From assembly GCA_965248355.1 (NCBI GenBank), contig OZ252098.1, forward strand, positions 2,048,001 to 2,112,000: 64,000 nucleotides of DNA, read 5' to 3'. This DNA comes from Candidatus Latescibacterota bacterium. GTDB lineage: Bacteria > Latescibacterota > UBA2968 > UBA8231. The translations under genes and the position numbers were made by a program. This document shows positions 1-64,000 of this stretch, piece after piece. Every line of letters starts with the position of its first letter. Within the stretch, counting starts at the first letter, position 1. A model generated the notes under the pieces. The model was not told where the DNA came from. It worked only from the letters and a program-made list of their open reading frames with translations, and searched no databases.

Positions 1-125
1 GCCGAGGGCACGGTTGGCGGCGTCGGTGGGAGCGGTCGTCATGGAAACGCACCAACCTAACGGGCCCCGGAGACCTCATCAAGCGTCTTGCCGCCCGCCG
101 GGAGGGCCCCTTGGTTTGCCGCCCC

Positions 126-989
126 ATGAGAAAGAGACCCCCCGATCCCACCGCCCTCGGCCGCGCCTTCCGCCGGCGCCTGCGCCGCGCCGGCGCCGGG
201 GGGCCGCCGGTCCTCGGCTGCATGGTCTCCGAGTACCTGCGGCCCTCGCTGGCCACGCTGCTGGCCGAGGCCGGGTACGACTTCGTCTTCGTCGAGACCG
301 AGCACGCCTTCCTGCAGACCCCGGAGCTGGCCGGCTTCGTGCACGCCGCCCGCGGCCTCGGCCTGCCGGCCATCGCCAAGACCGGCCTCGACCGCGGCGA
401 GGTGACCCGCCTCCTCGATGCCGGTCTGTGCGGCCTGCAGCTGCCGCGCACCGAGTCGCCCGAGCAGCTCGCCGAGCTGGCCGAGTACGCCCTCTTTCCG
501 CCGAAGGGCTCCCGCGCCGGGGCCCCGGGATACGTCAACACCGACTACCGCGTCCCCGAGGACCACGGCGCCTGGCTGCGGCGGGCCAACCAGTCCATCA
601 GTCTCGTGGCCCACATCGAGACGGCCGAGGGCTTGCGCAACGCCGCCGCCATCGCCGCCAGCCCCCACGTGGAGGTGGTCTACGTGGGCCCCTGCGACTT
701 CTCCATCGCCATGGGACGTCCCGGCGACTACGACCACCCCGACGTGACCGGCCCCATGAGACGCATCCTGCGGTCGTGCCGCGAGCGCGCCCTCTGCTTC
801 GGGACCACGGCCTCGGGTCCGGCGGCGGCCCGGGACTGGATCCGCCGCGGCGCCGGGTTCTTCGAGATGAGCAGCGAGCTGGAGCTGTTGGCGCGGGCGG
901 CGCGGGCCGAGGTGGAGGCCTACGGGGGAAGCCTGATCTCCTCTCCCGGATCGAGCAACAGACGAGAAAACCCCTTCGCCATTCGGTAA
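126..989 (+). CDS. HpcH/HpaI family aldolase
   Basis: Motifs AGYDFVFVETEH, LLDAG..G...P, PP.GSR, HIET..G..N...IA, VGPCDFS; ATG 126 chosen within ORF 111..989. Confidence 0.85.
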   Translation: MRKRPPDPTALGRAFRRRLRRAGAGGPPVLGCMVSEYLRPSLATLLAEAGYDFVFVETEHAFLQTPELAGFVHAARGLGLPAIAKTGLDRGEVTRLLDAGLCGLQLPRTESPEQLAELAEYALFPPKGSRAGAPGYVNTDYRVPEDHGAWLRRANQSISLVAHIETAEGLRNAAAIAASPHVEVVYVGPCDFSIAMGRPGDYDHPDVTGPMRRILRSCRERALCFGTTASGPAAARDWIRRGAGFFEMSSELELLARAARAEVEAYGGSLISSPGSSNRRENPFAIR

Positions 990-1158
990 GGGCCAGCAGA
1001 CGAGACCCCGCCCTTGGTGCCGCGAGGCAACGATGCGGGAGGACAACTGGTTCTCCGGCACCATCAGCGGACGTCGCCGGATCAGCAAGACAGCGCTCGT
1101 CAGCAGACAACGCTCGCCGACGACAAGCCGGGCCGCGACGTGCTGCTCGTCAAGTGAA

Positions 1159-2643
1159 TCAGTATTGGCGATCTACGCTTCGTCCAGGAAATGGCCCCGG
1201 CGTGTAGCTGAATAGATCACCGGTTCCCCCCGGCAAACGGATCGTCAGTGCGCCCCCGATCACTTCGACGGTCTCGACGTTGCCGCTGAGGCGGTTCAGG
1301 CGATAGAGCTTGCTCACCTGGGGTTTGAACCTGACAGTGAAGGTCAGCTCGAAGTCTTCCGCGGTGCCGCCCTTGTCGTGCCAAAGGTTGGTCAGCATGA
1401 AGTAGCGCTCTCCTCGATCATCGGTGAAAAACCCCAGCAGGCCATCCTTGTATTCACCGGGCGATTCGACTACCACATCGGTGATTTGATGATCGTTGCC
1501 TGCACCGTAGGACCAGGCTGTGGCCCCCCTTGGGGTCGGGTTGGCCACACGCGAGGAGCCTTCGTCGTGCTGGCCCTTCACAAAGCGCACATCGGTGCTG
1601 GTGAGAAAGCGAAGTGCCGTACCGAGATTTGCCACCTCGATATTGGCTTGGGCCGCATGGTGATACAGGCGATTCGGCTGACCGTTTGTTTCAATGAGAC
1701 CGCGCTCAAATGCAATGTCGTAAGTGAAATAGGCGATGCCCGTGTAGCCATAGGTCAACGGTGTGAAGAGCTGGAATCGAATGTCTGATTCACTGGGCAG
1801 GCGTCGATGCCATCCGTTGTGTGTTTCGAATGACTGGATGAAGAGCCAGTAGGGCATGCCCTGTTCTTGGGCCTCGTGTCGGACGACTTCCAGCACGTTG
1901 AAATAGCTCTCTGAATGGACCCAGCCGTCCACGTCTTCCAGGTCGCCGAGCGGGTAGACATCCACCATCAGGACATCGGGATCGATGATGGCGGCGAAGT
2001 CGTCGATGTATCGCTCGTAATCGGGTCCGAGCAGCATCTCGCCTTCGGGCCTGGCATTGCAGTAGGCGAGCGCTTCGGGGTGGAGCTGCCGCAGCCATTT
2101 GAGCATGTGCCGGGTGTACCGCATGTAGGTGGAGAGCACGGCCTCGTCATTCACGAGCCATCCGATGCATCCCGGATTGCTGATCAGGTTCCGGATGTAA
2201 GCACGGTTTTCTTCACTGTCCAGTTCACCCAGCGCTTCGCGCAGCGACTGTTCGTTGGAGTCTTCGCGGTTGGTCTGCTCGTCGCCCCAACGTTCGAGGT
2301 TGACATGGTAGGGCAGTCGGTTCGCAGATGCGATGGGCAGTATCTCGTCGAATGTGCTCGGCTCCCACGCGAGGAGTGCGCTCATGTTGGCTTCGCGGTA
2401 CTGATCAGCATCAAAGGGCTTGGGTGTCATCCGGGTCAGCCCCATGATGGTGAAGGGATGGCTGCGCACCCAGCGATGCCCGCGATGCATCGTGGGCGGG
2501 CCGGCCGGTGAGAGCGTTTCCGAGGTGAATCCGCGCGGTGATTGGTGCCGGTTGCCGCTCACGGCTTGGCCGCAGGCCATCGACATGCCCAACAAAGAGC
2601 ATCCCATCAGACCGTGAAGCACGATATGCGATTTCCCACGCAT
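1159..2643 (-). CDS. Exported/lipoprotein hypothetical protein, possible glycoside-hydrolase-like fold
   Basis: 494-aa ORF, N-terminal hydrophobic stretch ending SMAC; GWLVNDE, DVLMVDVYP, TYGYTGIAYFTY segments; more AT-rich than neighbours. Confidence 0.6.
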   Translation of the reverse strand: MRGKSHIVLHGLMGCSLLGMSMACGQAVSGNRHQSPRGFTSETLSPAGPPTMHRGHRWVRSHPFTIMGLTRMTPKPFDADQYREANMSALLAWEPSTFDEILPIASANRLPYHVNLERWGDEQTNREDSNEQSLREALGELDSEENRAYIRNLISNPGCIGWLVNDEAVLSTYMRYTRHMLKWLRQLHPEALAYCNARPEGEMLLGPDYERYIDDFAAIIDPDVLMVDVYPLGDLEDVDGWVHSESYFNVLEVVRHEAQEQGMPYWLFIQSFETHNGWHRRLPSESDIRFQLFTPLTYGYTGIAYFTYDIAFERGLIETNGQPNRLYHHAAQANIEVANLGTALRFLTSTDVRFVKGQHDEGSSRVANPTPRGATAWSYGAGNDHQITDVVVESPGEYKDGLLGFFTDDRGERYFMLTNLWHDKGGTAEDFELTFTVRFKPQVSKLYRLNRLSGNVETVEVIGGALTIRLPGGTGDLFSYTPGPFPGRSVDRQY

Positions 2644-2716
2644 GCGATCTTCCTTTCAGGGAGGGCTGCCCAGCCCACCGGGCCATCATTTTGATGTCTT
2701 AGGGGCTGCGCAGAAA

Positions 2717-2848
2717 TCAGTCGGATTGTCCCGAGGTTGCATGAGACCTGCGGAGCTTGGAGCCGCGGGCATCGTCCGAGAACGTCGGAGCCGCTACGAA
2801 TTCTTCCAGGAGCAGCAGGTCCACGTCACGCTCTGAAACCCCGGGCAT
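2717..2848 (-). pseudogene. N-terminal remnant of a PD-(D/E)XK-type nuclease gene
   Basis: GAGG-preceded ATG; translates MPGVSERDVDLLLLEEFVAAPTF...SGQSD*, resembling the ERD(I/V)DLLLLEE start of that family; only 43 aa. Confidence 0.4.
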
Positions 2849-2911
2849 GTCGACCTCTTCGAGACCCTGGTGGAATCGCCCGATCTTACGCGATCGCTGT
2901 ATCGTTCAGCC

Positions 2912-3925
2912 CTACCCCATCCCCTGCCACTGGAAGATGACGCCGAGCATGCCCTTCTCCCGGCGGTAGATCATCTCGTAGGCCTCGGCCATGCGCGCAT
3001 ACGGCAGCCGGTGGGTGATCAGCCGGCTCGGCGCCAGGCCGCGTTTCATCAGGGACAGCGTGTGCTCGCAGGCGCGCACCGCGTCGAAGCGGTCGCCCTC
3101 GGCCGCCGGGAAGAGATAGCCGCCGCGCCCCGAGACGGCCACGAGGGCGATCCCCTTGTTGTAGAACCGCTCCATGCCCACGGGGTTGAAGTCGAGGGGC
3201 TCCTCGCCCCGGCCCGGCAGGGCGACGACGGAGACGCGGCCGTTGTCGCGCACCACATCGCAGGCCGTGCGCCAGGCCGGCCAGGGGTTGGCGGTGAGGA
3301 TCACCAGGTCGATGCCGGCGCCGCCGGTGAACTCGTCGAGGCGCGCCTCCAGGTCCGGATCGTCGGACAGCCAGGCTGCCTCGGCCCCCATGTCGGTCGC
3401 CATGCGCAGGCGGGCCGGGTGGTTGCCCAGACCGACGACCCGCGCCCCGAAGAACGGACCGAGGGCCACCGCCCCCAGGCCGAGCACGCCGAGGCCGACG
3501 ACGGCCACGTTCTCCCCCGGCGTGAACCAGGCCTTGCGGTAGCAGTGGGAGCTCAGGGTGTAGAGGTGGGCCCACACGGCGTCCTCCGGGTCGACGCCCT
3601 CGGGCACGCGAACGACGCTGGCGGCCTCGTCGACGACGTACTCCGACTGGTGCGGGGCCCGCGTCACCACCCGGTCCCCTACTTGGATGCGCGTCACCTC
3701 GGAACCGGCGGCGCGCACCACCCCCAGGTTGCTGTCCCCGACCCAGCGCGGGTAGTCGGGCGCCCCGGGCACGCGCTCGGCGCCCTCGTAGTTGCCGCGG
3801 TCGGTGCCGATCTTCAGCGCCGAGATCTCGGTCTCCACGTGGATCTGCGTGGGTCCGAGGTCCGTATCCAGAGGCTGCTCCTCGATGCGCAGGTCCCGGG
3901 GACCGTGCAGCACGGCGATCTTCAT
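2912..3925 (-). CDS. Zinc-binding alcohol dehydrogenase (MDR) family protein
   Basis: LHGPRDLRIEE start, GDRVV, Rossmann VVGLGVLG, LITHR. Confidence 0.9.
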   Translation of the reverse strand: MKIAVLHGPRDLRIEEQPLDTDLGPTQIHVETEISALKIGTDRGNYEGAERVPGAPDYPRWVGDSNLGVVRAAGSEVTRIQVGDRVVTRAPHQSEYVVDEAASVVRVPEGVDPEDAVWAHLYTLSSHCYRKAWFTPGENVAVVGLGVLGLGAVALGPFFGARVVGLGNHPARLRMATDMGAEAAWLSDDPDLEARLDEFTGGAGIDLVILTANPWPAWRTACDVVRDNGRVSVVALPGRGEEPLDFNPVGMERFYNKGIALVAVSGRGGYLFPAAEGDRFDAVRACEHTLSLMKRGLAPSRLITHRLPYARMAEAYEMIYRREKGMLGVIFQWQGMG

Positions 3926-3956
3926 GTGTCGTGACTCCCTGTTCGAGGCCAGCGGC

Positions 3957-5084
3957 TCAGCGCGGATCCCCCGTCCGCCACCGGTGCTTCTCCACGCCCT
4001 CCATGTCCAGCTCCACCCCGAGGCCCGGCCGCCGGGGCACCACGATGCGCCCCTCCACCACCTGCAGGGGCTCGTCGATGACCTCGTCGCGCCAGTCGAT
4101 GCCGGTGACGAACTCCATGGGCGCGGCGTTGGGGATCGACAACATCACGTGGGCCGCCGCCAGGATGCCCACGGGCCCCTTGGTGTTGTGGAAGGAGATG
4201 GGCACGTGGAAGGTGTCGGCCATGGCGGCGATCTTCCTCGCCTCGGTGATGCCGCCCGAGTACATCAGGTCGGGCTGGGCGATGTCGATGCCCTCCATTT
4301 CCAGGAGCCGGCGGAACTGGCTCTTGGTGTTGAGCCGCTCCGAGCCCATGACCGGGATCGAGATCTCCCGGCGGATCTTCGGGTACGCCGTCAGGTCGTC
4401 GGGCGCCACCGGGTCCTCGTAGGCGAACAGGTCCAGGTGCTCGAGGCGCCGGGCCAGGCGGATCGAGTTGGCCACGGTGAAGCGGCCGTGGCAGTCGATG
4501 AAGAGCTTCACGTCGGGGCCCACGGCCTCGCGCACGGCCTCGAAGTGGGCGGCCGTCTCCTCCGGGTGGCCGTCGTCGAGGTAGGTGTCCCAGTCGAGGC
4601 CGGCGGCGTCCCGCCAGCAGGCGCCTCCCTTGAGCGCGAAATACCCCTCTTCCTGCTTGGCCCTGGCCATCTCCGCCGCCGCCTCCGGGGTGGCGCCGCC
4701 GAAGTGGGTGTACACGTCCACCGCCTCGCGGAAGGCCCCGCCGAGCAGCTCGTACACGGGCAGACCCGCCACCTTGCCCTTGATGTCCCACAGGGCGATG
4801 TCGATGCCGGCCATGGCGCTCATCCACACGGGGCCGGCCATGCGCCAGATGCCGCTCACCGAGGAGCGGCGGTAGATGTGGTGCCACAGGTACTCGATGC
4901 GCGCCGGGTCGTGGCCGACCAGCTCCTGCTTCAGGTGGTCCACGGCGGCGCAGACCACGGGCTCCTTTTGGGAGTAGGTGGCCTCGCCCAGCCCGGTGAC
5001 CCCCTCGTCGGTGTGGACCCGCACGATCGTCCACTTGCGGCCCGGGGAGTCGATCATCAGGGTGTCGATGTCGGTGATCTTCAT
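3957..5084 (-). CDS. Mandelate racemase/muconate lactonizing enzyme family, DgoD-like acid-sugar dehydratase
   Basis: MKITDI, VRVHTDEGVTGLGE, GIDIALWDIKGK..G.PVYELLGG, metal ligands in IDCHG/YEDP/GSER; ATGA overlap with upstream gene. Confidence 0.9.
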   Translation of the reverse strand: MKITDIDTLMIDSPGRKWTIVRVHTDEGVTGLGEATYSQKEPVVCAAVDHLKQELVGHDPARIEYLWHHIYRRSSVSGIWRMAGPVWMSAMAGIDIALWDIKGKVAGLPVYELLGGAFREAVDVYTHFGGATPEAAAEMARAKQEEGYFALKGGACWRDAAGLDWDTYLDDGHPEETAAHFEAVREAVGPDVKLFIDCHGRFTVANSIRLARRLEHLDLFAYEDPVAPDDLTAYPKIRREISIPVMGSERLNTKSQFRRLLEMEGIDIAQPDLMYSGGITEARKIAAMADTFHVPISFHNTKGPVGILAAAHVMLSIPNAAPMEFVTGIDWRDEVIDEPLQVVEGRIVVPRRPGLGVELDMEGVEKHRWRTGDPR

Positions 5085-5782
5085 CGCAGGGCCTCGCAGG
5101 CGTCGACGAACTCCGCCGAGGTGGTGGTGTAGCCGATGAGATGCTCGAAGTTGCGCAGCACGATCTTGTTGAGCCAGCCGCCCTCGGGGATCGACTCGTC
5201 GATGGTGTCGGGGAACTCGATCTCGGCGCCGTTGGAGGCGTCCCGCAGCAGCACGACCCGGTAGTTGCGGCCCACGGCCTCGGCGCAGGTGTAGTGCATG
5301 CAGGCGCGGCGGCTGTAGCCGACGACGATGAGGGTGCGCGTGCCCCAGCTGCGCAGGTGCTGGTCGAGGAAGGTGTCGTGGAAGCCGCTCCAGATCCACT
5401 TGGGGAAGTTCGGCTCGCCCTCGCGCGGAGCCACGCAGTCCAGGTAGCGCGGCGCGAAGCCGGGGCCCATCTCCCGCCACGGCTGGAGCCCGTCGCGGCC
5501 CTCGCCGTACTTGGTCTTGCCCCAGAACTCGCCGACGATGTTGCCGGGGTCGGCGACCAGGCGCAGGTCGTTGTGCACGTAGGCGACGCGCAGACCCACG
5601 CCCCGGGCCGCCTCCAGGGCCGGGGCGATGCGGTTCTCGGTGACCGGGTTGGGCGAGGTGCCGTCCACGTCGACGAGCAGGAAGGTGCACTCGGCCAGCG
5701 GCAGGGACAGGGTCTCGTACCCGTAGTCGTAGCCGCCGGGGAAGTCCTTGTAATAGCGGACGGGGATGTCGATGGCGGCCAC
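5081..5782 (-). CDS. Isochorismatase-family cysteine hydrolase
   Basis: Triad-like LLVD, FPK..WSGF..T.LD..LR, GYSRRAC. Confidence 0.8.
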   Translation of the reverse strand: MAAIDIPVRYYKDFPGGYDYGYETLSLPLAECTFLLVDVDGTSPNPVTENRIAPALEAARGVGLRVAYVHNDLRLVADPGNIVGEFWGKTKYGEGRDGLQPWREMGPGFAPRYLDCVAPREGEPNFPKWIWSGFHDTFLDQHLRSWGTRTLIVVGYSRRACMHYTCAEAVGRNYRVVLLRDASNGAEIEFPDTIDESIPEGGWLNKIVLRNFEHLIGYTTTSAEFVDACEALR

Positions 5783-5977
5783 GGGTCGCCTCCGGTCGGG
5801 TCAGGGCCGCCTACACTAGCGGCCTCCCGGTCCGGCGGCAACACTTCCGGCTGCCGGCCCGGGACCGGCCCCCCCGGCTTGCCACGCCGCCCGGAGGGCC
5901 GTTACGTGGCGGTCTGGCCGTCGACCGGCGGCCTCGGCGCCGCTCTCCCGGCGCCTCCCCCAACCATCGCCCGGAGA

Positions 5978-8413
5978 ATGTCGATCGTGCCCCTGGTCAT
6001 GAGTGACGAAGAGTTGCTGAACGCCCTCGACCCGGACCACCCCGGCCTGGAGGCGGTCCGGCAGGCCCGCGCGGCCGGGGACCCGGGCGCCGCGAGGACG
6101 GAGCTGGTGCGCTGGTTCCGCCGGCGCGGCGACGGCGGCTCCGGTCCCCACGGAGGATCCGAAGATCAGCCCGAGGCCGTCTCGGAACGCGGCGAGGAGC
6201 TGTGCCGGGATCTCTCCGGCCGCGACTGGCTCTCGGTGCCCCACCCGGAGGAAATCCCCGAGCGCCTGCACAGCACCCAGGTCATGGGGCTCAACGACCA
6301 CGGCGAGTTCGCCGCCCTGGCGCAGGAGTACGCGGATACGGGCAACCACCGCTACGCCCGCGAGTGCGTGGCCCGCATGCTGGAGTGGATCGAGGCCAAC
6401 GGGCCGCTGCCGGATCGCCCTCCCACCGGCCCCACCGGCGCCTACTGGCGCACCATCTTCTACACCCTCCCCCGCACCGCCAACTGGACCCGCTGCCTGG
6501 AGCTGCTGCGCCACTGTCCGGCCGTGACCGAGGAGGAGCTGATCACGCTGGTCAAGGTGATCCTCCATCACCTGCGCTACGCCGCCGGCAACCAGGTGCC
6601 GGGCATGCCCAACATGATCGCCCATCTCCACGAGCAGCTCATCGGCCTCGGGGAGCAGTGGCCGGAGTTCGCCGAGTCACGCGGCTGGACCCGAACCGGG
6701 CTGGAGGGGCTCCGGGCCCTGCTGGACGACTACTTCTACCCGGACGGCGCCTACATCGAGCTGTGCTACTTCGCCCACGAGAGCTTCACCCGCGTCCTGC
6801 AGCGGGGCGAGCGGGGCGAGATCGAGCTGCCGCCGGGGTTCCGCGAGAAGGTGGACGGCATCTTCGACTTCCCCGCCTACATGGTGAAGCCCAACGGCAG
6901 CTATCCCTCGGTCAACGACAACTACTCCGCCCAGGATGCCGAGAACCTCCCCGAGAGGCGCGGCGGACTGATCGAGCTCGGCGTGGAGATCACGGGGCGG
7001 CCCGACCTGCGCTACATCGAGTCCTTCGGCGCCGATGGCACACCCCCGCCTTGGACCTCTCGCCCCTTCCCTTACGCCGGGTTCTACGTGATGCGCTCCG
7101 ACTGGTCCGCCGAGGCCCGCTACCTGGTCTTCGACGGCGGCCGCAGCGCCGGCGGACACAACCACGTGGACAAGCTCAGCTTCGAGCTCTACGCCTACGG
7201 CAACACCCTGGTCACCGACAGCGGTTGCGCGGGGCCCTGGGCCTCGGCCTGGCGCAGCGAGTACTTCGTCGGCCCGGCGGGCCACAACACGATCATGGTC
7301 GACGGCCGCGGCCAGGTGGCCGGCCTCCCCCTCTTCGAGATCCCCTCCCTCCGCGGGCGCACATCGTGGCGCCAGATCGCCCCCGAGCCGCTGCCCAACA
7401 CCTGGGTGAGCGGCCGCCGTTTCGACTACGCCGGCAGCCGCTACGAGGACGGATACGCCACCTACGGCTCGGAGCAGAGCCGGCGGCGCGGATTCGCCTA
7501 CGAGAGCAAGCGCGTCGACAGCGACGAGCGCATGCAGCCCTGGACGCGGAGCCAGGGCGGCGACCTGCAGGTGCCGCCCCACAAGCGCGTGTTCGTCGAC
7601 CACGACCGCCGGATCCTGTTCGTCAAGCCCGACTACTGGATCCTCTCCGACCGGCTCCTCGGCAGGGGCCGGCACAAGGCCGAATCGATGTTCCACTTCC
7701 AGGCGTCGGCCACGGCCCGCGTCGAGCCCGGGGACGGCTCGGTGCGCACCGTGAACGGCCGGGCCGGCCTGGTCATCCTGCCCGCCCCGGGGCCGGAACT
7801 GGAGGCGCGCATCGTCAAGGGTCAGGAGGATCCCCTGCAGGGGTGGGTGCCGGCCGGCTGGGGCCAGCACCGTCCATCGCCGGCGGCCATCTACTCGGTG
7901 GAGGAAGAGCTGCCTCTCGCCGTGGACATGGTGCTCTATCCCCACCCCGGGGACAGGGCCCCGGCGGTGGCGGTGGAGCGGCTGCAGGTGGAGGAAGAGG
8001 GGGAGCCGGTCCCGACCTGGCAGGCGTCCGCCCTGTGCGTGCACGTCGACGACCGGCGGGACTGGTTCCTCGCCTCCCACGAGCGCCGCGCCCTGCGCAT
8101 CGCCGGACCGCTGGTGAGCGACGGCGACCTCGCGCTGGTGCGCTGCGACGGGGAGGGGCGTCCTTCGCAGCTATCTCTGATCAACGGCAGCTACGTCAGC
8201 CTGGAGGGCCGCCTCCTCGTGGCCGCCGAGGAGACCTTCCCGCGCCTGGAACTGTCCTGGGAGGACGAGGCGCTGAGGGTGGATGCCGACCACCCGGTGG
8301 GGGCGGACGTGTGGGCGGGAGGCGCGCGGCGGGTGGTCATCGGCGAGGGGGAGGCGCGGGCCGTTCAGCCGGCGGATGATCGAATCGCGATCTTCGAGGA
8401 CTGGCTGGATTGA
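5978..8413 (+). CDS. Heparinase II/III family polysaccharide lyase
   Basis: YPDGAYIE, AGFYVMRSDW, GHNHVDKLSFELYAYG, GHNTIMVDG, RRILFVKPDYW; start 5978 or 5999; no signal peptide. Confidence 0.88.
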   Translation: MSIVPLVMSDEELLNALDPDHPGLEAVRQARAAGDPGAARTELVRWFRRRGDGGSGPHGGSEDQPEAVSERGEELCRDLSGRDWLSVPHPEEIPERLHSTQVMGLNDHGEFAALAQEYADTGNHRYARECVARMLEWIEANGPLPDRPPTGPTGAYWRTIFYTLPRTANWTRCLELLRHCPAVTEEELITLVKVILHHLRYAAGNQVPGMPNMIAHLHEQLIGLGEQWPEFAESRGWTRTGLEGLRALLDDYFYPDGAYIELCYFAHESFTRVLQRGERGEIELPPGFREKVDGIFDFPAYMVKPNGSYPSVNDNYSAQDAENLPERRGGLIELGVEITGRPDLRYIESFGADGTPPPWTSRPFPYAGFYVMRSDWSAEARYLVFDGGRSAGGHNHVDKLSFELYAYGNTLVTDSGCAGPWASAWRSEYFVGPAGHNTIMVDGRGQVAGLPLFEIPSLRGRTSWRQIAPEPLPNTWVSGRRFDYAGSRYEDGYATYGSEQSRRRGFAYESKRVDSDERMQPWTRSQGGDLQVPPHKRVFVDHDRRILFVKPDYWILSDRLLGRGRHKAESMFHFQASATARVEPGDGSVRTVNGRAGLVILPAPGPELEARIVKGQEDPLQGWVPAGWGQHRPSPAAIYSVEEELPLAVDMVLYPHPGDRAPAVAVERLQVEEEGEPVPTWQASALCVHVDDRRDWFLASHERRALRIAGPLVSDGDLALVRCDGEGRPSQLSLINGSYVSLEGRLLVAAEETFPRLELSWEDEALRVDADHPVGADVWAGGARRVVIGEGEARAVQPADDRIAIFEDWLD

Positions 8414-8591
8414 GGAGTAGGGAGATGCCCCTTTCGCAGAAAGAGAGCTGGATTCTTCGTCCGAAGGAAAGAGAAGTGAAGGGTCCAAAACCAATTCGTT
8501 AATCCAAACTATTGGGTCAATGCCGCCATGGAATGCGCAACATTACACTCCAAAACAACCGCACTCGACGATGGTTCGGGTGCAATCTCCT

Positions 8592-8987
8592 TCATTCGAC
8601 AAAGGGCTCCCACAAGTTGACTTGGTACTCGCTTCCATCGGGCCTCTGCCTCGTTCCGTGGACCAAGACCCACGTCTTCCCGAACTCGGTATCAAGTAGA
8701 AAGGTGTGACGAGCTGCCAGCCCAGAAGTGAAAATCTGATAGCGCGGTTTCGATGGCCTGAAGATTATCGGGAGGTCCATGATCTCCATGGGTTCCCAAG
8801 CATTTCTGTCGTCCGGAGTCTTGACAAGCTGAGATACCTGTCCTGTGAAACGGTCCAGTCGAAATGTCCACTTTGCTGCCAACTGCGACTGAACGATCTC
8901 AAATCTGGCGCTCGTCGGAGGCGTCGTGCTTCGATGAGGAGATACCTGTTGCGAGCTCGCTAGATGAGGCGAAAAAAAGGATAACAA
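8592..8987 (-). CDS. Hypothetical protein with internal two-fold repeat
   Basis: RFEIVQSQLAAKWTFRLDRFTG vs RYQIFTSGLAARHTFLLDTEFG; AT-rich; start uncertain. Confidence 0.6.
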   Translation of the reverse strand: MLSFFSPHLASSQQVSPHRSTTPPTSARFEIVQSQLAAKWTFRLDRFTGQVSQLVKTPDDRNAWEPMEIMDLPIIFRPSKPRYQIFTSGLAARHTFLLDTEFGKTWVLVHGTRQRPDGSEYQVNLWEPFVE

Positions 8988-9061
8988 CTAAAGAAAGCGC
9001 GGAATCTCATGGTCACAGTCCTCTCGTTCGATGCTTCAAGTCTTGGCAATGTGTCCTACGC

Positions 9062-9811
9062 TGGAGCTACCCCCGTACGGTGGAGGGTTAAGTGCTTTCG
9101 GCAGGTACGGCCGATTGAGGCCGTTGTAAAGTGGTGGTCCCCTGCACAGAGCCTGGGTGGAGTACGGGGTTCCGGTCTCGCGCCACGGCTGGGTGCGAGA
9201 GACCGGGTGAGCGGGTGGACACCGGCTCGCCCCGGGGGGGGCCCCGGGGGGGCCAGGGAAGGCACGGGAGCGGCGGCTTCACGGCGATTCGGCCGCATCA
9301 GGCGACCCGGCGTTCGAAGTTCATTCATCGGCGATTCGTAGTTGAGGGCCGAGTGACGGCGATGAGACGGTTGTACCAAGCCTCGATGTAGTCGAAGATC
9401 TCCCGGCGGGCGACCTCATGGGTCGGGAAGCAGCGGCGGTCGAGCAGCTCACACTCGAGGGTGGCGAGGAAGTTCTCACACAGCGCATTGTCGTAGCCGT
9501 CGCCGACCGAGCCCGCCGACGGCCGCACCCCGGCCTCCCGACAACGGCGCCCGAAGGCCAGCGACGAATACTGATACCCCCTGGTCCGAGTGATGGATCA
9601 CCCCCTCCGGACGACGTTTGCCAGAGCGCCATGTCCAACGCCTGCACGACCAGCTCCGTACGCAGGTGAGAGGCCATGGCCCAACCCACGACGCGTCGGC
9701 TCCAGGCGTCCAGGACCACGGCCAGATACAGAAATCCGGACCACGTCGGCACGGAGGACATCCTCCTTTCACCCAAAATATCGGGATGTCCACCAAATGG
9801 GGGGAACTCCA
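9062..9811 (-). mobile_element. Internally deleted IS3-family element
   Basis: Terminal IRs TGGAGCTACCCCCGTACGGTGGA (from 9062) and reverse complement TGGAGTTCCCCCCATTTGGTGGA (to 9811); frameshifted rve fragments FLYLAVVLDAWSRRVVGW, HHSDQG, YDNALCE, YIEAWYN; no flanking duplication. Confidence 0.85.
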
Positions 9812-10190
9812 CCCCCGTGCACCGCCTCGACCGCGGACGAAGCTGGTCGCCGTGACCGTCATGATGACCGTCGCTCTCGGCTCCCGCGGCCTGGCGCCGG
9901 TCTGCGCCTTCGGCCTCTTCGTCCTCTTCGCCGCGGGGCTGTCCCGGCTGCCGCCGGCGCTGCTGGCGCGCAACTTGCGGTCCTTCCTGTGGCTGCTTGT
10001 GATCACCGCCCCTCCACGCCTTCAACACGCCGGGCGAGCCGCTGTGGCGCGTGCCCTGGCTCGACCTGCAGACCACGCGCGAAGGACTGCAGTCCGCGGC
10101 CCTCTTCACCCTGCGGCTGGCGACGGTGGTGACCGCCGCGGCGCTGCTCACGCTCACCACCTCGCCCCTGGAGCTGACCGACGGCCTGGA
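9812..10190 (+). pseudogene. Degenerate partial second copy of ecfT
   Basis: Aligns with 11236..11617 with substitutions and 1-2 bp deletions; 5' end cut by the IS3 remnant. Confidence 0.9.
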
Positions 10191-10191
10191 G

Positions 10192-10359
10192 CTGGAACTG
10201 TCCTGGGAGGGGGATACGCTACAGGTGGACGCCGGCCACCCGGTGGGGGCGGACCTGTGGGCCGGCGGCACCCGGCGGGTGATCGTCGGGGAGGGGGAGA
10301 CGATGGCCATTCGGCCGGTGGATGATCGAATCGGGATCTTCGAGGACTGGCTGGACTGA
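10192..10359 (+). repeat. Diverged copy of the last 168 bp of the heparinase gene (8246..8413)
   Basis: Gap-free alignment, 25 mismatches in 168 by hand count; both end IFEDWLD*. Confidence 0.95.
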
Positions 10360-10446
10360 GGGTGCTCAATCGGCGGGCGGGCATGGTGAAGCGTCCACCT
10401 CCCCTGCCGAGGCTTACCTGCCGCCGTTGTGATATTGCATATTATG

Positions 10447-10461
10447 TCATATCGTATATGA
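10447..10461. promoter_or_regulatory. Palindromic candidate operator of the PIN TA operon
   Basis: TCATAT-CGT-ATATGA overlapping TATGAT (10457), with TTGCAT at 10435, just before ATG 10466. Confidence 0.5.
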
Positions 10462-10465
10462 TACT

Positions 10466-10888
10466 ATGCGTTTGGCCTTGGACACCAATGTCGTCGTCGC
10501 GGGTCTGCGCAGCCCGACCGGAGCCTCGGCCGCCCTGATCGATCGAGCCCTGAGCCGGCAGTTCGAGTTGGTACTCTCGGTGGCGCTTGCACTCGAATAC
10601 GAGGCCGTATGCCAAGACCCGGGCCAACGCATCGTTTCGGGCCTCAGCGAGGCCGAGGTAGCAATGATCATCTCCGCGCTCTGCGCGGTCGCGGACCCCG
10701 TACAGACGCGGTTTCTGTGGCGTCCGCAACTCAGCGATCCGGCCGACGAGATGGTGCTCGAAGCCGCCATCAACGGCAAGGCAGATGCCTTGATCACCTT
10801 CAACCGAAGAGACTTCGGCGATGCCCCGGGACGCTTCGGGATTGCCCTGCTATCGCCCCAACAGGCTTTGAGGAGAACATCGGAATGA
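10466..10888 (+). CDS. PIN-domain toxin
   Basis: LDTNVVVA, EYE, DPADEMVLEAAING.ADALITFN.RDF. Confidence 0.9.
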   Translation: MRLALDTNVVVAGLRSPTGASAALIDRALSRQFELVLSVALALEYEAVCQDPGQRIVSGLSEAEVAMIISALCAVADPVQTRFLWRPQLSDPADEMVLEAAINGKADALITFNRRDFGDAPGRFGIALLSPQQALRRTSE

Positions 10889-11148
10889 GCAAAGGAAACA
10901 GCACTTACCTGTTGCGGCTGCCCGCCTCCCTGAAGGCAGCGGTCGCGGATATCAGCAAGGAAGACGGCACGAGCATCAATCAGTTCGTCACCACGGCCGT
11001 CGCCGAAAAGGTCGCTGCCATGAAGACCGCGGAGTTCTTCACCGCACGCGGCGTCGAGGCCGACATCGAGGCGGCACGCCGACTGCTGCGACGTAACGGG
11101 GGCCAGCCACCGGAGCCTGATGATGCCATGGACATGCAAACAGCTTGA
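10885..11148 (+). CDS. Ribbon-helix-helix/HicB-like antitoxin
   Basis: YLLRLPASLK, GTSINQFV..AVAEK; ATGA overlap with the toxin. Confidence 0.85.
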   Translation: MSKGNSTYLLRLPASLKAAVADISKEDGTSINQFVTTAVAEKVAAMKTAEFFTARGVEADIEAARRLLRRNGGQPPEPDDAMDMQTA

Positions 11149-11186
11149 GTGATCCCGCACTGACCTCGCCCCACCCACCCTGACCC

Positions 11187-11990
11187 GTGCCGCTCCTCGG
11201 CAACATCGCCCTCGGCCGGTACGTCGCCGGCGACTCCCCTCTGCACCGCCTCGACCCGCGCACCAAGCTGGTCACCATCGCCGCGATGATGACCGTCGCT
11301 CTCGGCTCCCGCGGGCTGGCGCCGGTCTGCGCCTTCGGCCTCTTCGTCCTCTTCGCCGCCGGGATGTCCCGGCTGCCGCCGGCGCTGCTGGCGCGCAACC
11401 TGCGGTCCTTCCTGTGGCTGCTGGTGATCACCGCCCTCCTCCACGCCTTCAACACCCCGGGGCAGCCGCTGTGGCGCGTGCCCTGGCTCGACCTGCAGAC
11501 AACGCGCGAAGGACTGCAGTCGGCGGCCCTCTTCACCCTGCGGCTGGCGACGGTGGTGACCGCCGCGGCGCTGCTCACGCTCACCACCTCTCCCCTGGAG
11601 CTGACCGATGGCCTGGAACGGCTGCTGCGGCCGCTGCGCCGGCTGCGGGTCCCGTCCCACGAGCTGGCCATGACGATCTCCATCGCCCTGCGCTTCATCC
11701 CGGTCCTGGCCGAGGAGGCCGAGCGCCTGCAGAAGGCGCAGATGGCCCGCGGCGCCGAGTTCAGCGGCGGTCCGGTGCGCCGCGCCCGCAAGCTCGTGCC
11801 CCTGCTGCTGCCGCTGTTCGTGTCGGCCTTCGCCCGGGCCGACCGCCTGGCCGTGGCCATGGAGGCCCGCGGCTACCGCGGCGAGGGCCGCACCAGCTAC
11901 CGGGAGCTGCGCCTGGGCCGCCTCGACGCCGCCGCAGCGCTGTTGTCGGTGGGGGCGGCCGGGGTCATCCTGTTGGCGGGCCGGCTGTGA
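11187..11990 (+). CDS. ecfT: ECF transporter transmembrane component T
   Basis: SPLHRLDPRTKL, IALRFIP, AQMARG, AMEARGY. Confidence 0.92.
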   Translation: MPLLGNIALGRYVAGDSPLHRLDPRTKLVTIAAMMTVALGSRGLAPVCAFGLFVLFAAGMSRLPPALLARNLRSFLWLLVITALLHAFNTPGQPLWRVPWLDLQTTREGLQSAALFTLRLATVVTAAALLTLTTSPLELTDGLERLLRPLRRLRVPSHELAMTISIALRFIPVLAEEAERLQKAQMARGAEFSGGPVRRARKLVPLLLPLFVSAFARADRLAVAMEARGYRGEGRTSYRELRLGRLDAAAALLSVGAAGVILLAGRL

Positions 11991-12793
11991 GCCAGGCCTC
12001 TCCCGGGCGGCGAACCCTGCGTCTGGACCTGGAATACGACGGCTCCGGCTTCGTGGGCTGGCAGGCCCAGGCCCGGGGACGGACCGTGCAGGGGACGCTG
12101 GAGACGGCCCTGCGCACCCTGCTGCGGGAGGAGGTCACGCCGGTGGGCTCGGGCCGCACCGACGCCGGCACCCATGCCCTCGGCCAGGTGGCCCATGCCC
12201 ACGTCCGGTCCTCCATGGAGGCCGGCCGCATCCACCGGGGGCTGAACGCCCTGCTGCCCGAGGACGTGGCCGTCCTCCAGGTGCGGGACGTGGCCGCCGG
12301 CTTCCACGCCCGCTACAGCGCCCTGGCCAAGCGCTACCGCTACCGCATCGACACGGTGCGCCGCGCCCTGGGCCGGAACGCCGTGTGGACGCTGCCGCGG
12401 CATCTCGACCTGGAACCGATGGCCGCGGCGGCGGCGGGCCTGAGAGGCGCCCTCGACTTCCGTGCCTTCTGCAAGGCCGACCCGCCGCCGGCGAGCTACA
12501 GCTGCCGGATCGACGCCGCCGAGTGGCGCCGGGCAGGGACCTGCTGGACCTTCGAGATCGAGGCCGACCGCTTCCTGCGCCACATGGTGCGGGCCCTCGT
12601 GGGCACCCTGGTCGAGGTCGGCCAGGGGCGGCTCGGCCCGCCGCAGTTCCTGAACCTGCTCCAGGGCGCCGACCGCGCCCTCGCCGGCGCCACCGCCCCG
12701 GCCCGGGGTCTGTGCCTGCTGCGCGTGCGCTACCCGGAGGAGCTGGGCGGCGCCTCCGGCCCCGAGCCCCTTGAGACCCCCCCGGCTCTTTAG
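11987..12793 (+). CDS. truA: tRNA pseudouridine(38-40) synthase
   Basis: YDGSGFVGWQ, GRTDAGTHALGQ, FHARYSA, RFLRHMVR, TAPARGL; GTGA overlap with ecfT. Confidence 0.95.
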   Translation: MSQASPGRRTLRLDLEYDGSGFVGWQAQARGRTVQGTLETALRTLLREEVTPVGSGRTDAGTHALGQVAHAHVRSSMEAGRIHRGLNALLPEDVAVLQVRDVAAGFHARYSALAKRYRYRIDTVRRALGRNAVWTLPRHLDLEPMAAAAAGLRGALDFRAFCKADPPPASYSCRIDAAEWRRAGTCWTFEIEADRFLRHMVRALVGTLVEVGQGRLGPPQFLNLLQGADRALAGATAPARGLCLLRVRYPEELGGASGPEPLETPPAL

Positions 12794-12812
12794 CAGGTTA
12801 GTCACAGCCCCC

Positions 12813-13916
<1,104 letters not shown>

Positions 13917-14552
13917 ATGGCCCGTGAGGGGATCCCCTTCGTGGCCGCCGGCCTGCTGCTGAGCGCGGCCTGCTGGTACGCCCGGCAATGGAATCCCGCC
14001 CTGGCCTTCGGGTCGGCGGTCTTCGGTCTCGCCGCGGCTTTCATGGTGTTCTTCTTCCGGGATCCGCGCCGGCGGGCGCCTGGGCAGCCCGGCGCCGTCG
14101 TCTCCGCCGCCGACGGCCGGGTGGTCTCCGTCGCGCAGCTGGCGCACGACGAGTACCTCGAGGGGCCGGCCACGCGCATCAGCGTCTTCCTGTCGGTCTT
14201 CAACGTGCACGTGAACCGCGTCCCCCACGAGGGCGAGGTCGACTTCGTCGACCGGCGCTCCGGGCGCTACCGGGTCGCCTACGCCGAGCAGGCCTCCGAG
14301 GACAACGAGCAGAGCGTGATCGGGATCCGCAGCGGAGACCACCGGCTCGTGGTCAAGCAGATCGTGGGCATCCTCGCCCGCCGCATCGCCTGCCGCCTGG
14401 TGCCCGGCCAGCAGGTGCGCAGGGGGGAGCGTTTCGGCCTGATCCGCTTCGGCTCGAGGGTCGACCTCATCCTCCCGGAGTCCGCCCGGATCCAGGTCTC
14501 GGTGGGCGACCGGGTACGGGGCGGCGAAACCGTCATGGGAATCCTCGCGTGA
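13917..14552 (+). CDS. psd: Phosphatidylserine decarboxylase (short type)
   Basis: FFFRDP, SAADGRV, FLSVFNVHVNR.P, FGSRVD cleavage motif. Confidence 0.93.
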   Translation: MAREGIPFVAAGLLLSAACWYARQWNPALAFGSAVFGLAAAFMVFFFRDPRRRAPGQPGAVVSAADGRVVSVAQLAHDEYLEGPATRISVFLSVFNVHVNRVPHEGEVDFVDRRSGRYRVAYAEQASEDNEQSVIGIRSGDHRLVVKQIVGILARRIACRLVPGQQVRRGERFGLIRFGSRVDLILPESARIQVSVGDRVRGGETVMGILA

Positions 14553-15262
14553 TCAACCTCGGCCTCATTCCCAACCTGTTCACCGTGGGCAACCTGTTCT
14601 GCGGCTTCCTGGCGTTGCGCTACATCGTCGAGGGGAACTACGTGCCCGCCGCCTGGCTGATCGTGCTCGCCAGCGCCCTCGACAACATGGACGGACGCCT
14701 CGCCCGCTACATGGGCCGGGATTCGCGGTTCGGCATCGAGTTCGACTCCCTCGCCGATGTGTGCACCTTCGGCGTCGTCCCCGCCTTCATGCTCTATCAC
14801 AGCCTCGTGCCCACCGGGTGGGGGGCCGCCCTGGCTTCGGTCTTCCTTCTGTGCGGCGCCCTGCGCCTGGCGCGCTTCAACGTCATGAGCCAGGACAGCG
14901 GCAAGGGCGATTCCTTCACCGGGCTGCCGATCCCCTCCGCCGCCATCGCCCTGAGCCAGTACATCGTGTTCACCGAGCACTCCTGGGCGACGGCCCACGC
15001 CGCCCACCTCGGCGTGGTCCTCACCTTGGGCCTGGCCACCCTGATGATCAGCCGCCTCGAGTACGACGCCATGCCCAGCTTCCGATCGGGCGGGCTCCGC
15101 GACCGCTGCAAGCAGGTCTTCCTCGTCGTCGCCGTGGCCCTCGTCGTCCATCCGGCCACCTCGAAGGACTTCTTCTTTCCCCTCGCGCTGATCTACCTGC
15201 TCTCCGGGCTCTACCGCTGGGTCGCCGGTCTGTTCAGCGACGAGGTGACGCAGCACGCCTGA
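14549..15262 (+). CDS. pssA: CDP-diacylglycerol--serine O-phosphatidyltransferase
   Basis: PNLFTVGNLFCG, DGRLAR...FG.EFDSLAD, LRLARFN, FTGLPIP; GTGA overlap with psd. Confidence 0.93.
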   Translation: MINLGLIPNLFTVGNLFCGFLALRYIVEGNYVPAAWLIVLASALDNMDGRLARYMGRDSRFGIEFDSLADVCTFGVVPAFMLYHSLVPTGWGAALASVFLLCGALRLARFNVMSQDSGKGDSFTGLPIPSAAIALSQYIVFTEHSWATAHAAHLGVVLTLGLATLMISRLEYDAMPSFRSGGLRDRCKQVFLVVAVALVVHPATSKDFFFPLALIYLLSGLYRWVAGLFSDEVTQHA

Positions 15263-15277
15263 AAGGGAAAGCGGCCG

Positions 15278-15559
15278 ATGCTCAGAGACAAGCCGGTCAG
15301 TCACCTCGCTCTCATCCTTCTGATCAGCGCCATCAGCGGGAGCGTCCTCGGCGAGTCCCTGCGCCTCATCCTGCGGTTCGTCGCCGGCGAGAGCAGCATC
15401 GTGGAGCGGGCCCTGCTGGATTTCTTCCGCTACGAGATCGGACCCCACCGCCTCGATCTGATCATCCTCTCCTTCCAGTTCGAGCTGGGCCTGAGCTTCA
15501 ACGTCATCACCTTGCTCGGCATCTTCGCGGGCTGGTACTACTTCAAGTATTCCTACTGA
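15278..15559 (+). CDS. DUF4321-like small membrane protein
   Basis: 93 aa, two hydrophobic segments, GSVLGE and LDL.ILSF...L...FN. Confidence 0.65.
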   Translation: MLRDKPVSHLALILLISAISGSVLGESLRLILRFVAGESSIVERALLDFFRYEIGPHRLDLIILSFQFELGLSFNVITLLGIFAGWYYFKYSY

Positions 15560-15578
15560 AATCCCTGGAGAACCGATC

Positions 15579-15875
15579 ATGTTTCCGAGTCACTGGGAAT
15601 TGCTGATCATCTTCCTCGTGGTCCTGCTCTTGTTCGGGGCCAAGCGCATCCCGGAGATGGCCCGGGGCCTGGGCAAGGGAATCCGCGAGTTCCGCGGCGC
15701 CGTGAAGGACGTGCAGGACGAGGTCGAGACCGCGGGCCGGGGCGAAACCCCGAACCGCATTGCGTCCCCCCCCTCCGGCCAGGTGGCCCGGGAGACCGGC
15801 GCCGCGCCGGACCAGGCCGCCCCTCCCTCCGACGAGCAGGGCGCCTCTCCGGCGCGGGAAGAGGCCCGCAGCTGA
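15579..15875 (+). CDS. tatA: Twin-arginine translocase subunit TatA/E
   Basis: [31 protein letters not shown]. Confidence 0.95.
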
Positions 15876-17314
15876 GTCTCGCCGAGCTCACCGCCCACGA
15901 GGCGCTGGACCGGCTCGAATCCGGCGAGCTCACCTCCACGGAGCTGACGCGCAGCGTCCTCGACCGGGTCGAGTCCCGCGAGCCCGAGGTCAACGCCTAC
16001 ATCAGCGTCGACGCCGACGGCGCTCTGGACCGGGCCGCCGACGTCGACCGGCGGCGGAGAGCCGGACAGCCCGTGGGCGCCCTGGCGGGGGTGCCGCTGG
16101 CCGTCAAGGACGTCCTTTGCGTCCGCGGCGGGCCGACCACCTGCGGTTCGGCGATTCTGCGCGGCTACGTCGCCCCCTACGACGCCACCGCCGTGGACCT
16201 CGTGCGGCGGGCCGATGCCGTCCTCGTGGGCAAGACCAACATGGACGAGTTCGCCATGGGCTCTTCCACCGAGAGCTCCGCCTTCGGACCCACCCGGAAC
16301 CCCGTCGATCCCGGCCGGGTGCCGGGCGGATCGAGCGGCGGCTCGGCCGCCGCCGTGGCCGCCCACGAGACCGTCCTCGCCCTCGGATCCGACACGGGCG
16401 GCTCGGTGCGCCAGCCGGCGGCCTATTGCGGCGTCGTCGGGCTCAAGCCCACCTACGGCCGCGTCTCCCGCTACGGGCTGGTGGCCTACGCCTCCTCCCT
16501 CGATCAGATCGGCCCGCTGGCCAAGGACGTGGAGGACGCGGCCCTCCTGCTGGGCGTCATCGCCGGCCACGACCCGAGGGACGCGACGTCCGTGGACCGG
16601 GCCGTGCCCGACTACCGGACGAAACTCATGGCGGGGGTCGGGGGTCTCAGGATCGGTTGGGCCAGGGAGTTCTATGCCCGGGGTCTCGACGAGGAGATCC
16701 GGGCCGCCGCCGAGACCGCGGCCCGGCGGCTGGCCGGGGCGGGCGGCGAAATCGTCGACGTCTCCCTGTCGGTGGCCGGCCACCCGGACTACTGTGTGAG
16801 CTGCTACTACGTGATCGCCATGGCCGAGGCCTCGGCCAACCTGTCGCGCTTCGACGGCGTGCGCTACGGGTTCCGGGCCGAGGAGCCCCGCGACCTGCAG
16901 GATCTGTACCGCCGCACCCGGAGCCAGGGTTTCGGCGCGGAGGTGCAGCGGAGGATCATGATCGGCGCCTACGTCCTCAGCGCGGGCTACTACGACGCCT
17001 ACTACCTCAAGGCCCAGAAGGTCCGTACCCTCATCCGGCGCGACTTCGAGCGCGCCTTCGAGAGCTGTGACCTGCTGCTGTCGCCGGTGGCTCCGACCAC
17101 GGCCTTCCGCCTCGGCGAGCAGCTCGACGACCCGCTGCAGATGTACCTCAACGACATCTACACCACATCCGTGAACCTGGCCGGCCTGCCCGGCATCTCG
17201 GTGCCCGTGGCCCGGTCGGCCGACGGGCTGCCGATCGGCGTCCAGCTGATGGCCCGCCCCTTCGAGGAGGCGACGCTGCTGCGGGGCGCCTACGTCCTCG
17301 AGCAGGCCGCCTGA
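15872..17314 (+). CDS. gatA: Asp/Glu-tRNA amidotransferase subunit A (probable CTG start)
   Basis: [44 protein letters not shown]; GatA-like frame extends 67 codons upstream of GTG 16073 to a CTGA overlap with tatA. Confidence 0.93.
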
Positions 17315-17330
17315 CCCCCCGGAGTCCGCC

Positions 17331-18251
17331 ATGTCCTCCACCGCCCTCCGCCTCGCCCTGCTGACGGGGCTCTCCGTGAGCCCGGCCTGGGCCATCAACG
17401 ACAACGCCGGAACCGCCGGGTTCAGCTTCCTCAAGATCGGCGTCGGAGCGAGGGCCGCCGCCCTGGGCGGCTCCTTCACCGCCGTCCGCGGCGATCTCGA
17501 GGCGGCCGCCTGGAACCCGGCCGGCGTCTTTGACGTGGGCGCCCGGTCGGCGGCTGTCTCCCTGACCCGGTACGTCATCGACACCCAGGCCGGTTTTCTC
17601 GCCGTGGCCCTGCCGTCGGGGCCCCGGATGTGGGCGCTGAGCACCAACTACGTCAGCTACGGGGAGATGACGGAGACCGACGCGGACGGGCAGGACCTGG
17701 GCACCTTCGGCGCCTTTGACATGGCCACCGCGGTGACGGCGGCCCAGAAGGTCTGGAAGGACCGTCTCACCCTGGGGGCCAGCGCCAAGTGGATCTACTC
17801 CAGCATCCACGACTACACCTCCGACGCCTACGCCGTCGACCTCGGCGTTCTGGTCCGGGGGCCGGTTTCGGGCATGACCATCGGCGGCTCCCTGTCCAAC
17901 CTGGGCTCGGTGCGCAGCGGCTTCACCGACGGCTACGAGGACGCCCTGCCGGTCCTGATGCGGGCCGGGGTCACCCATCACCCCGCCCACTTCCCCATCC
18001 CTCTCATGCTCTCCGTCGACTTCACCGTGCCCAACGACAACGATCCCTACGTCACCTTCGGGGCGGAGCTGAAGCTGGCCGGGGGTCTCTACCTGCGGCC
18101 GGGCTACAGCCTCCGGCAGGAGGACGACGAGGCTCTCGGCCTCTCCACGGGCGGCGGTCTGGAGATGAAGAACCTGCGGATCGACTACGCCTACTCCTCC
18201 CTGCCCGCCCTCGGCGGTATCCACCGCCTCAGTCTCAGGGGCCGGATCTAG
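17331..18251 (+). CDS. PorV/PorQ-family outer-membrane beta-barrel protein
   Basis: Signal peptide, FLKIGVGARAAALG, WNPAG, IDYAY...LG..HRLSL. Confidence 0.82.
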   Translation: MSSTALRLALLTGLSVSPAWAINDNAGTAGFSFLKIGVGARAAALGGSFTAVRGDLEAAAWNPAGVFDVGARSAAVSLTRYVIDTQAGFLAVALPSGPRMWALSTNYVSYGEMTETDADGQDLGTFGAFDMATAVTAAQKVWKDRLTLGASAKWIYSSIHDYTSDAYAVDLGVLVRGPVSGMTIGGSLSNLGSVRSGFTDGYEDALPVLMRAGVTHHPAHFPIPLMLSVDFTVPNDNDPYVTFGAELKLAGGLYLRPGYSLRQEDDEALGLSTGGGLEMKNLRIDYAYSSLPALGGIHRLSLRGRI

Positions 18252-18262
18252 GCGTCGAGAGC

Positions 18263-18282
18263 CCCGGAGGAAGCCCTCCGGG
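18263..18282. terminator. Hairpin between convergent genes
   Basis: CCCGGAGG-AAGC-CCTCCGGG; no U-tract. Confidence 0.4.
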
Positions 18283-18289
18283 TCGTGCG

Positions 18290-19021
18290 TCAGGGTCCCT
18301 CCTCGGCGCGGCCCGTCATCGGCACGAAGCGCACCGGCAACAGGCGCTCGAGGGTGGTCCCCTCCTCGCCCCGGGTGATGCGGACCAGCTCCTGGTACCT
18401 CTCTCCCACCGGCATCACCAGGCGGCCCCCCGGGGCGAGCTGCTCCACGAGCCTGGGGGGCACGTGGCCGGGGGCCGCCGTGACCATGATCCCGTCGAAG
18501 GGGGCGTGCTCCGGCCACCCGAAATACCCGTCCCCGGCGCGCACGTGCACGTTGTCGTACCCCAGGCCGGCGAGCCGCTCCCCGGCGCTCTCGGCGAGCT
18601 CGGGCAGGATCTCGATGGTGTAGACCTCGGCGGCGAGCAGGGAGAGGACCGCCGCCTGGTACCCGGAGCCGGTGCCGATCTCGAGGACGCGGTCCCCTTC
18701 TTCCACACCGAGGGCCTGGGTCATGTAGGCCACGATGTAGGGCTGGGAGATCGTCTGCCGCAGGCCGATGGACAGCGGGTGGTCGGCATAGGCCCGGACG
18801 CGCTCGGCCTCGGGGACGAAGAGGTGCCGGGGCACCTGCCCCATGACGGCGAGCACCCCCTCGTCGGTGATGTCGCGGCCCCGGAGCTGGGTGCGCACCA
18901 TCTCCCGGCGCGGCCCCTCCCAGGCGTCGGCGGAGACCCCCGGCGCGCCCGGGTCGGGGCGGCAGGCGAGCAGCACCGCCGCCAGAAGGATCCGCCCGGA
19001 GGCCCCTCGCACGGCTCCCAC
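18290..19021 (-). CDS. pcm: Protein-L-isoaspartate O-methyltransferase with lipoprotein-like leader
   Basis: VPRHLFV, QTISQPYIVA, VLEIGTGSGYQAA, APFDGI.VTAA, VRFVPM; start uncertain (19012-19033). Confidence 0.92.
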   Translation of the reverse strand: MGAVRGASGRILLAAVLLACRPDPGAPGVSADAWEGPRREMVRTQLRGRDITDEGVLAVMGQVPRHLFVPEAERVRAYADHPLSIGLRQTISQPYIVAYMTQALGVEEGDRVLEIGTGSGYQAAVLSLLAAEVYTIEILPELAESAGERLAGLGYDNVHVRAGDGYFGWPEHAPFDGIMVTAAPGHVPPRLVEQLAPGGRLVMPVGERYQELVRITRGEEGTTLERLLPVRFVPMTGRAEEGP

Positions 19022-19029
19022 GGCGAGGG

Positions 19030-19479
19030 TCAGCTCTCGTAGGCCTCCCGGAAGGCCTTCAGGGTCTCCCGGAGGGCGGCGGGGTGGGCCAGGTCCGTCG
19101 TCTGCTTGCTCTTCATGGCGTGGACCAGCAGCTTGTGCAGCCGCGCGAGCTGGTCGCGGTAGGCCTCGACCGCCGCCGAGTCGCTCTCGTCCGGCAGCTT
19201 GATGCGCTGGGCGAGGAAGTACTGGGTCACCGTCTCCCGGATGCGGTCGGCGTGGCTCTCCTTGTTCATCACCCAGCGGGCGATCTGGTTGGCGTTGGCG
19301 CCGGGGTCGGCGGACAGCTCGGTGATCTGCCGCATCGACTTCTCCACGGTGCGGATGTCCTCGTCGAGGGACGCGAACCGCAGGTCGTCTCCGTAGATGC
19401 CGCAGGGGATCTCGCAATGGCCGAAGGCGCCGGCGGCGCTGACGCAGAGGGTTGCACACAGGATCGCTAGCCTGGACAT
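19030..19479 (-). CDS. sodN: Nickel superoxide dismutase with Sec-type signal peptide
   Basis: Nickel hook HCEIPCGIY directly after AFG; RWVMNKE.HA. Confidence 0.9.
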   Translation of the reverse strand: MSRLAILCATLCVSAAGAFGHCEIPCGIYGDDLRFASLDEDIRTVEKSMRQITELSADPGANANQIARWVMNKESHADRIRETVTQYFLAQRIKLPDESDSAAVEAYRDQLARLHKLLVHAMKSKQTTDLAHPAALRETLKAFREAYES

Positions 19480-19558
19480 GATTCGTTCTCCTCTCTTGTC
19501 ATGGGGTCCCGCAATCTTACCCGCCCTCCTGCTGCTCTGCAACCACGGTTGCGGACCC

Positions 19559-20419
19559 ATGGCGCAATGGCGGGGGGGCAGCGATGAACTCTACGTGAGC
19601 CGCGTGCTCCTGGCCCCGGGCGTGTTCACGTCCGGCATCGAGGGTCCGGTCTGCGACCGCGCCGGCAACCTCTACGCCGTCAACTTCGGCCGCCGGGGCA
19701 CCATCGGCCTGGTGACCCCCGCCGGCGAGGCGAGCCTGTTCCTGGAGCTTCCGCCGGGCAGCACGGGCAACGGCCTGCGTTTCGACCCCCGGGGGCGGCT
19801 GCTCATCGCCGACTACACCGGCCACCAGGTGCTCCGCGTCGACATGGGGACGCGCGCCGTCGAGGTCCTGGCCCACGAGCCGGGCTTCCACCAGCCCAAC
19901 GACCTGGCCGTCACCGCCGGGGGCGTGATCTTCGCCAGCGATCCGGACTGGCGCGAGTCCACGGGCCGGGTGTGGCGCGTCGACCCCGGCGGCGCCGTGA
20001 CCCTGCTGGCGCGGATGGGCACGACGAACGGCATCGAGGTCGGCCCCGGCGAGCGCACCCTGTACGTGAACGAGTCCGTGCAGCGCAGCGTGTGGGCCTT
20101 CGACCTGGAGGCGGACGGGACCCTGGGCGGCAAGCGCCTGCTCATCCGCTTTGCCGACCACGGCCTGGACGGCATGCGCTGCGACGTGGCCGGCAACCTC
20201 TACGTCACCCGCTACGGCAAGGGCACGGTCGCCAGGATCTCGCCGGAGGGGGAGCTGCTACGGGAGGTGGAGCTCACCGGGGCCAGGCCGAGCAACCTCG
20301 CCTTCGGAGGCCCCGACGGCCGGACCTGCTACGTCACCCTGCAGGACCAGGGCAACGTCGAGGTCTTCCGCGTCGAGGAGCCGGGCCGCGCCTGGCGGCT
20401 GGCTCGGCGGCGGCCATGA
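19559..20419 (+). CDS. SMP-30/gluconolactonase/LRE family protein
   Basis: IEGP.CD..GNLY, PNDL, NGI, DGMRCD..GNLY, SNLAFGG; start uncertain. Confidence 0.88.
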   Translation: MAQWRGGSDELYVSRVLLAPGVFTSGIEGPVCDRAGNLYAVNFGRRGTIGLVTPAGEASLFLELPPGSTGNGLRFDPRGRLLIADYTGHQVLRVDMGTRAVEVLAHEPGFHQPNDLAVTAGGVIFASDPDWRESTGRVWRVDPGGAVTLLARMGTTNGIEVGPGERTLYVNESVQRSVWAFDLEADGTLGGKRLLIRFADHGLDGMRCDVAGNLYVTRYGKGTVARISPEGELLREVELTGARPSNLAFGGPDGRTCYVTLQDQGNVEVFRVEEPGRAWRLARRRP

Positions 20420-20451
20420 AAAAAGCCCGCTTCCAGGGGCTGGAAGGGGCT
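20419..20451 (-). terminator. Rho-independent terminator
   Basis: AGCCC-G-CTTCCAG / CTGGAAG-GGGCT stem beside A6 (U6 on the minus strand), downstream of the DUF151 gene. Confidence 0.7.
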
Positions 20452-20479
20452 CTCGGGCCGGGGATCGGTGGCGGTGTGC

Positions 20480-21184
20480 TCAGTCGCCGGAGCCCTGCTC
20501 GAGCTCGATGATCTGGTCGCGGAGGCGAGCCGCTTCCTCGTAGGCTTCTTCGGCCACCAGGCGGCCGAGCTGGGCCTTGAGGGCGTCGAGCTCGGTGGGC
20601 GCCTCGACCGGCGCGGGCCCCGGGGAGGCGCCGCCGTCCCCTTCGAGAGCCTGCGATGCCGGGGCGGGCTCCTCCTCCACCGCCTCCTCGGCGGCCGGCT
20701 GCTCGGCGCCGGACAGCTCTTCCAGTTCGTCGATGTTGAGCACGCTCAACTGCCGGCCCGCCTCCTCCATCACCTCGGGGCTCATGAAGATGGGGATGTT
20801 CATGAGGGTGGTCAGGATCATGCCGTCGCTGGGGCGGCAGTCGAGGTAGAAGACCTCGTCCTGGGTCTGGATCAGCAGGTAGGCGTGGAAGGTCTCGTCC
20901 TTCAGAGTGTGGATGACGAGCTGGTGGACCTTGCCCTTCACCTTGTCCAGCAGGTTCTGCAGCAGGTTGTGGGTCAGGGGGCGGGGAAAGGAGACCTGCT
21001 GCATGGCCATCACCAGGTAGCGGCCCTCGGGACAGCCGATGGAGATGGGGACGAAGCGGCCTTCCTCTCCCTTCAGAACGACGATGAGGGACTCCGGCGG
21101 CGTCACATCGGGGACCGAATAGATGCGCCAGATCTGAACGGGGATGAGGTGGTCGTTTTTTGTCTTCTTCATCGGAAAGGGCAC
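20480..21184 (-). CDS. Bifunctional nuclease (DUF151) with C-terminal UvrB/UvrC motif
   Basis: VPISIG..E, RPLTHNLL, DCRPSD; E.YEEAARLRDQI. Confidence 0.9.
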   Translation of the reverse strand: MPFPMKKTKNDHLIPVQIWRIYSVPDVTPPESLIVVLKGEEGRFVPISIGCPEGRYLVMAMQQVSFPRPLTHNLLQNLLDKVKGKVHQLVIHTLKDETFHAYLLIQTQDEVFYLDCRPSDGMILTTLMNIPIFMSPEVMEEAGRQLSVLNIDELEELSGAEQPAAEEAVEEEPAPASQALEGDGGASPGPAPVEAPTELDALKAQLGRLVAEEAYEEAARLRDQIIELEQGSGD

Positions 21185-21208
21185 GCCGTCTCCGCGGCGG
21201 CGGCAACA

Positions 21209-21236
21209 AATATACCCGATGAAGGAGGAGAATCAA
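21209..21236 (-). promoter_or_regulatory. Sigma70-type promoter of the DUF151 gene
   Basis: Minus strand TTGATT-16 nt-TATATT. Confidence 0.55.
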
Positions 21237-21256
21237 GCATCGAGAGGCCCGGTCCT

Positions 21257-21973
21257 TTACATGAGGCCGCGCTCCTTCAGGCTGAGGAAATCGCTCTCGC
21301 TGAAGATGATGTGATCGAGGATGTCGATGCCCATGATGCCTCCGGCCTCGACCAGTCGCCGGGTGAGCTCGATGTCCTCCTTGCTCGGCGTCACATCCCC
21401 GGATGGATGGTTGTGGGCGAGGATGATGCTGGCCGCCGCCCTCGTCACCGCCACCTGGAAGACCTCGCGCGGGTGGACGATGGACGCCGACAGGGACCCG
21501 ATGGAGATCACCTCCTTGTGGACCACCTGGTTGCGGGCGTTGAGATAGAGGCACAGGAAGTGCTCTCGCCGCTGGCCCTTCAGCTCCGTCAGCAGGGGCA
21601 GGGTATCGGTCGGGCAGGAGACGATGGGCTGCACGCCCAGACCCTTGTGCAGGCCCCTCCGGGCCAGCTCGAAGGCGGCCACCAGGACCCCCGCCTTGAC
21701 CCGGCCGATCCCCTTCAGCCGGCGCAGCTCCAAGGCCTCCATGGCGACGATCTCCTCGACGCCGTGCCGGTCGCAGATGGCGCTGGCCACCTCCAGCACG
21801 CCGCGCCCCCGGTACCCGGTGCCGAGGACCACGGCCATCAGCTCGTGGTCCCTGAGGCCCTCCGGACCGCAGCGGTCCAGGCGCTCGCGCGGCAGGTCCT
21901 CGGGATGCGCGTCCTGGCCGTTGGCGCCGTCGACGGGCGCGCCGCACGGGTCCTGCGCATACAGCTCTGACAT
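21257..21973 (-). CDS. radC: RadC/JAB-domain protein
   Basis: PRERL...G...L.D.EL, VHPREVF, HNHPSGD..PS.ED, LDHII; AGGAGG upstream. Confidence 0.93.
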   Translation of the reverse strand: MSELYAQDPCGAPVDGANGQDAHPEDLPRERLDRCGPEGLRDHELMAVVLGTGYRGRGVLEVASAICDRHGVEEIVAMEALELRRLKGIGRVKAGVLVAAFELARRGLHKGLGVQPIVSCPTDTLPLLTELKGQRREHFLCLYLNARNQVVHKEVISIGSLSASIVHPREVFQVAVTRAAASIILAHNHPSGDVTPSKEDIELTRRLVEAGGIMGIDILDHIIFSESDFLSLKERGLM

Positions 21974-22164
21974 TGGTCCCCTCCTGTAGCGGCGGTACGT
22001 GCACGGAACCACCCGGTCCTGTGTCCTGAGGAACACGCCCCGGGGCCGGCGGACCTCTCCCGCGCCGACCCCGGCCGTCATGGCAAGCACAGGCCGTGCC
22101 ACCTTCTCCGTCGATCCGGCCCCTCACCGGTCCCGCTCCCCGGGGCGGGCCTATATTCCACCCG

Positions 22165-24699
22165 ATGACCTTCCCGCCCTCTCTCTCCCGCCGGCTCGGG
22201 GGAACCTGGCCCCCGGCCCTCCTGACCGGCGGCCTGCTGGCCCTCGCCTTCCCCTGCCATCCGCAGAACCCGGCCGCCTTGGCCTACGGCCCGGGCTGGG
22301 CCTGGATCGCCCTGGCGCCGCTGCTCCACGCCCTCGCCGGCCGGCCGCGCGCGGCCGAGGCCTTCCGGCCGGGATGGCTGGCGGGCTTCGTCTTCTACCT
22401 GGCGAGTCTCTACTGGGTGGCCCACACCCGGGGCGGCGGCCCGGCGGTGGTGGCCGGCACCGGCCTGATGGCCGTCTACCTGGCCCTGTTCACCGGTCTC
22501 TTCGCCGTGGCCCAGCGGAGCCTGTGCCGCCGTTTCGGATCTCCCGGACTGCTCGCCGCCCCGGTCCTGTGGACGACCATGGAGTACCTGCAGTCGGTGG
22601 GCGAGCTCGGCTTCCCCTGGCTCCTCCTGGGCCACAGCCAGGCCCGGCTCCCCGCCCTCGTCCAGTACGCCGAGCACACCGGCGTCTTCGGCGTCTCCTT
22701 CGCCGTGGTCCTCGCCAACGCCCTTCTGGCCCTGGCCCTGGCCTCCGGGGGCCGGGACCGCACCCGGGCCCTGGCGGCCGCCGCCGCGGTCCCCGCGCTC
22801 ACGGCGCTGCACGGGCTCCTCGTCCTCGGCGCCGCCGACGGACCGGGCCTGCGGGTCGCCGTCGTGCAGAACAACCTCGGCCTGGAGAAGTGGCGGCCGG
22901 GGGGGCTCCAGGCCAGCTTCGCCTCCCTGGACTCCCTCAGCCGCCGGGCGGAGCGGCCGGGGCTGATCGTCTGGCCGGAGACCGCCCTTCCCTGCAACCT
23001 CGACCGGCGCCCCGACTGCCGGCGGCGGATGCAGGATCTGGCCGATACCCTCCAGACGCCGATCCTCACCGGCGCCCCCGGCACCGACGCCGGCACGGGC
23101 GAGCCCCTCAACGCCGCCTTCCTGTTCTCCCCCGGCCGGGAGGAGGTGCCGGCCTACGCCAAGATGCACCTCGTGCCCTTCGGGGAGCGCACGCCCCTGC
23201 GCGACAGCCTTCCCCAGCTGCGCCGCATCGACTGGACGGCCCTGACGGGGGACCTGGCGCCGGCCGAGTTCGCCCGCGGCCGGCGGCGCACCCTGTTCAC
23301 CGCCGGCCCGGACTCGGCCCGCTTCGCCGTCCTCATCTGCTTCGAGTCGGTCTTCCCCGACTTCGTGCGCCGCTCGGTGCGGGAGGGCGCCGACTTCCTC
23401 GTCAACATCACCAACGACTCGTGGTTCGGGCCCACGGCGGGCCCCTATCAGCACGCCGATCTGGCCGTGCTGCGGGCCGTGGAGAACCGCGTCGCCATCG
23501 CCCGCTGCGCCACCAGCGGCGTCTCCCTGTTCATCGACCGCTACGGGCGCACCCGCGAGCGCACCGAGCTCGGCAGCGTCGACGTCCGCACCGGGGAGGT
23601 GGGCCTGGGCGGCCCCCCGACCTTGTACACCCGCTTCGGCGACTGGTTCGCCGCGGCCAACCTGATGGTCGCCGTCCTGCTCGTGGCCGGGGCCTGGTGG
23701 ACGGGGCGGAGGCGCCTGGTGGGCCGCCCGGCGGCCGGTGCGGAGGCCGGGGATGAGCCGGACATGGCCGGGGCAGCCGCCGGCGGCGACGGTCCGGACG
23801 GAGGAGAAGAGCCGGACGGGCCCCCCGCGCGGGGGGAGATGCCCTTCCTCGACCATCTCGAGGAGCTGCGCTGGCGCATCCTCAAGGCCCTGGGCGCCAT
23901 CGTCGCCGGCACCTGCCTGTGCTTCCTCTTCGTGGAGCCCCTCCTCGGCCTGCTGGTGCAGCCGTACGAGGAGGCCGTCCTCAGCCTGAAGGAGCAGGGC
24001 TCGCCGGGGGTCGTGGAGACGGTCCGCGGCTGGCTGACGGATCTGCGCGGCGTCGAGGTGGAGGAGCCGCACGTCGAGGACGCCACCGAGCCGGCCGTGC
24101 CCTACGGCAGCCAGCTGCAGTCCCTGCGGGTGATGACCTGGTTCTTCGTCTACCTGCAGGTCTCCCTCCTCGGCGGGTTCATCCTCGCCCTGCCCGTCGT
24201 GTTCTACCAGTTCTGGCGGTTCGTCGCCCCCGGTCTGCTGAGCACGGAGAGACGCCTCTTCGTGCCGCTCATGGCCATGAGCATCGGCTGCTTCGCCGCC
24301 GGCGCCGCCGTGGCCCACAGCGTCGTGCTGCCCATCGGGCTGCGGTTCTTCCTCAGCCTCGAGCCGAAGGACATGACCTCGCAGTGGGCGGTGGACGAGT
24401 ACATCGGCTTCGTGCTGCGGCTCCTCTTCGGCTTCGGCCTGGTCTTCGAGATGCCCGTGGTGAGCCTGTTCCTGGCCCGCCTCGGGCTGATCACGGCCGC
24501 CACCCTGCGGCGCGTGCGGCGCTACGCCGTGGTCGCCGTGTTCCTGGTGGCCGCCGTGTTCACGCCGCCGGACCCGCTCTCGCAGGTGATGATGGCCCTG
24601 CCCCTGATGGTCCTCTACGAGATCAGCATCTGGGTGGCGCACCTGGCCGGCCGCCGGACGGAGGAGCCCGAGGGCGGGGAGGAGCCCGGCGCCGCTTGA
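22165..24699 (+). CDS. lnt-tatC: Fusion: apolipoprotein N-acyltransferase (Lnt) + twin-arginine translocase TatC
   Basis: Single ORF; Lnt GFPW..LG, WPET, K.HLVPFGE, ICFES, TNDSWFG, RAVEN; TatC from 23839 MPFLDHLEELR, QFWRFVAPGL...E, FEMP, TPPD..SQ...A.P...LYE. Confidence 0.92.
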   Translation: MTFPPSLSRRLGGTWPPALLTGGLLALAFPCHPQNPAALAYGPGWAWIALAPLLHALAGRPRAAEAFRPGWLAGFVFYLASLYWVAHTRGGGPAVVAGTGLMAVYLALFTGLFAVAQRSLCRRFGSPGLLAAPVLWTTMEYLQSVGELGFPWLLLGHSQARLPALVQYAEHTGVFGVSFAVVLANALLALALASGGRDRTRALAAAAAVPALTALHGLLVLGAADGPGLRVAVVQNNLGLEKWRPGGLQASFASLDSLSRRAERPGLIVWPETALPCNLDRRPDCRRRMQDLADTLQTPILTGAPGTDAGTGEPLNAAFLFSPGREEVPAYAKMHLVPFGERTPLRDSLPQLRRIDWTALTGDLAPAEFARGRRRTLFTAGPDSARFAVLICFESVFPDFVRRSVREGADFLVNITNDSWFGPTAGPYQHADLAVLRAVENRVAIARCATSGVSLFIDRYGRTRERTELGSVDVRTGEVGLGGPPTLYTRFGDWFAAANLMVAVLLVAGAWWTGRRRLVGRPAAGAEAGDEPDMAGAAAGGDGPDGGEEPDGPPARGEMPFLDHLEELRWRILKALGAIVAGTCLCFLFVEPLLGLLVQPYEEAVLSLKEQGSPGVVETVRGWLTDLRGVEVEEPHVEDATEPAVPYGSQLQSLRVMTWFFVYLQVSLLGGFILALPVVFYQFWRFVAPGLLSTERRLFVPLMAMSIGCFAAGAAVAHSVVLPIGLRFFLSLEPKDMTSQWAVDEYIGFVLRLLFGFGLVFEMPVVSLFLARLGLITAATLRRVRRYAVVAVFLVAAVFTPPDPLSQVMMALPLMVLYEISIWVAHLAGRRTEEPEGGEEPGAA

Positions 24700-24804
24700 C
24701 CGGTGAGGGTCCTGAGACGCCCGCTGCCGTCCCGCCTTGCTCGACGCCCGCCGCGGGGGCCCCGTATATTCCCGCCCCCTTTCCGACCTCCCAAGGAGAG
24801 CCCC

Positions 24805-25602
24805 ATGGCCAAGGAAACCACCCGCGTCGGCCTGATCGGCTACGGTCAGATCGGCTCCGCCGTGCGCGACATGATCGACGCCGACGGCGGCAACGGCATG
24901 GAGATCGTCTTCATCCACGACCAGGACCCCTCCCGGCTGCAGGACCTGCCCGGCGGCCTGGCCCTTCAGGACCTGTCCCGCTTCGAGGAGCGCGGCCCCG
25001 ACCTGGTGGTGGAGATGGCCCATCCCGCCGTGACCCGGGCCTGGGGCTCGAAGATCCTCGAGAAGACCGACTACATGTTCATCTCGGTGACGGCCCTGGC
25101 CGACCGGGAGATCGAGGCGGCCATCGAGGAAGCCACGGCCCGGCACGGCACCCGCGCCTTCGTGCCCCACGGCGGCGTCGTCGGCATGGACGCCCTGCTC
25201 GAGAACCGCGACGTGTGGGAGAGCGTGGACGTGATCATGAAGAAGCCGCCGAAGAACGTGGACTGCGCCGCCGTCGGCCTCGACCCCGAGAGCATCACCG
25301 AGGAGACCTGCCTCTACGACGGCCCCACGCGCGGCATCTGCCCCAAGTTCCCCCGCAACGTCAACACCCACGCCGCCATCGCCTACGCCGGCATCGGCTT
25401 CGACCGCACCCACTCGGTGCTGCTGGTGAACCCGGAGTGGGACACGGCCGTCGTCGCCATCCACGCCCGTGGCCCGGGGCTGGAGCTGAACGTGGAGCGC
25501 ACCGAGGGCATCATCGGCGTCACCGGGGCCAGCACCCCGGCCTCGATCTACAACACCGTGCAGATGATCGGCTCCACCGGCCCGGGCATCCACCTGAGAT
25601 AG
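24805..25602 (+). CDS. Aspartate dehydrogenase-like (DUF108) oxidoreductase
   Basis: GLIGYGQIG, DLVVE.A, SVTALAD, KKPP, FPRNVN; AAGGAG upstream. Confidence 0.8.
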   Translation: MAKETTRVGLIGYGQIGSAVRDMIDADGGNGMEIVFIHDQDPSRLQDLPGGLALQDLSRFEERGPDLVVEMAHPAVTRAWGSKILEKTDYMFISVTALADREIEAAIEEATARHGTRAFVPHGGVVGMDALLENRDVWESVDVIMKKPPKNVDCAAVGLDPESITEETCLYDGPTRGICPKFPRNVNTHAAIAYAGIGFDRTHSVLLVNPEWDTAVVAIHARGPGLELNVERTEGIIGVTGASTPASIYNTVQMIGSTGPGIHLR

Positions 25603-25609
25603 CCGTCCG

Positions 25610-26794
25610 GTGAAACCGTACGCCGCCGGCCCGGCCCGGATCCCGCGCTCCGGGATCCGCGAGATCATGGACCTGGCCTGGGCGACGCCGGGGGTCATCC
25701 ACCTCGAGGTGGGCCAGCCCGACTTCGACACGCCGGACCACATCGTCGAGGCCGCCTGCCGCGCCGCCCGCGAGGGCCACACGCGCTACGTGCCGAACGC
25801 GGGGATCGACCCTCTGCGCGCCGCCGCCGCCCGCTACGTGGAGGGCCGCACGGGCGTGCCCACCACGCCGGAGCACATCGTCGTCACCCAGGGCGCCGTC
25901 CTCAGCGTCGCCACCGCCCTCCTCTCCCTCCTCGACCCCGGCGACGAGGTGCTGCTGCCCGACCCGGGGTGGCCGAACTACGCCATGGCCGCGCCCCTGT
26001 TCCACGGCCGCTCCGTGTTCTACGAACTGCGGCCGGAGCGCCGCTTCCTGCCCGACCCGGAGCAGGTGGAGTCGCTGATCACGCCGCGCACGAAGCTGCT
26101 GCTGCTGTGCAGCCCGTCCAATCCCACGGGACAGGTCCACGGCCGCGAGCTGACCGAGGCCCTGATGGAGGTGGCCCGCCGCCACGATTTGTGGGTGCTG
26201 GCCGACGAGATCTACTCGGAGATCGTCTTCGACGGCGCCGATCACGTGAGCTGCGCCTCCCACGACCCGGACGAGCGCGTGATCCTGGTCACCGGCATGT
26301 CCAAGAGCTACGCCATGACCGGGTTCCGGGTCGGCTTCACGCGGGCCCGGCCGGACTACATCGAGATGGCCAGCAAGCTGCAGGAGCCCCTCGTCTCGTG
26401 CGGCGTCGCCTTCGCCCAGATGGCGGCGGTGGAGGCCCTGGAGGGTCCCCAGGACTGCGTCCGCCAGATGCGCGGCGCCTACCAGCGGCGCCGCGACCTG
26501 GCTTTGGAGATGCTGCGCGAGCACGGCCTCTACCGCTACACCCCGGGCGGCGCCTTCTACCTGCTCGTGGACATCTCCGCCGCCGGCATGGCCTCGCGGG
26601 ACTTCTGCCTGGAGCTGATCGAGCGCCACAAGGTGGCCGTGGCCCCGGGCCGCACCTTCGGCCGGGTGTGCGCCGACCACGTGCGCATCTCCATCGCCTC
26701 GCCGGAGGAGAACATCCGCGAGGGGGTGACGCGCATCTGCCGCATGATCCACGAGAAGGCCGGCCGCGCCGCCCCGGCGGCAGCCGGCGGTTGA
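25610..26794 (+). CDS. Class I/II PLP-dependent aminotransferase
   Basis: GQPDFDTP, SPSNPTG, DEIY, SKSYAMTGFRVG. Confidence 0.93.
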   Translation: MKPYAAGPARIPRSGIREIMDLAWATPGVIHLEVGQPDFDTPDHIVEAACRAAREGHTRYVPNAGIDPLRAAAARYVEGRTGVPTTPEHIVVTQGAVLSVATALLSLLDPGDEVLLPDPGWPNYAMAAPLFHGRSVFYELRPERRFLPDPEQVESLITPRTKLLLLCSPSNPTGQVHGRELTEALMEVARRHDLWVLADEIYSEIVFDGADHVSCASHDPDERVILVTGMSKSYAMTGFRVGFTRARPDYIEMASKLQEPLVSCGVAFAQMAAVEALEGPQDCVRQMRGAYQRRRDLALEMLREHGLYRYTPGGAFYLLVDISAAGMASRDFCLELIERHKVAVAPGRTFGRVCADHVRISIASPEENIREGVTRICRMIHEKAGRAAPAAAGG

Positions 26795-26804
26795 GCGGTC
26801 CGGC

Positions 26805-27887
26805 CTAGAGGTAGCGCTCCAGGTCGGGATCTCCGCCGAGGCGGTCTACGATCTCCCGCACGCGCTGAGCCTGGTCCCTGCGGCAGACGAGCAGGGCGTC
26901 CTCGGTGTCGACGACGACGAGATCCTCCACCCCCACCAGGGCGACCAGCTTCTCCGCCCCCCCGCGGACGATGAGGTTGCGCCCGTCGATGGCCAGGACC
27001 CGGCCGCGCAGCAGGTTGCCCTCTTCGTCGGCCTCCATCACGTCGGCCAGGGCCGCCCAGCTGCCCACGTCCCCCCAGTTCAGCTCTCCCTCGAGGGCCG
27101 CCACGCACGCCGCCGGCTCGATGATGGCGTGGTCCACGGCGATGGACGGCATGGCCGGGTACTCGCGCTCCGCCGCCGCCTGCCAGTCGCCCGAGGCCGC
27201 GGCCTCCGCGATCGGCTGCAGGCGCTCGTGGATGTCGGGGGCGTGGCGCGCGAAGAGATCGAGGACGGTGCGCGCCTTCCAGACGAACATGTTGGTGTTC
27301 CACAGGTAGCGGCCGCTCCCGGTGTACTGACGGGCGCGCTCCAGGTCCGGCTTCTCGGTGAACTCGGTCACTCGCCAGACCGGGTCCTCGCCCACCCGGC
27401 ACAGCTCCCCCCCCTTGCCGACGTAGCCGTAGCCGGTCTCCGGCCGCGTGGGCCGCACGCCGATGAGGTAGAGATACTCCGGGTGGTCGTCGGCGGCGCC
27501 GACCGCCGCCGACAGCAGGCGCCGGAACTCGCCGGGGCGGCCGATGTAGTGGTCGGAGCCGAGGCTGGCCACGGTGCATCCCGGCCAGCGGGCCTCCAGC
27601 AGGGCGCATTCGAGGGCCACCGCCGGCCCCGTGTTGCGCAGGGCGGGCTCGACGATCAGGTGGCCCTCGGGCAGGACGGGGAGCTGCGCGCGCACCAGAC
27701 CGACCATCTCCGGGCCGGTGGAGACGAAGACGTCGGCGGGGCCCGCCATGGGGGCGATGCGCGAGTACGTGTCCTGCAGCATCGTGCCCTCACCGGCCAG
27801 GGCCTGGAACTGCTTCGGCCGCCCCTTGCGGCTGTAGGGCCAGAGGCGGGTGCCGATCCCGCCGGCGCGGATGACCACCTTCAGCAT
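26805..27887 (-). CDS. manC: Mannose-1-phosphate guanylyltransferase
   Basis: AGG.GTRLWP.SR...PKQ, EP..RNT, PETGYGY, FTEKP, W.DVGSW. Confidence 0.9.
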   Translation of the reverse strand: MLKVVIRAGGIGTRLWPYSRKGRPKQFQALAGEGTMLQDTYSRIAPMAGPADVFVSTGPEMVGLVRAQLPVLPEGHLIVEPALRNTGPAVALECALLEARWPGCTVASLGSDHYIGRPGEFRRLLSAAVGAADDHPEYLYLIGVRPTRPETGYGYVGKGGELCRVGEDPVWRVTEFTEKPDLERARQYTGSGRYLWNTNMFVWKARTVLDLFARHAPDIHERLQPIAEAAASGDWQAAAEREYPAMPSIAVDHAIIEPAACVAALEGELNWGDVGSWAALADVMEADEEGNLLRGRVLAIDGRNLIVRGGAEKLVALVGVEDLVVVDTEDALLVCRRDQAQRVREIVDRLGGDPDLERYL

Positions 27888-28840
27888 ACCGGCTCCGCCA
27901 CCAGGTACTGCAGGGATGGATCCGCCGGCACCAGGGCGACCTGGCGTGCCGCCGGCACCAGGGCCGAGTCGCCGGCGGCCAGGTCTACCTCTCCGAGCCG
28001 CGCCGCTCCGGCGACGACGGTGACGGCGGCGAAGACCTCCGAGCCCAGGAGGCGCTCACCATCGCCGAACAGTGTCAGGCGGAAGGCGCCGGCCTCCACC
28101 AGGACCTCGCCGCACGGGCCGGGCCGGGGCGCAGCCCGGGGCTCGGAGGCCTCCGCCTCGAAGTCGATCACCTCCATCGCCCGCTCGAGATGCAATTCGC
28201 GCGGTTGGCCGTCGAGCCCGGGGCGGCCGTAGTCGTACAGGCGGAAGGTGAGGTCGCTGGCCTGCTGCACCTCGTAGACCATCACCCCGCGGCCGAGGGC
28301 GTGGACCGTGCCGGCCGGCAGCAGCACCACGTCGGCGGCCTCCACCGGGCGGTAGCGAACGGCCTCCTCGGCGCGCCCGGCGGCCAGCGCCTGTTCCAGG
28401 CGGCGGCGGTCCACTCCCTCACGCAGACCGAGGACGATCCCCCCGGAGTCCAGGACGTACCAGGCCTCGGTCTTGCCGAAGGCGCCCAGGCCCTCGCGGC
28501 GGGCGTACCCGTCGTCGGGGTGGACCTGGATCGACAGGTCCTCGGCGGCGTCGATGAGCTTGATCAGCAGGGGGAACTCGCCGCCGTAGCGCGCGCGCAC
28601 CGGCGCTCCCACGAGGGCCTCTCCGAACTCCTCCGCCAGGCCGGCGAGGCCCCGCCCGGCCAGCGGTCCCGAGCGCACGACGCTCTCGGCCCCCGGCAGG
28701 GCGGAGACCTCGAGGGACTCCCCCACCGGGGCCCCCGGGGGCAGGTCCTTGCCGAAGCGCTCGCCGAGGCGGCGGCCGCCCCAGACGGTGGGGCGCAGGT
28801 GCGGCTCCAGAGGGAGGATGTCGGGAAGGGATCCGGGCAC
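27881..28840 (-). CDS. manA: Type I mannose-6-phosphate isomerase
   Basis: VWGG, FPLLIKLIDA..DLSIQVHP, GKTEAWY, GTVHA, EVQQ.SD.TFRLYDY; start uncertain. Confidence 0.9.
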   Translation of the reverse strand: MPGSLPDILPLEPHLRPTVWGGRRLGERFGKDLPPGAPVGESLEVSALPGAESVVRSGPLAGRGLAGLAEEFGEALVGAPVRARYGGEFPLLIKLIDAAEDLSIQVHPDDGYARREGLGAFGKTEAWYVLDSGGIVLGLREGVDRRRLEQALAAGRAEEAVRYRPVEAADVVLLPAGTVHALGRGVMVYEVQQASDLTFRLYDYGRPGLDGQPRELHLERAMEVIDFEAEASEPRAAPRPGPCGEVLVEAGAFRLTLFGDGERLLGSEVFAAVTVVAGAARLGEVDLAAGDSALVPAARQVALVPADPSLQYLVAEPVC

Positions 28841-28980
28841 GGGTTGACTCGCGGAGAAACCTACGCCGGGCCTCTTGCGGTGGACAGAAGGCGAGCCCGC
28901 CGGTTGAGTGGGTTCCGGGGGTGGACTATCCTCCAAGTCCCGCTCCATCCACGACGCCCAAAACCCCGGGAGAGATTCCG

Positions 28981-29919
28981 ATGGTCGACGCCCCGCGCCC
29001 GCTGACCAACCCCTTCGCCCTTTCCGACGACGACGGCTACACCTGGGTGAAGGGAAACCTTCACAGCCACACCACCAACTCCGACGGCCGCGTCGGGCCC
29101 CAGGAGCGGCTCGACGGGTACGTGGGAGAGGGCTACGACTTCCTCTGCCTCTCCGACCACCACAAGATCACGCGCACCGATTCCGTGGACGCGCCCGGCG
29201 ACTTCGTCCTGATCCAGGGGGCCGAGCTGCATCCGGCCAACCCCTTCGGCGGCCAGGTCCACCACTTCCTCTGCCTCAACATCCACGAGGACATGGACTC
29301 ACGGGCCATGCCGCCCCAGCACGTCATCGACACCTGCAACGAGCAGGGAGGCCAGGTCTGGCTCGCCCATCCCTACTGGAGCTCGGTGAACATCCTGCGC
29401 GACACCCTGCCCCTGAGCGGGTTCGCCGGCGTCGAGGTCTTCAACAGCACCTGCCGCCGCCACGGCCGCGGCGAGTCCGGCCCCCACTGGGACGACTGGA
29501 TGGCCCAGGAGGACCGACTCTATCCGTGCCTGGGCAACGACGACTCCCACCAGGCCCCGGAGGCCCGCCACGACACCTACCAGGGCTGGACCATGGCCCG
29601 CGTCCGGGAGCGCACCCCGGCGGCCGTGCTCCAGGCCCTGGCCAGCGCCGCTTCCTACGCGTCCAACGGCCCGGCGATCCACGCCATCGAGCTGCGCCGC
29701 AGCGGCGAGGAGGTCGAGGCCCGCGTGCGCTGCTCGGAGGCCCGCCGCGTGACCGCCGTCCACGACGTGGTCGGCAAGGAGTACCACGAGCACGGCGACA
29801 TCTTCGAGGAGGCCGTCTTCCCCCTGCGCCCCAAGGCCCGCTGGGTGCGCTTCGAGGTCATGGGGCCGGAGGGGGACAAGGCCTGGTCGAACCCGTTCGA
29901 CTTGGGGGCGGTGGAGTAG
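28981..29919 (+). CDS. PHP-domain metallohydrolase
   Basis: KGNLHSHT..SDG, SDH, AHPYWS, DDSH. Confidence 0.85.
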   Translation: MVDAPRPLTNPFALSDDDGYTWVKGNLHSHTTNSDGRVGPQERLDGYVGEGYDFLCLSDHHKITRTDSVDAPGDFVLIQGAELHPANPFGGQVHHFLCLNIHEDMDSRAMPPQHVIDTCNEQGGQVWLAHPYWSSVNILRDTLPLSGFAGVEVFNSTCRRHGRGESGPHWDDWMAQEDRLYPCLGNDDSHQAPEARHDTYQGWTMARVRERTPAAVLQALASAASYASNGPAIHAIELRRSGEEVEARVRCSEARRVTAVHDVVGKEYHEHGDIFEEAVFPLRPKARWVRFEVMGPEGDKAWSNPFDLGAVE

Positions 29920-29947
29920 GCGGCCTGATCTGTCCGGCCAGTCTCTT

Positions 29948-30157
29948 ATGCCAGACTACACCGCGGTCATCAAGAATGAAGGGGAGTGGTGGATCGGGTG
30001 GATCGAAGAGATCCCCGGGGTGAACTGCCAGGAACGCACCCACCAGGAACTCTTGGAGACCTTGCGAGTGACCCTTCGAGAAGCCCTGGAATTCAACCGC
30101 CAGGAGGCCAAGTCGGCTGCCGGTCCCGATTACGTGGAAGAGCAGATCGCCTTGTGA
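29948..30157 (+). CDS. hicB: HicB-family antitoxin (no intact HicA)
   Basis: YTAVI...GEWWIGWIEEIPGVNCQ..T..EL. Confidence 0.85.
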   Translation: MPDYTAVIKNEGEWWIGWIEEIPGVNCQERTHQELLETLRVTLREALEFNRQEAKSAAGPDYVEEQIAL

Positions 30158-30185
30158 ATGCGTCGTTCGTTTGATTGGCAGCGCT

Positions 30186-30362
30186 TCATCCTGAGGCCGT
30201 CGGGTGTGAAATCCGAACTCGTCCACCGCGTATTGTTATCACGGCCCGCTCTTTCAGCGCTTGATGGTGATGGTCGATGACTGCTTCAACCAGTTCGATC
30301 CGCTGTGGCACTCGAGCGTCAGGCAGGAGTATCAATCCGGCGTGGACAACTCGGCGCAGGTA
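30186..30362 (-). pseudogene. C-terminal half of a DUF5615 PIN-like toxin
   Basis: YLRRVVHAGLILLPD...VITIRGGRVRIS*; no start or N-terminal half; directly follows DUF433. Confidence 0.65.
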
Positions 30363-30610
30363 GGTCCTCCGACCGAGACCGGCGCCAGGGTGTCGCCAGC
30401 TATCACTGTGTGTGCGTAGGCGATGCAGGCGCGGATGTCTTCCAGTTCCAGCCCAGAGTAGTCGTCCAGGAGTTCCTCCTGTGTGGCTCCCTGGCTCAGC
30501 AGGCTCAGTATCAGCTCCACAGATATCCGCATGTCCCGCACGATGGGCTTGCCGCCGAATACTTCGGGACGGGCTGTTATGCGGTTCAGAAGTTCATCCC
30601 TGGTCGTCAT
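30332..30610 (-). CDS. DUF433 antitoxin
   Basis: RI...PEVFGGKP.VR..RI.V, E.L.DY..L..EDIRA..AYA. Confidence 0.9.
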   Translation of the reverse strand: MTTRDELLNRITARPEVFGGKPIVRDMRISVELILSLLSQGATQEELLDDYSGLELEDIRACIAYAHTVIAGDTLAPVSVGGPTCAELSTPD

Positions 30611-30722
30611 ATCTTCCCTCCGTTCATGGGTGGTCGGCTATCGAAGATAGGAGAAGGAGCGTCGGATGGCAGGTCGGAGGTCTCGCGGCCGTGACCGGCC
30701 CGCCGACCGGAGCCACGCGTTG

Positions 30723-32618
30723 CTACCAGGGCACCGAGTACGACGGGTCCTTGGCGAACCGCTCCATCCCCAGGTCGAGGCGGATACCCGCCCCCGGCGC
30801 CAGCCCGAGGGTGAACTGCCGGTCCTGCACCTCCACCACCCGATCCCCTAACTGCCCCTGGACCACCTCCCGGAACTGCTCCTCGTGCGTCTGGCCGGCG
30901 GCGGCCTCTTCGGCGCTCAGAGGACGGCGCTGCTGCCAGGAAGCACTGGTGAAACGGTGCTCGCCGAAAACGCCGGCCTGCACCACCATCTCCCGCGGCT
31001 CGGTGGCGCTGAGGTTCACCAGCTGCACCACGACGCGGTCCTCCTCGAGGACCTCCACCAGGGCGGCGACGTCGCGCGGCAGTCCGGGACGGCGGCGCCG
31101 GCAGTCGAAGTAGCGCAGCCGCGCCATTTGCAGGCCGCCGTTGTAGAGGTATAGCGGTCCGCCCATGGTCAGCTGCAGCAGCCCCTCCACGGTGATGGGG
31201 TTGCGCGCCTGGAGGTACCAGTCCCCGTAGGTCGCCGGGTCCTGCCGGTCGTCGCGCATGAAGGCCAGCCGCTGGTGCACCTGGGCGTGGTTGTGGCGCA
31301 GGATGTCGACCGGGAACCCGGGATACTCCCCCCGCAGCCATGAGAGCCAGGCGGCCTCGTGGCCGGCGCCGTGCTTGGAGCCGTGGGAGCGGATGCGGCG
31401 CCAGTCCTCGGACTCGTGGTTGCGCTGCTCCACGAGCCGGTCCGCGTCGGCGGCGTCCATCGTCATCTGCCAGATGTGCGTCATCGGGGCGGCCTGCATG
31501 GGCGCGAACCCGTCCCATCCCTTGTCGTGGTAGTGATGGGGGGCGTACAGGGTGGAGCCGCGCCTCTCCCCCTTCTCCATGAGCAGGTCGATCTGCGAGC
31601 GCGGGAACTCCATGTAACCGGGGTCGCGGCACATGAGAGCCGCGTTCTCGGCCGCAGCGGTCACCGCGTCGGCCATCAGGTGCCAGCCGTGGGGCCAGGT
31701 CCAGCCGTAGTAGCCTCCCCACCACTTGCCGTCGATGTACTCCCCGATCCTCCCCGACAGGCCGACGTTGTCGGGAAGGATGCCGCCGTTCTCCCGGGTG
31801 CGCTCCATCCAGCTTTCGGTGTACTCCACCACCCAGTCGCGGTACTTCGCCTCGCCCCCGAAGAGGTAGGCGTTGGTGACCAAAGTGGTGGCGCCGAGGT
31901 TGGTGGCCACGTCGCCGCGGCCCATGCGCTCGACGAGGGTGCGCCCCATCAACTCCTCCATGCCCGGCTTCCGGAGGTCCTCGACCGAGTCGATGCCGGG
32001 CAGGTCGTAAAACGGCAGAGGCCACGGCTTCCACTGGTCGTAGCGGTAGATGGTGTAGTGCTTGTCGAAGTTGCGGAAGGCCGGCCCCATCGATCCGTTG
32101 TGGGCGCATTTGATGAGCCTCTTCTCCGGATCGTAGTTGAGGGCCTCCGGATCCTCGTTGAGGTAGAAGCCGGCGTAACGTCTCGCCCTCTCGGCGTTGC
32201 GCTCGTTGCCCGGGTCGGCGAGGCAGAGGTTGTAGAAGAAGGCATACCCCTCCCCCTGGTGCATCCAGTCGTACCCCTGCTCGTACTCCTTGACCACCAT
32301 CGGGTGTCCGTGCCCGGTGTCGTAGCGGCTGAACTGGCGGGTGATCCCCTCCCAGGCGAGATGGGAGTGCTCGAGCAGGTGGTCCCCTCCTCCCATCAGG
32401 TAGAAGAGCGGCCAGTTGTGGAAGCTCTCGTAGGCGTCGTCCAGACCGTCGATGCCGGTGAAGTCTTCCCGGGTGGGCCACATGACCGAGCCGTCGGCGT
32501 GGACGTAGCGCTCCATCACGGGGGCGACCGAGTCGTCCATGAGGTCGATGAGGCTGCGCTCGAGCAGGGCCCATTCCGGCGGCTCGACAAAGGGGACGTT
32601 GGCTTCGATTCGGGTCAT
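30723..32618 (-). CDS. Hypothetical protein (631 aa)
   Basis: Long ORF with host-like codon usage; DG.DDAYESF.NWP, YDWMHQGEG, WWGGYYGWTWPHG; function not recognised. Confidence 0.8.
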   Translation of the reverse strand: MTRIEANVPFVEPPEWALLERSLIDLMDDSVAPVMERYVHADGSVMWPTREDFTGIDGLDDAYESFHNWPLFYLMGGGDHLLEHSHLAWEGITRQFSRYDTGHGHPMVVKEYEQGYDWMHQGEGYAFFYNLCLADPGNERNAERARRYAGFYLNEDPEALNYDPEKRLIKCAHNGSMGPAFRNFDKHYTIYRYDQWKPWPLPFYDLPGIDSVEDLRKPGMEELMGRTLVERMGRGDVATNLGATTLVTNAYLFGGEAKYRDWVVEYTESWMERTRENGGILPDNVGLSGRIGEYIDGKWWGGYYGWTWPHGWHLMADAVTAAAENAALMCRDPGYMEFPRSQIDLLMEKGERRGSTLYAPHHYHDKGWDGFAPMQAAPMTHIWQMTMDAADADRLVEQRNHESEDWRRIRSHGSKHGAGHEAAWLSWLRGEYPGFPVDILRHNHAQVHQRLAFMRDDRQDPATYGDWYLQARNPITVEGLLQLTMGGPLYLYNGGLQMARLRYFDCRRRRPGLPRDVAALVEVLEEDRVVVQLVNLSATEPREMVVQAGVFGEHRFTSASWQQRRPLSAEEAAAGQTHEEQFREVVQGQLGDRVVEVQDRQFTLGLAPGAGIRLDLGMERFAKDPSYSVPW

Positions 32619-33898
32619 GGGTCATGCGCCGCCTCTTCATGGCGCGCGGCGTAGATCGTGAGCCGGGTCGCTTCACCGATCTGCTCCAGCTCGGGGCGGC
32701 GCCCGGACAGGCGCAGGCTGTCCCTCACCAGGTTCAGGAATCCCTCCCCTCTCGCTTCCATGTAGCTGCGGCCTGTGAGGGCGCTCTTGTAGTCGCGCAT
32801 GAAGCCCGCCAGAAGCTGATTCCGGCGGACAGGCTGACAGCCCGCGTACAGGTTCTCGATGGTCAGCGTGTTGTAGAGGGCCCCGGGATTCTGGAACTCG
32901 ATCCGGTCGGGAAACATGCGGATGATGATCTGGGACCCCGCGATCTCGTAGTCCCGGTGGACGACGGCGTTCACGAGCGCTTCCTGGAGAGCCGTCTCCA
33001 CGTAGCTCGGATAGTCCATGCGGCCCTCTCCGTCCTTCCTGGAAAGGGTCGGAACCAGGGGAGATAGCCGGATATACGACAGGGCTTGGGCGATCTGCTC
33101 CGGCACGGGACCGGCGATCCGTTTGCTGTCCACGGTATTGCCGTCGGGTTCCTCGTGCGCGTAGGCGGCCAGATCGATGCAGGCGCCGTTCATGTGCTGC
33201 TCGGGTTGTTCGGCAAAGAGCAACAGGCCGAGGTGCGTCGGCGTCACCCCCGAGTCCAACTCCACGGCGAGCTTGTGGGACACGAGGGTCGAGCCCCGGT
33301 CCTCGGGCCAGGACCAGTCCGGGAAGCGATCGCGGAAATATCTCTCCAGGCGCACCTCGCTGAGATCGTTCAGATCGCTGCCCACGACCGGGCGTTCCTC
33401 TATGGGATCGGCCAGACGACGAGCACTCAACAGGCGTGCCAGCCGCTCGGGAGGGATGGATTGCCGGTGGCTTCCCAATCGTTGAAGAAAGCGCCCGTCG
33501 CTGGTCTGGTGTACATCGAACCTGGACATGGGGACTTCGATGATGAGACAGAGCTTCGGTACGTCGTCTTCTCCGGGCAGGTACTCCCAGTTCAACGACG
33601 GGACGATCATCGGCTTGCAGTTGTTCAGCGCGACATTGATGACGAACTGCTCCAGGAGATCGCGCTTTTCGGGGTCGATTCCGACGGGCACTCGATCGCT
33701 GTCGCGCACGCCCATCACGACCTCGCCCCCCTTCGTGTTGGCCATGCTGACGAATACCTCGGCGAGCCGGGACGCGGCGCGTCCTTCCTCCCTTGCCAGG
33801 GACACTCTGTCCCCCTGGAAGACGATCTCCTTCAGTTCGGGCTCGGTGTCTTCCCCCGCCCGGATTGAGCTCATGCGTTCTTCTTTGTCAATCGTCAT
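32615..33898 (-). CDS. AlbA_2 (Schlafen-like) domain + HATPase-like ATP-binding protein
   Basis: ELKE, SMANT.GG....GVRD; EALVNAVVHRDY, DRIEF.NPG, RN..LA, E.RGEG. Confidence 0.85.
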   Translation of the reverse strand: MTIDKEERMSSIRAGEDTEPELKEIVFQGDRVSLAREEGRAASRLAEVFVSMANTKGGEVVMGVRDSDRVPVGIDPEKRDLLEQFVINVALNNCKPMIVPSLNWEYLPGEDDVPKLCLIIEVPMSRFDVHQTSDGRFLQRLGSHRQSIPPERLARLLSARRLADPIEERPVVGSDLNDLSEVRLERYFRDRFPDWSWPEDRGSTLVSHKLAVELDSGVTPTHLGLLLFAEQPEQHMNGACIDLAAYAHEEPDGNTVDSKRIAGPVPEQIAQALSYIRLSPLVPTLSRKDGEGRMDYPSYVETALQEALVNAVVHRDYEIAGSQIIIRMFPDRIEFQNPGALYNTLTIENLYAGCQPVRRNQLLAGFMRDYKSALTGRSYMEARGEGFLNLVRDSLRLSGRRPELEQIGEATRLTIYAARHEEAAHDP

Positions 33899-34020
33899 CG
33901 TCGCCTCGCTCCGTGCCCGGCCGCCTCTGCGAGCGTCTCCGGCAGGACTCCACCGTCCGGCGGCTGGCCTTTCCCGTCGAATATACAGGTAGCGCCTGCC
34001 GTCGGAACGTCCACAATGGC

Positions 34021-34505
34021 GGTGGCCGTCGCCAGCCCGCCGACCATGGGAGCCGCGATCGCTTCATCACCTGCGACCCGGTGCCCGTGGCCCACATGAT
34101 CGGCAGCAGGCCGCCCACGGTCATGAAGATCTGCCGCACCCGCCTCGAGGCCCCCTCGACGATGGCGGCGGCGAGGTCTCCGGGGCTTTCGAGCCGGCCC
34201 TCCCTGCGGCGGCACTCGAGGGCCTGGTCGAGGTAGGTGAGCATGACCACCCCCAACTCGGCGCTGACCCCGGCGAGGGCGTTGCACCCCACGCCCTCGT
34301 CGTCGCCAGCTCCCCCGACCAGCGCGAAAGGCAGCGTCAACATCACAATGTGGCTTTCCACGACGCTGCGGAAGTGGAGGAAGAGGAGCAGGAAGATGAA
34401 TGGCCAAGGTCACCGGGACGACGAGACTATTCGTACTGCCCGCTCCAGATCAGGCTGGACCCCTGGGCAGGTCGATCGCCTCGCCCACGATCTTCCGGGC
34501 GCGCT
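34021..34505 (-). pseudogene. Degenerate copy of the 3' part of cusA
   Basis: Aligns with 48001..48554, with substitutions, frameshifts and deletions. Confidence 0.92.
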
Positions 34506-37500
34506 GTTCCCCTACCGAATCAGCGCCAGCTTTCCGACCCGGACCTGGTCACCGGCGACGAGGCGGTAGAGATACAGCCCCGAGGCGACGGGACGGTCCG
34601 CCCGGTCGGTGCCGAACCAGACGCGTTCGTGGAGCCCGGCGGTCAGGACCTGGCCATGGATCAACTCGACTACTCGTTGACCAGCCGTATTGTGAATGGT
34701 CAGGGTCACCGGCGCGGCGGCCGTCAACTGGAAGCGCAGGGTGGTTTCCGGGTTGAACGGGTTCGGCCCGGGGCGCACCGCCAGCGAGTCGGCTCCTGCC
34801 AGCCAGCTGGCCTCCGGCCCCTCGGCCACGGGCTTGGCGAAGATCACCACGTCGTCTTCGCCGGGTTCGGGGACCTCGCCCTCGGGCATCAGCTCGTCCT
34901 CGGTCTCTTCGTGCTCACCCCGGGCCCCTCGGCTGCCGCCGGGACCCAGGGCCGACGCCGAGATCTGGGCGGTGGTGCCGTAGCCGACATCGTTGCGGGC
35001 CCGCACCTGGAAGACGTACGGGGAGCCGTCGCCGAAGTTGGTCCAGCTCTTGCTGCGCGCGTCCGCCCCGCCGGTGCGGCGATACCAGCCGCGCCAGTCC
35101 TCGTCCCCGGTCTTCTTGTAGCGATAGTAGTAGTGCAGGATGGACGCGCCGTTGGAATCGGCCGTCTCCCAGGTCAGCTCCATGAACCCGTTTCCGCCCT
35201 GCCGGTCCGTGGCCAGGCTCTGCGGCGCCCCCGGGGGGCCGGCCGGGGTGACGCTGGTCGAAGCCGCCGGGCCCTCGCCGACCCCGTTCTCGGCCAGCAC
35301 CTCGAAAGTGTACGGGGTGCCGTTGGTCAGGTTTGTCATGAGCTTGGACCGGGCCCCGTGCCCGCCGCGGACGGTGGACCACGAGGACCAGGGCTCCGTG
35401 CCTTCCTGCCGGCGGATCTCGTAGTGCAGGATGTGGGAGCCGTTGGAATCGGCCGCCGACCAGGACACCGTCGTCCGGCGGCTGCCGCGCGGGGCCTCCA
35501 GGCTCTTCGGGGCCGACGGCCGGCCGGCGGGCTTGGCCCGCTCGCTGTCGCTCGGGCCGAAGCCGGCGCTGTTGTGGGCGCGCACGTAGAAAGTGTAGGT
35601 CGTGCCGTTGGTCAGGCCGGTCACCGTCTTGGTGCGGTCCGTGCCGGTCGACGCCCAACTGGTGCCGATGCGGCGCCACTGGTAGTAGTCGATGGTCGCG
35701 CCGTTGTGGCGCGGCTGGGTCCACGACAGACTCACCTGGTCGGCGCCGGGCGTCGCCGTCAGCGACGGCGCCCCCGGAGGGGCGGCCTGGACCGTCCCGG
35801 ACGTGCCGGCCGCGCCCTTGCCGGGACCGTGGGCATCGTCGTAGGAGACCGTCGCCCGCAGACGCCGGCCCGCGTCCTCGCTCTGCACCGTGTACCGCTG
35901 GCTGGTCGCGTCGGGGCGGTCGTCCGTGCTGCGAGTCGCGTAGCCCCACCCCCATTGGTCGCCGGTCACGCCCCCGTCCGGGTCGCGCAGCTCGGCGGTG
36001 ATGTGGTCGCCCACCGTGGGCGTGGGGTCCGACAGGGTCACGACGCCGGGCTCGTCCACGTTGGTCAGGGTGACCGTGGTGGAAACCGAGTGCTGGAGGC
36101 CGCCGGTGGGCCGGTCGCGGACCCCCACCCGGACCGAGTACGTCCGGCGCGTCTCGTAGTCAGGCTCTTCGAGGAACTCCAGTTGCCGCGTGTGGCCCGA
36201 TCCGGTGAGCTTGAAAGAGCCGGCCTGGGCGCCGCTGCGGCTGAAGCGCAGCGCGTCGCTGTCCGGATCGCGGCCCGTGTAGGTGCCCACCACCCACGGC
36301 GAGGAACCGCCTTCGGGCAGGGTCTTGGTCGACGGGCCGGTCACCGTCGGGGCTTCGTTCACGTCGGTCACCCGCACCGTCACTGCCACGGTCGCCGAAT
36401 CCGCCAGCGCGTGGGTGTCCTTGACCTTCACCGTCACCCGGTAGGGCGTGCGCCGGGCCTCGTAGTTCGGCGCGCTCTGGAAACGCAACGCCCGGCTCGA
36501 CCCCGACCCCTGCAACCGGAAAACGCCCGCATCCGCCCCCGCCCGCGACCACCTCAGCGCGTCCCCGTCCGGGTCGCTCGCTCGGTACGTAGCCACGGTG
36601 CCGGTGCCGTTCTCGGCGAAGGTCGTATCGCTCGGTCCCGACAGCGTCGGCACCCGGTTGGCGGTGTAAGCGCTGCGCGGGATCGACCAGGCCCCGTCCC
36701 CCTCTTCGTTCTCGGCCCGCACCCGCACGAAATACTGCGTGTGGGAGGCCAGCCCGGTCAGCGTCGTGCTCCGCGCCCCGGCGGGGTGTTCCTGATAGTA
36801 GCGCCAGGAAGCCTGGAGGCCGCTCTTGCAGTGGCCCCGGCACCACTCCACCCGGTACCCGTTGATCTCCGGCCGCCCCTCGTTGTCCGGCGCTTGCCAG
36901 CTCACGTTCAGCCGCTCATGCCCAGCCGTGGTCGGCACCGTCACCGGCGCCAACACCGGCGCCAACGGCGGCTCGTCCACGTCCGTCACCCGCACCGTCA
37001 CCCGCAGCGTGTCCGCCAGCGACTCCGGGTCCGTCCCCACCACGCCCACCGCGTACGTCCGGCGCGCCTCGTAGTCGGGGGCTTGCCGGAAGTGCAGGGC
37101 CTGCTTCGACGCCACCGGCCGGGCCAACTCCCGCAGATCGAAGGCCGCCGTGTCGGCGCCTGACAGGGACCACTCCAGCGCGTCCCGGTCCGGGTCGGTC
37201 GCCGTGTACGTCGCCACCGGGCCGGTGCCGTTCTCGGCCAAGGGGGGATGGCTCGGCCCGCTGACCGTCGGCCGGCGGTTCGGCGAAACCGGCGTCTCCC
37301 TCACACGGGCCGCCGGGCCGTAGCCCTCGACATTGTGGGCCCGGAGGTGAAAGGTGTACTCCCTGCCGTTGATCAGACCCGTCACCGTCGTGCTCCGGGC
37401 GGCGCCCCCGCCGGCGACCTCCGTCGTGTCCCCGGACCCGCTCCAATACTCGTAGCGGTCGATGGCCGAGCCGCTGTCGTCGGCCGCCTCCCAGGTCAGA

Positions 37501-39441
37501 GTCGCCTGGCGGTCCCCCGGGTCCGCCGACAGCTCCTTCGGCGGACCCGGCGCCACCCCCCGCACCGGCCGAGCCGACTGCCCCGTGGCCGTCTTGCCCG
37601 GGCCGTGGGCGTCGTCGTAGGTCACCGTCACCGACAGCCGCTGCCCCGCGTCCGACGGCCGCGGGGGGTACCGCGGGTTGTTCGCCGACAGGAGCACGGT
37701 CGGGACATCCCGGGGCCCCCGGGTCCCGTCCTCCGTGACGTGGCTCCACCGCCACGTTTTCTCCGTGTTGTCGGCGAGGCCGTCTTCGTCGACCAGCTGC
37801 GCGGTCACGGTCCGGTTCACCCGAGGCGGCGACGGCGTGAGCGTCACCCGGCCCGGATCGTCGATGTTGCCGATCGTCACCACCAGCGCCCGCGGCGACG
37901 ACCAGAGGGTCCCCACCCGGGCCCGCACCTGCACCTCGTGATCGTGATCCAGGTCCTGGTCGGTGGGGTTTTCATGGTCCGGCGCCCGGTGCTTGAAAGA
38001 CACCTGCCCCGACGCGTTGATCTGCAGTGTATCCCGCCGGGTCTGAGAATCCGCGCCGCGGATCTCCCAATCGCCCGCCGTCACCATCGCGCCGTTGCAG
38101 TCGATGGCCGCAAAGGTGGCGATCACACTGTCCGCCGGCGCCCGCTCCCGCACAAAGACACTGTCCGGCCCCCCCACCATCGTCGCGCACACCTCGGGCG
38201 TCGCCGGCCGGGTGCGCACGAGCCCGTCGCCGGCCGCGTTGTGCGCCCGCACCTCGAAGGTGTAGGGCAGGCCGTTGGTCAGGCCCGTCACCGTCGTGTC
38301 GCGGGCCGTGGGATCCTCCGGCGGCACCTTCGTCCACGCCGACGGTTCCCCACCCTGCGGTGTATACCGGCTCTGGTAATACTCGATCGGGGCCCCTCGG
38401 GCCGCCGCCGCCGCCCACGTCAACCTCACCTGCCGGTCCCCCGCCGCCGCCTGAAGATTCGCCACCGTGTCCGGCACGTCGATCGTGAGCCCCGTCGAGT
38501 CGAGGGCCGTCTGCCCCGGACCGTGGGCGTCGGTGTACGTCACGAGGGCCCGCAGACGGTGATGCAGGTCGCCGGACCCCGGCGTGTACGCGGCCTCGTC
38601 GGCGTCGATGGGCTGCCAGGCATCGCCGGCACGAGGCTTCTTGTGCCATTGCCACGCCAAGGCCGACACCGGCCCGTCCGGATCCCGCAGCGTCGCCGCC
38701 AGACGCCCGCCTACCCTTGGCCACGGTCGATCCGATCCCGGGTCCGGCGACAGCGTGACCGTGCCGTCTTCGTTGACATCGGTCACCGTCACCGTCGTCC
38801 GCTGCGTCGCGGTGGCAAACTCACTACCAGAGCTCTGCACACCTTTGATCGTTACGACATAGGTGGTATCATGGGCTGAACTCTCGTAGTCCGGCGGATT
38901 CCTGAACCCCAGGCGGACAGTCCGGCCGCTGCCGGTGACCGTGAAATAACCGTCATCCTCTCCCTCCACATCCTCCGCGCTCCACGCTCAGGTGTAAGAC
39001 CCCCTTGCGGGCAACTCCTCGCGCGGACCATAGGTCCCCACTTCCCGCTGGTGCTCCTCCACCCGGATCGTCGACGGCAACGTCAGGCCCCCGTAGTGCA
39101 GGACCTGAGTGTTCGAGCCCAAGCGAACGTTGCCCCCTTCGCCATGGAGGCAACGCTGGCCATGGGACAAGGTCGCTCCCGTCAGCAGCACCGTGCCCTT
39201 CAAATACCTACCCGCCTGCAGCACGCGAATCCCGTGCCAGGCCGCCGTCTGTGTCGGGGATACCGGCTTGAAGACATCGCTCGAGCCGTACAGATTCGCT
39301 TCCGGCCCCACGACGATTTCCACCAGGTTGGGGTGGGATTGAAACACAACATCGTCCGGCTTCCGGTAGTGTACCCCAAATCCTGGACAGGTGGCTAAGC
39401 GAGACTTTGCGTCCACCGACCCACTGTCCGGAGGGGCTTGG

Positions 39442-39735
39442 ATGACGAGGAAACGCAAGACGCATTCGGCGCAGTTCAAAGCCAAGGTGGCCTTGGAGGC
39501 TCTGCGCGAACGGCAGACGGTCAACGAGCTGGCCCACAAGTTCTCCGTCCACCCCAGCCAGATCCACGGCTGGAAGAAGCAGTTGCTGGAGCGGCTGCCC
39601 GAGGTCTTCCGGGGCCCCGGGACCCGCCGGGCCGACGACGAGGCCGCCTTGGTGCCCGAGCTCTACCAGCAGATCGGGCGGCTGCAGATGGAACTGGAGT
39701 GGCTTCAAAAAAAACACGAGGCTCTCGGTGGCTGA
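39442..39735 (+). CDS. IS3 transposase OrfA
   Basis: [30 protein letters not shown]. Confidence 0.9.
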
Positions 39736-40555
39736 GCGCCGCGCCCTCATCGAGCCGCACCCCGGCCCGCTGAGCGTGCATCGGCAGTGCCAACTGCTCG
39801 GGCTGGCCCGCTCCAGTTTCTACTACCGCCCGGAGGCGCCGGATCGGCTCACCCTCGACCTGATGAACGCCATCGACCGGATCTACACCGAGCACCCGGT
39901 CTACGGCGTGCGCCGGATCTGCGCGGCCCTGAGGCGGGACGGCTACCCGGTCAATCCCAAGCGCGTGCACCGCCTGATGAAGGCCCTGGGCCTGCAGGCG
40001 ATCTATCCCCGGCCGCGACCGACTACCCCCAACCCTCAGCACCGGGTCTATCCGTATCTGCTGCGAGGGGTGACCGTGAACCGGCCGGACCAGGTGTGGT
40101 GCAGCGACATCACCTATCTGCCGATGCCCTCCGGCTTCGTCTACCTGGTGGCGGTCATGGACTGGTTCAGCCGCTACGTGCTGGCCTGGCGGGTCTCCAA
40201 CACCCTCGACGCGGCCTTCTGCCTGGAGGCCCTGGAGGAAGCCCTGAGCCAGGGGCGGCCGGAGATCTTCAACACCGACCAGGGGGCCCAGTTCACCAGC
40301 ACCGCCTTCACCGGGCGGGTCGAGGCGGCCGGGGCCCGGGTGAGCATGGACGGCCGCGGCCGGGTGCTGGACAACATCTTCATCGAGCGGCTGTGGCGCT
40401 CCCTGAAGTACGAGGACATCTACCTGAAGGCCTACGACAGCGTCCCCGAGTTGATCGAGGGCGTGGCGGCCTACTTCCGCTTCTACAACCTCGAGCGGCC
40501 GCACCAGGCCTTCGACTACGAGACCCCCAGCGATGTCTACCACCGGGCGGCCTGA
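39728..40555 (+). CDS. IS3 transposase OrfB (DDE)
   Basis: [37 protein letters not shown]. Confidence 0.93.
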
Positions 40556-43500
40556 GCGCGGGGGCTCCTCACGGCCTCGGTGGCCCGGCCTGGGTGCAAG
40601 TCCGGGAGGCGGGGCTTCGGTCCCAGCGCCGGGGCGCAGTACGGCTCCATTACATCTCGAGACTCTCGCTTGTACAAGCCCAATTCCTGTCCAGTTGACG
40701 GGGTACACTTCCTCCACCCGGCCACGTCGTACTCATCCGCGTTGTTCTGAATCCGCACCGTCACCGCATCGTCGGGGGAACTCTTGCGGTGCAGGCGCAG
40801 AACCGCCTGTCGTTGCACCCGCTCGAAGTCCCCCACCAACAGATCCCCCCGCAAGGTCAGGCTCCCGCTCGGATCGGCGTACAGGTAGTGAGTGCCGCTC
40901 TCGATCTTCAACCCGTCGAGAGTGGCCGTGCCCCCGGATTGCACCTGCAACCCATGTTCCGTCGCCGTGCCGGCCGACCGGAAGATCACCCCGCCGCCGA
41001 TGTGGAGGGTGCCCAGGTTGGCGGCAATCAGCTCCGAGTACACGTCCCCACTCGATGCCTCCGGAGCCAGGAAGTGCACCGCCGCACCCGCCGCAATCGT
41101 CAGGTTTCCGCCAATCGTCACGTCGCCGCCCACATATACCGTGTCCGACCAGCTCTCCGTCCCCGTGATCGAGCCCGACCACGCCGGCGTCGCCGTCACC
41201 CGCGAAGAGTCGCCGGTTCCCACGGCGTTGACCGCCCGCACCTCGAAGGTGTATTCCGTGCCGGTGCGCAGGCTCTCCAGCGTGTGGCTCGTGGTCGTCG
41301 AATCGCTGCCCGCAATCGCCCCCCAGTCCGGCACCCAGGTCGTGCCCCCGTCGGTACTGTGCCGGTACTGATACCCCGTCAGGGGGGAGCCGTTGTCCGG
41401 CGCCCGGGTCCAATCCAACGTCACCCAATCGCCGGCCGTGGACGCCGACAGATCCCCCGGGGCCTCCGGCACGCCGGCGGGCGTGGCCTGCCGGGTGAAT
41501 GAGGCGACCGCTGCCCGATAGTCCGTCGCCGCGGTCTCGTAGACCCCCTGCACCTGGAACCGGTAGGCCACCCCGTTCGTCAAGGCCGGCACCGTGCAGG
41601 AGGCCGTCGACGAGTCGCTGCCGGCCACGTCCTGCCAGGCCTCCCACCCCCCGTCGTACGGGTTCAGCCGGTACTGCCACTCCTCGACGAGGTCGTTGCC
41701 CGGGTTGTCCCACTCCAGCGTCACCTGCTCATCGCCCCTTCGCGCCCGCAACGGCACCACCGCCACCGAGTCCGAGGCCTCACCCGGCACGTCGTCCGCG
41801 TTGACCAGGCGCACCCGGATCTGGTGGATCATCGAGCTGTCCAGGTTCGATACGCCGTACGTGCTCAGAATCGACCGGCTGTCGTCCACCGCCCCCACCC
41901 GGTTCGAGAATGTGATCGGGCTCGACACCGGCTGCCTCGGCCCGCTTGTCCCCGAGGCCCCGGACCGCACGGCCCCCCACGCATTCCACACCCCGCTTCC
42001 CGATTTCGCTTGATATTGGAAAGCATCGAACTGAGGCAAATTGCTGGTGGAAAGAACCGCCAGCCCCTCAGCCCCCGCCTCGCACACCGGCTCAAAGCAG
42101 TCGACAGTGATCTCGAACTCATCAGACGAAGCCACGGGCTTGCCCGCGGATCGAACGCCCATCCCCGCCAACTGGGGCGCCAGAGGACTGACACCGTTCG
42201 GAGGGAAGGTCCGTGACAATCGCTGTCTCCACGGCCGTTTGTTGCCTGCAATTCATAACGATATCTCGTATTGGCGTTCACCCCGTTGTGCGTGAAGAAG
42301 AGTCTGTTCATGTCCGGAAGGAGGGGGCAAACATTCCAAGCCGACCAGGAAAGCCCCCCAAGCAAGTCTACACCGGGACCCCAGTCCGGCTTGCTCTGAA
42401 ACCGCAGCCTGTACCCAGTCGCTGCCGGCTTCACCGCTGTCCAAGCCACCCCGATGGAGCTCGCTCCCGCCGTGGCAGAATCCACCGTCGGCCGTCCCGG
42501 TATCGAATTCTCGGGTGCGTCGTCCTCCGACTCATGGATCTGAAGGCTTGCCGTAGCCTGCGCACCCGCCTGAACACCTACTGGAAGTGTGCTCCCAAAA
42601 CCGAGCGATACCCACTCGTCGTCGAGGTCAGTATCAGAATTGGCAGTAATAGTGAATCGCTTCGAACTATCGCCGGCAAGAAACCCCAGCGACAGGCTAC
42701 TGACACTGTAGTCCTCACTCTCTGCTGCTTGGACGACGTCAGGGTCGACGCTCACCACGATCGGAATCTCCATCGCCCGATCCGCCACCGGGGCCACTCT
42801 CACCGTTACCTCCACAGATTGGCCTTCCGCCACTCCGTAGCTCGCCGCGCTGTACGACACAGCCATGAGAGGCACCTTCACGGCGTCCGACCACGGCCCA
42901 GCCCCCGCCGCGTTCACCGCCCGTACCTGGAAACGGTGAAATACGCCATGGTCTATGGGCGGCGTCTCTGTCGTCGCTGACCCGCTCCCAGAGATGGCTC
43001 TCCCAATCGCCGCCGACTCCGCCGGGGTCCAGGTCCCCGACCCGTCACCTTGCTGCCTCCTGTACTCCCAGCCCGTGATCGTCGGATCCTCCACGACCGG
43101 GTCCGTCCACCGCAGGGTCACCTGACCATTGCCCGCCTCTGCTGTCACATCAGTCGGCGGCAGTGGTGGCGGGGACATGTCCCGGATCTGAGCATGCTCC
43201 AGGTCCGCTGAACCCCCCGGCATGATTCGGATACCGCCCCAGGCGTGGGTGCCGGACCACGTTGTACTGGACTTCTTGCGAAATCTGATTGGGCTATCCT
43301 CGTCGGAGGCATTCAGAGTTCCATAAACGAAGATCTCCGCACGGTCATCCAGGCCATGCCCTTCCTGCAATTTGTGGATATCTTGCCTAGGCTCGAACTC
43401 GATGACCGCGCCTGGTTGCATGGTAAGGGTTGCCCCCGGCAGTACCACAATATCGCCGCGCAGTGAAATCGTGCCTTCCCAAGAAACATCACCCACCACG

Positions 43501-43870
43501 GGAAAATGATGGAAGTTCTCATGAGGTATTCTCCGCTTCCCGTAGTCATCTACACTTCTACCGGACCGAATGGTCCTCCAACCCTTATAGAATGGACTTA
43601 TGGCCGCTCTGTTTGACTCCGCCAGTCCCAACATGAGCAGGAAAGCATTGAGCGGAGGAAAAGGAATCTTGGACAACCATACAGCGGGCGACGCTACAGC
43701 AGGTGTTCCGAAGAAGATCTTGACACCGAGCCAACTCACCTCTGGCGACAGTCCCATATTGTCAGCATTTGTAGGATCTGGGTCCGGCAACATCACAATC
43801 TTGTAAGATTGGGCAAAGTCACTATCGCTAGAAATCTCCGGATGCAAGACTCGTCCGCCACTTGTTAGAT

Positions 43871-45294
43871 GGCATTGTCCCGATCTTAGTTGAAATAGCA
43901 CAGGCTCCCATCGTTACGTTTGATACGAGAAATCCCCAAGAAGCCTCGTATCGGTAACCCAAGGAGCCTGCCATGAGCAAGCTACAAGCACGGAAAAGGG
44001 GCGTCAAACGGACCGTGGCCATCGGCCCCGTGAACCGCCAAGCCACCGCGTCGATGGACGATCTGGAGACTCGCATCGAGGTCATCCAGCTGCTGATCCC
44101 TTTGGGTCTGCAGGCGGTCTCGGAGGAGCTGCAGCAGTCGGTCGAGGCCTTGGCCGGACCTCGGTATCAGCGCAAGGGTCCGGATCAGGCGTTGCGCCGC
44201 TGGGGAGCGCAGGCCGGGTCGGTGTACCTGGGCGATCAGAAACTGCCGGTCGAGGTGCCGCGCGTGCGCGATGTGGTCCGCGGCACCGAGGTCCCGCTGG
44301 AGGCCTACCAGGCCCTGCAGACGCCGAGGCAGATGGATCAGGGGCTGTTGTTGCGGGTGCTGAAGGGCCTGGCCACGCGCAACTACGAGGCCTGCGCCGA
44401 GACCGTCCCGCAAGCCTTCGGTCTGTCCCGTTCCTCGGTCTCTCGCCGGTATGTGAAAGGCACGGCGCGCAAGCTGGCCGAATTCCAGCAGCGATCCCTG
44501 GAAGGCTACGACCTGGTGGCGCTGTTTCTGGACGGCAAGAGCTTTGCCGACGAGGAAATCCTCATCGCCCTGGGCGTCACTGTGGAAGGACACAAGATCC
44601 CTCTGGGTTTCGTGCAGGCGGCGACCGAGAACGAGCGCGTCTGTCGTCGCTTCCTGGCGGAGCTGGTCGAGCGGGGCCTGCAATACGAGGCCGGGCTGCT
44701 CGTGGTGATCGATGGAGGCAAGGGCCTGTACAAGGCAGTGCGGTCGGTGCTCCAGGGCCATGCCTGCGTGCAGCGATGCCAGTATCACAAGCGCCAGAAC
44801 GTGGTCTCGTACCTGCCCAAGAGCGAGCAGGGCGGCGTTCGTCGAAAGCTGGAAGCGGCGTATGGGCACTCGACGTACGAGGAGGCCCAAGCCGCCCTGG
44901 AGGCGCTGAAACCGGGGTTGCAGTTGATGAACCAGTCGGCCCTGCGCAGCTTGGAGGAAGGCCAGCAAGAAACCCTCACGCTCCACCGCCTGGGCCTGAT
45001 GCCGATGCTGAAGGCCTCCTTCCGTACCACCAACTGTATCGAGAACGTCAACAGTCTCCTGGAGCAGTTGACGCACAACGTGCGGCGCTGGACGAACTCG
45101 TCGCAGCGTCACCGCTGGGTCGCCACGGCGTTGCTCGACATCGAACCTCGCCTGCGCCGGATCAACGGTTACCACCACCTGCCGATGCTCCGACAAGCGC
45201 TCCAAGCCGAACTCGGCCTCAAACAGCTCGCGATGACGGGCTGACTCATCCACTCGAGCCTGGGCTACGTTTCAACTGAAAATGGGACTTGCCC
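43871..45294 (+). mobile_element. IS256-family insertion sequence (1,424 bp)
   Basis: Imperfect IRs sharing GTCCC..AGTTGAAA..CAGGCTC; 8-bp duplication TGTTAGAT at 43863-43870 and 45295-45302. Confidence 0.93.
43973..45244 (+). CDS. IS256/Mutator-family transposase
   Basis: VPRVR, FLDGK, VIDG.KGL, QRC..HK..N, TTN.IE; AAGGAG upstream. Confidence 0.93.
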   Translation: MSKLQARKRGVKRTVAIGPVNRQATASMDDLETRIEVIQLLIPLGLQAVSEELQQSVEALAGPRYQRKGPDQALRRWGAQAGSVYLGDQKLPVEVPRVRDVVRGTEVPLEAYQALQTPRQMDQGLLLRVLKGLATRNYEACAETVPQAFGLSRSSVSRRYVKGTARKLAEFQQRSLEGYDLVALFLDGKSFADEEILIALGVTVEGHKIPLGFVQAATENERVCRRFLAELVERGLQYEAGLLVVIDGGKGLYKAVRSVLQGHACVQRCQYHKRQNVVSYLPKSEQGGVRRKLEAAYGHSTYEEAQAALEALKPGLQLMNQSALRSLEEGQQETLTLHRLGLMPMLKASFRTTNCIENVNSLLEQLTHNVRRWTNSSQRHRWVATALLDIEPRLRRINGYHHLPMLRQALQAELGLKQLAMTG

Positions 45295-46344
45295 TGTTAG
45301 ATTATCATCATAGGTAACCTTCCCCGCCCTAACGTAATCCCCAGGCGTTGGATACAGGCCATGGCCTCCCGCACTCACATACACGATAAGGGCTTCTCCC
45401 CCTACGGCAGGAATTCTCACCCGAGGGTTGGTTGTGGAGGGAGAATCGGTAATGTCATAGTATGAAATGCTCTTTCCATGAAACATGTAGTCTATGCCAG
45501 AAAGCTGTGCCTGTGCAGGATTCCGACTGGTTACAATAATGTTGACCTTTTGCCAGTCACCCTCATGGTTATTTTGCCAATCGTTATATGGAAAGAAGAG
45601 AAAATACGTTATGACGACGGACCCGAATCCGTCCGTGGGATCGGGGCGCTCGAAGACGTGTGCATATACGGTATTCGGAAAGCGCCATCCTGCACGGGAA
45701 TCGTCTTCCCCACTGCCAGGAAAATATGCCCGATCCCAGGACTCTTCATCGTCGCCCGGATAATCGAAATAGGAATGAGCGCGGTAGTTGCCGGGGATAA
45801 GATCTGGACCGATTGTATAGTACCATCCTGCGTTACGCAGAAAGGCAAACTTGCCTTCGGAAGGGACCGTCTTAGACAAGAAACTCACATTACCTTCTCT
45901 TTCGCGCAAGCCTCCAAGGTCCTGCCAATCCGGAAACTGGGCCTCCTCTATCGCCCTACTCGCATTCGCAGCAGTGACCTTCATCCAGATGCTGGAAATG
46001 GAATTTGCACCTATAATCTCCACAGGCTCGGGATTGAGCACTTTACGATCTAACCTCTCAGGATTCTTGGTCAAAACAACTATGGGGGCAAATCGCCTGG
46101 CCAAGGTTGAATCACTTGCCGCAAGGGACGAAGCGCCAATGTGTGATGGATGAAGTAGCAAATATCCCAGGATGATACCCAGACTCGGTATCCAATGAGT
46201 CCAGTTCTGGGTCGCTATATTCCTGCTTCGGACCATCGGTTGCTGAGGAATCCGCGGGCCGATCCGAGTTTCGTGCCGCACTCTTCGCTCCTTCCAATGC
46301 AGAATTGACTGCCTTCTTCCCATCAATTCCATGCCTTTCGTATC

Positions 46345-47403
46345 TCAGAACCGCAACCTCAGGACTCCTGCGATCTCTCCCTTGGGACCAGATCCCAGAC
46401 CGATGGAGAAACGACGCGCTTTGCCAGCGGCGATATCGGACTTGCCAGACAATCCCGTGTGGCGTGACCATTCTGATGCAACTGTGGAACCAACGATTGG
46501 TCCCGCGACCATGGATGGCCATAGTGTGCCGTCACTGATCAGGGTCAACAAGCCGCAGGTCACCAGTCCCCCGAGACTGCCTACCAGCGAATGCGTGAAA
46601 CGATCGTTTGGCTCCACCATACTCACGCCGATGGAAGCTCCCAATACCCAGCCTGTACTGGCGCCAAGAAAACCAGCTATATCGGCACAAGAGTCCTCTT
46701 GCGAGGCGTGCTGCTCGTTGATTGGGAACCACCCTCGACAATGACCGTAGTACTCGTCGATTCTGGTACCGATCATCCCCCCTACCCAAAAGAGAAGACT
46801 TGCACCGGCTGCTCCCGCGCCAAGCTTTCCTGATATTCGTTCTAGGGCCCCCTTATTGTCTTCTATTCTCACAGAGAGTGTATCCGCGATGCTCAGGAAT
46901 GCACTGTCTTGGACAGCATTACCGGACTCGCCTTGCATCATCTTTAGCCCTTCATCCTTCCTCTCCGGTGTGCTGGTTTCATTTTGATCTGCCTCGTCCA
47001 TGCTCCCCATGACCCGGTGGTCCGGAAAGTACAGGGTGACTCCTTGCGCTTCCTCCGCGAGTGAGTCGCTGGGATCCAGCAATTCCAACCTCTTGATTCG
47101 TTGCAGTTCGATTCGCTGCGGTAAGTCCCGCCCTTTCTGCGCGAGCAGCAACCGTTGCTCGTTGATGGCCTGAATGGTCCCTGTCGCTGTGACCAGCCTG
47201 GGCCATTCTCCCGTGGCCGGATCAGCGATGCCCAGCCCGTAGACGATGATCACCGGTGTGCCCACTCTCATTTTACTGGTGTCGATTGCAGAGAACTCTG
47301 GAATAACGCCCGGATCGTTCGCCGAGTTCGCATATGTATGGTCGGGCAAGGCTATTAGGATCAGCGTAAGCAGTACTAGAAAGAGCCTTCCGGCGAATCT
47401 CAT
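46345..47403 (-). CDS. Exported hypothetical protein with Gly-rich hydrophobic C-terminal half
   Basis: Signal peptide; glycine-zipper-like helices; ends VLRLRF; AT-rich. Confidence 0.7.
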   Translation of the reverse strand: MRFAGRLFLVLLTLILIALPDHTYANSANDPGVIPEFSAIDTSKMRVGTPVIIVYGLGIADPATGEWPRLVTATGTIQAINEQRLLLAQKGRDLPQRIELQRIKRLELLDPSDSLAEEAQGVTLYFPDHRVMGSMDEADQNETSTPERKDEGLKMMQGESGNAVQDSAFLSIADTLSVRIEDNKGALERISGKLGAGAAGASLLFWVGGMIGTRIDEYYGHCRGWFPINEQHASQEDSCADIAGFLGASTGWVLGASIGVSMVEPNDRFTHSLVGSLGGLVTCGLLTLISDGTLWPSMVAGPIVGSTVASEWSRHTGLSGKSDIAAGKARRFSIGLGSGPKGEIAGVLRLRF

Positions 47404-47898
47404 GGCTTCACTCCCCTTCCCTGAAATGGGAAACAGTCGGCTTTGCAGGCCAACACATCACTCTTTGCGGCACCAGACACATCTATCCCGATGTGCGGAA
47501 CAAGGCAAAGCACAGTCTGAGCAAATTTATGCCACTGAGAAAGGGAGGCTCTGCTATCGGAATTCAGCCGGCGATTGTGCCTTGATGGGTAGAGTTGGAC
47601 GATCCTGGCAGAGATGGTGTGTCCTGGCGGCCATAGGGGCCAAGGGAGGCAAGATACCAAAGGCGCCCCCGGGGGGTATCTTCGCTTATTCGCACGTGTT
47701 AACCACAAAATCCCGGTTTACCATGGAATTACAAAATGGGAAGTTTGGGGGATTCTGCGTGCGGTCTCTCTCCGTGAGAATGCGAGTGTACCCGTGGGGG
47801 CGAAGTATGTCAAGCGATATGTGATATGGTCATGGGTCGCCACGACTTCTGCACGGCCTCATGGAGGCGAGAGGGCCTCAGGCGTGGTCTCCGGGCCC

Positions 47899-50800
47899 TC
47901 AGCTCTCCCCGCCTCCCTCCGAGTCTACGTCCCGCCCCCCAACCACCTCCCGACCCCGCCACAGCGCGTAGACCGCCGGCAACACCAACAACGCCAGCAA
48001 GGTGGCGGTCGCCAGCCCCCCGACCATCGGCGCCGCGATCCGCTGCATCACCTGCGACCCGGCCCCCGAGGCCCACATGATCGGCAGCAGGCCGCCCACG
48101 GTGGAGCCCACGGTCATGAAGATCGGGCGCACCCGCCTCGAGGCCCCCTCGACGATGGCCTCGGCGAGGTCTCCGGGGCTTTCGAGACGGCCCTCCTGGC
48201 GGCGGCTCTCCAGCGCCTGGTCGAGATATGTCAGCATCACCACGCCCAACTCGGCGCTGACCCCGGCGAGGGCGATGAACCCCACGCCCACGGCGACGCT
48301 CATGTTGTAGTCGAGCAGGTAGATGAGCCAGATCCCACCGACCAAGGCGAAGGGCAGGGTCAACATCACCATCAAACTTTCGACGACGCTGCGGAAGTGG
48401 AGAAAGAGGAGCAGGAAGATGATGGCCAGGGTCACCGGGACGACGAGGCTCAGCCGCTCCTTGGCCCTCTCCATGTATTCGTACTGGCCGCTCCAGACCA
48501 GGCTGTACCCCGGCGGCAGGTCGATCTCCTCGCCCACGATCTCCCTGGCGCGCTCGACATAGGTGCCCACGTCGACGTCGCGGATGTCGATGTAGACCCA
48601 GGCGTTGAGGCGGGCGTTCTCGCTCTTGATGGCCGGCGGCCCCTTGCGGATGCGCAGGTCGGCGAGCTGGGCCATCGGCACCTGGGCCCCGCTCGGCGTG
48701 GCCACCAGCACCCGCCTGAGGGCGGGCAGGTTGTCGCGCAGCTCGCGGCCGTAGCGCAGGTTCACCGGGTAGCGCTCGCGGCCCTCCACGGTGTGGGTGA
48801 CGTTGACGCCGCCCACGGCGGACAGGATCACGTCCTGCACGTCCCCCACCGTGAGCCCGTAGCGCCCCGCCTCCTCGCGGTCGATCTCGAAGTCGAGGTA
48901 GTTGCCCCCGGCCACCCGCTCGGCGTAGACGCTGGCCGTGCCCGGGATCTCCCGCACCACCTGCTCGATCCGCCGGCCCACCTCCTGGAGCGTCTCCAGA
49001 TCGCCGCCGGCGACCTTGATGCCCACGGGGGTCTTGATGCCGGTGGAGAGCATGTCGATGCGCGTCTTGATCGGCATGGTCCAGGCGTTGGTCAGGCCGG
49101 GAAAGCGCACGGCCCGGTCCAGCTCCTCCACCAGCTTCTCCGGGGTCATGCCCGGCCGCCACTGGTCCTGGGGCCGCAGGGTGATGGTGGTCTCGATCAT
49201 CGACAGCGGCGCCGGGTCGGTGGCGGTCTCGGCGCGGCCGATCTTGCCGAAGACGTTCTCCACCTCCGGGAAGGTGCGGATGATGCGGTCGGTCTGCTGC
49301 AGCAGCTCCCGGGCCTTGGTCACCGAGACCCCCGGCAGGGTCGTGGGCATGTAGAGCAGGTCGCCCTCGTACAGGGGCGGCATGAACTCGGAGCCGATCA
49401 TCTCCAGGGGAAAGAGCCGCTGCAGGCGTGACAGCGCCTGGTGGGCCAGGCTGCCGGGCTGGTCGGCGAAGCGCTCGACCACGGCGCTGCGGAAGGGAAA
49501 CAGCGACACGAACATCACGGCCGCGGCGGCGGCGAGGGTGGCGGCCTTGTGGCGCAGCAGCCAGTCCAGGACCGGCGTGTACCCCCGGGTCAGGAGGCGG
49601 TTGAGCGGATTGCGGTCGGCGTCGACGATCCGGCCCCTCAGGCAGAAGCCGATGAGCACGGGCACCACCGTGATCGACAGCAGGGCGGCGGCGGCCATGG
49701 CGTAGGTCTTGGTGTAGGCCAGGGGTTTGAAGAGCCGGCCTTCCTGGGCCTCCAGGGTGAAGACGGGCAGGAAGGAGAGGGTGACGATGAGGAGCGAGAA
49801 GAACAGGGCCGGCCCCACCTCCTTGGAGGCGGCGGCGATGATGGCCCAGTGGTCCTTGCGGCCCCGGTCCCGCGCCAGGTGCCGGTGGGCGTTCTCGATC
49901 TGCACGATGCCGGCGTCGACCATGGCGCCCACGGCGATGGCGATCCCTCCGAGGGACATGATGTTGGCGTTGATCCCCTGGCCCCACATGACGATGAAGG
50001 CGACGAGGATGCCGAGGGGCAGGGTGAAGACGGCGGCGAAGGCGCTGCGGAAGTGGAGCAGGAAGAGGCCGCAGACCGCGGCCACCACCAGGCACTCCTC
50101 GATCAGCTTCTCCTTCAGGTGGCCCACGGCGCGGCGGATGAGGCCCGAGCGGTCGTAGGCCGTCTCCACCACCACCCCTTCCGGCAGCCCGGCCTCCAGG
50201 GACTCGAGCTTCTCCTTCACCGCGTCGATCACGGCCAGGGCGTTCTCGCCGTAGCGCATGACCACGATGCCGCCGGCCACCTCCCCCTCGCCGTTCCACT
50301 CCGCCAGGCCGCGGCGCAGCTCCGGCCCCACCTGCACGGTGGCGATGTCCCGCACCCGCACCGGGGTCCCCGAGCGGCCGGCGCTGACCGGGACGTCACG
50401 GATGTCCTCGACGGAGCGGATGTAACCGAGGCCGCGCACCATGAACTCGGTCTCGGCCAGCTCGATGAGACGGCCGCCGACGTCGTTGTTGCTGCGCTGG
50501 ATGGCGCTCTTGATCTGCCGCAGCGAAATCCCGTAGGCCAGCAGCTTGTTGGGATCGACGGTCACCTGGTACTGCTTGACGAAGCCGCCGATGCTGGCCA
50601 CCTCGGCGACGCCGGGCACGCTGGTCAGCTCGTAGCGCAGGTACCAGTCCTGGATCGAGCGCAGCTCGGCGAGGTCGCGGCGGCCGCTGGTGTCGACGAG
50701 GGCGTACTCGTAGACCCAGCCGACGCCGGTGGCGTCCGGACCGAGCCTCGGCTGCACCCCCTCGGGCAGGCGGTCGCCGGCGAAGCTCAGGTACTCGAGG

Positions 50801-51132
50801 ACGCGGCTGCGCGCCCAGTACATGTCGGTGCCGTCCTCGAAGATGACGTAGACGAAGGAGAGCCCGAAGAAGGAGTACCCCCTCACGGTCTTGGCGTAGG
50901 GCACCGCCAGCATGGCCGTGCTCAGGGGAAAGGTCACCTGGTCCTCCACCACCTGGGGCGCCTGCCCCGGGTACTCGGTGAGGACGATCACCTGCACGTC
51001 CGACAGGTCGGGGATGGCGTCGAGGGGGGTCTCGGACATGGCCAGGAAGCCGGCGCCCGCCACCAGCAGGGTCACCAGCACGGTCAGCAGCTTGTTGCCG
51101 ACGCAGGCCTCGATGATGCGGCCGATCATCAC
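47899..51132 (-). CDS. cusA: CusA/CzcA heavy-metal efflux RND permease
   Basis: DAIPDLSDVQV, GPDATGVGW, NIMSLGGIAIAVGAMVD, PIKTRIDMLSTG, RIAAPMVGG. Confidence 0.96.
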   Translation of the reverse strand: MMIGRIIEACVGNKLLTVLVTLLVAGAGFLAMSETPLDAIPDLSDVQVIVLTEYPGQAPQVVEDQVTFPLSTAMLAVPYAKTVRGYSFFGLSFVYVIFEDGTDMYWARSRVLEYLSFAGDRLPEGVQPRLGPDATGVGWVYEYALVDTSGRRDLAELRSIQDWYLRYELTSVPGVAEVASIGGFVKQYQVTVDPNKLLAYGISLRQIKSAIQRSNNDVGGRLIELAETEFMVRGLGYIRSVEDIRDVPVSAGRSGTPVRVRDIATVQVGPELRRGLAEWNGEGEVAGGIVVMRYGENALAVIDAVKEKLESLEAGLPEGVVVETAYDRSGLIRRAVGHLKEKLIEECLVVAAVCGLFLLHFRSAFAAVFTLPLGILVAFIVMWGQGINANIMSLGGIAIAVGAMVDAGIVQIENAHRHLARDRGRKDHWAIIAAASKEVGPALFFSLLIVTLSFLPVFTLEAQEGRLFKPLAYTKTYAMAAAALLSITVVPVLIGFCLRGRIVDADRNPLNRLLTRGYTPVLDWLLRHKAATLAAAAAVMFVSLFPFRSAVVERFADQPGSLAHQALSRLQRLFPLEMIGSEFMPPLYEGDLLYMPTTLPGVSVTKARELLQQTDRIIRTFPEVENVFGKIGRAETATDPAPLSMIETTITLRPQDQWRPGMTPEKLVEELDRAVRFPGLTNAWTMPIKTRIDMLSTGIKTPVGIKVAGGDLETLQEVGRRIEQVVREIPGTASVYAERVAGGNYLDFEIDREEAGRYGLTVGDVQDVILSAVGGVNVTHTVEGRERYPVNLRYGRELRDNLPALRRVLVATPSGAQVPMAQLADLRIRKGPPAIKSENARLNAWVYIDIRDVDVGTYVERAREIVGEEIDLPPGYSLVWSGQYEYMERAKERLSLVVPVTLAIIFLLLFLHFRSVVESLMVMLTLPFALVGGIWLIYLLDYNMSVAVGVGFIALAGVSAELGVVMLTYLDQALESRRQEGRLESPGDLAEAIVEGASRRVRPIFMTVGSTVGGLLPIMWASGAGSQVMQRIAAPMVGGLATATLLALLVLPAVYALWRGREVVGGRDVDSEGGGES

Positions 51133-52490
51133 GCACCCTCCCGCATGGAGCTGATCGCCGCCTTCAGGTTGCTCTCCGAGTCGATGAGGAACTGGGCCGA
51201 GGTGACGATCCGCTCTCCTTCGCGCAGGCCTTCGAGCACCTCGTAGAAGCCGCCGGCCTCCGCCCCGACGCGGATCTCGCGCGGCTGGAAGCGGCCTTCA
51301 CCGAGGCTGACCACGGCCACACGGCGCGGCCCCGAGTGGATCACCGCCTGCACCGGCACCGCGACCACGCTCTCGGCCGGCAGCGGCGAGTGGATGTTGA
51401 CGTTGGCGTACATCTCCGGCTTCAGCTCGAGGTTCGGGTTGGGGAAGCTCATGCGCACCTTCACGGTCCGCGTCTCCGCCTCGAGGAAGGGGTAGACGTA
51501 GGTGACCTTGCCGGTGAAGGTCCGGCCCGGCAGGTAGGAGAGCTCGACCTCGGCCTCCTGCCCCTGGCGCACCCACGGCAGCTCGTACTCGTAGATGTCG
51601 GCGTAGACCCACACCCGCGACAGCTCGGCGATGCGGTAGAGGTGCTGCCCCGGGGCGATGTGCTGGCCGTCGAAGACCGCCTTGTGCACCACCGTGCCTT
51701 CCTGGGGCGAGTGCACGGTCATGGTGCGCCGCGCCTCGCCCGTCTGGCGCAGGTCCTCGATCTGCCGGTCGCTGATGTCCCAGTAGCGCAGCCGCTGCAG
51801 CGATGCCGACAGCAAGTCGCGCGCCCCGGTCAGAGCGTCGCCCCCGGCGCCGGAGCGCAGGCGCTCGCCGTAATCGACGGCGGTGAGGAACTCCTCCTGG
51901 GCGGCCACCAGCTCGGGGCTGAAGATCTGCAGCAGGGGCTCCCCCTTCTCCACCATCTGCCCGGTGTAGTCGACGAAGAGCTGCTCCACCCAGCCGGCGA
52001 TCTTGGTATTGACGTCGGTCATGCGCGTCTCGTCGTAGGCCACGCGGCCCACGGTGCGCACCGTCCGGTGCAGGGCCCGGCGCTCCACGAGCGCCGTCCT
52101 GACACCGATGTTCTGCACCGTCGCCGGATCGATGGTCACCGTGCCCTCGGCCTGCAGCTCGTCCTCGTAGACCGGCACCAGGTCCATGCCCATGGGCGAC
52201 TTCCCCGGCTCGTGGGAGGTGTACGACGGATCCATCGGCGCCCGCCAGTAGGCGACGGCGCGCTCACCCGAGGCGCTGCCCGCCGCCGGCTGGTCGGCCA
52301 CCAGGTCCATGCCGCAGACCGGGCAGCTGCCCGGCTTGTCGGAGACCACGGCGGGGTGCATGGGGCAGCGGTAGAGGTCGGCCTGTTCGTGGGGGGCGTG
52401 CATCGATGCCCCACCGGCGCCCCCCAGCCAGAGACCGAAGCCGGTGCCGGCGGCCAGGGAGAGGATGACGGCGATCGCGTATCTCCACAT
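51129..52490 (-). CDS. cusB: CusB-type periplasmic adaptor with metal-binding domains
   Basis: YRCPMHP..PG.CP.CGMDL, YW.APMDP..PGKSPMGMDL, SPEL..AQ.E, QFLIDSES. Confidence 0.93.
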   Translation of the reverse strand: MWRYAIAVILSLAAGTGFGLWLGGAGGASMHAPHEQADLYRCPMHPAVVSDKPGSCPVCGMDLVADQPAAGSASGERAVAYWRAPMDPSYTSHEPGKSPMGMDLVPVYEDELQAEGTVTIDPATVQNIGVRTALVERRALHRTVRTVGRVAYDETRMTDVNTKIAGWVEQLFVDYTGQMVEKGEPLLQIFSPELVAAQEEFLTAVDYGERLRSGAGGDALTGARDLLSASLQRLRYWDISDRQIEDLRQTGEARRTMTVHSPQEGTVVHKAVFDGQHIAPGQHLYRIAELSRVWVYADIYEYELPWVRQGQEAEVELSYLPGRTFTGKVTYVYPFLEAETRTVKVRMSFPNPNLELKPEMYANVNIHSPLPAESVVAVPVQAVIHSGPRRVAVVSLGEGRFQPREIRVGAEAGGFYEVLEGLREGERIVTSAQFLIDSESNLKAAISSMREGA

Positions 52491-52505
52491 GTCATTGCCT
52501 CGCTT

Positions 52506-53765
52506 TCAGAAGAGCCGTTGGCCGACGACGGACTCCAGCCGGGCCAGGCTCTTCTCGTATTGCCACAGGTGGCGGTAGTACTCGATCTCGAAGTCGAGCA
52601 GGGTCATCTGGTTGTCCAGGAGGGTGAGGAAGTCGACCTCGTCCACCTGGTAGCCGGCGATGGCCGCGGCCAGGGACTGGTCGGCCTGGGGGACGATGAC
52701 GTCCCGGAACAGGGCCATCTCCTGCAGGTGGGTCCGGGCGTCGATGTGCAGCTGCTCGATCTGCAGCGCCAGCTCGCGGCTCTCCGCCTCGATGCGGGCC
52801 TCGGCCTCCCGGACCCGTGCCCGCGCCTCGGCGATCCTGGAATCCTGCTTGCGCCCCTGGTAAAGGGGCAGGTTCAGCCTGAGGCCGGCGGAGAAGAAGT
52901 CGCTGCCCGAGACGGGATCGTCCTCGAAGCCGCGCTGGCGCCAGGCGGCGCTCACCTCGAAGTCGGGACGCCGTTCCCGGACGGCCAGCCGCTCGGCCGC
53001 CTTCCAGCGCTCCCGCCCTTCGCGCAGGCCCCGCAACAGGGGCCGCTCCCGCAGGGCCAGCTCCCGCAGCCGGTCCTCGTCGAAGGTGAAGGGGGTCTGC
53101 TCCGGGGGAGGCGTGGGACCCACCGGCTCTCCGGGCCCCCGGTTCAACAGGGCGTTCAGCCGCGCCCCCGTCCGCCGGCGGTCCCCCTCCATCTCCAGCA
53201 GGCGCCGGCGCAGGCTCGACAGCGACACCTGGGCCTTGAGCACGTCCTGCTGCGGCACCCGCCCCACGGAGTACTTCGTCTGCGCGATGCGCACGAAGTC
53301 CCGCAGGAGGTCCCGGTTCTTCTCGGCGATGGCGATCGAGCGGTCGAGGAAGCCCAGCTCGAAGCAGGTCTGCTTCACCCGATTGACGATGGTCCCCTCG
53401 CGCTCCCGGAGGGCGGCTTCGGCGGCGGCGGCGCCGTGGGCGGCGGCGGCCTCCCGGTCGGCCCGCTTCCCCGGGTAGGGCAGCTTCTGGGAGAGCGTGA
53501 CCTGACGGCCGCTCATGGGCGAGCCGTCGAGGGCGAGGGGATGGAAGGGGACGTTGCTGAGCTCCAGCTTCAGCCCCGGGTCCGGCAGGGCCCCGGCCGC
53601 CGGGACCGCGGCCCGGGCCGCCTCGGCGCCGTGTTCCAGCGCCTTCAGCGACGGGTTGGCGGCCAGGGCCTCCTCGATCAGGCGGTCGAGGTCCAGCTCG
53701 GGCGGTTCAGCGGTCGCGGCCGCGGCCAGGGACACGACCGCGGCGCAGAGGGTTCTCCGGTGCAT
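52506..53765 (-). CDS. TolC-family outer-membrane efflux protein
   Basis: Signal peptide, ALAANP.L, LPDP, SQKLPYPGK, LNLPL; upstream of cusBA. Confidence 0.92.
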   Translation of the reverse strand: MHRRTLCAAVVSLAAAATAEPPELDLDRLIEEALAANPSLKALEHGAEAARAAVPAAGALPDPGLKLELSNVPFHPLALDGSPMSGRQVTLSQKLPYPGKRADREAAAAHGAAAAEAALREREGTIVNRVKQTCFELGFLDRSIAIAEKNRDLLRDFVRIAQTKYSVGRVPQQDVLKAQVSLSSLRRRLLEMEGDRRRTGARLNALLNRGPGEPVGPTPPPEQTPFTFDEDRLRELALRERPLLRGLREGRERWKAAERLAVRERRPDFEVSAAWRQRGFEDDPVSGSDFFSAGLRLNLPLYQGRKQDSRIAEARARVREAEARIEAESRELALQIEQLHIDARTHLQEMALFRDVIVPQADQSLAAAIAGYQVDEVDFLTLLDNQMTLLDFEIEYYRHLWQYEKSLARLESVVGQRLF

Positions 53766-53904
53766 TCTTCCTTCTCCTGTTTCCGGACGGGCCGGTACGC
53801 GGCACGCGCGGGCTCACGGCCCGGCCCTGGGGGGTCGGACCGGCCTGCGCGTCGCATGGTGCGGCTCTGCGTCGGCCGGAAGGCGCGACGAGAGCGGAGA
53901 AGGA

Positions 53905-54282
53905 TCAGATCAGGTAGATGCTGTGGAGGGCGTAAAGGGGGACCTTGGCGGCATGGGGCGGAGGTCCCGGCTCAACCGTTTCGCGGGCCGTGGCGCGGAG
54001 GGCCCGGCCCGACGTGCTCGCGGGGGGAATGGCGGAGGTCCCCTGGCCGGAGGGCAGCCAGGAGGGGGCGGGATCCGGGGAAGGCCGGGAGTCCTCGGCA
54101 CACGCCAGGGCGGCGCAGCAACAGGCGGCCCGCAACTGCTCGGAGTCGCCCGCCGCAGGCGCGTGGCAGCCGGAGACAGCCGCCACCAGCGCGCATGGGG
54201 AGCAGTCCGCCGCGGCGGCGACGCTGCTGGCCGGCAGTGCGGCGACGAGCACTGCCAGCGCGATGGCTCGGGCGATTCTCAT
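53905..54282 (-). CDS. Small exported Cys-rich protein
   Basis: Signal peptide, CSPC, CH, CCC..C, ends PLYALHSIYLI; heads the cus operon. Confidence 0.6.
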   Translation of the reverse strand: MRIARAIALAVLVAALPASSVAAAADCSPCALVAAVSGCHAPAAGDSEQLRAACCCAALACAEDSRPSPDPAPSWLPSGQGTSAIPPASTSGRALRATARETVEPGPPPHAAKVPLYALHSIYLI

Positions 54283-54457
54283 CTCAACTCCGGTCCCGGC
54301 GAACATACCCGGAGGGCCGACGTTTCGCAACCGGGGGCGGTTCCTGCGGGGCGGGTCTGCGGTGCGCTCCCGGCCGCGTCCCCCCCGGGGTAGCACCTGG
54401 GCCTTCGAGACGGCAGGCGGCAGCGCCCGGACTCGGAATTATGGGGGTATTTGCGAA

Positions 54458-54487
54458 TTTACTCTTCATGGATAATATTGCTATAAT
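54458..54487 (+). promoter_or_regulatory. Extended -10 promoter of the AAA ATPase gene
   Basis: TG-C-TATAAT at 54479-54487, TTTACT at 54458. Confidence 0.6.
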
Positions 54488-54513
54488 CGACAAACCTTCC
54501 TACAATTCCACTC

Positions 54514-55704
54514 ATGGATCCGATCAGGAATCCCTACGCTCCCGGGGCCGGCACGCCTCCGCCCCAGTTGGCAGGCCGGGACGATCTGCGCGAGAACGTC
54601 CGTGTGGCGCTGGCCAGAATCAAGCTCGGCCGTCCGTCCAAGAGCCTTCTCATGGTCGGCCTGAGGGGAGTCGGCAAGACCGTGCTGCTCGAGAGCATGC
54701 GCGAAGAAGCGCAGGCTGTCGGTATCCGCGCCTTGTCCGTCGAGGCGCCCGAGAACCGCTCGCTCCCCGCCCTGCTCGCCCCCCAGTTGAGGCAGGCGCT
54801 GCTCCAGCTGTCGAACAATGAGAGGGCGAAGAAACTCGCTCACAGGGCGCTCAGGGGCCTGGCGGGTTTCGCCGCCGCTCTGAAGGTGAAGTACCAGGAC
54901 ATCGAGGTGGGGCTCGATCTCGAGCCGGAGCCGGGATTGGCTGACAACGGCGACCTCGAGATGGATCTACAGGCGTTGCTGGAGGCCGCCGGTCTGGCGG
55001 CCAAGGAGGCGGAGACGGCGCTGGCCCTGTTCGTCGACGAGCTCCAGTACGTCGAGGAGGAGGAGCTGGCTGCGCTGATCATCTCCCTCCACCTGACCGC
55101 CCAGCGGCGGTTGCCCGTCGTCATGGTCGGGGCCGGCCTGCCCCAGCTCCGGGCCCGCACTGGAAGGGCGAAGTCATACGCCGAGAGGTTGTTCGACTTT
55201 CCAGAGGTCGGAGCGCTCACAGCCGCGGCGGCGCGAACGGCCATCGCCAGACCGGCCGAGGATGAAGGCGTGGCCATCGACGATGACGCCCTGCAACGAA
55301 TCGTCGAGGAGACTCACGGCTACCCGTACTTCCTTCAGGAGTGGGGGAAGCACTCCTGGGATGTGGCGGAGGGGCCGCCGATCGGGATCGCCGACGTCGA
55401 GCGCGCGTCGGTCACCGCTCGCGCGGCTCTGGACGAGGGCTTCTTCCGGGTGCGGTTCGACCGCCTGACGCCGTCGGAGAAGAGGTATCTGCGGGCCATG
55501 TCCGAGCTGGGCCCGGGCCCGCATCGCTCGGGCGACATCGCCCGGGTGCTGGGTCTCAAGGTCACCTCTCTCGGGCCGGCGAGGTCCCAGCTGATCTCGA
55601 AGGGCATGATCTGGAGCCCCGGCCACGGCGACACGGCCTTCACGGTGCCCCTCTTCGACCGGTTCATGCGCCGCATCATGCCCGGCGAGGACTGGCGGCG
55701 CTGA
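54514..55704 (+). CDS. AAA_16-type P-loop ATPase with C-terminal winged helix
   Basis: NPYAPGAG..P..LAGR, GLRGVGKT, FVDELQ, GYPYFLQ. Confidence 0.88.
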   Translation: MDPIRNPYAPGAGTPPPQLAGRDDLRENVRVALARIKLGRPSKSLLMVGLRGVGKTVLLESMREEAQAVGIRALSVEAPENRSLPALLAPQLRQALLQLSNNERAKKLAHRALRGLAGFAAALKVKYQDIEVGLDLEPEPGLADNGDLEMDLQALLEAAGLAAKEAETALALFVDELQYVEEEELAALIISLHLTAQRRLPVVMVGAGLPQLRARTGRAKSYAERLFDFPEVGALTAAAARTAIARPAEDEGVAIDDDALQRIVEETHGYPYFLQEWGKHSWDVAEGPPIGIADVERASVTARAALDEGFFRVRFDRLTPSEKRYLRAMSELGPGPHRSGDIARVLGLKVTSLGPARSQLISKGMIWSPGHGDTAFTVPLFDRFMRRIMPGEDWRR

Positions 55705-55738
55705 CCCCCGCGGATCAGCAACGCGGGAAGGCCTGGGC

Positions 55739-56137
55739 TCACGACCGGGACCAGTTCTCCACCCGCAGGTCCGGCACGCGCCCGAACTCCCCCTGGTCGT
55801 TCGTGACCAGGGTTGCGTCCAGGCTGCGGGCATGAGCGGCGATGAAGAGATCGTTTGCGCCTATCGGCCTGCCTCGCTGCCTGAGCGCATGGCGAATCTC
55901 ACCGTAGTGCGCCGCGGCATCGACGCCGAACGGGAGAATCGACAGATCGTGAAGAAACCCCTCCAACACCCGCCTGTTCTCCTCGACGCGCTCCGAATTG
56001 GCGACGCCGTAGCAGAGCTCCGCGCAGGTGATCGAGGAGATGCAGATCTTGGCCGCATGCTCTTCGAACCTCTCGCGCAGTGCCTCATCGCGCTGGTTGA
56101 TCACGTAGATGCAGATGTTGGTATCCAGCATGTACAT
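55739..56137 (-). CDS. vapC: VapC PIN toxin
   Basis: YMLDTNICI, EL.YG, IG.NDL.IAAHA, LVTN...EF.RV..L..ENW. Confidence 0.95.
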   Translation of the reverse strand: MYMLDTNICIYVINQRDEALRERFEEHAAKICISSITCAELCYGVANSERVEENRRVLEGFLHDLSILPFGVDAAAHYGEIRHALRQRGRPIGANDLFIAAHARSLDATLVTNDQGEFGRVPDLRVENWSRS

Positions 56138-56376
56138 CAGCGAATGTCATCCCGCTCTTCGAGGGCGGGCTGATCCCGCGGAGGCAGGGAGCCGCGCGAG
56201 CCGGAATCGAACCAGGCGCGCCAGTTCTTGCCGCGGGGGCGCAGAGTTACCTCGTCGCCCACCTTGACGATCTCGACTTCGGAGGTCTCGAACCGGCATT
56301 GAGCCGGCAGGCGGACGGCTTGGCTGCGGCCGCTCCAGAAGACCTTGGCGATGCCTCGAAAGTCCGGTGCGTTCAT
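56137..56376 (-). CDS. vapB: VapB AbrB/MazE-type antitoxin
   Basis: AKVF.SGRSQAVRLP...RF...EV.I; 1-bp overlap with vapC. Confidence 0.93.
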   Translation of the reverse strand: MNAPDFRGIAKVFWSGRSQAVRLPAQCRFETSEVEIVKVGDEVTLRPRGKNWRAWFDSGSRGSLPPRDQPALEERDDIR

Positions 56377-56400
56377 TGCTTCTTCTCCGTTACAGAATCG

Positions 56401-56422
56401 GGTATATCTCACGATATATACC
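56401..56422. promoter_or_regulatory. Candidate VapB operator palindrome
   Basis: GGTATAT-8 nt-ATATACC just upstream of vapB. Confidence 0.6.
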
Positions 56423-56448
56423 AGTGCTCCTCCCGTCAACCAGGAAGG

Positions 56449-57300
56449 CTACGTGGGATGCTCGAAGAGCCGCACCGGCCCGGGGTGGATCCGGGCGACG
56501 GTGAAGCGGGAGCCCGGCATCGCCCGGGTGTAGGCCGCGCCGGTGTCGATCATCCACAGATTGGCCATCCTCACGGCCCGCTGCCCGCGGGCGTGGCCGC
56601 AGATGACGCACGCCACCCGCCCTTCGACGGCAGGCGCTCCCTTTGCGGATCCTCGATGGAGGTAGCGCTCCATGCGGCGGCGGGACCATATGGCGTGGTA
56701 GCTGTCCTCGCGGCTCCCCTCCCGCAAGGCCGAGAGAAACTCCTCCCAGCTGCGGTCCTCCGGAACGTCGGCATGGACGATGCCGACAGGCCCCGTCTCG
56801 CAATCCACCTCCGCGGCCAAGGGCAGGGCGAAGAACGCCCGCACGTAGGCATCCCGCGCCGGCGCCGGGATCGAGTTCCACCACATCCCGCCGTTGTAGT
56901 TCACCCAGAGGTCGTACTCCTGGCCCCACTCCCCGGCGGGATCGGCGGCCGCGTCGAGCAGGAACTGATCGTGGTTGCCGCGAATGGCGTGGAACCATTC
57001 GCGTCCGGTCAGCCATTGAAGAGCTGCCTCCGATTCCGGCCCGCGGTCGATCAGGTCGCCCACCGAGAACAGCCGGTCCCTGCCAGGGTCGAAGGAGAGC
57101 TCGTGGAGGAAGCCTTCGAGGGCGGAGAACATCCCGTGGATATCCCCGACCACGAAGTCCCGGCCCCGCTCGTTGCGAGCGAAGGTCCTGACGGCGCCGT
57201 CTCCTCCCAGCGCCGCGGATACGAAGGTCGGGCGCTGGAGCACATCGATTTCCCAGATCGGCCGGCGCGGCGGACTGTTTCCTCGTTCCACGTCCCCCAT
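56449..57300 (-). CDS. Metallophosphoesterase (PphA/NinI-like Ser/Thr phosphatase)
   Basis: GDIHG, GDLIDRG, RGNHD, VHA, GH, IDTG; start uncertain. Confidence 0.88.
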   Translation of the reverse strand: MGDVERGNSPPRRPIWEIDVLQRPTFVSAALGGDGAVRTFARNERGRDFVVGDIHGMFSALEGFLHELSFDPGRDRLFSVGDLIDRGPESEAALQWLTGREWFHAIRGNHDQFLLDAAADPAGEWGQEYDLWVNYNGGMWWNSIPAPARDAYVRAFFALPLAAEVDCETGPVGIVHADVPEDRSWEEFLSALREGSREDSYHAIWSRRRMERYLHRGSAKGAPAVEGRVACVICGHARGQRAVRMANLWMIDTGAAYTRAMPGSRFTVARIHPGPVRLFEHPT

Positions 57301-57438
57301 CCTGTCCACGAGGAGCACGGTGCATACCTGGACCACGTGCGCGACTGCAACCGCCTAAGATACGGCCGCTGTTGGTATGGTTGAGCGAAGCCGTCCTGCT
57401 CTGCAACTCCCGTTGCGTCCCGTATATTCCCGCCTGGC

Positions 57439-58179
57439 ATGAATACCATCCCCGCCGCGTTGCTGCTCCTCCTCGCCCTTCCGGCCGCGGCCCGGGCTCC
57501 GGGCGAGCTGACCCCTCGAGAGATTCTCGACCGCTTCGACGACCTCTACCGCGGCGACTCCTCGCACGCGGTCATGGCCATGACGGTGGTCACCGGGCAC
57601 TGGACGCGCGAGCTGAGGCTCGAGGCCTGGAGCCAGGGCCGGGAGAAGTCGCTCTTCCGGATCCTGTCGCCGCGCAAGGAGAAGGGGACCGCCACCCTGA
57701 AGTCGGGCCGGCAGATGTGGAACTACCTGCCCAAGGTCGACCGCGTCATCAAGGTGCCGTCGTCGATGATGGCCGGCTCCTGGATGGGCAGCCACTTCAC
57801 CAACGACGACCTCGTCAAGGACAGCCGCATGGCCGACGACTACGACTTCGAGTTCGGCGAGGCGGCCGGCGACGGGGAGATCGCCATCGTCTGCCGGCCG
57901 AAGCCGGAAGCCCCGGTGGTCTGGGGAAAGGTGGTGGTCCGCGTGCGCGGCGCCGACGGGATGCCGGTGGCGGTCGAGTACTTCGACGAGGACATGGAGC
58001 CGGCCCGGACCATGAGCTTCGGCGACTACCGCGAGGTCGGGGAACGGCGGATCCCGCTCAGCATGCGCGTCGTGCCCGCGGACGAGCCGGAGGAGCACAC
58101 CGAGGTCCGCTACGAGCAGATCGAGTTCGATCGGCCCCTCGCCGAGGACCTGTTCTCGCTGCGCAGCCTGCGCGAGTAA
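57439..58179 (+). CDS. LolA-like outer-membrane lipoprotein-sorting protein
   Basis: Signal peptide, P..EKGTA.L, W.YLP...RVIK, SWMGS.F..DD, F....L C-terminus. Confidence 0.87.
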   Translation: MNTIPAALLLLLALPAAARAPGELTPREILDRFDDLYRGDSSHAVMAMTVVTGHWTRELRLEAWSQGREKSLFRILSPRKEKGTATLKSGRQMWNYLPKVDRVIKVPSSMMAGSWMGSHFTNDDLVKDSRMADDYDFEFGEAAGDGEIAIVCRPKPEAPVVWGKVVVRVRGADGMPVAVEYFDEDMEPARTMSFGDYREVGERRIPLSMRVVPADEPEEHTEVRYEQIEFDRPLAEDLFSLRSLRE

Positions 58180-58183
58180 TCGG

Positions 58184-59413
58184 ATGCGTTCCCTGGCCAT
58201 CGCCTGGCGCAACATCATGCGCAAGCCGCGGCGGACCGCGGTGACGGTGGCCGCCGTCGCCCTGAACACGGCCGTCCTCATCTTCACCTACGCCATGATG
58301 GACGGCATGATCGCGCAGCTCGTGCACAGCTCCCGGCACACCTACGTGGGCGACGTGCAGCTCCACGCCCCCGGGTACCGCGCCGACCGCTCGATCTACA
58401 AGAGCCTCCCCGAGCCGCAGTCGCTGCTCGACAGGGCGGCTGCGGCCGGCTTCGGGGCCGCGGCCCGCAGCTTCGGCTTCGGCCTGGCTTCATGCGGCGC
58501 CAAGTCCGCGGGGGCCAGCTACTGGGGCATCGATCCGGCGGCGGAGAGCAGCACCTTCGAGATGGCGGGCCGGCTCCGGCAGGGACGCTTCCTGTCGGCC
58601 CGGGCCCGGTCCGAGGTGGTCATCGGCCGCCGCCTCGCCCGCAGTCTGCAGGCGCAGGTCGGCTCCGAGATCGTCGCCGTGGTGCAGGCCGCGGACGGGT
58701 CTCTCGGCAACGATCTCTTCCGCGTCGCCGGCATCCTGCAGAGCGTCGGCGAGGAGATCGACCGCGGCGGCATCCTCATGCACCGGGAGGACTTCGACCG
58801 CCTCTTCGTGGCCGCCGGGCGCGTCCACGAGGTCGCCCTGCTCGGCCACGGCAGGGCCGCGGAGGAGGTGGCCGCCCTGTACGCCGGCCCGGAAGAGGAG
58901 GGGGCAGCCCTGGTGGCCGAGACCTGGCGCGAGCTGCTGCCCACCCTGGCCGACATGCTCAACGTATCCGGCGCCTCGATGGGGATCTTCTCCGTCGTCT
59001 TCCTGCTGGCCGCCGGCCTCGGCGTTCTCAACACGATGTTCATGGCCACCCACGACCGGGTGCGGGAGTTCGGCATGCTCAAGGCCCTCGGCACCCGGCC
59101 GCGGCGGATCGTCGGGGACGTCCTCGTGGAGGCGTTGGTGCTGTCGGGCGCCGCCGCCCTGATCGGGGCCGGTCTCGGCAGCGGGGTCAGCCTCTATCTG
59201 GAGGTCTCGGGCGGCCTCGATCTGACGCGCTGGCAGGGGGAGTCGCTGACCATGTCGGGGATGCCGATCTCCGCGGTCTACCAGTTCTCCCTGCATCCGG
59301 CCAGGGTCGTGACCGCCGTCGTCTCCATGTCGGCGGTCTGCGCCGCCGCGGCCCTGTTCCCCGCCCTCAAGGCCGCCCGCCTCGACCCGGTGGCGGCGAT
59401 GACCCACCAGTAG
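58184..59413 (+). CDS. ABC transporter permease (FtsX/LolC-E-like)
   Basis: AWRNI.R..RRT, TW.E, NT..MA...R.REFG.LKALG. Confidence 0.92.
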   Translation: MRSLAIAWRNIMRKPRRTAVTVAAVALNTAVLIFTYAMMDGMIAQLVHSSRHTYVGDVQLHAPGYRADRSIYKSLPEPQSLLDRAAAAGFGAAARSFGFGLASCGAKSAGASYWGIDPAAESSTFEMAGRLRQGRFLSARARSEVVIGRRLARSLQAQVGSEIVAVVQAADGSLGNDLFRVAGILQSVGEEIDRGGILMHREDFDRLFVAAGRVHEVALLGHGRAAEEVAALYAGPEEEGAALVAETWRELLPTLADMLNVSGASMGIFSVVFLLAAGLGVLNTMFMATHDRVREFGMLKALGTRPRRIVGDVLVEALVLSGAAALIGAGLGSGVSLYLEVSGGLDLTRWQGESLTMSGMPISAVYQFSLHPARVVTAVVSMSAVCAAAALFPALKAARLDPVAAMTHQ

Positions 59414-59417
59414 AGGC

Positions 59418-60659
59418 ATGGACAAGCTCGCCCTGATCTTCAGGATTTCCTGGCGCAGCATCTGGCGCAACCGGCGCCGCACCTGGATCACCCTCAGCGC
59501 CATCGCCTTCGGCCTCGCCCTGGCGGTGTTCTTCATCGCCTTCGCCGATGGCGTCTACAACCAGCTCATCGACGACGCCACCCGCATGCAGGGCGGTCAC
59601 TTCACCCTCGAGCACCCGCAGTACCGGGAAGCCCCCGCGGTCGATCTCTTCGTCGGCGGCGTCTCCGGTCTGCGCGCCCGCCTCGAAGCCCTCGACGGCG
59701 TCGGCGGCACCAAGGCCCTGGTCCTCGGTCAGGGGGTCGCCAGGTCGGCCCGCGGCGCCGCCGGTGTATCGGTCATGGGGGTGGAGCCGTCGCTCGAGGC
59801 CGCGGCGTCCCCCATCGCAGCCAGCATGGCCGCCGGGTCCTACCTCGAAGAGGGGGACGGGCGCAAGGTCGTCGTCGGCACGGGGCTCGCCAAGCGGCTC
59901 GAGGTGAGGACCGGCCGGAAGCTCGTCCTCGCCACCAACGACGCCTCCGGCGAGATCGTCGAGGAGCTGTTCAGGGTCAAGGGGACCTTCGAGGTCGGCT
60001 CCGACGAAGTCGACGCCTACCTGGTGCAGATCCCGCTCGAGTTCGCGCGCCGGCTCTACGGCCTCGGCGTCGACGACGCCACCCAGGTCGGCGTCCTGCT
60101 CGCCGATGCCGGCCGCCGGCCGGCGGTGATGGCCGCGGCGCGGGAATTCGTTCCCGCCGAAGTGGCGCTGCGCACCTGGGAAGAGGTGATGCCCGACCTG
60201 GCCAACTACATCCGCGTCGACCGCGGCGGCAACCTGGTCTTCCAGGGGATCGTCGTCTTCCTCAGCCTGTTCACCATCTTCAACACCATCCTCATGTCGG
60301 TGCTGGAGCGCACCCGCGAGCTGGCCATGCAGCTCGCCCTCGGCGTCTCGGCCTCCCTGCTGCGCCTGCAGGTGGTGATCGAGTCCGCCCTGCTCGGCGC
60401 CCTCGGCAGCACCCTCGGGGTCCTGCTCGGCGGGGGCCTCGGGTACTGGATGCAGGCCGAAGGGCTCGACATCTCGCGCTTCTACGGGGATGACCTCGAC
60501 GTCTCGGGATTCGCCCTCGACACCATGGTCTACGCCGATGTCACCGTCGAGCTGCTCGTCTCCATGTGGCTGCTGGTCTTCGCCGCCACCGTGCTCCTCA
60601 GCCTGATCCCGGGACGGCAGATCTCGCGCATCGCCGTGGCCGACGTGCTGCGGGCCTGA
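59418..60659 (+). CDS. ABC transporter permease (FtsX/LolC-E-like)
   Basis: WR.IWRN.RRT, NTILMSVLERTRE. Confidence 0.92.
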   Translation: MDKLALIFRISWRSIWRNRRRTWITLSAIAFGLALAVFFIAFADGVYNQLIDDATRMQGGHFTLEHPQYREAPAVDLFVGGVSGLRARLEALDGVGGTKALVLGQGVARSARGAAGVSVMGVEPSLEAAASPIAASMAAGSYLEEGDGRKVVVGTGLAKRLEVRTGRKLVLATNDASGEIVEELFRVKGTFEVGSDEVDAYLVQIPLEFARRLYGLGVDDATQVGVLLADAGRRPAVMAAAREFVPAEVALRTWEEVMPDLANYIRVDRGGNLVFQGIVVFLSLFTIFNTILMSVLERTRELAMQLALGVSASLLRLQVVIESALLGALGSTLGVLLGGGLGYWMQAEGLDISRFYGDDLDVSGFALDTMVYADVTVELLVSMWLLVFAATVLLSLIPGRQISRIAVADVLRA

Positions 60660-60663
60660 AGCG

Positions 60664-61371
60664 ATGACCGCCGCCATCGTTCGTCTGGAGGGAGTCGTCA
60701 AGGACTACGGCGAGGGTCAGGTCGGGACCCGCGCCCTGGCGGGGATCGACCTCGAGATCCGCGCCGGGGAGTTCACGGCCGTGGCCGGGCCCTCGGGCTC
60801 CGGCAAGAGCACCCTGCTCAACATCGTCAGCGGCCTCGACCGGCCCACCGCGGGCCGGGTGTTCTTCGCCGGCGAGGAGATCACCTCCGCCCCCGGCAGC
60901 CGCCTCAGCGAGCTGCGCCTGCGGCGCATCGGCTTCGTCTTCCAGGCCTACAACCTCATCCCCGTGCTGACCGCCTTCGAGAACGCCGAGTACATCCTCA
61001 TGCTGCAGGGAGCGCCGGCGCGGGAACGGCGCGAGAGGGTGATGGAGCTGCTGGACCAGGTCGGTCTGGCCGGCATGGAAGACCGCTTTCCCCGGGAGCT
61101 GTCCGGCGGCCAGCAGCAGCGCGTCGCCATCGCCCGGGCCATCGCCTCGACGCCGGCGCTGGTCCTGGCCGACGAGCCGACCGCCAACGTCGACCAGACC
61201 ACCGCGTCGTCGCTGATGGAGCTGATGGCGCGGCTCAACGAGGAGCGGGGAACGACCTTCCTGTTCTCCTCCCACGACCGCCATGTCCTCGAGCGCGCCC
61301 GGCGCCTGCTGACCCTCACGGACGGCCGCATCACCGGCGATACGGCGCCGTGGAACGACGCCGCGGAATGA
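60664..61371 (+). CDS. ABC transporter ATP-binding protein (LolD-like)
   Basis: [33 protein letters not shown]. Confidence 0.95.
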
Positions 61372-62642
61372 GGCCGGTGGCCGCCGCCTGCCTCGGCGCC
61401 GCGCTCTCGGGGCTGCCCTCCGGCGCCGCCGGCGGCCTCCTTCCGGCCCTCGGGGCCAACCTCCGGACCACGAGCCTGGTGGCGCGCAACTACGACCAGG
61501 AGCTGCTCTGGGGCCGGGGCAACGGCGCCGACGGCCACACCGATCTGGCCCTGCGGGTCATCGCCTCCGGCCGCCCGCACCCGCGCCTGCGCTGGGAGGC
61601 GCACATCGTCCAGAACCTGGCGCTGACCACCTTCGCGGGCACCGCGGCCGGCTCCGTGAACCCACTGGGAGCCGGCGGCGACGAGGTCCCCTACCGCCTG
61701 GCCAGCGCGCGCTGGGAGTGGGGGGACGCCGGCGACGTCAGAGCTTCCGCCCACGTTGACCGGGCCCACTTCAGGATCGCCCTGGAGCGCGCCGACATCA
61801 CCCTCGGGCGCCAGGCGATCACCTTCGGCAAGACCTGGTTCTGGAACCCCCTCGATCTCTTCCTGCCCTTCGGCTCCACCCAGTTCGACCGCGACTACAA
61901 GCCCGGGGTCGACGCCCTGCGCGTCGATCTCCCCTTCGGCGACTTCTCCGGCGCCACCCTGGTCGGGGTGCCCGGACGGGCGCGGCCCGGGGCTCCGCCC
62001 GCCGGCGGCGGAGACGCCTGGTACCGCAGCGCCCTGGTGGCGCGCGCCCATGGAAACGCCCGCGGCTGGGACATGGCGGCCCAGGGGGGCAAGATCCTCG
62101 GGGGGTATCAGCTCGGAGGAGCGGTCGCCGGAGAGCTGGGCCGCCTCGAGCTGCGCGGCGAAGCGGCCTGGTTCGCCACCCTGGACGAGACCGGGGCCGG
62201 GGCTCCGGCCGGTTCGGTGGTCGACAGCCACCTCGGCGCCGTGGCCGGGGCCGGCCGCGGTTTCGCCGGCCGCGACCTCCAGCTGCAGGTGGAGTACTTC
62301 TACAACGGCGGCGCCCGGGGCCGTCTGGAGGAACGGTTCGCCCTGGCCGCAAGGGGCCGCCTCGGGCACGCCTCCCGCCACCTGCTCGGCGGGCTCGCCA
62401 GCGGGCGGATTCACCCCCTGGTCAGCGCATCCCTCGCCCTGCTGTGGGGAGTGGGGGACGGCTCCCGGCTGGCGCAGCCCGGCCTCGTCTACGCGGCGGC
62501 GGACGAGGTCGAGGTGATCGCCGGGGCGTTGCTGGCGCGCGGCCGGCGGCCCTCGGGGAGCACCGTGGCAGACCTGAGGTTGCGCAGCGAGTTCGGAACC
62601 TGGCCCGACTTCTACTACCTTGAGACCAAGCTCTATTTCTAG
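61368..62642 (+). CDS. Probable outer-membrane beta-barrel protein
   Basis: Signal peptide, LGRQ.I..G....WNP.D, PGVDA, ends LETKLYF; ATGA overlap. Confidence 0.75.
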   Translation: MRPVAAACLGAALSGLPSGAAGGLLPALGANLRTTSLVARNYDQELLWGRGNGADGHTDLALRVIASGRPHPRLRWEAHIVQNLALTTFAGTAAGSVNPLGAGGDEVPYRLASARWEWGDAGDVRASAHVDRAHFRIALERADITLGRQAITFGKTWFWNPLDLFLPFGSTQFDRDYKPGVDALRVDLPFGDFSGATLVGVPGRARPGAPPAGGGDAWYRSALVARAHGNARGWDMAAQGGKILGGYQLGGAVAGELGRLELRGEAAWFATLDETGAGAPAGSVVDSHLGAVAGAGRGFAGRDLQLQVEYFYNGGARGRLEERFALAARGRLGHASRHLLGGLASGRIHPLVSASLALLWGVGDGSRLAQPGLVYAAADEVEVIAGALLARGRRPSGSTVADLRLRSEFGTWPDFYYLETKLYF

Positions 62643-62670
62643 CGATCCCACGCGATCGAGAGGCCATCTC

Positions 62671-63480
62671 ATGCAGGATTCCTCAAGTTGCGGCGCAATC
62701 CTCATCGTCATCGATGGTTGCCGTCCCGATGGCATCCAGCAGGCGGATACGCCAGCCATCGACAGCCTGATCGCACGCGGGGCATACACCTTCCATGCAC
62801 AGAGCGTTGTCCCGTCCTCCACCCTGCCGTGCCACACCTCGATGTTTCGCGGGGTGACGCCCTCACGCCACGGGATCACGACCAACACCTGGGTTCCCAT
62901 GGTGCGTCCGGTCCCGAGCATCGCCGAGTCGGCTCACGCGATGAACCGGAAGACGGCCTTCGTCTACAATTGGGAGCAGCTTCGGGATCTGGCAGCGCCG
63001 GGGTCGCTGGATTTCTCCTACTTCAGTGCCAACCTCGACGATGCAGAAGGCGACCTGACGATCGCGCAAGTCTCCGCGGAGCACCTGGTGGCCGAGCAAC
63101 CGGACTTCTGCTTCGTCTACCTGGGCATGGTGGATATCGCGGGACACCGCCATGGATGGATGTCCGCGGAGTATATCGAACAGATCGCCATTGCAGACCG
63201 GGCGATCGGGCTTCTGTTGGAAGAGCTCGAGAAGGCAGGCCTCCTGGACCGCTACTTCATCCTCGTGCAGAGCGACCACGGCGGGCATGGAAAGAGCCAC
63301 GGCACGGACCTGCCGGAAGACTTGACGATTCCGTGGATAGCGGCGGGAGCGAAGGTCCGGCAGACCGGTGAGATCCAGCAGCCGGTGCGCATCTTCGATA
63401 CCGCGCCGACACTCGCCCACGTCCTGGATCTGACATTGTCCGAAGAGTGGGAAGGACGACCGGTTCTGGAGATCTTCTGA
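62671..63480 (+). CDS. Alkaline-phosphatase superfamily nucleotide pyrophosphatase/phosphodiesterase
   Basis: IDG.RPD, PS.TLP.H.SM..GV.P..HG, D.AGH..G, SDHGG. Confidence 0.9.
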   Translation: MQDSSSCGAILIVIDGCRPDGIQQADTPAIDSLIARGAYTFHAQSVVPSSTLPCHTSMFRGVTPSRHGITTNTWVPMVRPVPSIAESAHAMNRKTAFVYNWEQLRDLAAPGSLDFSYFSANLDDAEGDLTIAQVSAEHLVAEQPDFCFVYLGMVDIAGHRHGWMSAEYIEQIAIADRAIGLLLEELEKAGLLDRYFILVQSDHGGHGKSHGTDLPEDLTIPWIAAGAKVRQTGEIQQPVRIFDTAPTLAHVLDLTLSEEWEGRPVLEIF

Positions 63481-63492
63481 AAGGAGGATGCT

Positions 63493-64000
63493 CTGTTCGC
63501 TGAAATCGTTCGTCACGCCCTCGATCGCGTGCCCTTGTCGATCATCTTCGACGATTCCACCGTGCTGGTGAACCTCAACTACTTCTTCCTGCGCGACCGC
63601 ACGATCGCCGAGGGACGCCACCAGCGCTGGGAGGACGTGCCGGTGGTCCATCCCGCCTCCTTCACCCGCGAGTTCGCAGAGTGGTGCCTGGCAAGCGGTG
63701 TGCGCGGCAAGTTCTCGGTGGTGCCCTGCCCGGCGGCCCTGGGGCGCATCGACGAGGGGCTTCCCCTCTTCAGCAAGTCCCAGCAGGACGAGTGGCTGGC
63801 CATGTGCCGCGAGGTCATCGTCCCCGCCTTCGACATCACCCCCGAGATGCTTACCCACACTTTCGTGCTGGATCCGAAAACCCTGAAACCCCTCCCCTCC
63901 GGAATATGGGAGCAATACGATTGGGCGGCCCTGCCCGAAGACCAGGAGGAACTGGTCACCGAGTACATCGCTCAAGCGTGCCGCATCCTGGTCGCCGTGG
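63493..64000 (+). CDS. Hypothetical protein, truncated at window end
   Basis: Frame RVPLSIIFDDS..LVNL...GKFSVVPCPA runs off the window; AGGAGG upstream of CTG 63493. Confidence 0.7.
   Translation, partial: MFAEIVRHALDRVPLSIIFDDSTVLVNLNYFFLRDRTIAEGRHQRWEDVPVVHPASFTREFAEWCLASGVRGKFSVVPCPAALGRIDEGLPLFSKSQQDEWLAMCREVIVPAFDITPEMLTHTFVLDPKTLKPLPSGIWEQYDWAALPEDQEELVTEYIAQACRILVAV

Follow-up and report, generated by a model that had tools for sequence, protein, structure and literature searches.

A single open reading frame in the window, the whole stretch of 64,000 nucleotides of Candidatus Latescibacterota DNA that was analysed, encodes apolipoprotein N-acyltransferase (Lnt) joined in frame, through a short linker, to the Tat translocase subunit TatC. 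The fusion is genuine. It probably arose when the stop codon that parted two adjacent, translationally coupled genes was lost, and the two halves of the product most likely work independently and need no special coupling. Lnt and TatC are both well-known components of the envelope that usually exist as separate proteins, and here one gene is the sole source of both in whole families. The preliminary description of this DNA had not recognised a coupled export-maturation device of this kind as described, and a natural Lnt-TatC fusion was not found in the literature searched. Public records title these proteins only "apolipoprotein N-acyltransferase". Automated surveys would score the genomes as lacking TatC or would miscount their Tat systems.

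The + strand frame is free of stop codons from a GTG at 22096 to 24699, and this alternative start would give a protein of 867 aa. The 844-codon form, for which the preliminary description had reported Lnt, a linker of about 45 aa and TatC in one frame, is borne out by the open frame and by both profile collections. Pfam places LNT_N at residues 45-210 (114.7 bits), CN_hydrolase at 253-486 (71.6 bits) and TatC at 586-836 of the 867-aa form, the last covering positions 1-208 of the 208 in its profile with 233.9 bits (cut-off 25.1). The NCBIfam models agree, with 319 bits for lnt (TIGR00546, cut-off 132.9, model positions 2-395 of 395) and 211.2 bits for tatC (TIGR00945, cut-off 132.7). The motifs WPET, K.HLVPFGE and ICFES, singled out earlier as the Glu-Lys-Cys triad, are present and align with the catalytic residues E267, K335 and C387 of E. 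coli Lnt (8q2p). The corresponding E272, K333 and C392 are invariant in two alignments, of 22 and of 29 fused proteins. The Lnt half is complete and apparently active, with N-acylation as its predicted function. The TatC half opens with MPFLDHLEELRWR, as had been quoted, and comprises the C-terminal 286 residues of the 844-aa protein instead of a free-standing form of about 250 aa.

Table 1. Positions of the lnt-tatC fusion gene, its parts and its neighbours in the window.
Feature	Position	Strand	Remarks
tatA, 98 aa	15579..15875	+	only TatA/B-family gene of the genome; about 6.3 kb upstream of the fusion
radC-like gene, divergently transcribed	21257..22102	-	neighbour conserved upstream of lnt in family f1
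lnt-tatC fusion gene	22165..24699	+	844 codons plus stop; same ATG start (MTFPPSLSR) in relatives
LNT_N membrane domain of Lnt, residues 22-187 of the 844-aa form	22228..22725	+	PF20154, 114.7 bits
CN_hydrolase (nitrilase-like) domain of Lnt, predicted periplasmic	22852..23553	+	PF00795
Lnt triad E272, K333, C392	22978-22980, 23161-23163, 23338-23340	+	aligned to E. coli Lnt 8q2p
Predicted last transmembrane helix of Lnt, residues 495-513, then RRR (predicted cytoplasmic)	23647..23703	+	hydropathy; structure alignments run to residue 495
Linker, 45 residues (10 D/E, 12 G, 6 P)	23704..23838	+	homologous to the acidic N-extension of separate TatC
Internal ATG (Met534)	23764..23766	+	not conserved in the nearest fused relatives
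TatC domain, residues 559-844	23839..24696	+	opens with invariant MPFLDHLEELRWR; profiles; matches to 9e02 and 4b4a

The topology of the product is predicted from homology. Solved Lnt structures, together with a rough hydropathy profile in which part of the helices can be made out, suggest that both termini of the Lnt half are cytoplasmic and that its nitrilase-like domain is periplasmic. The whole would form one membrane protein of about 14 helices, with eight helices and the periplasmic domain in the Lnt part, as in solved homologues, a tether of 45 residues, and six helices in TatC. The tether is acidic, probably disordered and predicted by homology to lie in the cytoplasm, where the preliminary description had expected it. 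The join would be topologically harmless, because the C-terminus of Lnt and the N-terminus of TatC are both predicted to be cytoplasmic.

A sequencing or assembly error that erased a stop codon or changed the frame where two separate genes meet has practically no chance of accounting for the fusion. The linker is very rich in G+C and contains homopolymer runs, and in some genomes of the same genus the two genes do lie in different frames, but the junction agrees in Logan contigs drawn from three further studies. Of these, X5 record 5 is gapless over 23049-24670, and X8 records 13-15 tile 23248-24512 without gaps. X9 record 22 covers 23726-24689; it lacks a net 3 bases at 23742-23745, a deletion that keeps the frame and is the only junction indel across the Logan contigs. 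Independent assemblies carry the fusion at 99% and at 80-86% identity. One of them encodes an 844-aa protein that is 99% identical, and six further fused proteins are 80-83% identical. The fusion also recurs in dozens of genomes of four clades. These three lines refute the error. RNA is represented by one 164-base contig from one metatranscriptome run (23375-23538), which lies inside the Lnt half and stops short of the junction. This contig could be DNA carry-over.

The fused arrangement is widespread among relatives. Of 150 TatC loci listed for the phylum, most of whose records are titled Candidatus Latescibacterota, about 83 sit in frames of at least 700 aa. In a domain-architecture search, as proposed earlier, 109 of the 120 top-ranking long TatC proteins are Lnt-TatC. 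The fused clades are f3, f4, g13, g18 and part of g1. No Lnt other than the fused one is present in family f3 (22/22 genomes) and family f4 (31/31), where the fused gene is the sole TatC too, and in the source genome TatC is present only in the fused gene. Linker length ranges over 23-86 aa in 29 fused proteins and takes 17 different values; the mean net charge is -5.6. In f3 and f4 the linker carries a conserved SILPP...PEPS motif, which hints at a role beyond that of a passive tether. The fused state needs four changes on the Lnt tree, at least three of them forced by well-supported branches, in a quick IQ-TREE version with SH-aLRT support only. This tree suggests that the fusion arose at least three times (three to four).

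The unfused relatives show how the join may have come about. The lnt gene lies directly upstream of tatC at 13 of 15 unfused f1 loci and in two of three f2 genomes. All 13 of the adjacent loci have an ATG, in frame with tatC, between -5 and +7 bases from the lnt stop, which in six of them forms an ATGA overlap, and each of these tatC starts precedes an acidic extension of 16-73 aa. The coupled pairs of the same class (L009-L012, L018-L026, L127, L128) share with the fusion the genes, their order and the acidic N-extension of TatC, and in f1 also the upstream radC neighbour. The Lnt halves are 48-65% identical. The pairs differ in that the genes are parted by a frame offset or by a stop codon, which in L018-L021 is in frame, the tatC start overlapping or abutting the lnt stop. 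Because unfused tatC starts at the lnt stop, the "linker" of the fusion is most plausibly the acidic N-terminal extension that TatC already had, and the fusion a loss of the stop codon of lnt in a translationally coupled pair. The GC content of the three codon positions, compared for the linker and the unfused extensions, was not decisive, because acidic codons dominate.

By this route lnt and tatC would already have been adjacent and coupled in this bacterial class, with the tatC start at the lnt stop. TatC would have borne its acidic extension before the joining, and a point change or an indel of one or two bases would have removed the stop and joined the frames, turning the extension into the linker. 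Each half most likely acts like its free counterpart. The Lnt half would N-acylate apolipoproteins from all export routes, and the TatC half would form a minimal TatAC translocase with the single TatA. Synthesis of TatC would depend on read-through of lnt once the genes are fused, and selection would therefore keep the frame open.

The preliminary description had noted tatA about 6 kb away and no visible tatB, and both points hold, the tatA at 15579-15875 being the only member of the TatA/B family in the genome. Exactly one TatA-family match occurs in 113 of 125 genomes, fused or not. The lack of tatB extends over the phylum and has no tie to the fusion. Lnt as a substitute for TatB was considered and rejected, a single TatA-family gene being the rule in unfused and in non-adjacent lineages as well. 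An Asp_DH-like gene comes after the fused tatC in the window. The lnt-tatC linkage is kept over four families while other neighbours change. The genome has twin-arginine substrates, among them a PhoX that matches TAT_signal, alongside further proteins with RR signals.

The product could be made or cut in two pieces, which would leave the fusion only genetic; the carriers are all uncultured MAGs. Free TatC would come from initiation at Met559 (23839), with Met534 (23764) as another start in this strain, or from proteolysis of the linker. That reading is rather unlikely. Met559 is invariant in 22/22 and 29/29 fused proteins, the 13 unfused relatives that have the N-extension all share it, and the linker is of low complexity and probably accessible to proteases. 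The window also retains an ATG where the old tatC start may have been, so that Met534 may be its relic. The preliminary description had offered both ATGs as starts for free TatC; the invariance of 23839 agrees with this, but no consistent Shine-Dalgarno-like motif precedes it, although Shine-Dalgarno usage of the phylum may differ. The g13 sequences read CCCCGAGAAACCAAC-ATG before Met559, and the f3 and f4 sites are varied. A "PRExN" stretch before Met559 in g13 was tried as a Shine-Dalgarno site and rejected, its DNA reading CCC CGA GAA, CGA GCA or CGG GAA, not GGAG. ATG 23764 is missing from the nearest fused relatives, and Met is absent from the linker in L121, L123 and P0005, the closest of them. 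No sigma-70-like promoter was found inside the fusion gene. A separate TatC start would moreover tolerate frameshifts in the linker, yet a single frame is kept despite several linker lengths at 31/31 listed loci in f4 and 21/22 in f3. A protein that stays in one piece, with both halves active, is the reading preferred here.

A functional coupling, for which the fusion would have been selected, is unlikely. Lnt would either be tethered near the exit of Tat lipoproteins or serve as a structural partner in the TatC complex. Around these genes, no linkage other than that of lnt and tatC is conserved across four families, and the fusion recurred three to four times, which could reflect a functional link beyond mere tolerance. 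Tat lipoproteins are a known class, and some candidate Tat signals of the genome have a lipobox-like Cys at their end, at C1:203852 (SRRWLL...LLAC), in a sulfatase at C1:4807190 (SRRDVLKG...LGGC) and in an Fe-S protein at C1:1121359 (GRRAFLKL...LGGC). The fused Lnt, however, is often the sole Lnt and must then serve about 200 mostly Sec-type lipobox candidates, and a lipobox occurs in only two of 15 canonical RR signals. A crude genome scan, with the authors' own regular expressions on GC3-filtered ORFs, without SignalP and of uncalibrated sensitivity and specificity, gives 219 lipobox candidates, of which just a few show a convincing twin-arginine motif. The hand-over of Tat-exported lipoproteins to N-acylation, which the preliminary description had proposed along with a count of RR-motif lipoproteins, is therefore disfavoured by the few candidates counted and by the fused Lnt being the sole Lnt in f3 and f4, where it must serve all lipoproteins and not a Tat subset. 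Neither many Tat lipoproteins nor a dedicated Lnt was found in the regular-expression genome scan and the Lnt counts of f3 and f4. Lgt and LspA must act before Lnt in lipoprotein maturation, so a direct hand-over from TatC to Lnt does not follow the chemical order. Close relatives in the same genus lack the fusion, and the single TatA is phylum-wide and unlinked to it. Stop loss in a coupled gene pair would moreover account for the join. A bolder proposal makes Lnt, in this class of Latescibacterota, a built-in component of the Tat receptor, with both the fusion and the conserved coupled pair reflecting a real Lnt-TatC assembly that links export of folded proteins with the last step of lipoprotein maturation, and the acidic tether beside the signal-binding N-terminus of TatC helping to capture twin-arginine signals. 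This is quite unlikely; if true, it would be the first lipoprotein-modifying enzyme built into a protein translocase.

If the halves act independently, as the reading preferred here holds, the gene is a tidy case of fusion by stop loss between overlapping genes, maintained by a ratchet. As the sole source of both proteins in whole families, the fusion would show that each subunit of the oligomeric TatC receptor can bear an eight-helix enzyme and that Lnt tolerates a large C-terminal partner. Fused and split versions within one genus offer a clean test of whether the conserved lnt-tatC linkage stands for a physical or functional association.

The nearest solved references are free-standing proteins. 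E. coli Lnt (8q2p, 5n6h) matches residues 38-494 with E = 7e-36 and an aligned triad, and Aquifex aeolicus TatC (4b4a) matches with E = 2e-42. NadA-TatC (P0164, P0165) is another N-terminal fusion to TatC. TatC-LptD_2 of Gemmatimonadota (P0173-P0180, PF00902+PF19838) resembles Lnt-TatC in placing TatC in frame with a neighbour from envelope biogenesis, and it differs in that the partner follows the TatC C-terminus through a signal peptide, with cleavage expected, and in its phylum; a fusion of this type is not present in the window. Engineered TatB-TatC fusions support Tat transport in E. coli, according to the excerpted text of PMC5102672, which cites Bolhuis et al. 2001. They too place a membrane protein on the cytoplasmic N-terminus of TatC and keep transport, whereas they are artificial, with a one-helix Tat subunit as partner and a 9-residue linker. 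Ppm1 of M. tuberculosis (Rv2051c; BCG_2070c), in which Lnt is naturally fused at its C-terminus to the Ppm synthase, is comparable as far as the portion of PMC3850990 consulted describes it. Both are natural C-terminal fusions of Lnt, and in both the partner genes are separate and adjacent in a relative, for Ppm1 in M. smegmatis as MSMEG_3860/3859. The partner in Ppm1 is not an export subunit; it is a cytoplasmic polyprenol-monophosphomannose synthase acting on the same substrates (lipoprotein glycosylation), and the phylum is another one. The Ppm1 fusion keeps both activities, according to the same portion of PMC3850990.

The window's fusion gene holds a complete lnt and a complete tatC in one open reading frame, as the preliminary description had proposed. 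Pfam identifies LNT_N, CN_hydrolase and TatC in the ORF, with the TatC profile covered from 1 to 208 of 208. The NCBIfam scores are 319 bits for lnt (cut-off 132.9) and 211.2 bits for tatC (cut-off 132.7). When aligned to 8q2p, the motifs WPE, KmHLVPFGE, and iCFE coincide with the Glu, Lys, and Cys of the E. coli Lnt catalytic triad, and the TatC half matches the solved TatC chains 9e02 and 4b4a. The ATG start at 22165, used here for residue numbers, gives 844 aa and is shared by relatives, which open with MTFPPSLSR. The sequence at the join is ...WWTGRRRLVGRPAAGAEAGDEPDMAGAAAGGDGPDGGEEPDGPPARGE-MPFLDHLEELRWR.... Alignments of 22 and of 29 fused proteins show no variation in the catalytic triad or in the N-terminal motif of TatC.

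The in-frame join is real, since the junction is continuous in contigs of three other studies and fused relatives occur in the protein collection. Of the words sampled from 22900-24500, 18 public runs from about eight studies each contain at least half. Logan contigs were compared from three DNA-type runs, belonging to three studies other than that of the best-matching run, and from one RNA run. A 1622-base contig of run X5 spans 23049-24670 and contigs of run X8 tile 23248-24512, both gap-free. A contig of run X9 spans 23726-24689 and shows a net loss of 3 bases at 23742-23745 in the linker; the frame is intact, and this is a strain variant that preserves it. The domain-architecture search found all three Pfam domains in 62 of the best 120 relatives, and CN_hydrolase plus TatC in 3 more. 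These fused relatives are 41-99% identical and 600-975 aa long, and several lie on 4-6.5 Mb contigs.

A single 5.50-Mb contig makes up the window's genome; its only TatC match is the fused one, and it has two Lnt genes, one fused and one free. TatC is present in 162 of the phylum's 168 species genomes, and our count from the genome table places 83 of the 150 TatC matches listed in open frames of at least 700 aa. Among the matches listed, none of these long frames belongs to family f2 or to other classes (f5-f14). The f3 exception, G060, has its TatC on a small contig, in a frame of 506 aa. Families f3 (22/22) and f4 (31/31) have exactly one Lnt match per genome, with coordinates within the TatC frame, and most genomes of family f1 have two (E <= 1e-40). 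All related loci are from MAGs. TatC also occurs in open frames of 553 aa (G025:C7:6161-6790) and 653 aa (G002:C452:3882-4511), each in a genome of another class.

Coordinates of the lnt genes of the window's genome (G000) and groups with TatC in long frames
Feature	Position or group	Strand	Remarks
lnt-tatC ORF	22096 (GTG)-24699	+	867 aa, stop-free
Free-standing Lnt, 516 aa	L003:1333-2883 (fetched locus); C1:979385-980581 (G000:C1, about 979-981 kb)		outside window
TatC in frames >=700 aa	g1 (own genus)		5 listed matches
TatC in frames >=700 aa	g13 (genus)		24 listed matches
TatC in frames >=700 aa	g18 (genus)		2 listed matches
TatC in frames >=700 aa	f3 (family)		21/22 listed matches
TatC in frames >=700 aa	f4 (family)		31/31 listed matches

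Twenty loci with a short TatC frame were compared, 15 from f1 and 5 from f2 or other classes. In 13 of the 15 f1 loci, lnt immediately precedes tatC, with both genes on one strand; lnt lies 1.9 kb from tatC in L014 and is absent from the fetched locus L013. None of the five others has lnt near tatC, and the adjacent pair is present in two other f2 genomes (L127, L128). In all 13 adjacent loci the tatC frame has an ATG whose offset from the lnt stop, counted from its first base, is between -5 and +7 bases, with an ATGA overlap in six; in four (L018-L021) this ATG is in the lnt frame, behind TAG or TGA. An acidic stretch of 16-73 residues separates it from the conserved M(P/A/S/G)FL(D/E/A)HLEELRW. 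TatC of this class thus bears an acidic N-terminal extension, and its translation was coupled to that of lnt. Removal of the lnt stop turns this extension into the linker. Linkers of 29 fused proteins are 23-86 aa long (median 35, 17 different lengths) with a mean net charge of -5.6, and those of f3 and f4 have the common short pattern SILPP...PEPS. With tatC's own start lost, a linker frameshift would abolish TatC, a cost that would keep the fusion in place. One frame is kept in 31/31 listed f4 loci and 21/22 f3 loci, while the Lnt-to-TatC spacing in match coordinates varies by multiples of three from 258 to 294 bases, which fits this frame-keeping explanation. In G015, from family f10 of another class, TatC lies in a 459-aa ORF (L028:3276-4655, +) whose low-complexity N-terminal extension of ~180-230 aa ends in ...EEEPDPTE, followed by MPFLDHLEEFRW; the acidic extension therefore reaches beyond the class with lnt linkage.

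A quick IQ-TREE run on 74 Lnt sequences groups the Lnt linked to tatC, whether fused or split, with the single Lnt of the phylum's other classes, which identifies the linked Lnt as the ancestral copy. The fused state occurs in f3+f4, in g18, and in parts of g1 and of g13, four clades in all; it needs four changes, and well-supported branches force at least three of these. In f1 and f2 the free second Lnt falls in a clade of its own (99% SH-aLRT) beside a MAG with the label Gemmatimonadota, a position suggestive of an old acquisition or duplication. This free copy is present in most f1 genomes and in none of f3 or f4. Its triad is intact in the window's genome (WPET, KVHLVPFGE, CYES). A free paralogue in the f1 genome G103 (L134:3-2006, -) is extended at its C-terminus by a segment that weakly matches an alpha/beta-hydrolase (Abhydrolase_6, 24.1 bits against a cut-off of 26.3), and its ORF overruns the fetched stretch. 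Lnt also lies in 749-1153 aa frames in G104, G105, G153, and G156.

By homology to solved structures, aided by hydropathy and by the established topologies of Lnt and TatC, the nitrilase-like domain at about 222-494 is predicted to be periplasmic. The last Lnt helix (495-513) would then return to the cytoplasm, followed by RRR, and the TatC half would start on the cytoplasmic side, with 572-590 as its entry into the membrane. Both joined ends are thus predicted to be cytoplasmic, so no topological change is needed. Release of a free TatC from the same ORF, by an internal start or by linker cleavage, is unlikely. Met559 (ATG 23839) is invariant, but the bases before it have no common Shine-Dalgarno-like motif, and ATG 23764, which had been offered as an internal start, is missing in the closest fused relatives. 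No sigma-70-like promoter was found within the fusion gene.

The suggestion that the fusion hands Tat-exported lipoproteins directly to N-acylation is unsupported, as candidates with both lipobox and RR are few and the predicted Tat substrate set is ordinary and small. A crude scan gave 219 lipobox candidates among 3436 coding-like ORFs; of the 219, 32 have some RR ahead of the hydrophobic region, few of them convincing. A stricter scan found a lipobox in 2 of 15 canonical RR signals. The Tat candidates include PhoX, a sulfatase, an Fe-S protein, and an asparaginase-family protein. The evidence left for an Lnt-TatC link is the class-wide conservation of the pair and the repeated fusion. Neighbours of the pair are radC and a BFN nuclease in f1 and an aminotransferase in f3 and f4, and no envelope genes were found among them in these three families. 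The reported absence of tatB holds, with a single TatA/B-family match in the window's genome (15579-15875), but it is not specific to fused genomes. Exactly one TatA-family match occurs in 113 of 125 genomes at least 90% complete (ten have more than one, two none), across all lineages. The tatA gene (98 aa) comes immediately after a small DUF4321 gene (15278-15875 together), and in f1 it is separated from tatC by 6-15 kb, a synteny that is loose but recurs. Elsewhere in the window, a Ni-superoxide-dismutase-like ORF (19030-19560, -) and an SMP-30/gluconolactonase-like ORF (19397-20419, +), both called from the first start codon, overlap by ~160 bases; one start is probably called too early.

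A full-text literature search turned up no paper that describes a natural Lnt-TatC fusion, and public records name the protein after its Lnt half only. Lnt-TatC joins two well-known proteins in a new domain architecture, and is a useful natural experiment of interest for work on Tat and lipoprotein maturation. The best 120 long TatC proteins comprise 109 Lnt-TatC, 8 TatC-LptD_2, 2 NadA-TatC, and 1 TatC alone. By precomputed Pfam, P0164 and P0165 (677-692 aa) carry PF02445 (quinolinate synthetase NadA) with TatC, a predicted second natural fusion at the TatC N-terminus. P0173-P0180 combine TatC with PF19838 (LptD_2); six are about 1160-1200 aa and two are shorter (636 and 531 aa).

The protein is most likely a bifunctional fusion with each half acting as usual. 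This reading is based on the invariant motifs, on the precedents of TatB-TatC and Lnt-Ppm, and on f3 and f4, where the fused product has to supply both functions because no other copy of lnt or tatC is present. Engineered TatB-TatC fusions, in which a partner is likewise joined to TatC, retain Tat transport (PMC5102672). M. tuberculosis Lnt has a natural C-terminal partner as here, the Ppm synthase, and the two genes are separate and neighbouring in M. smegmatis (PMC3850990).
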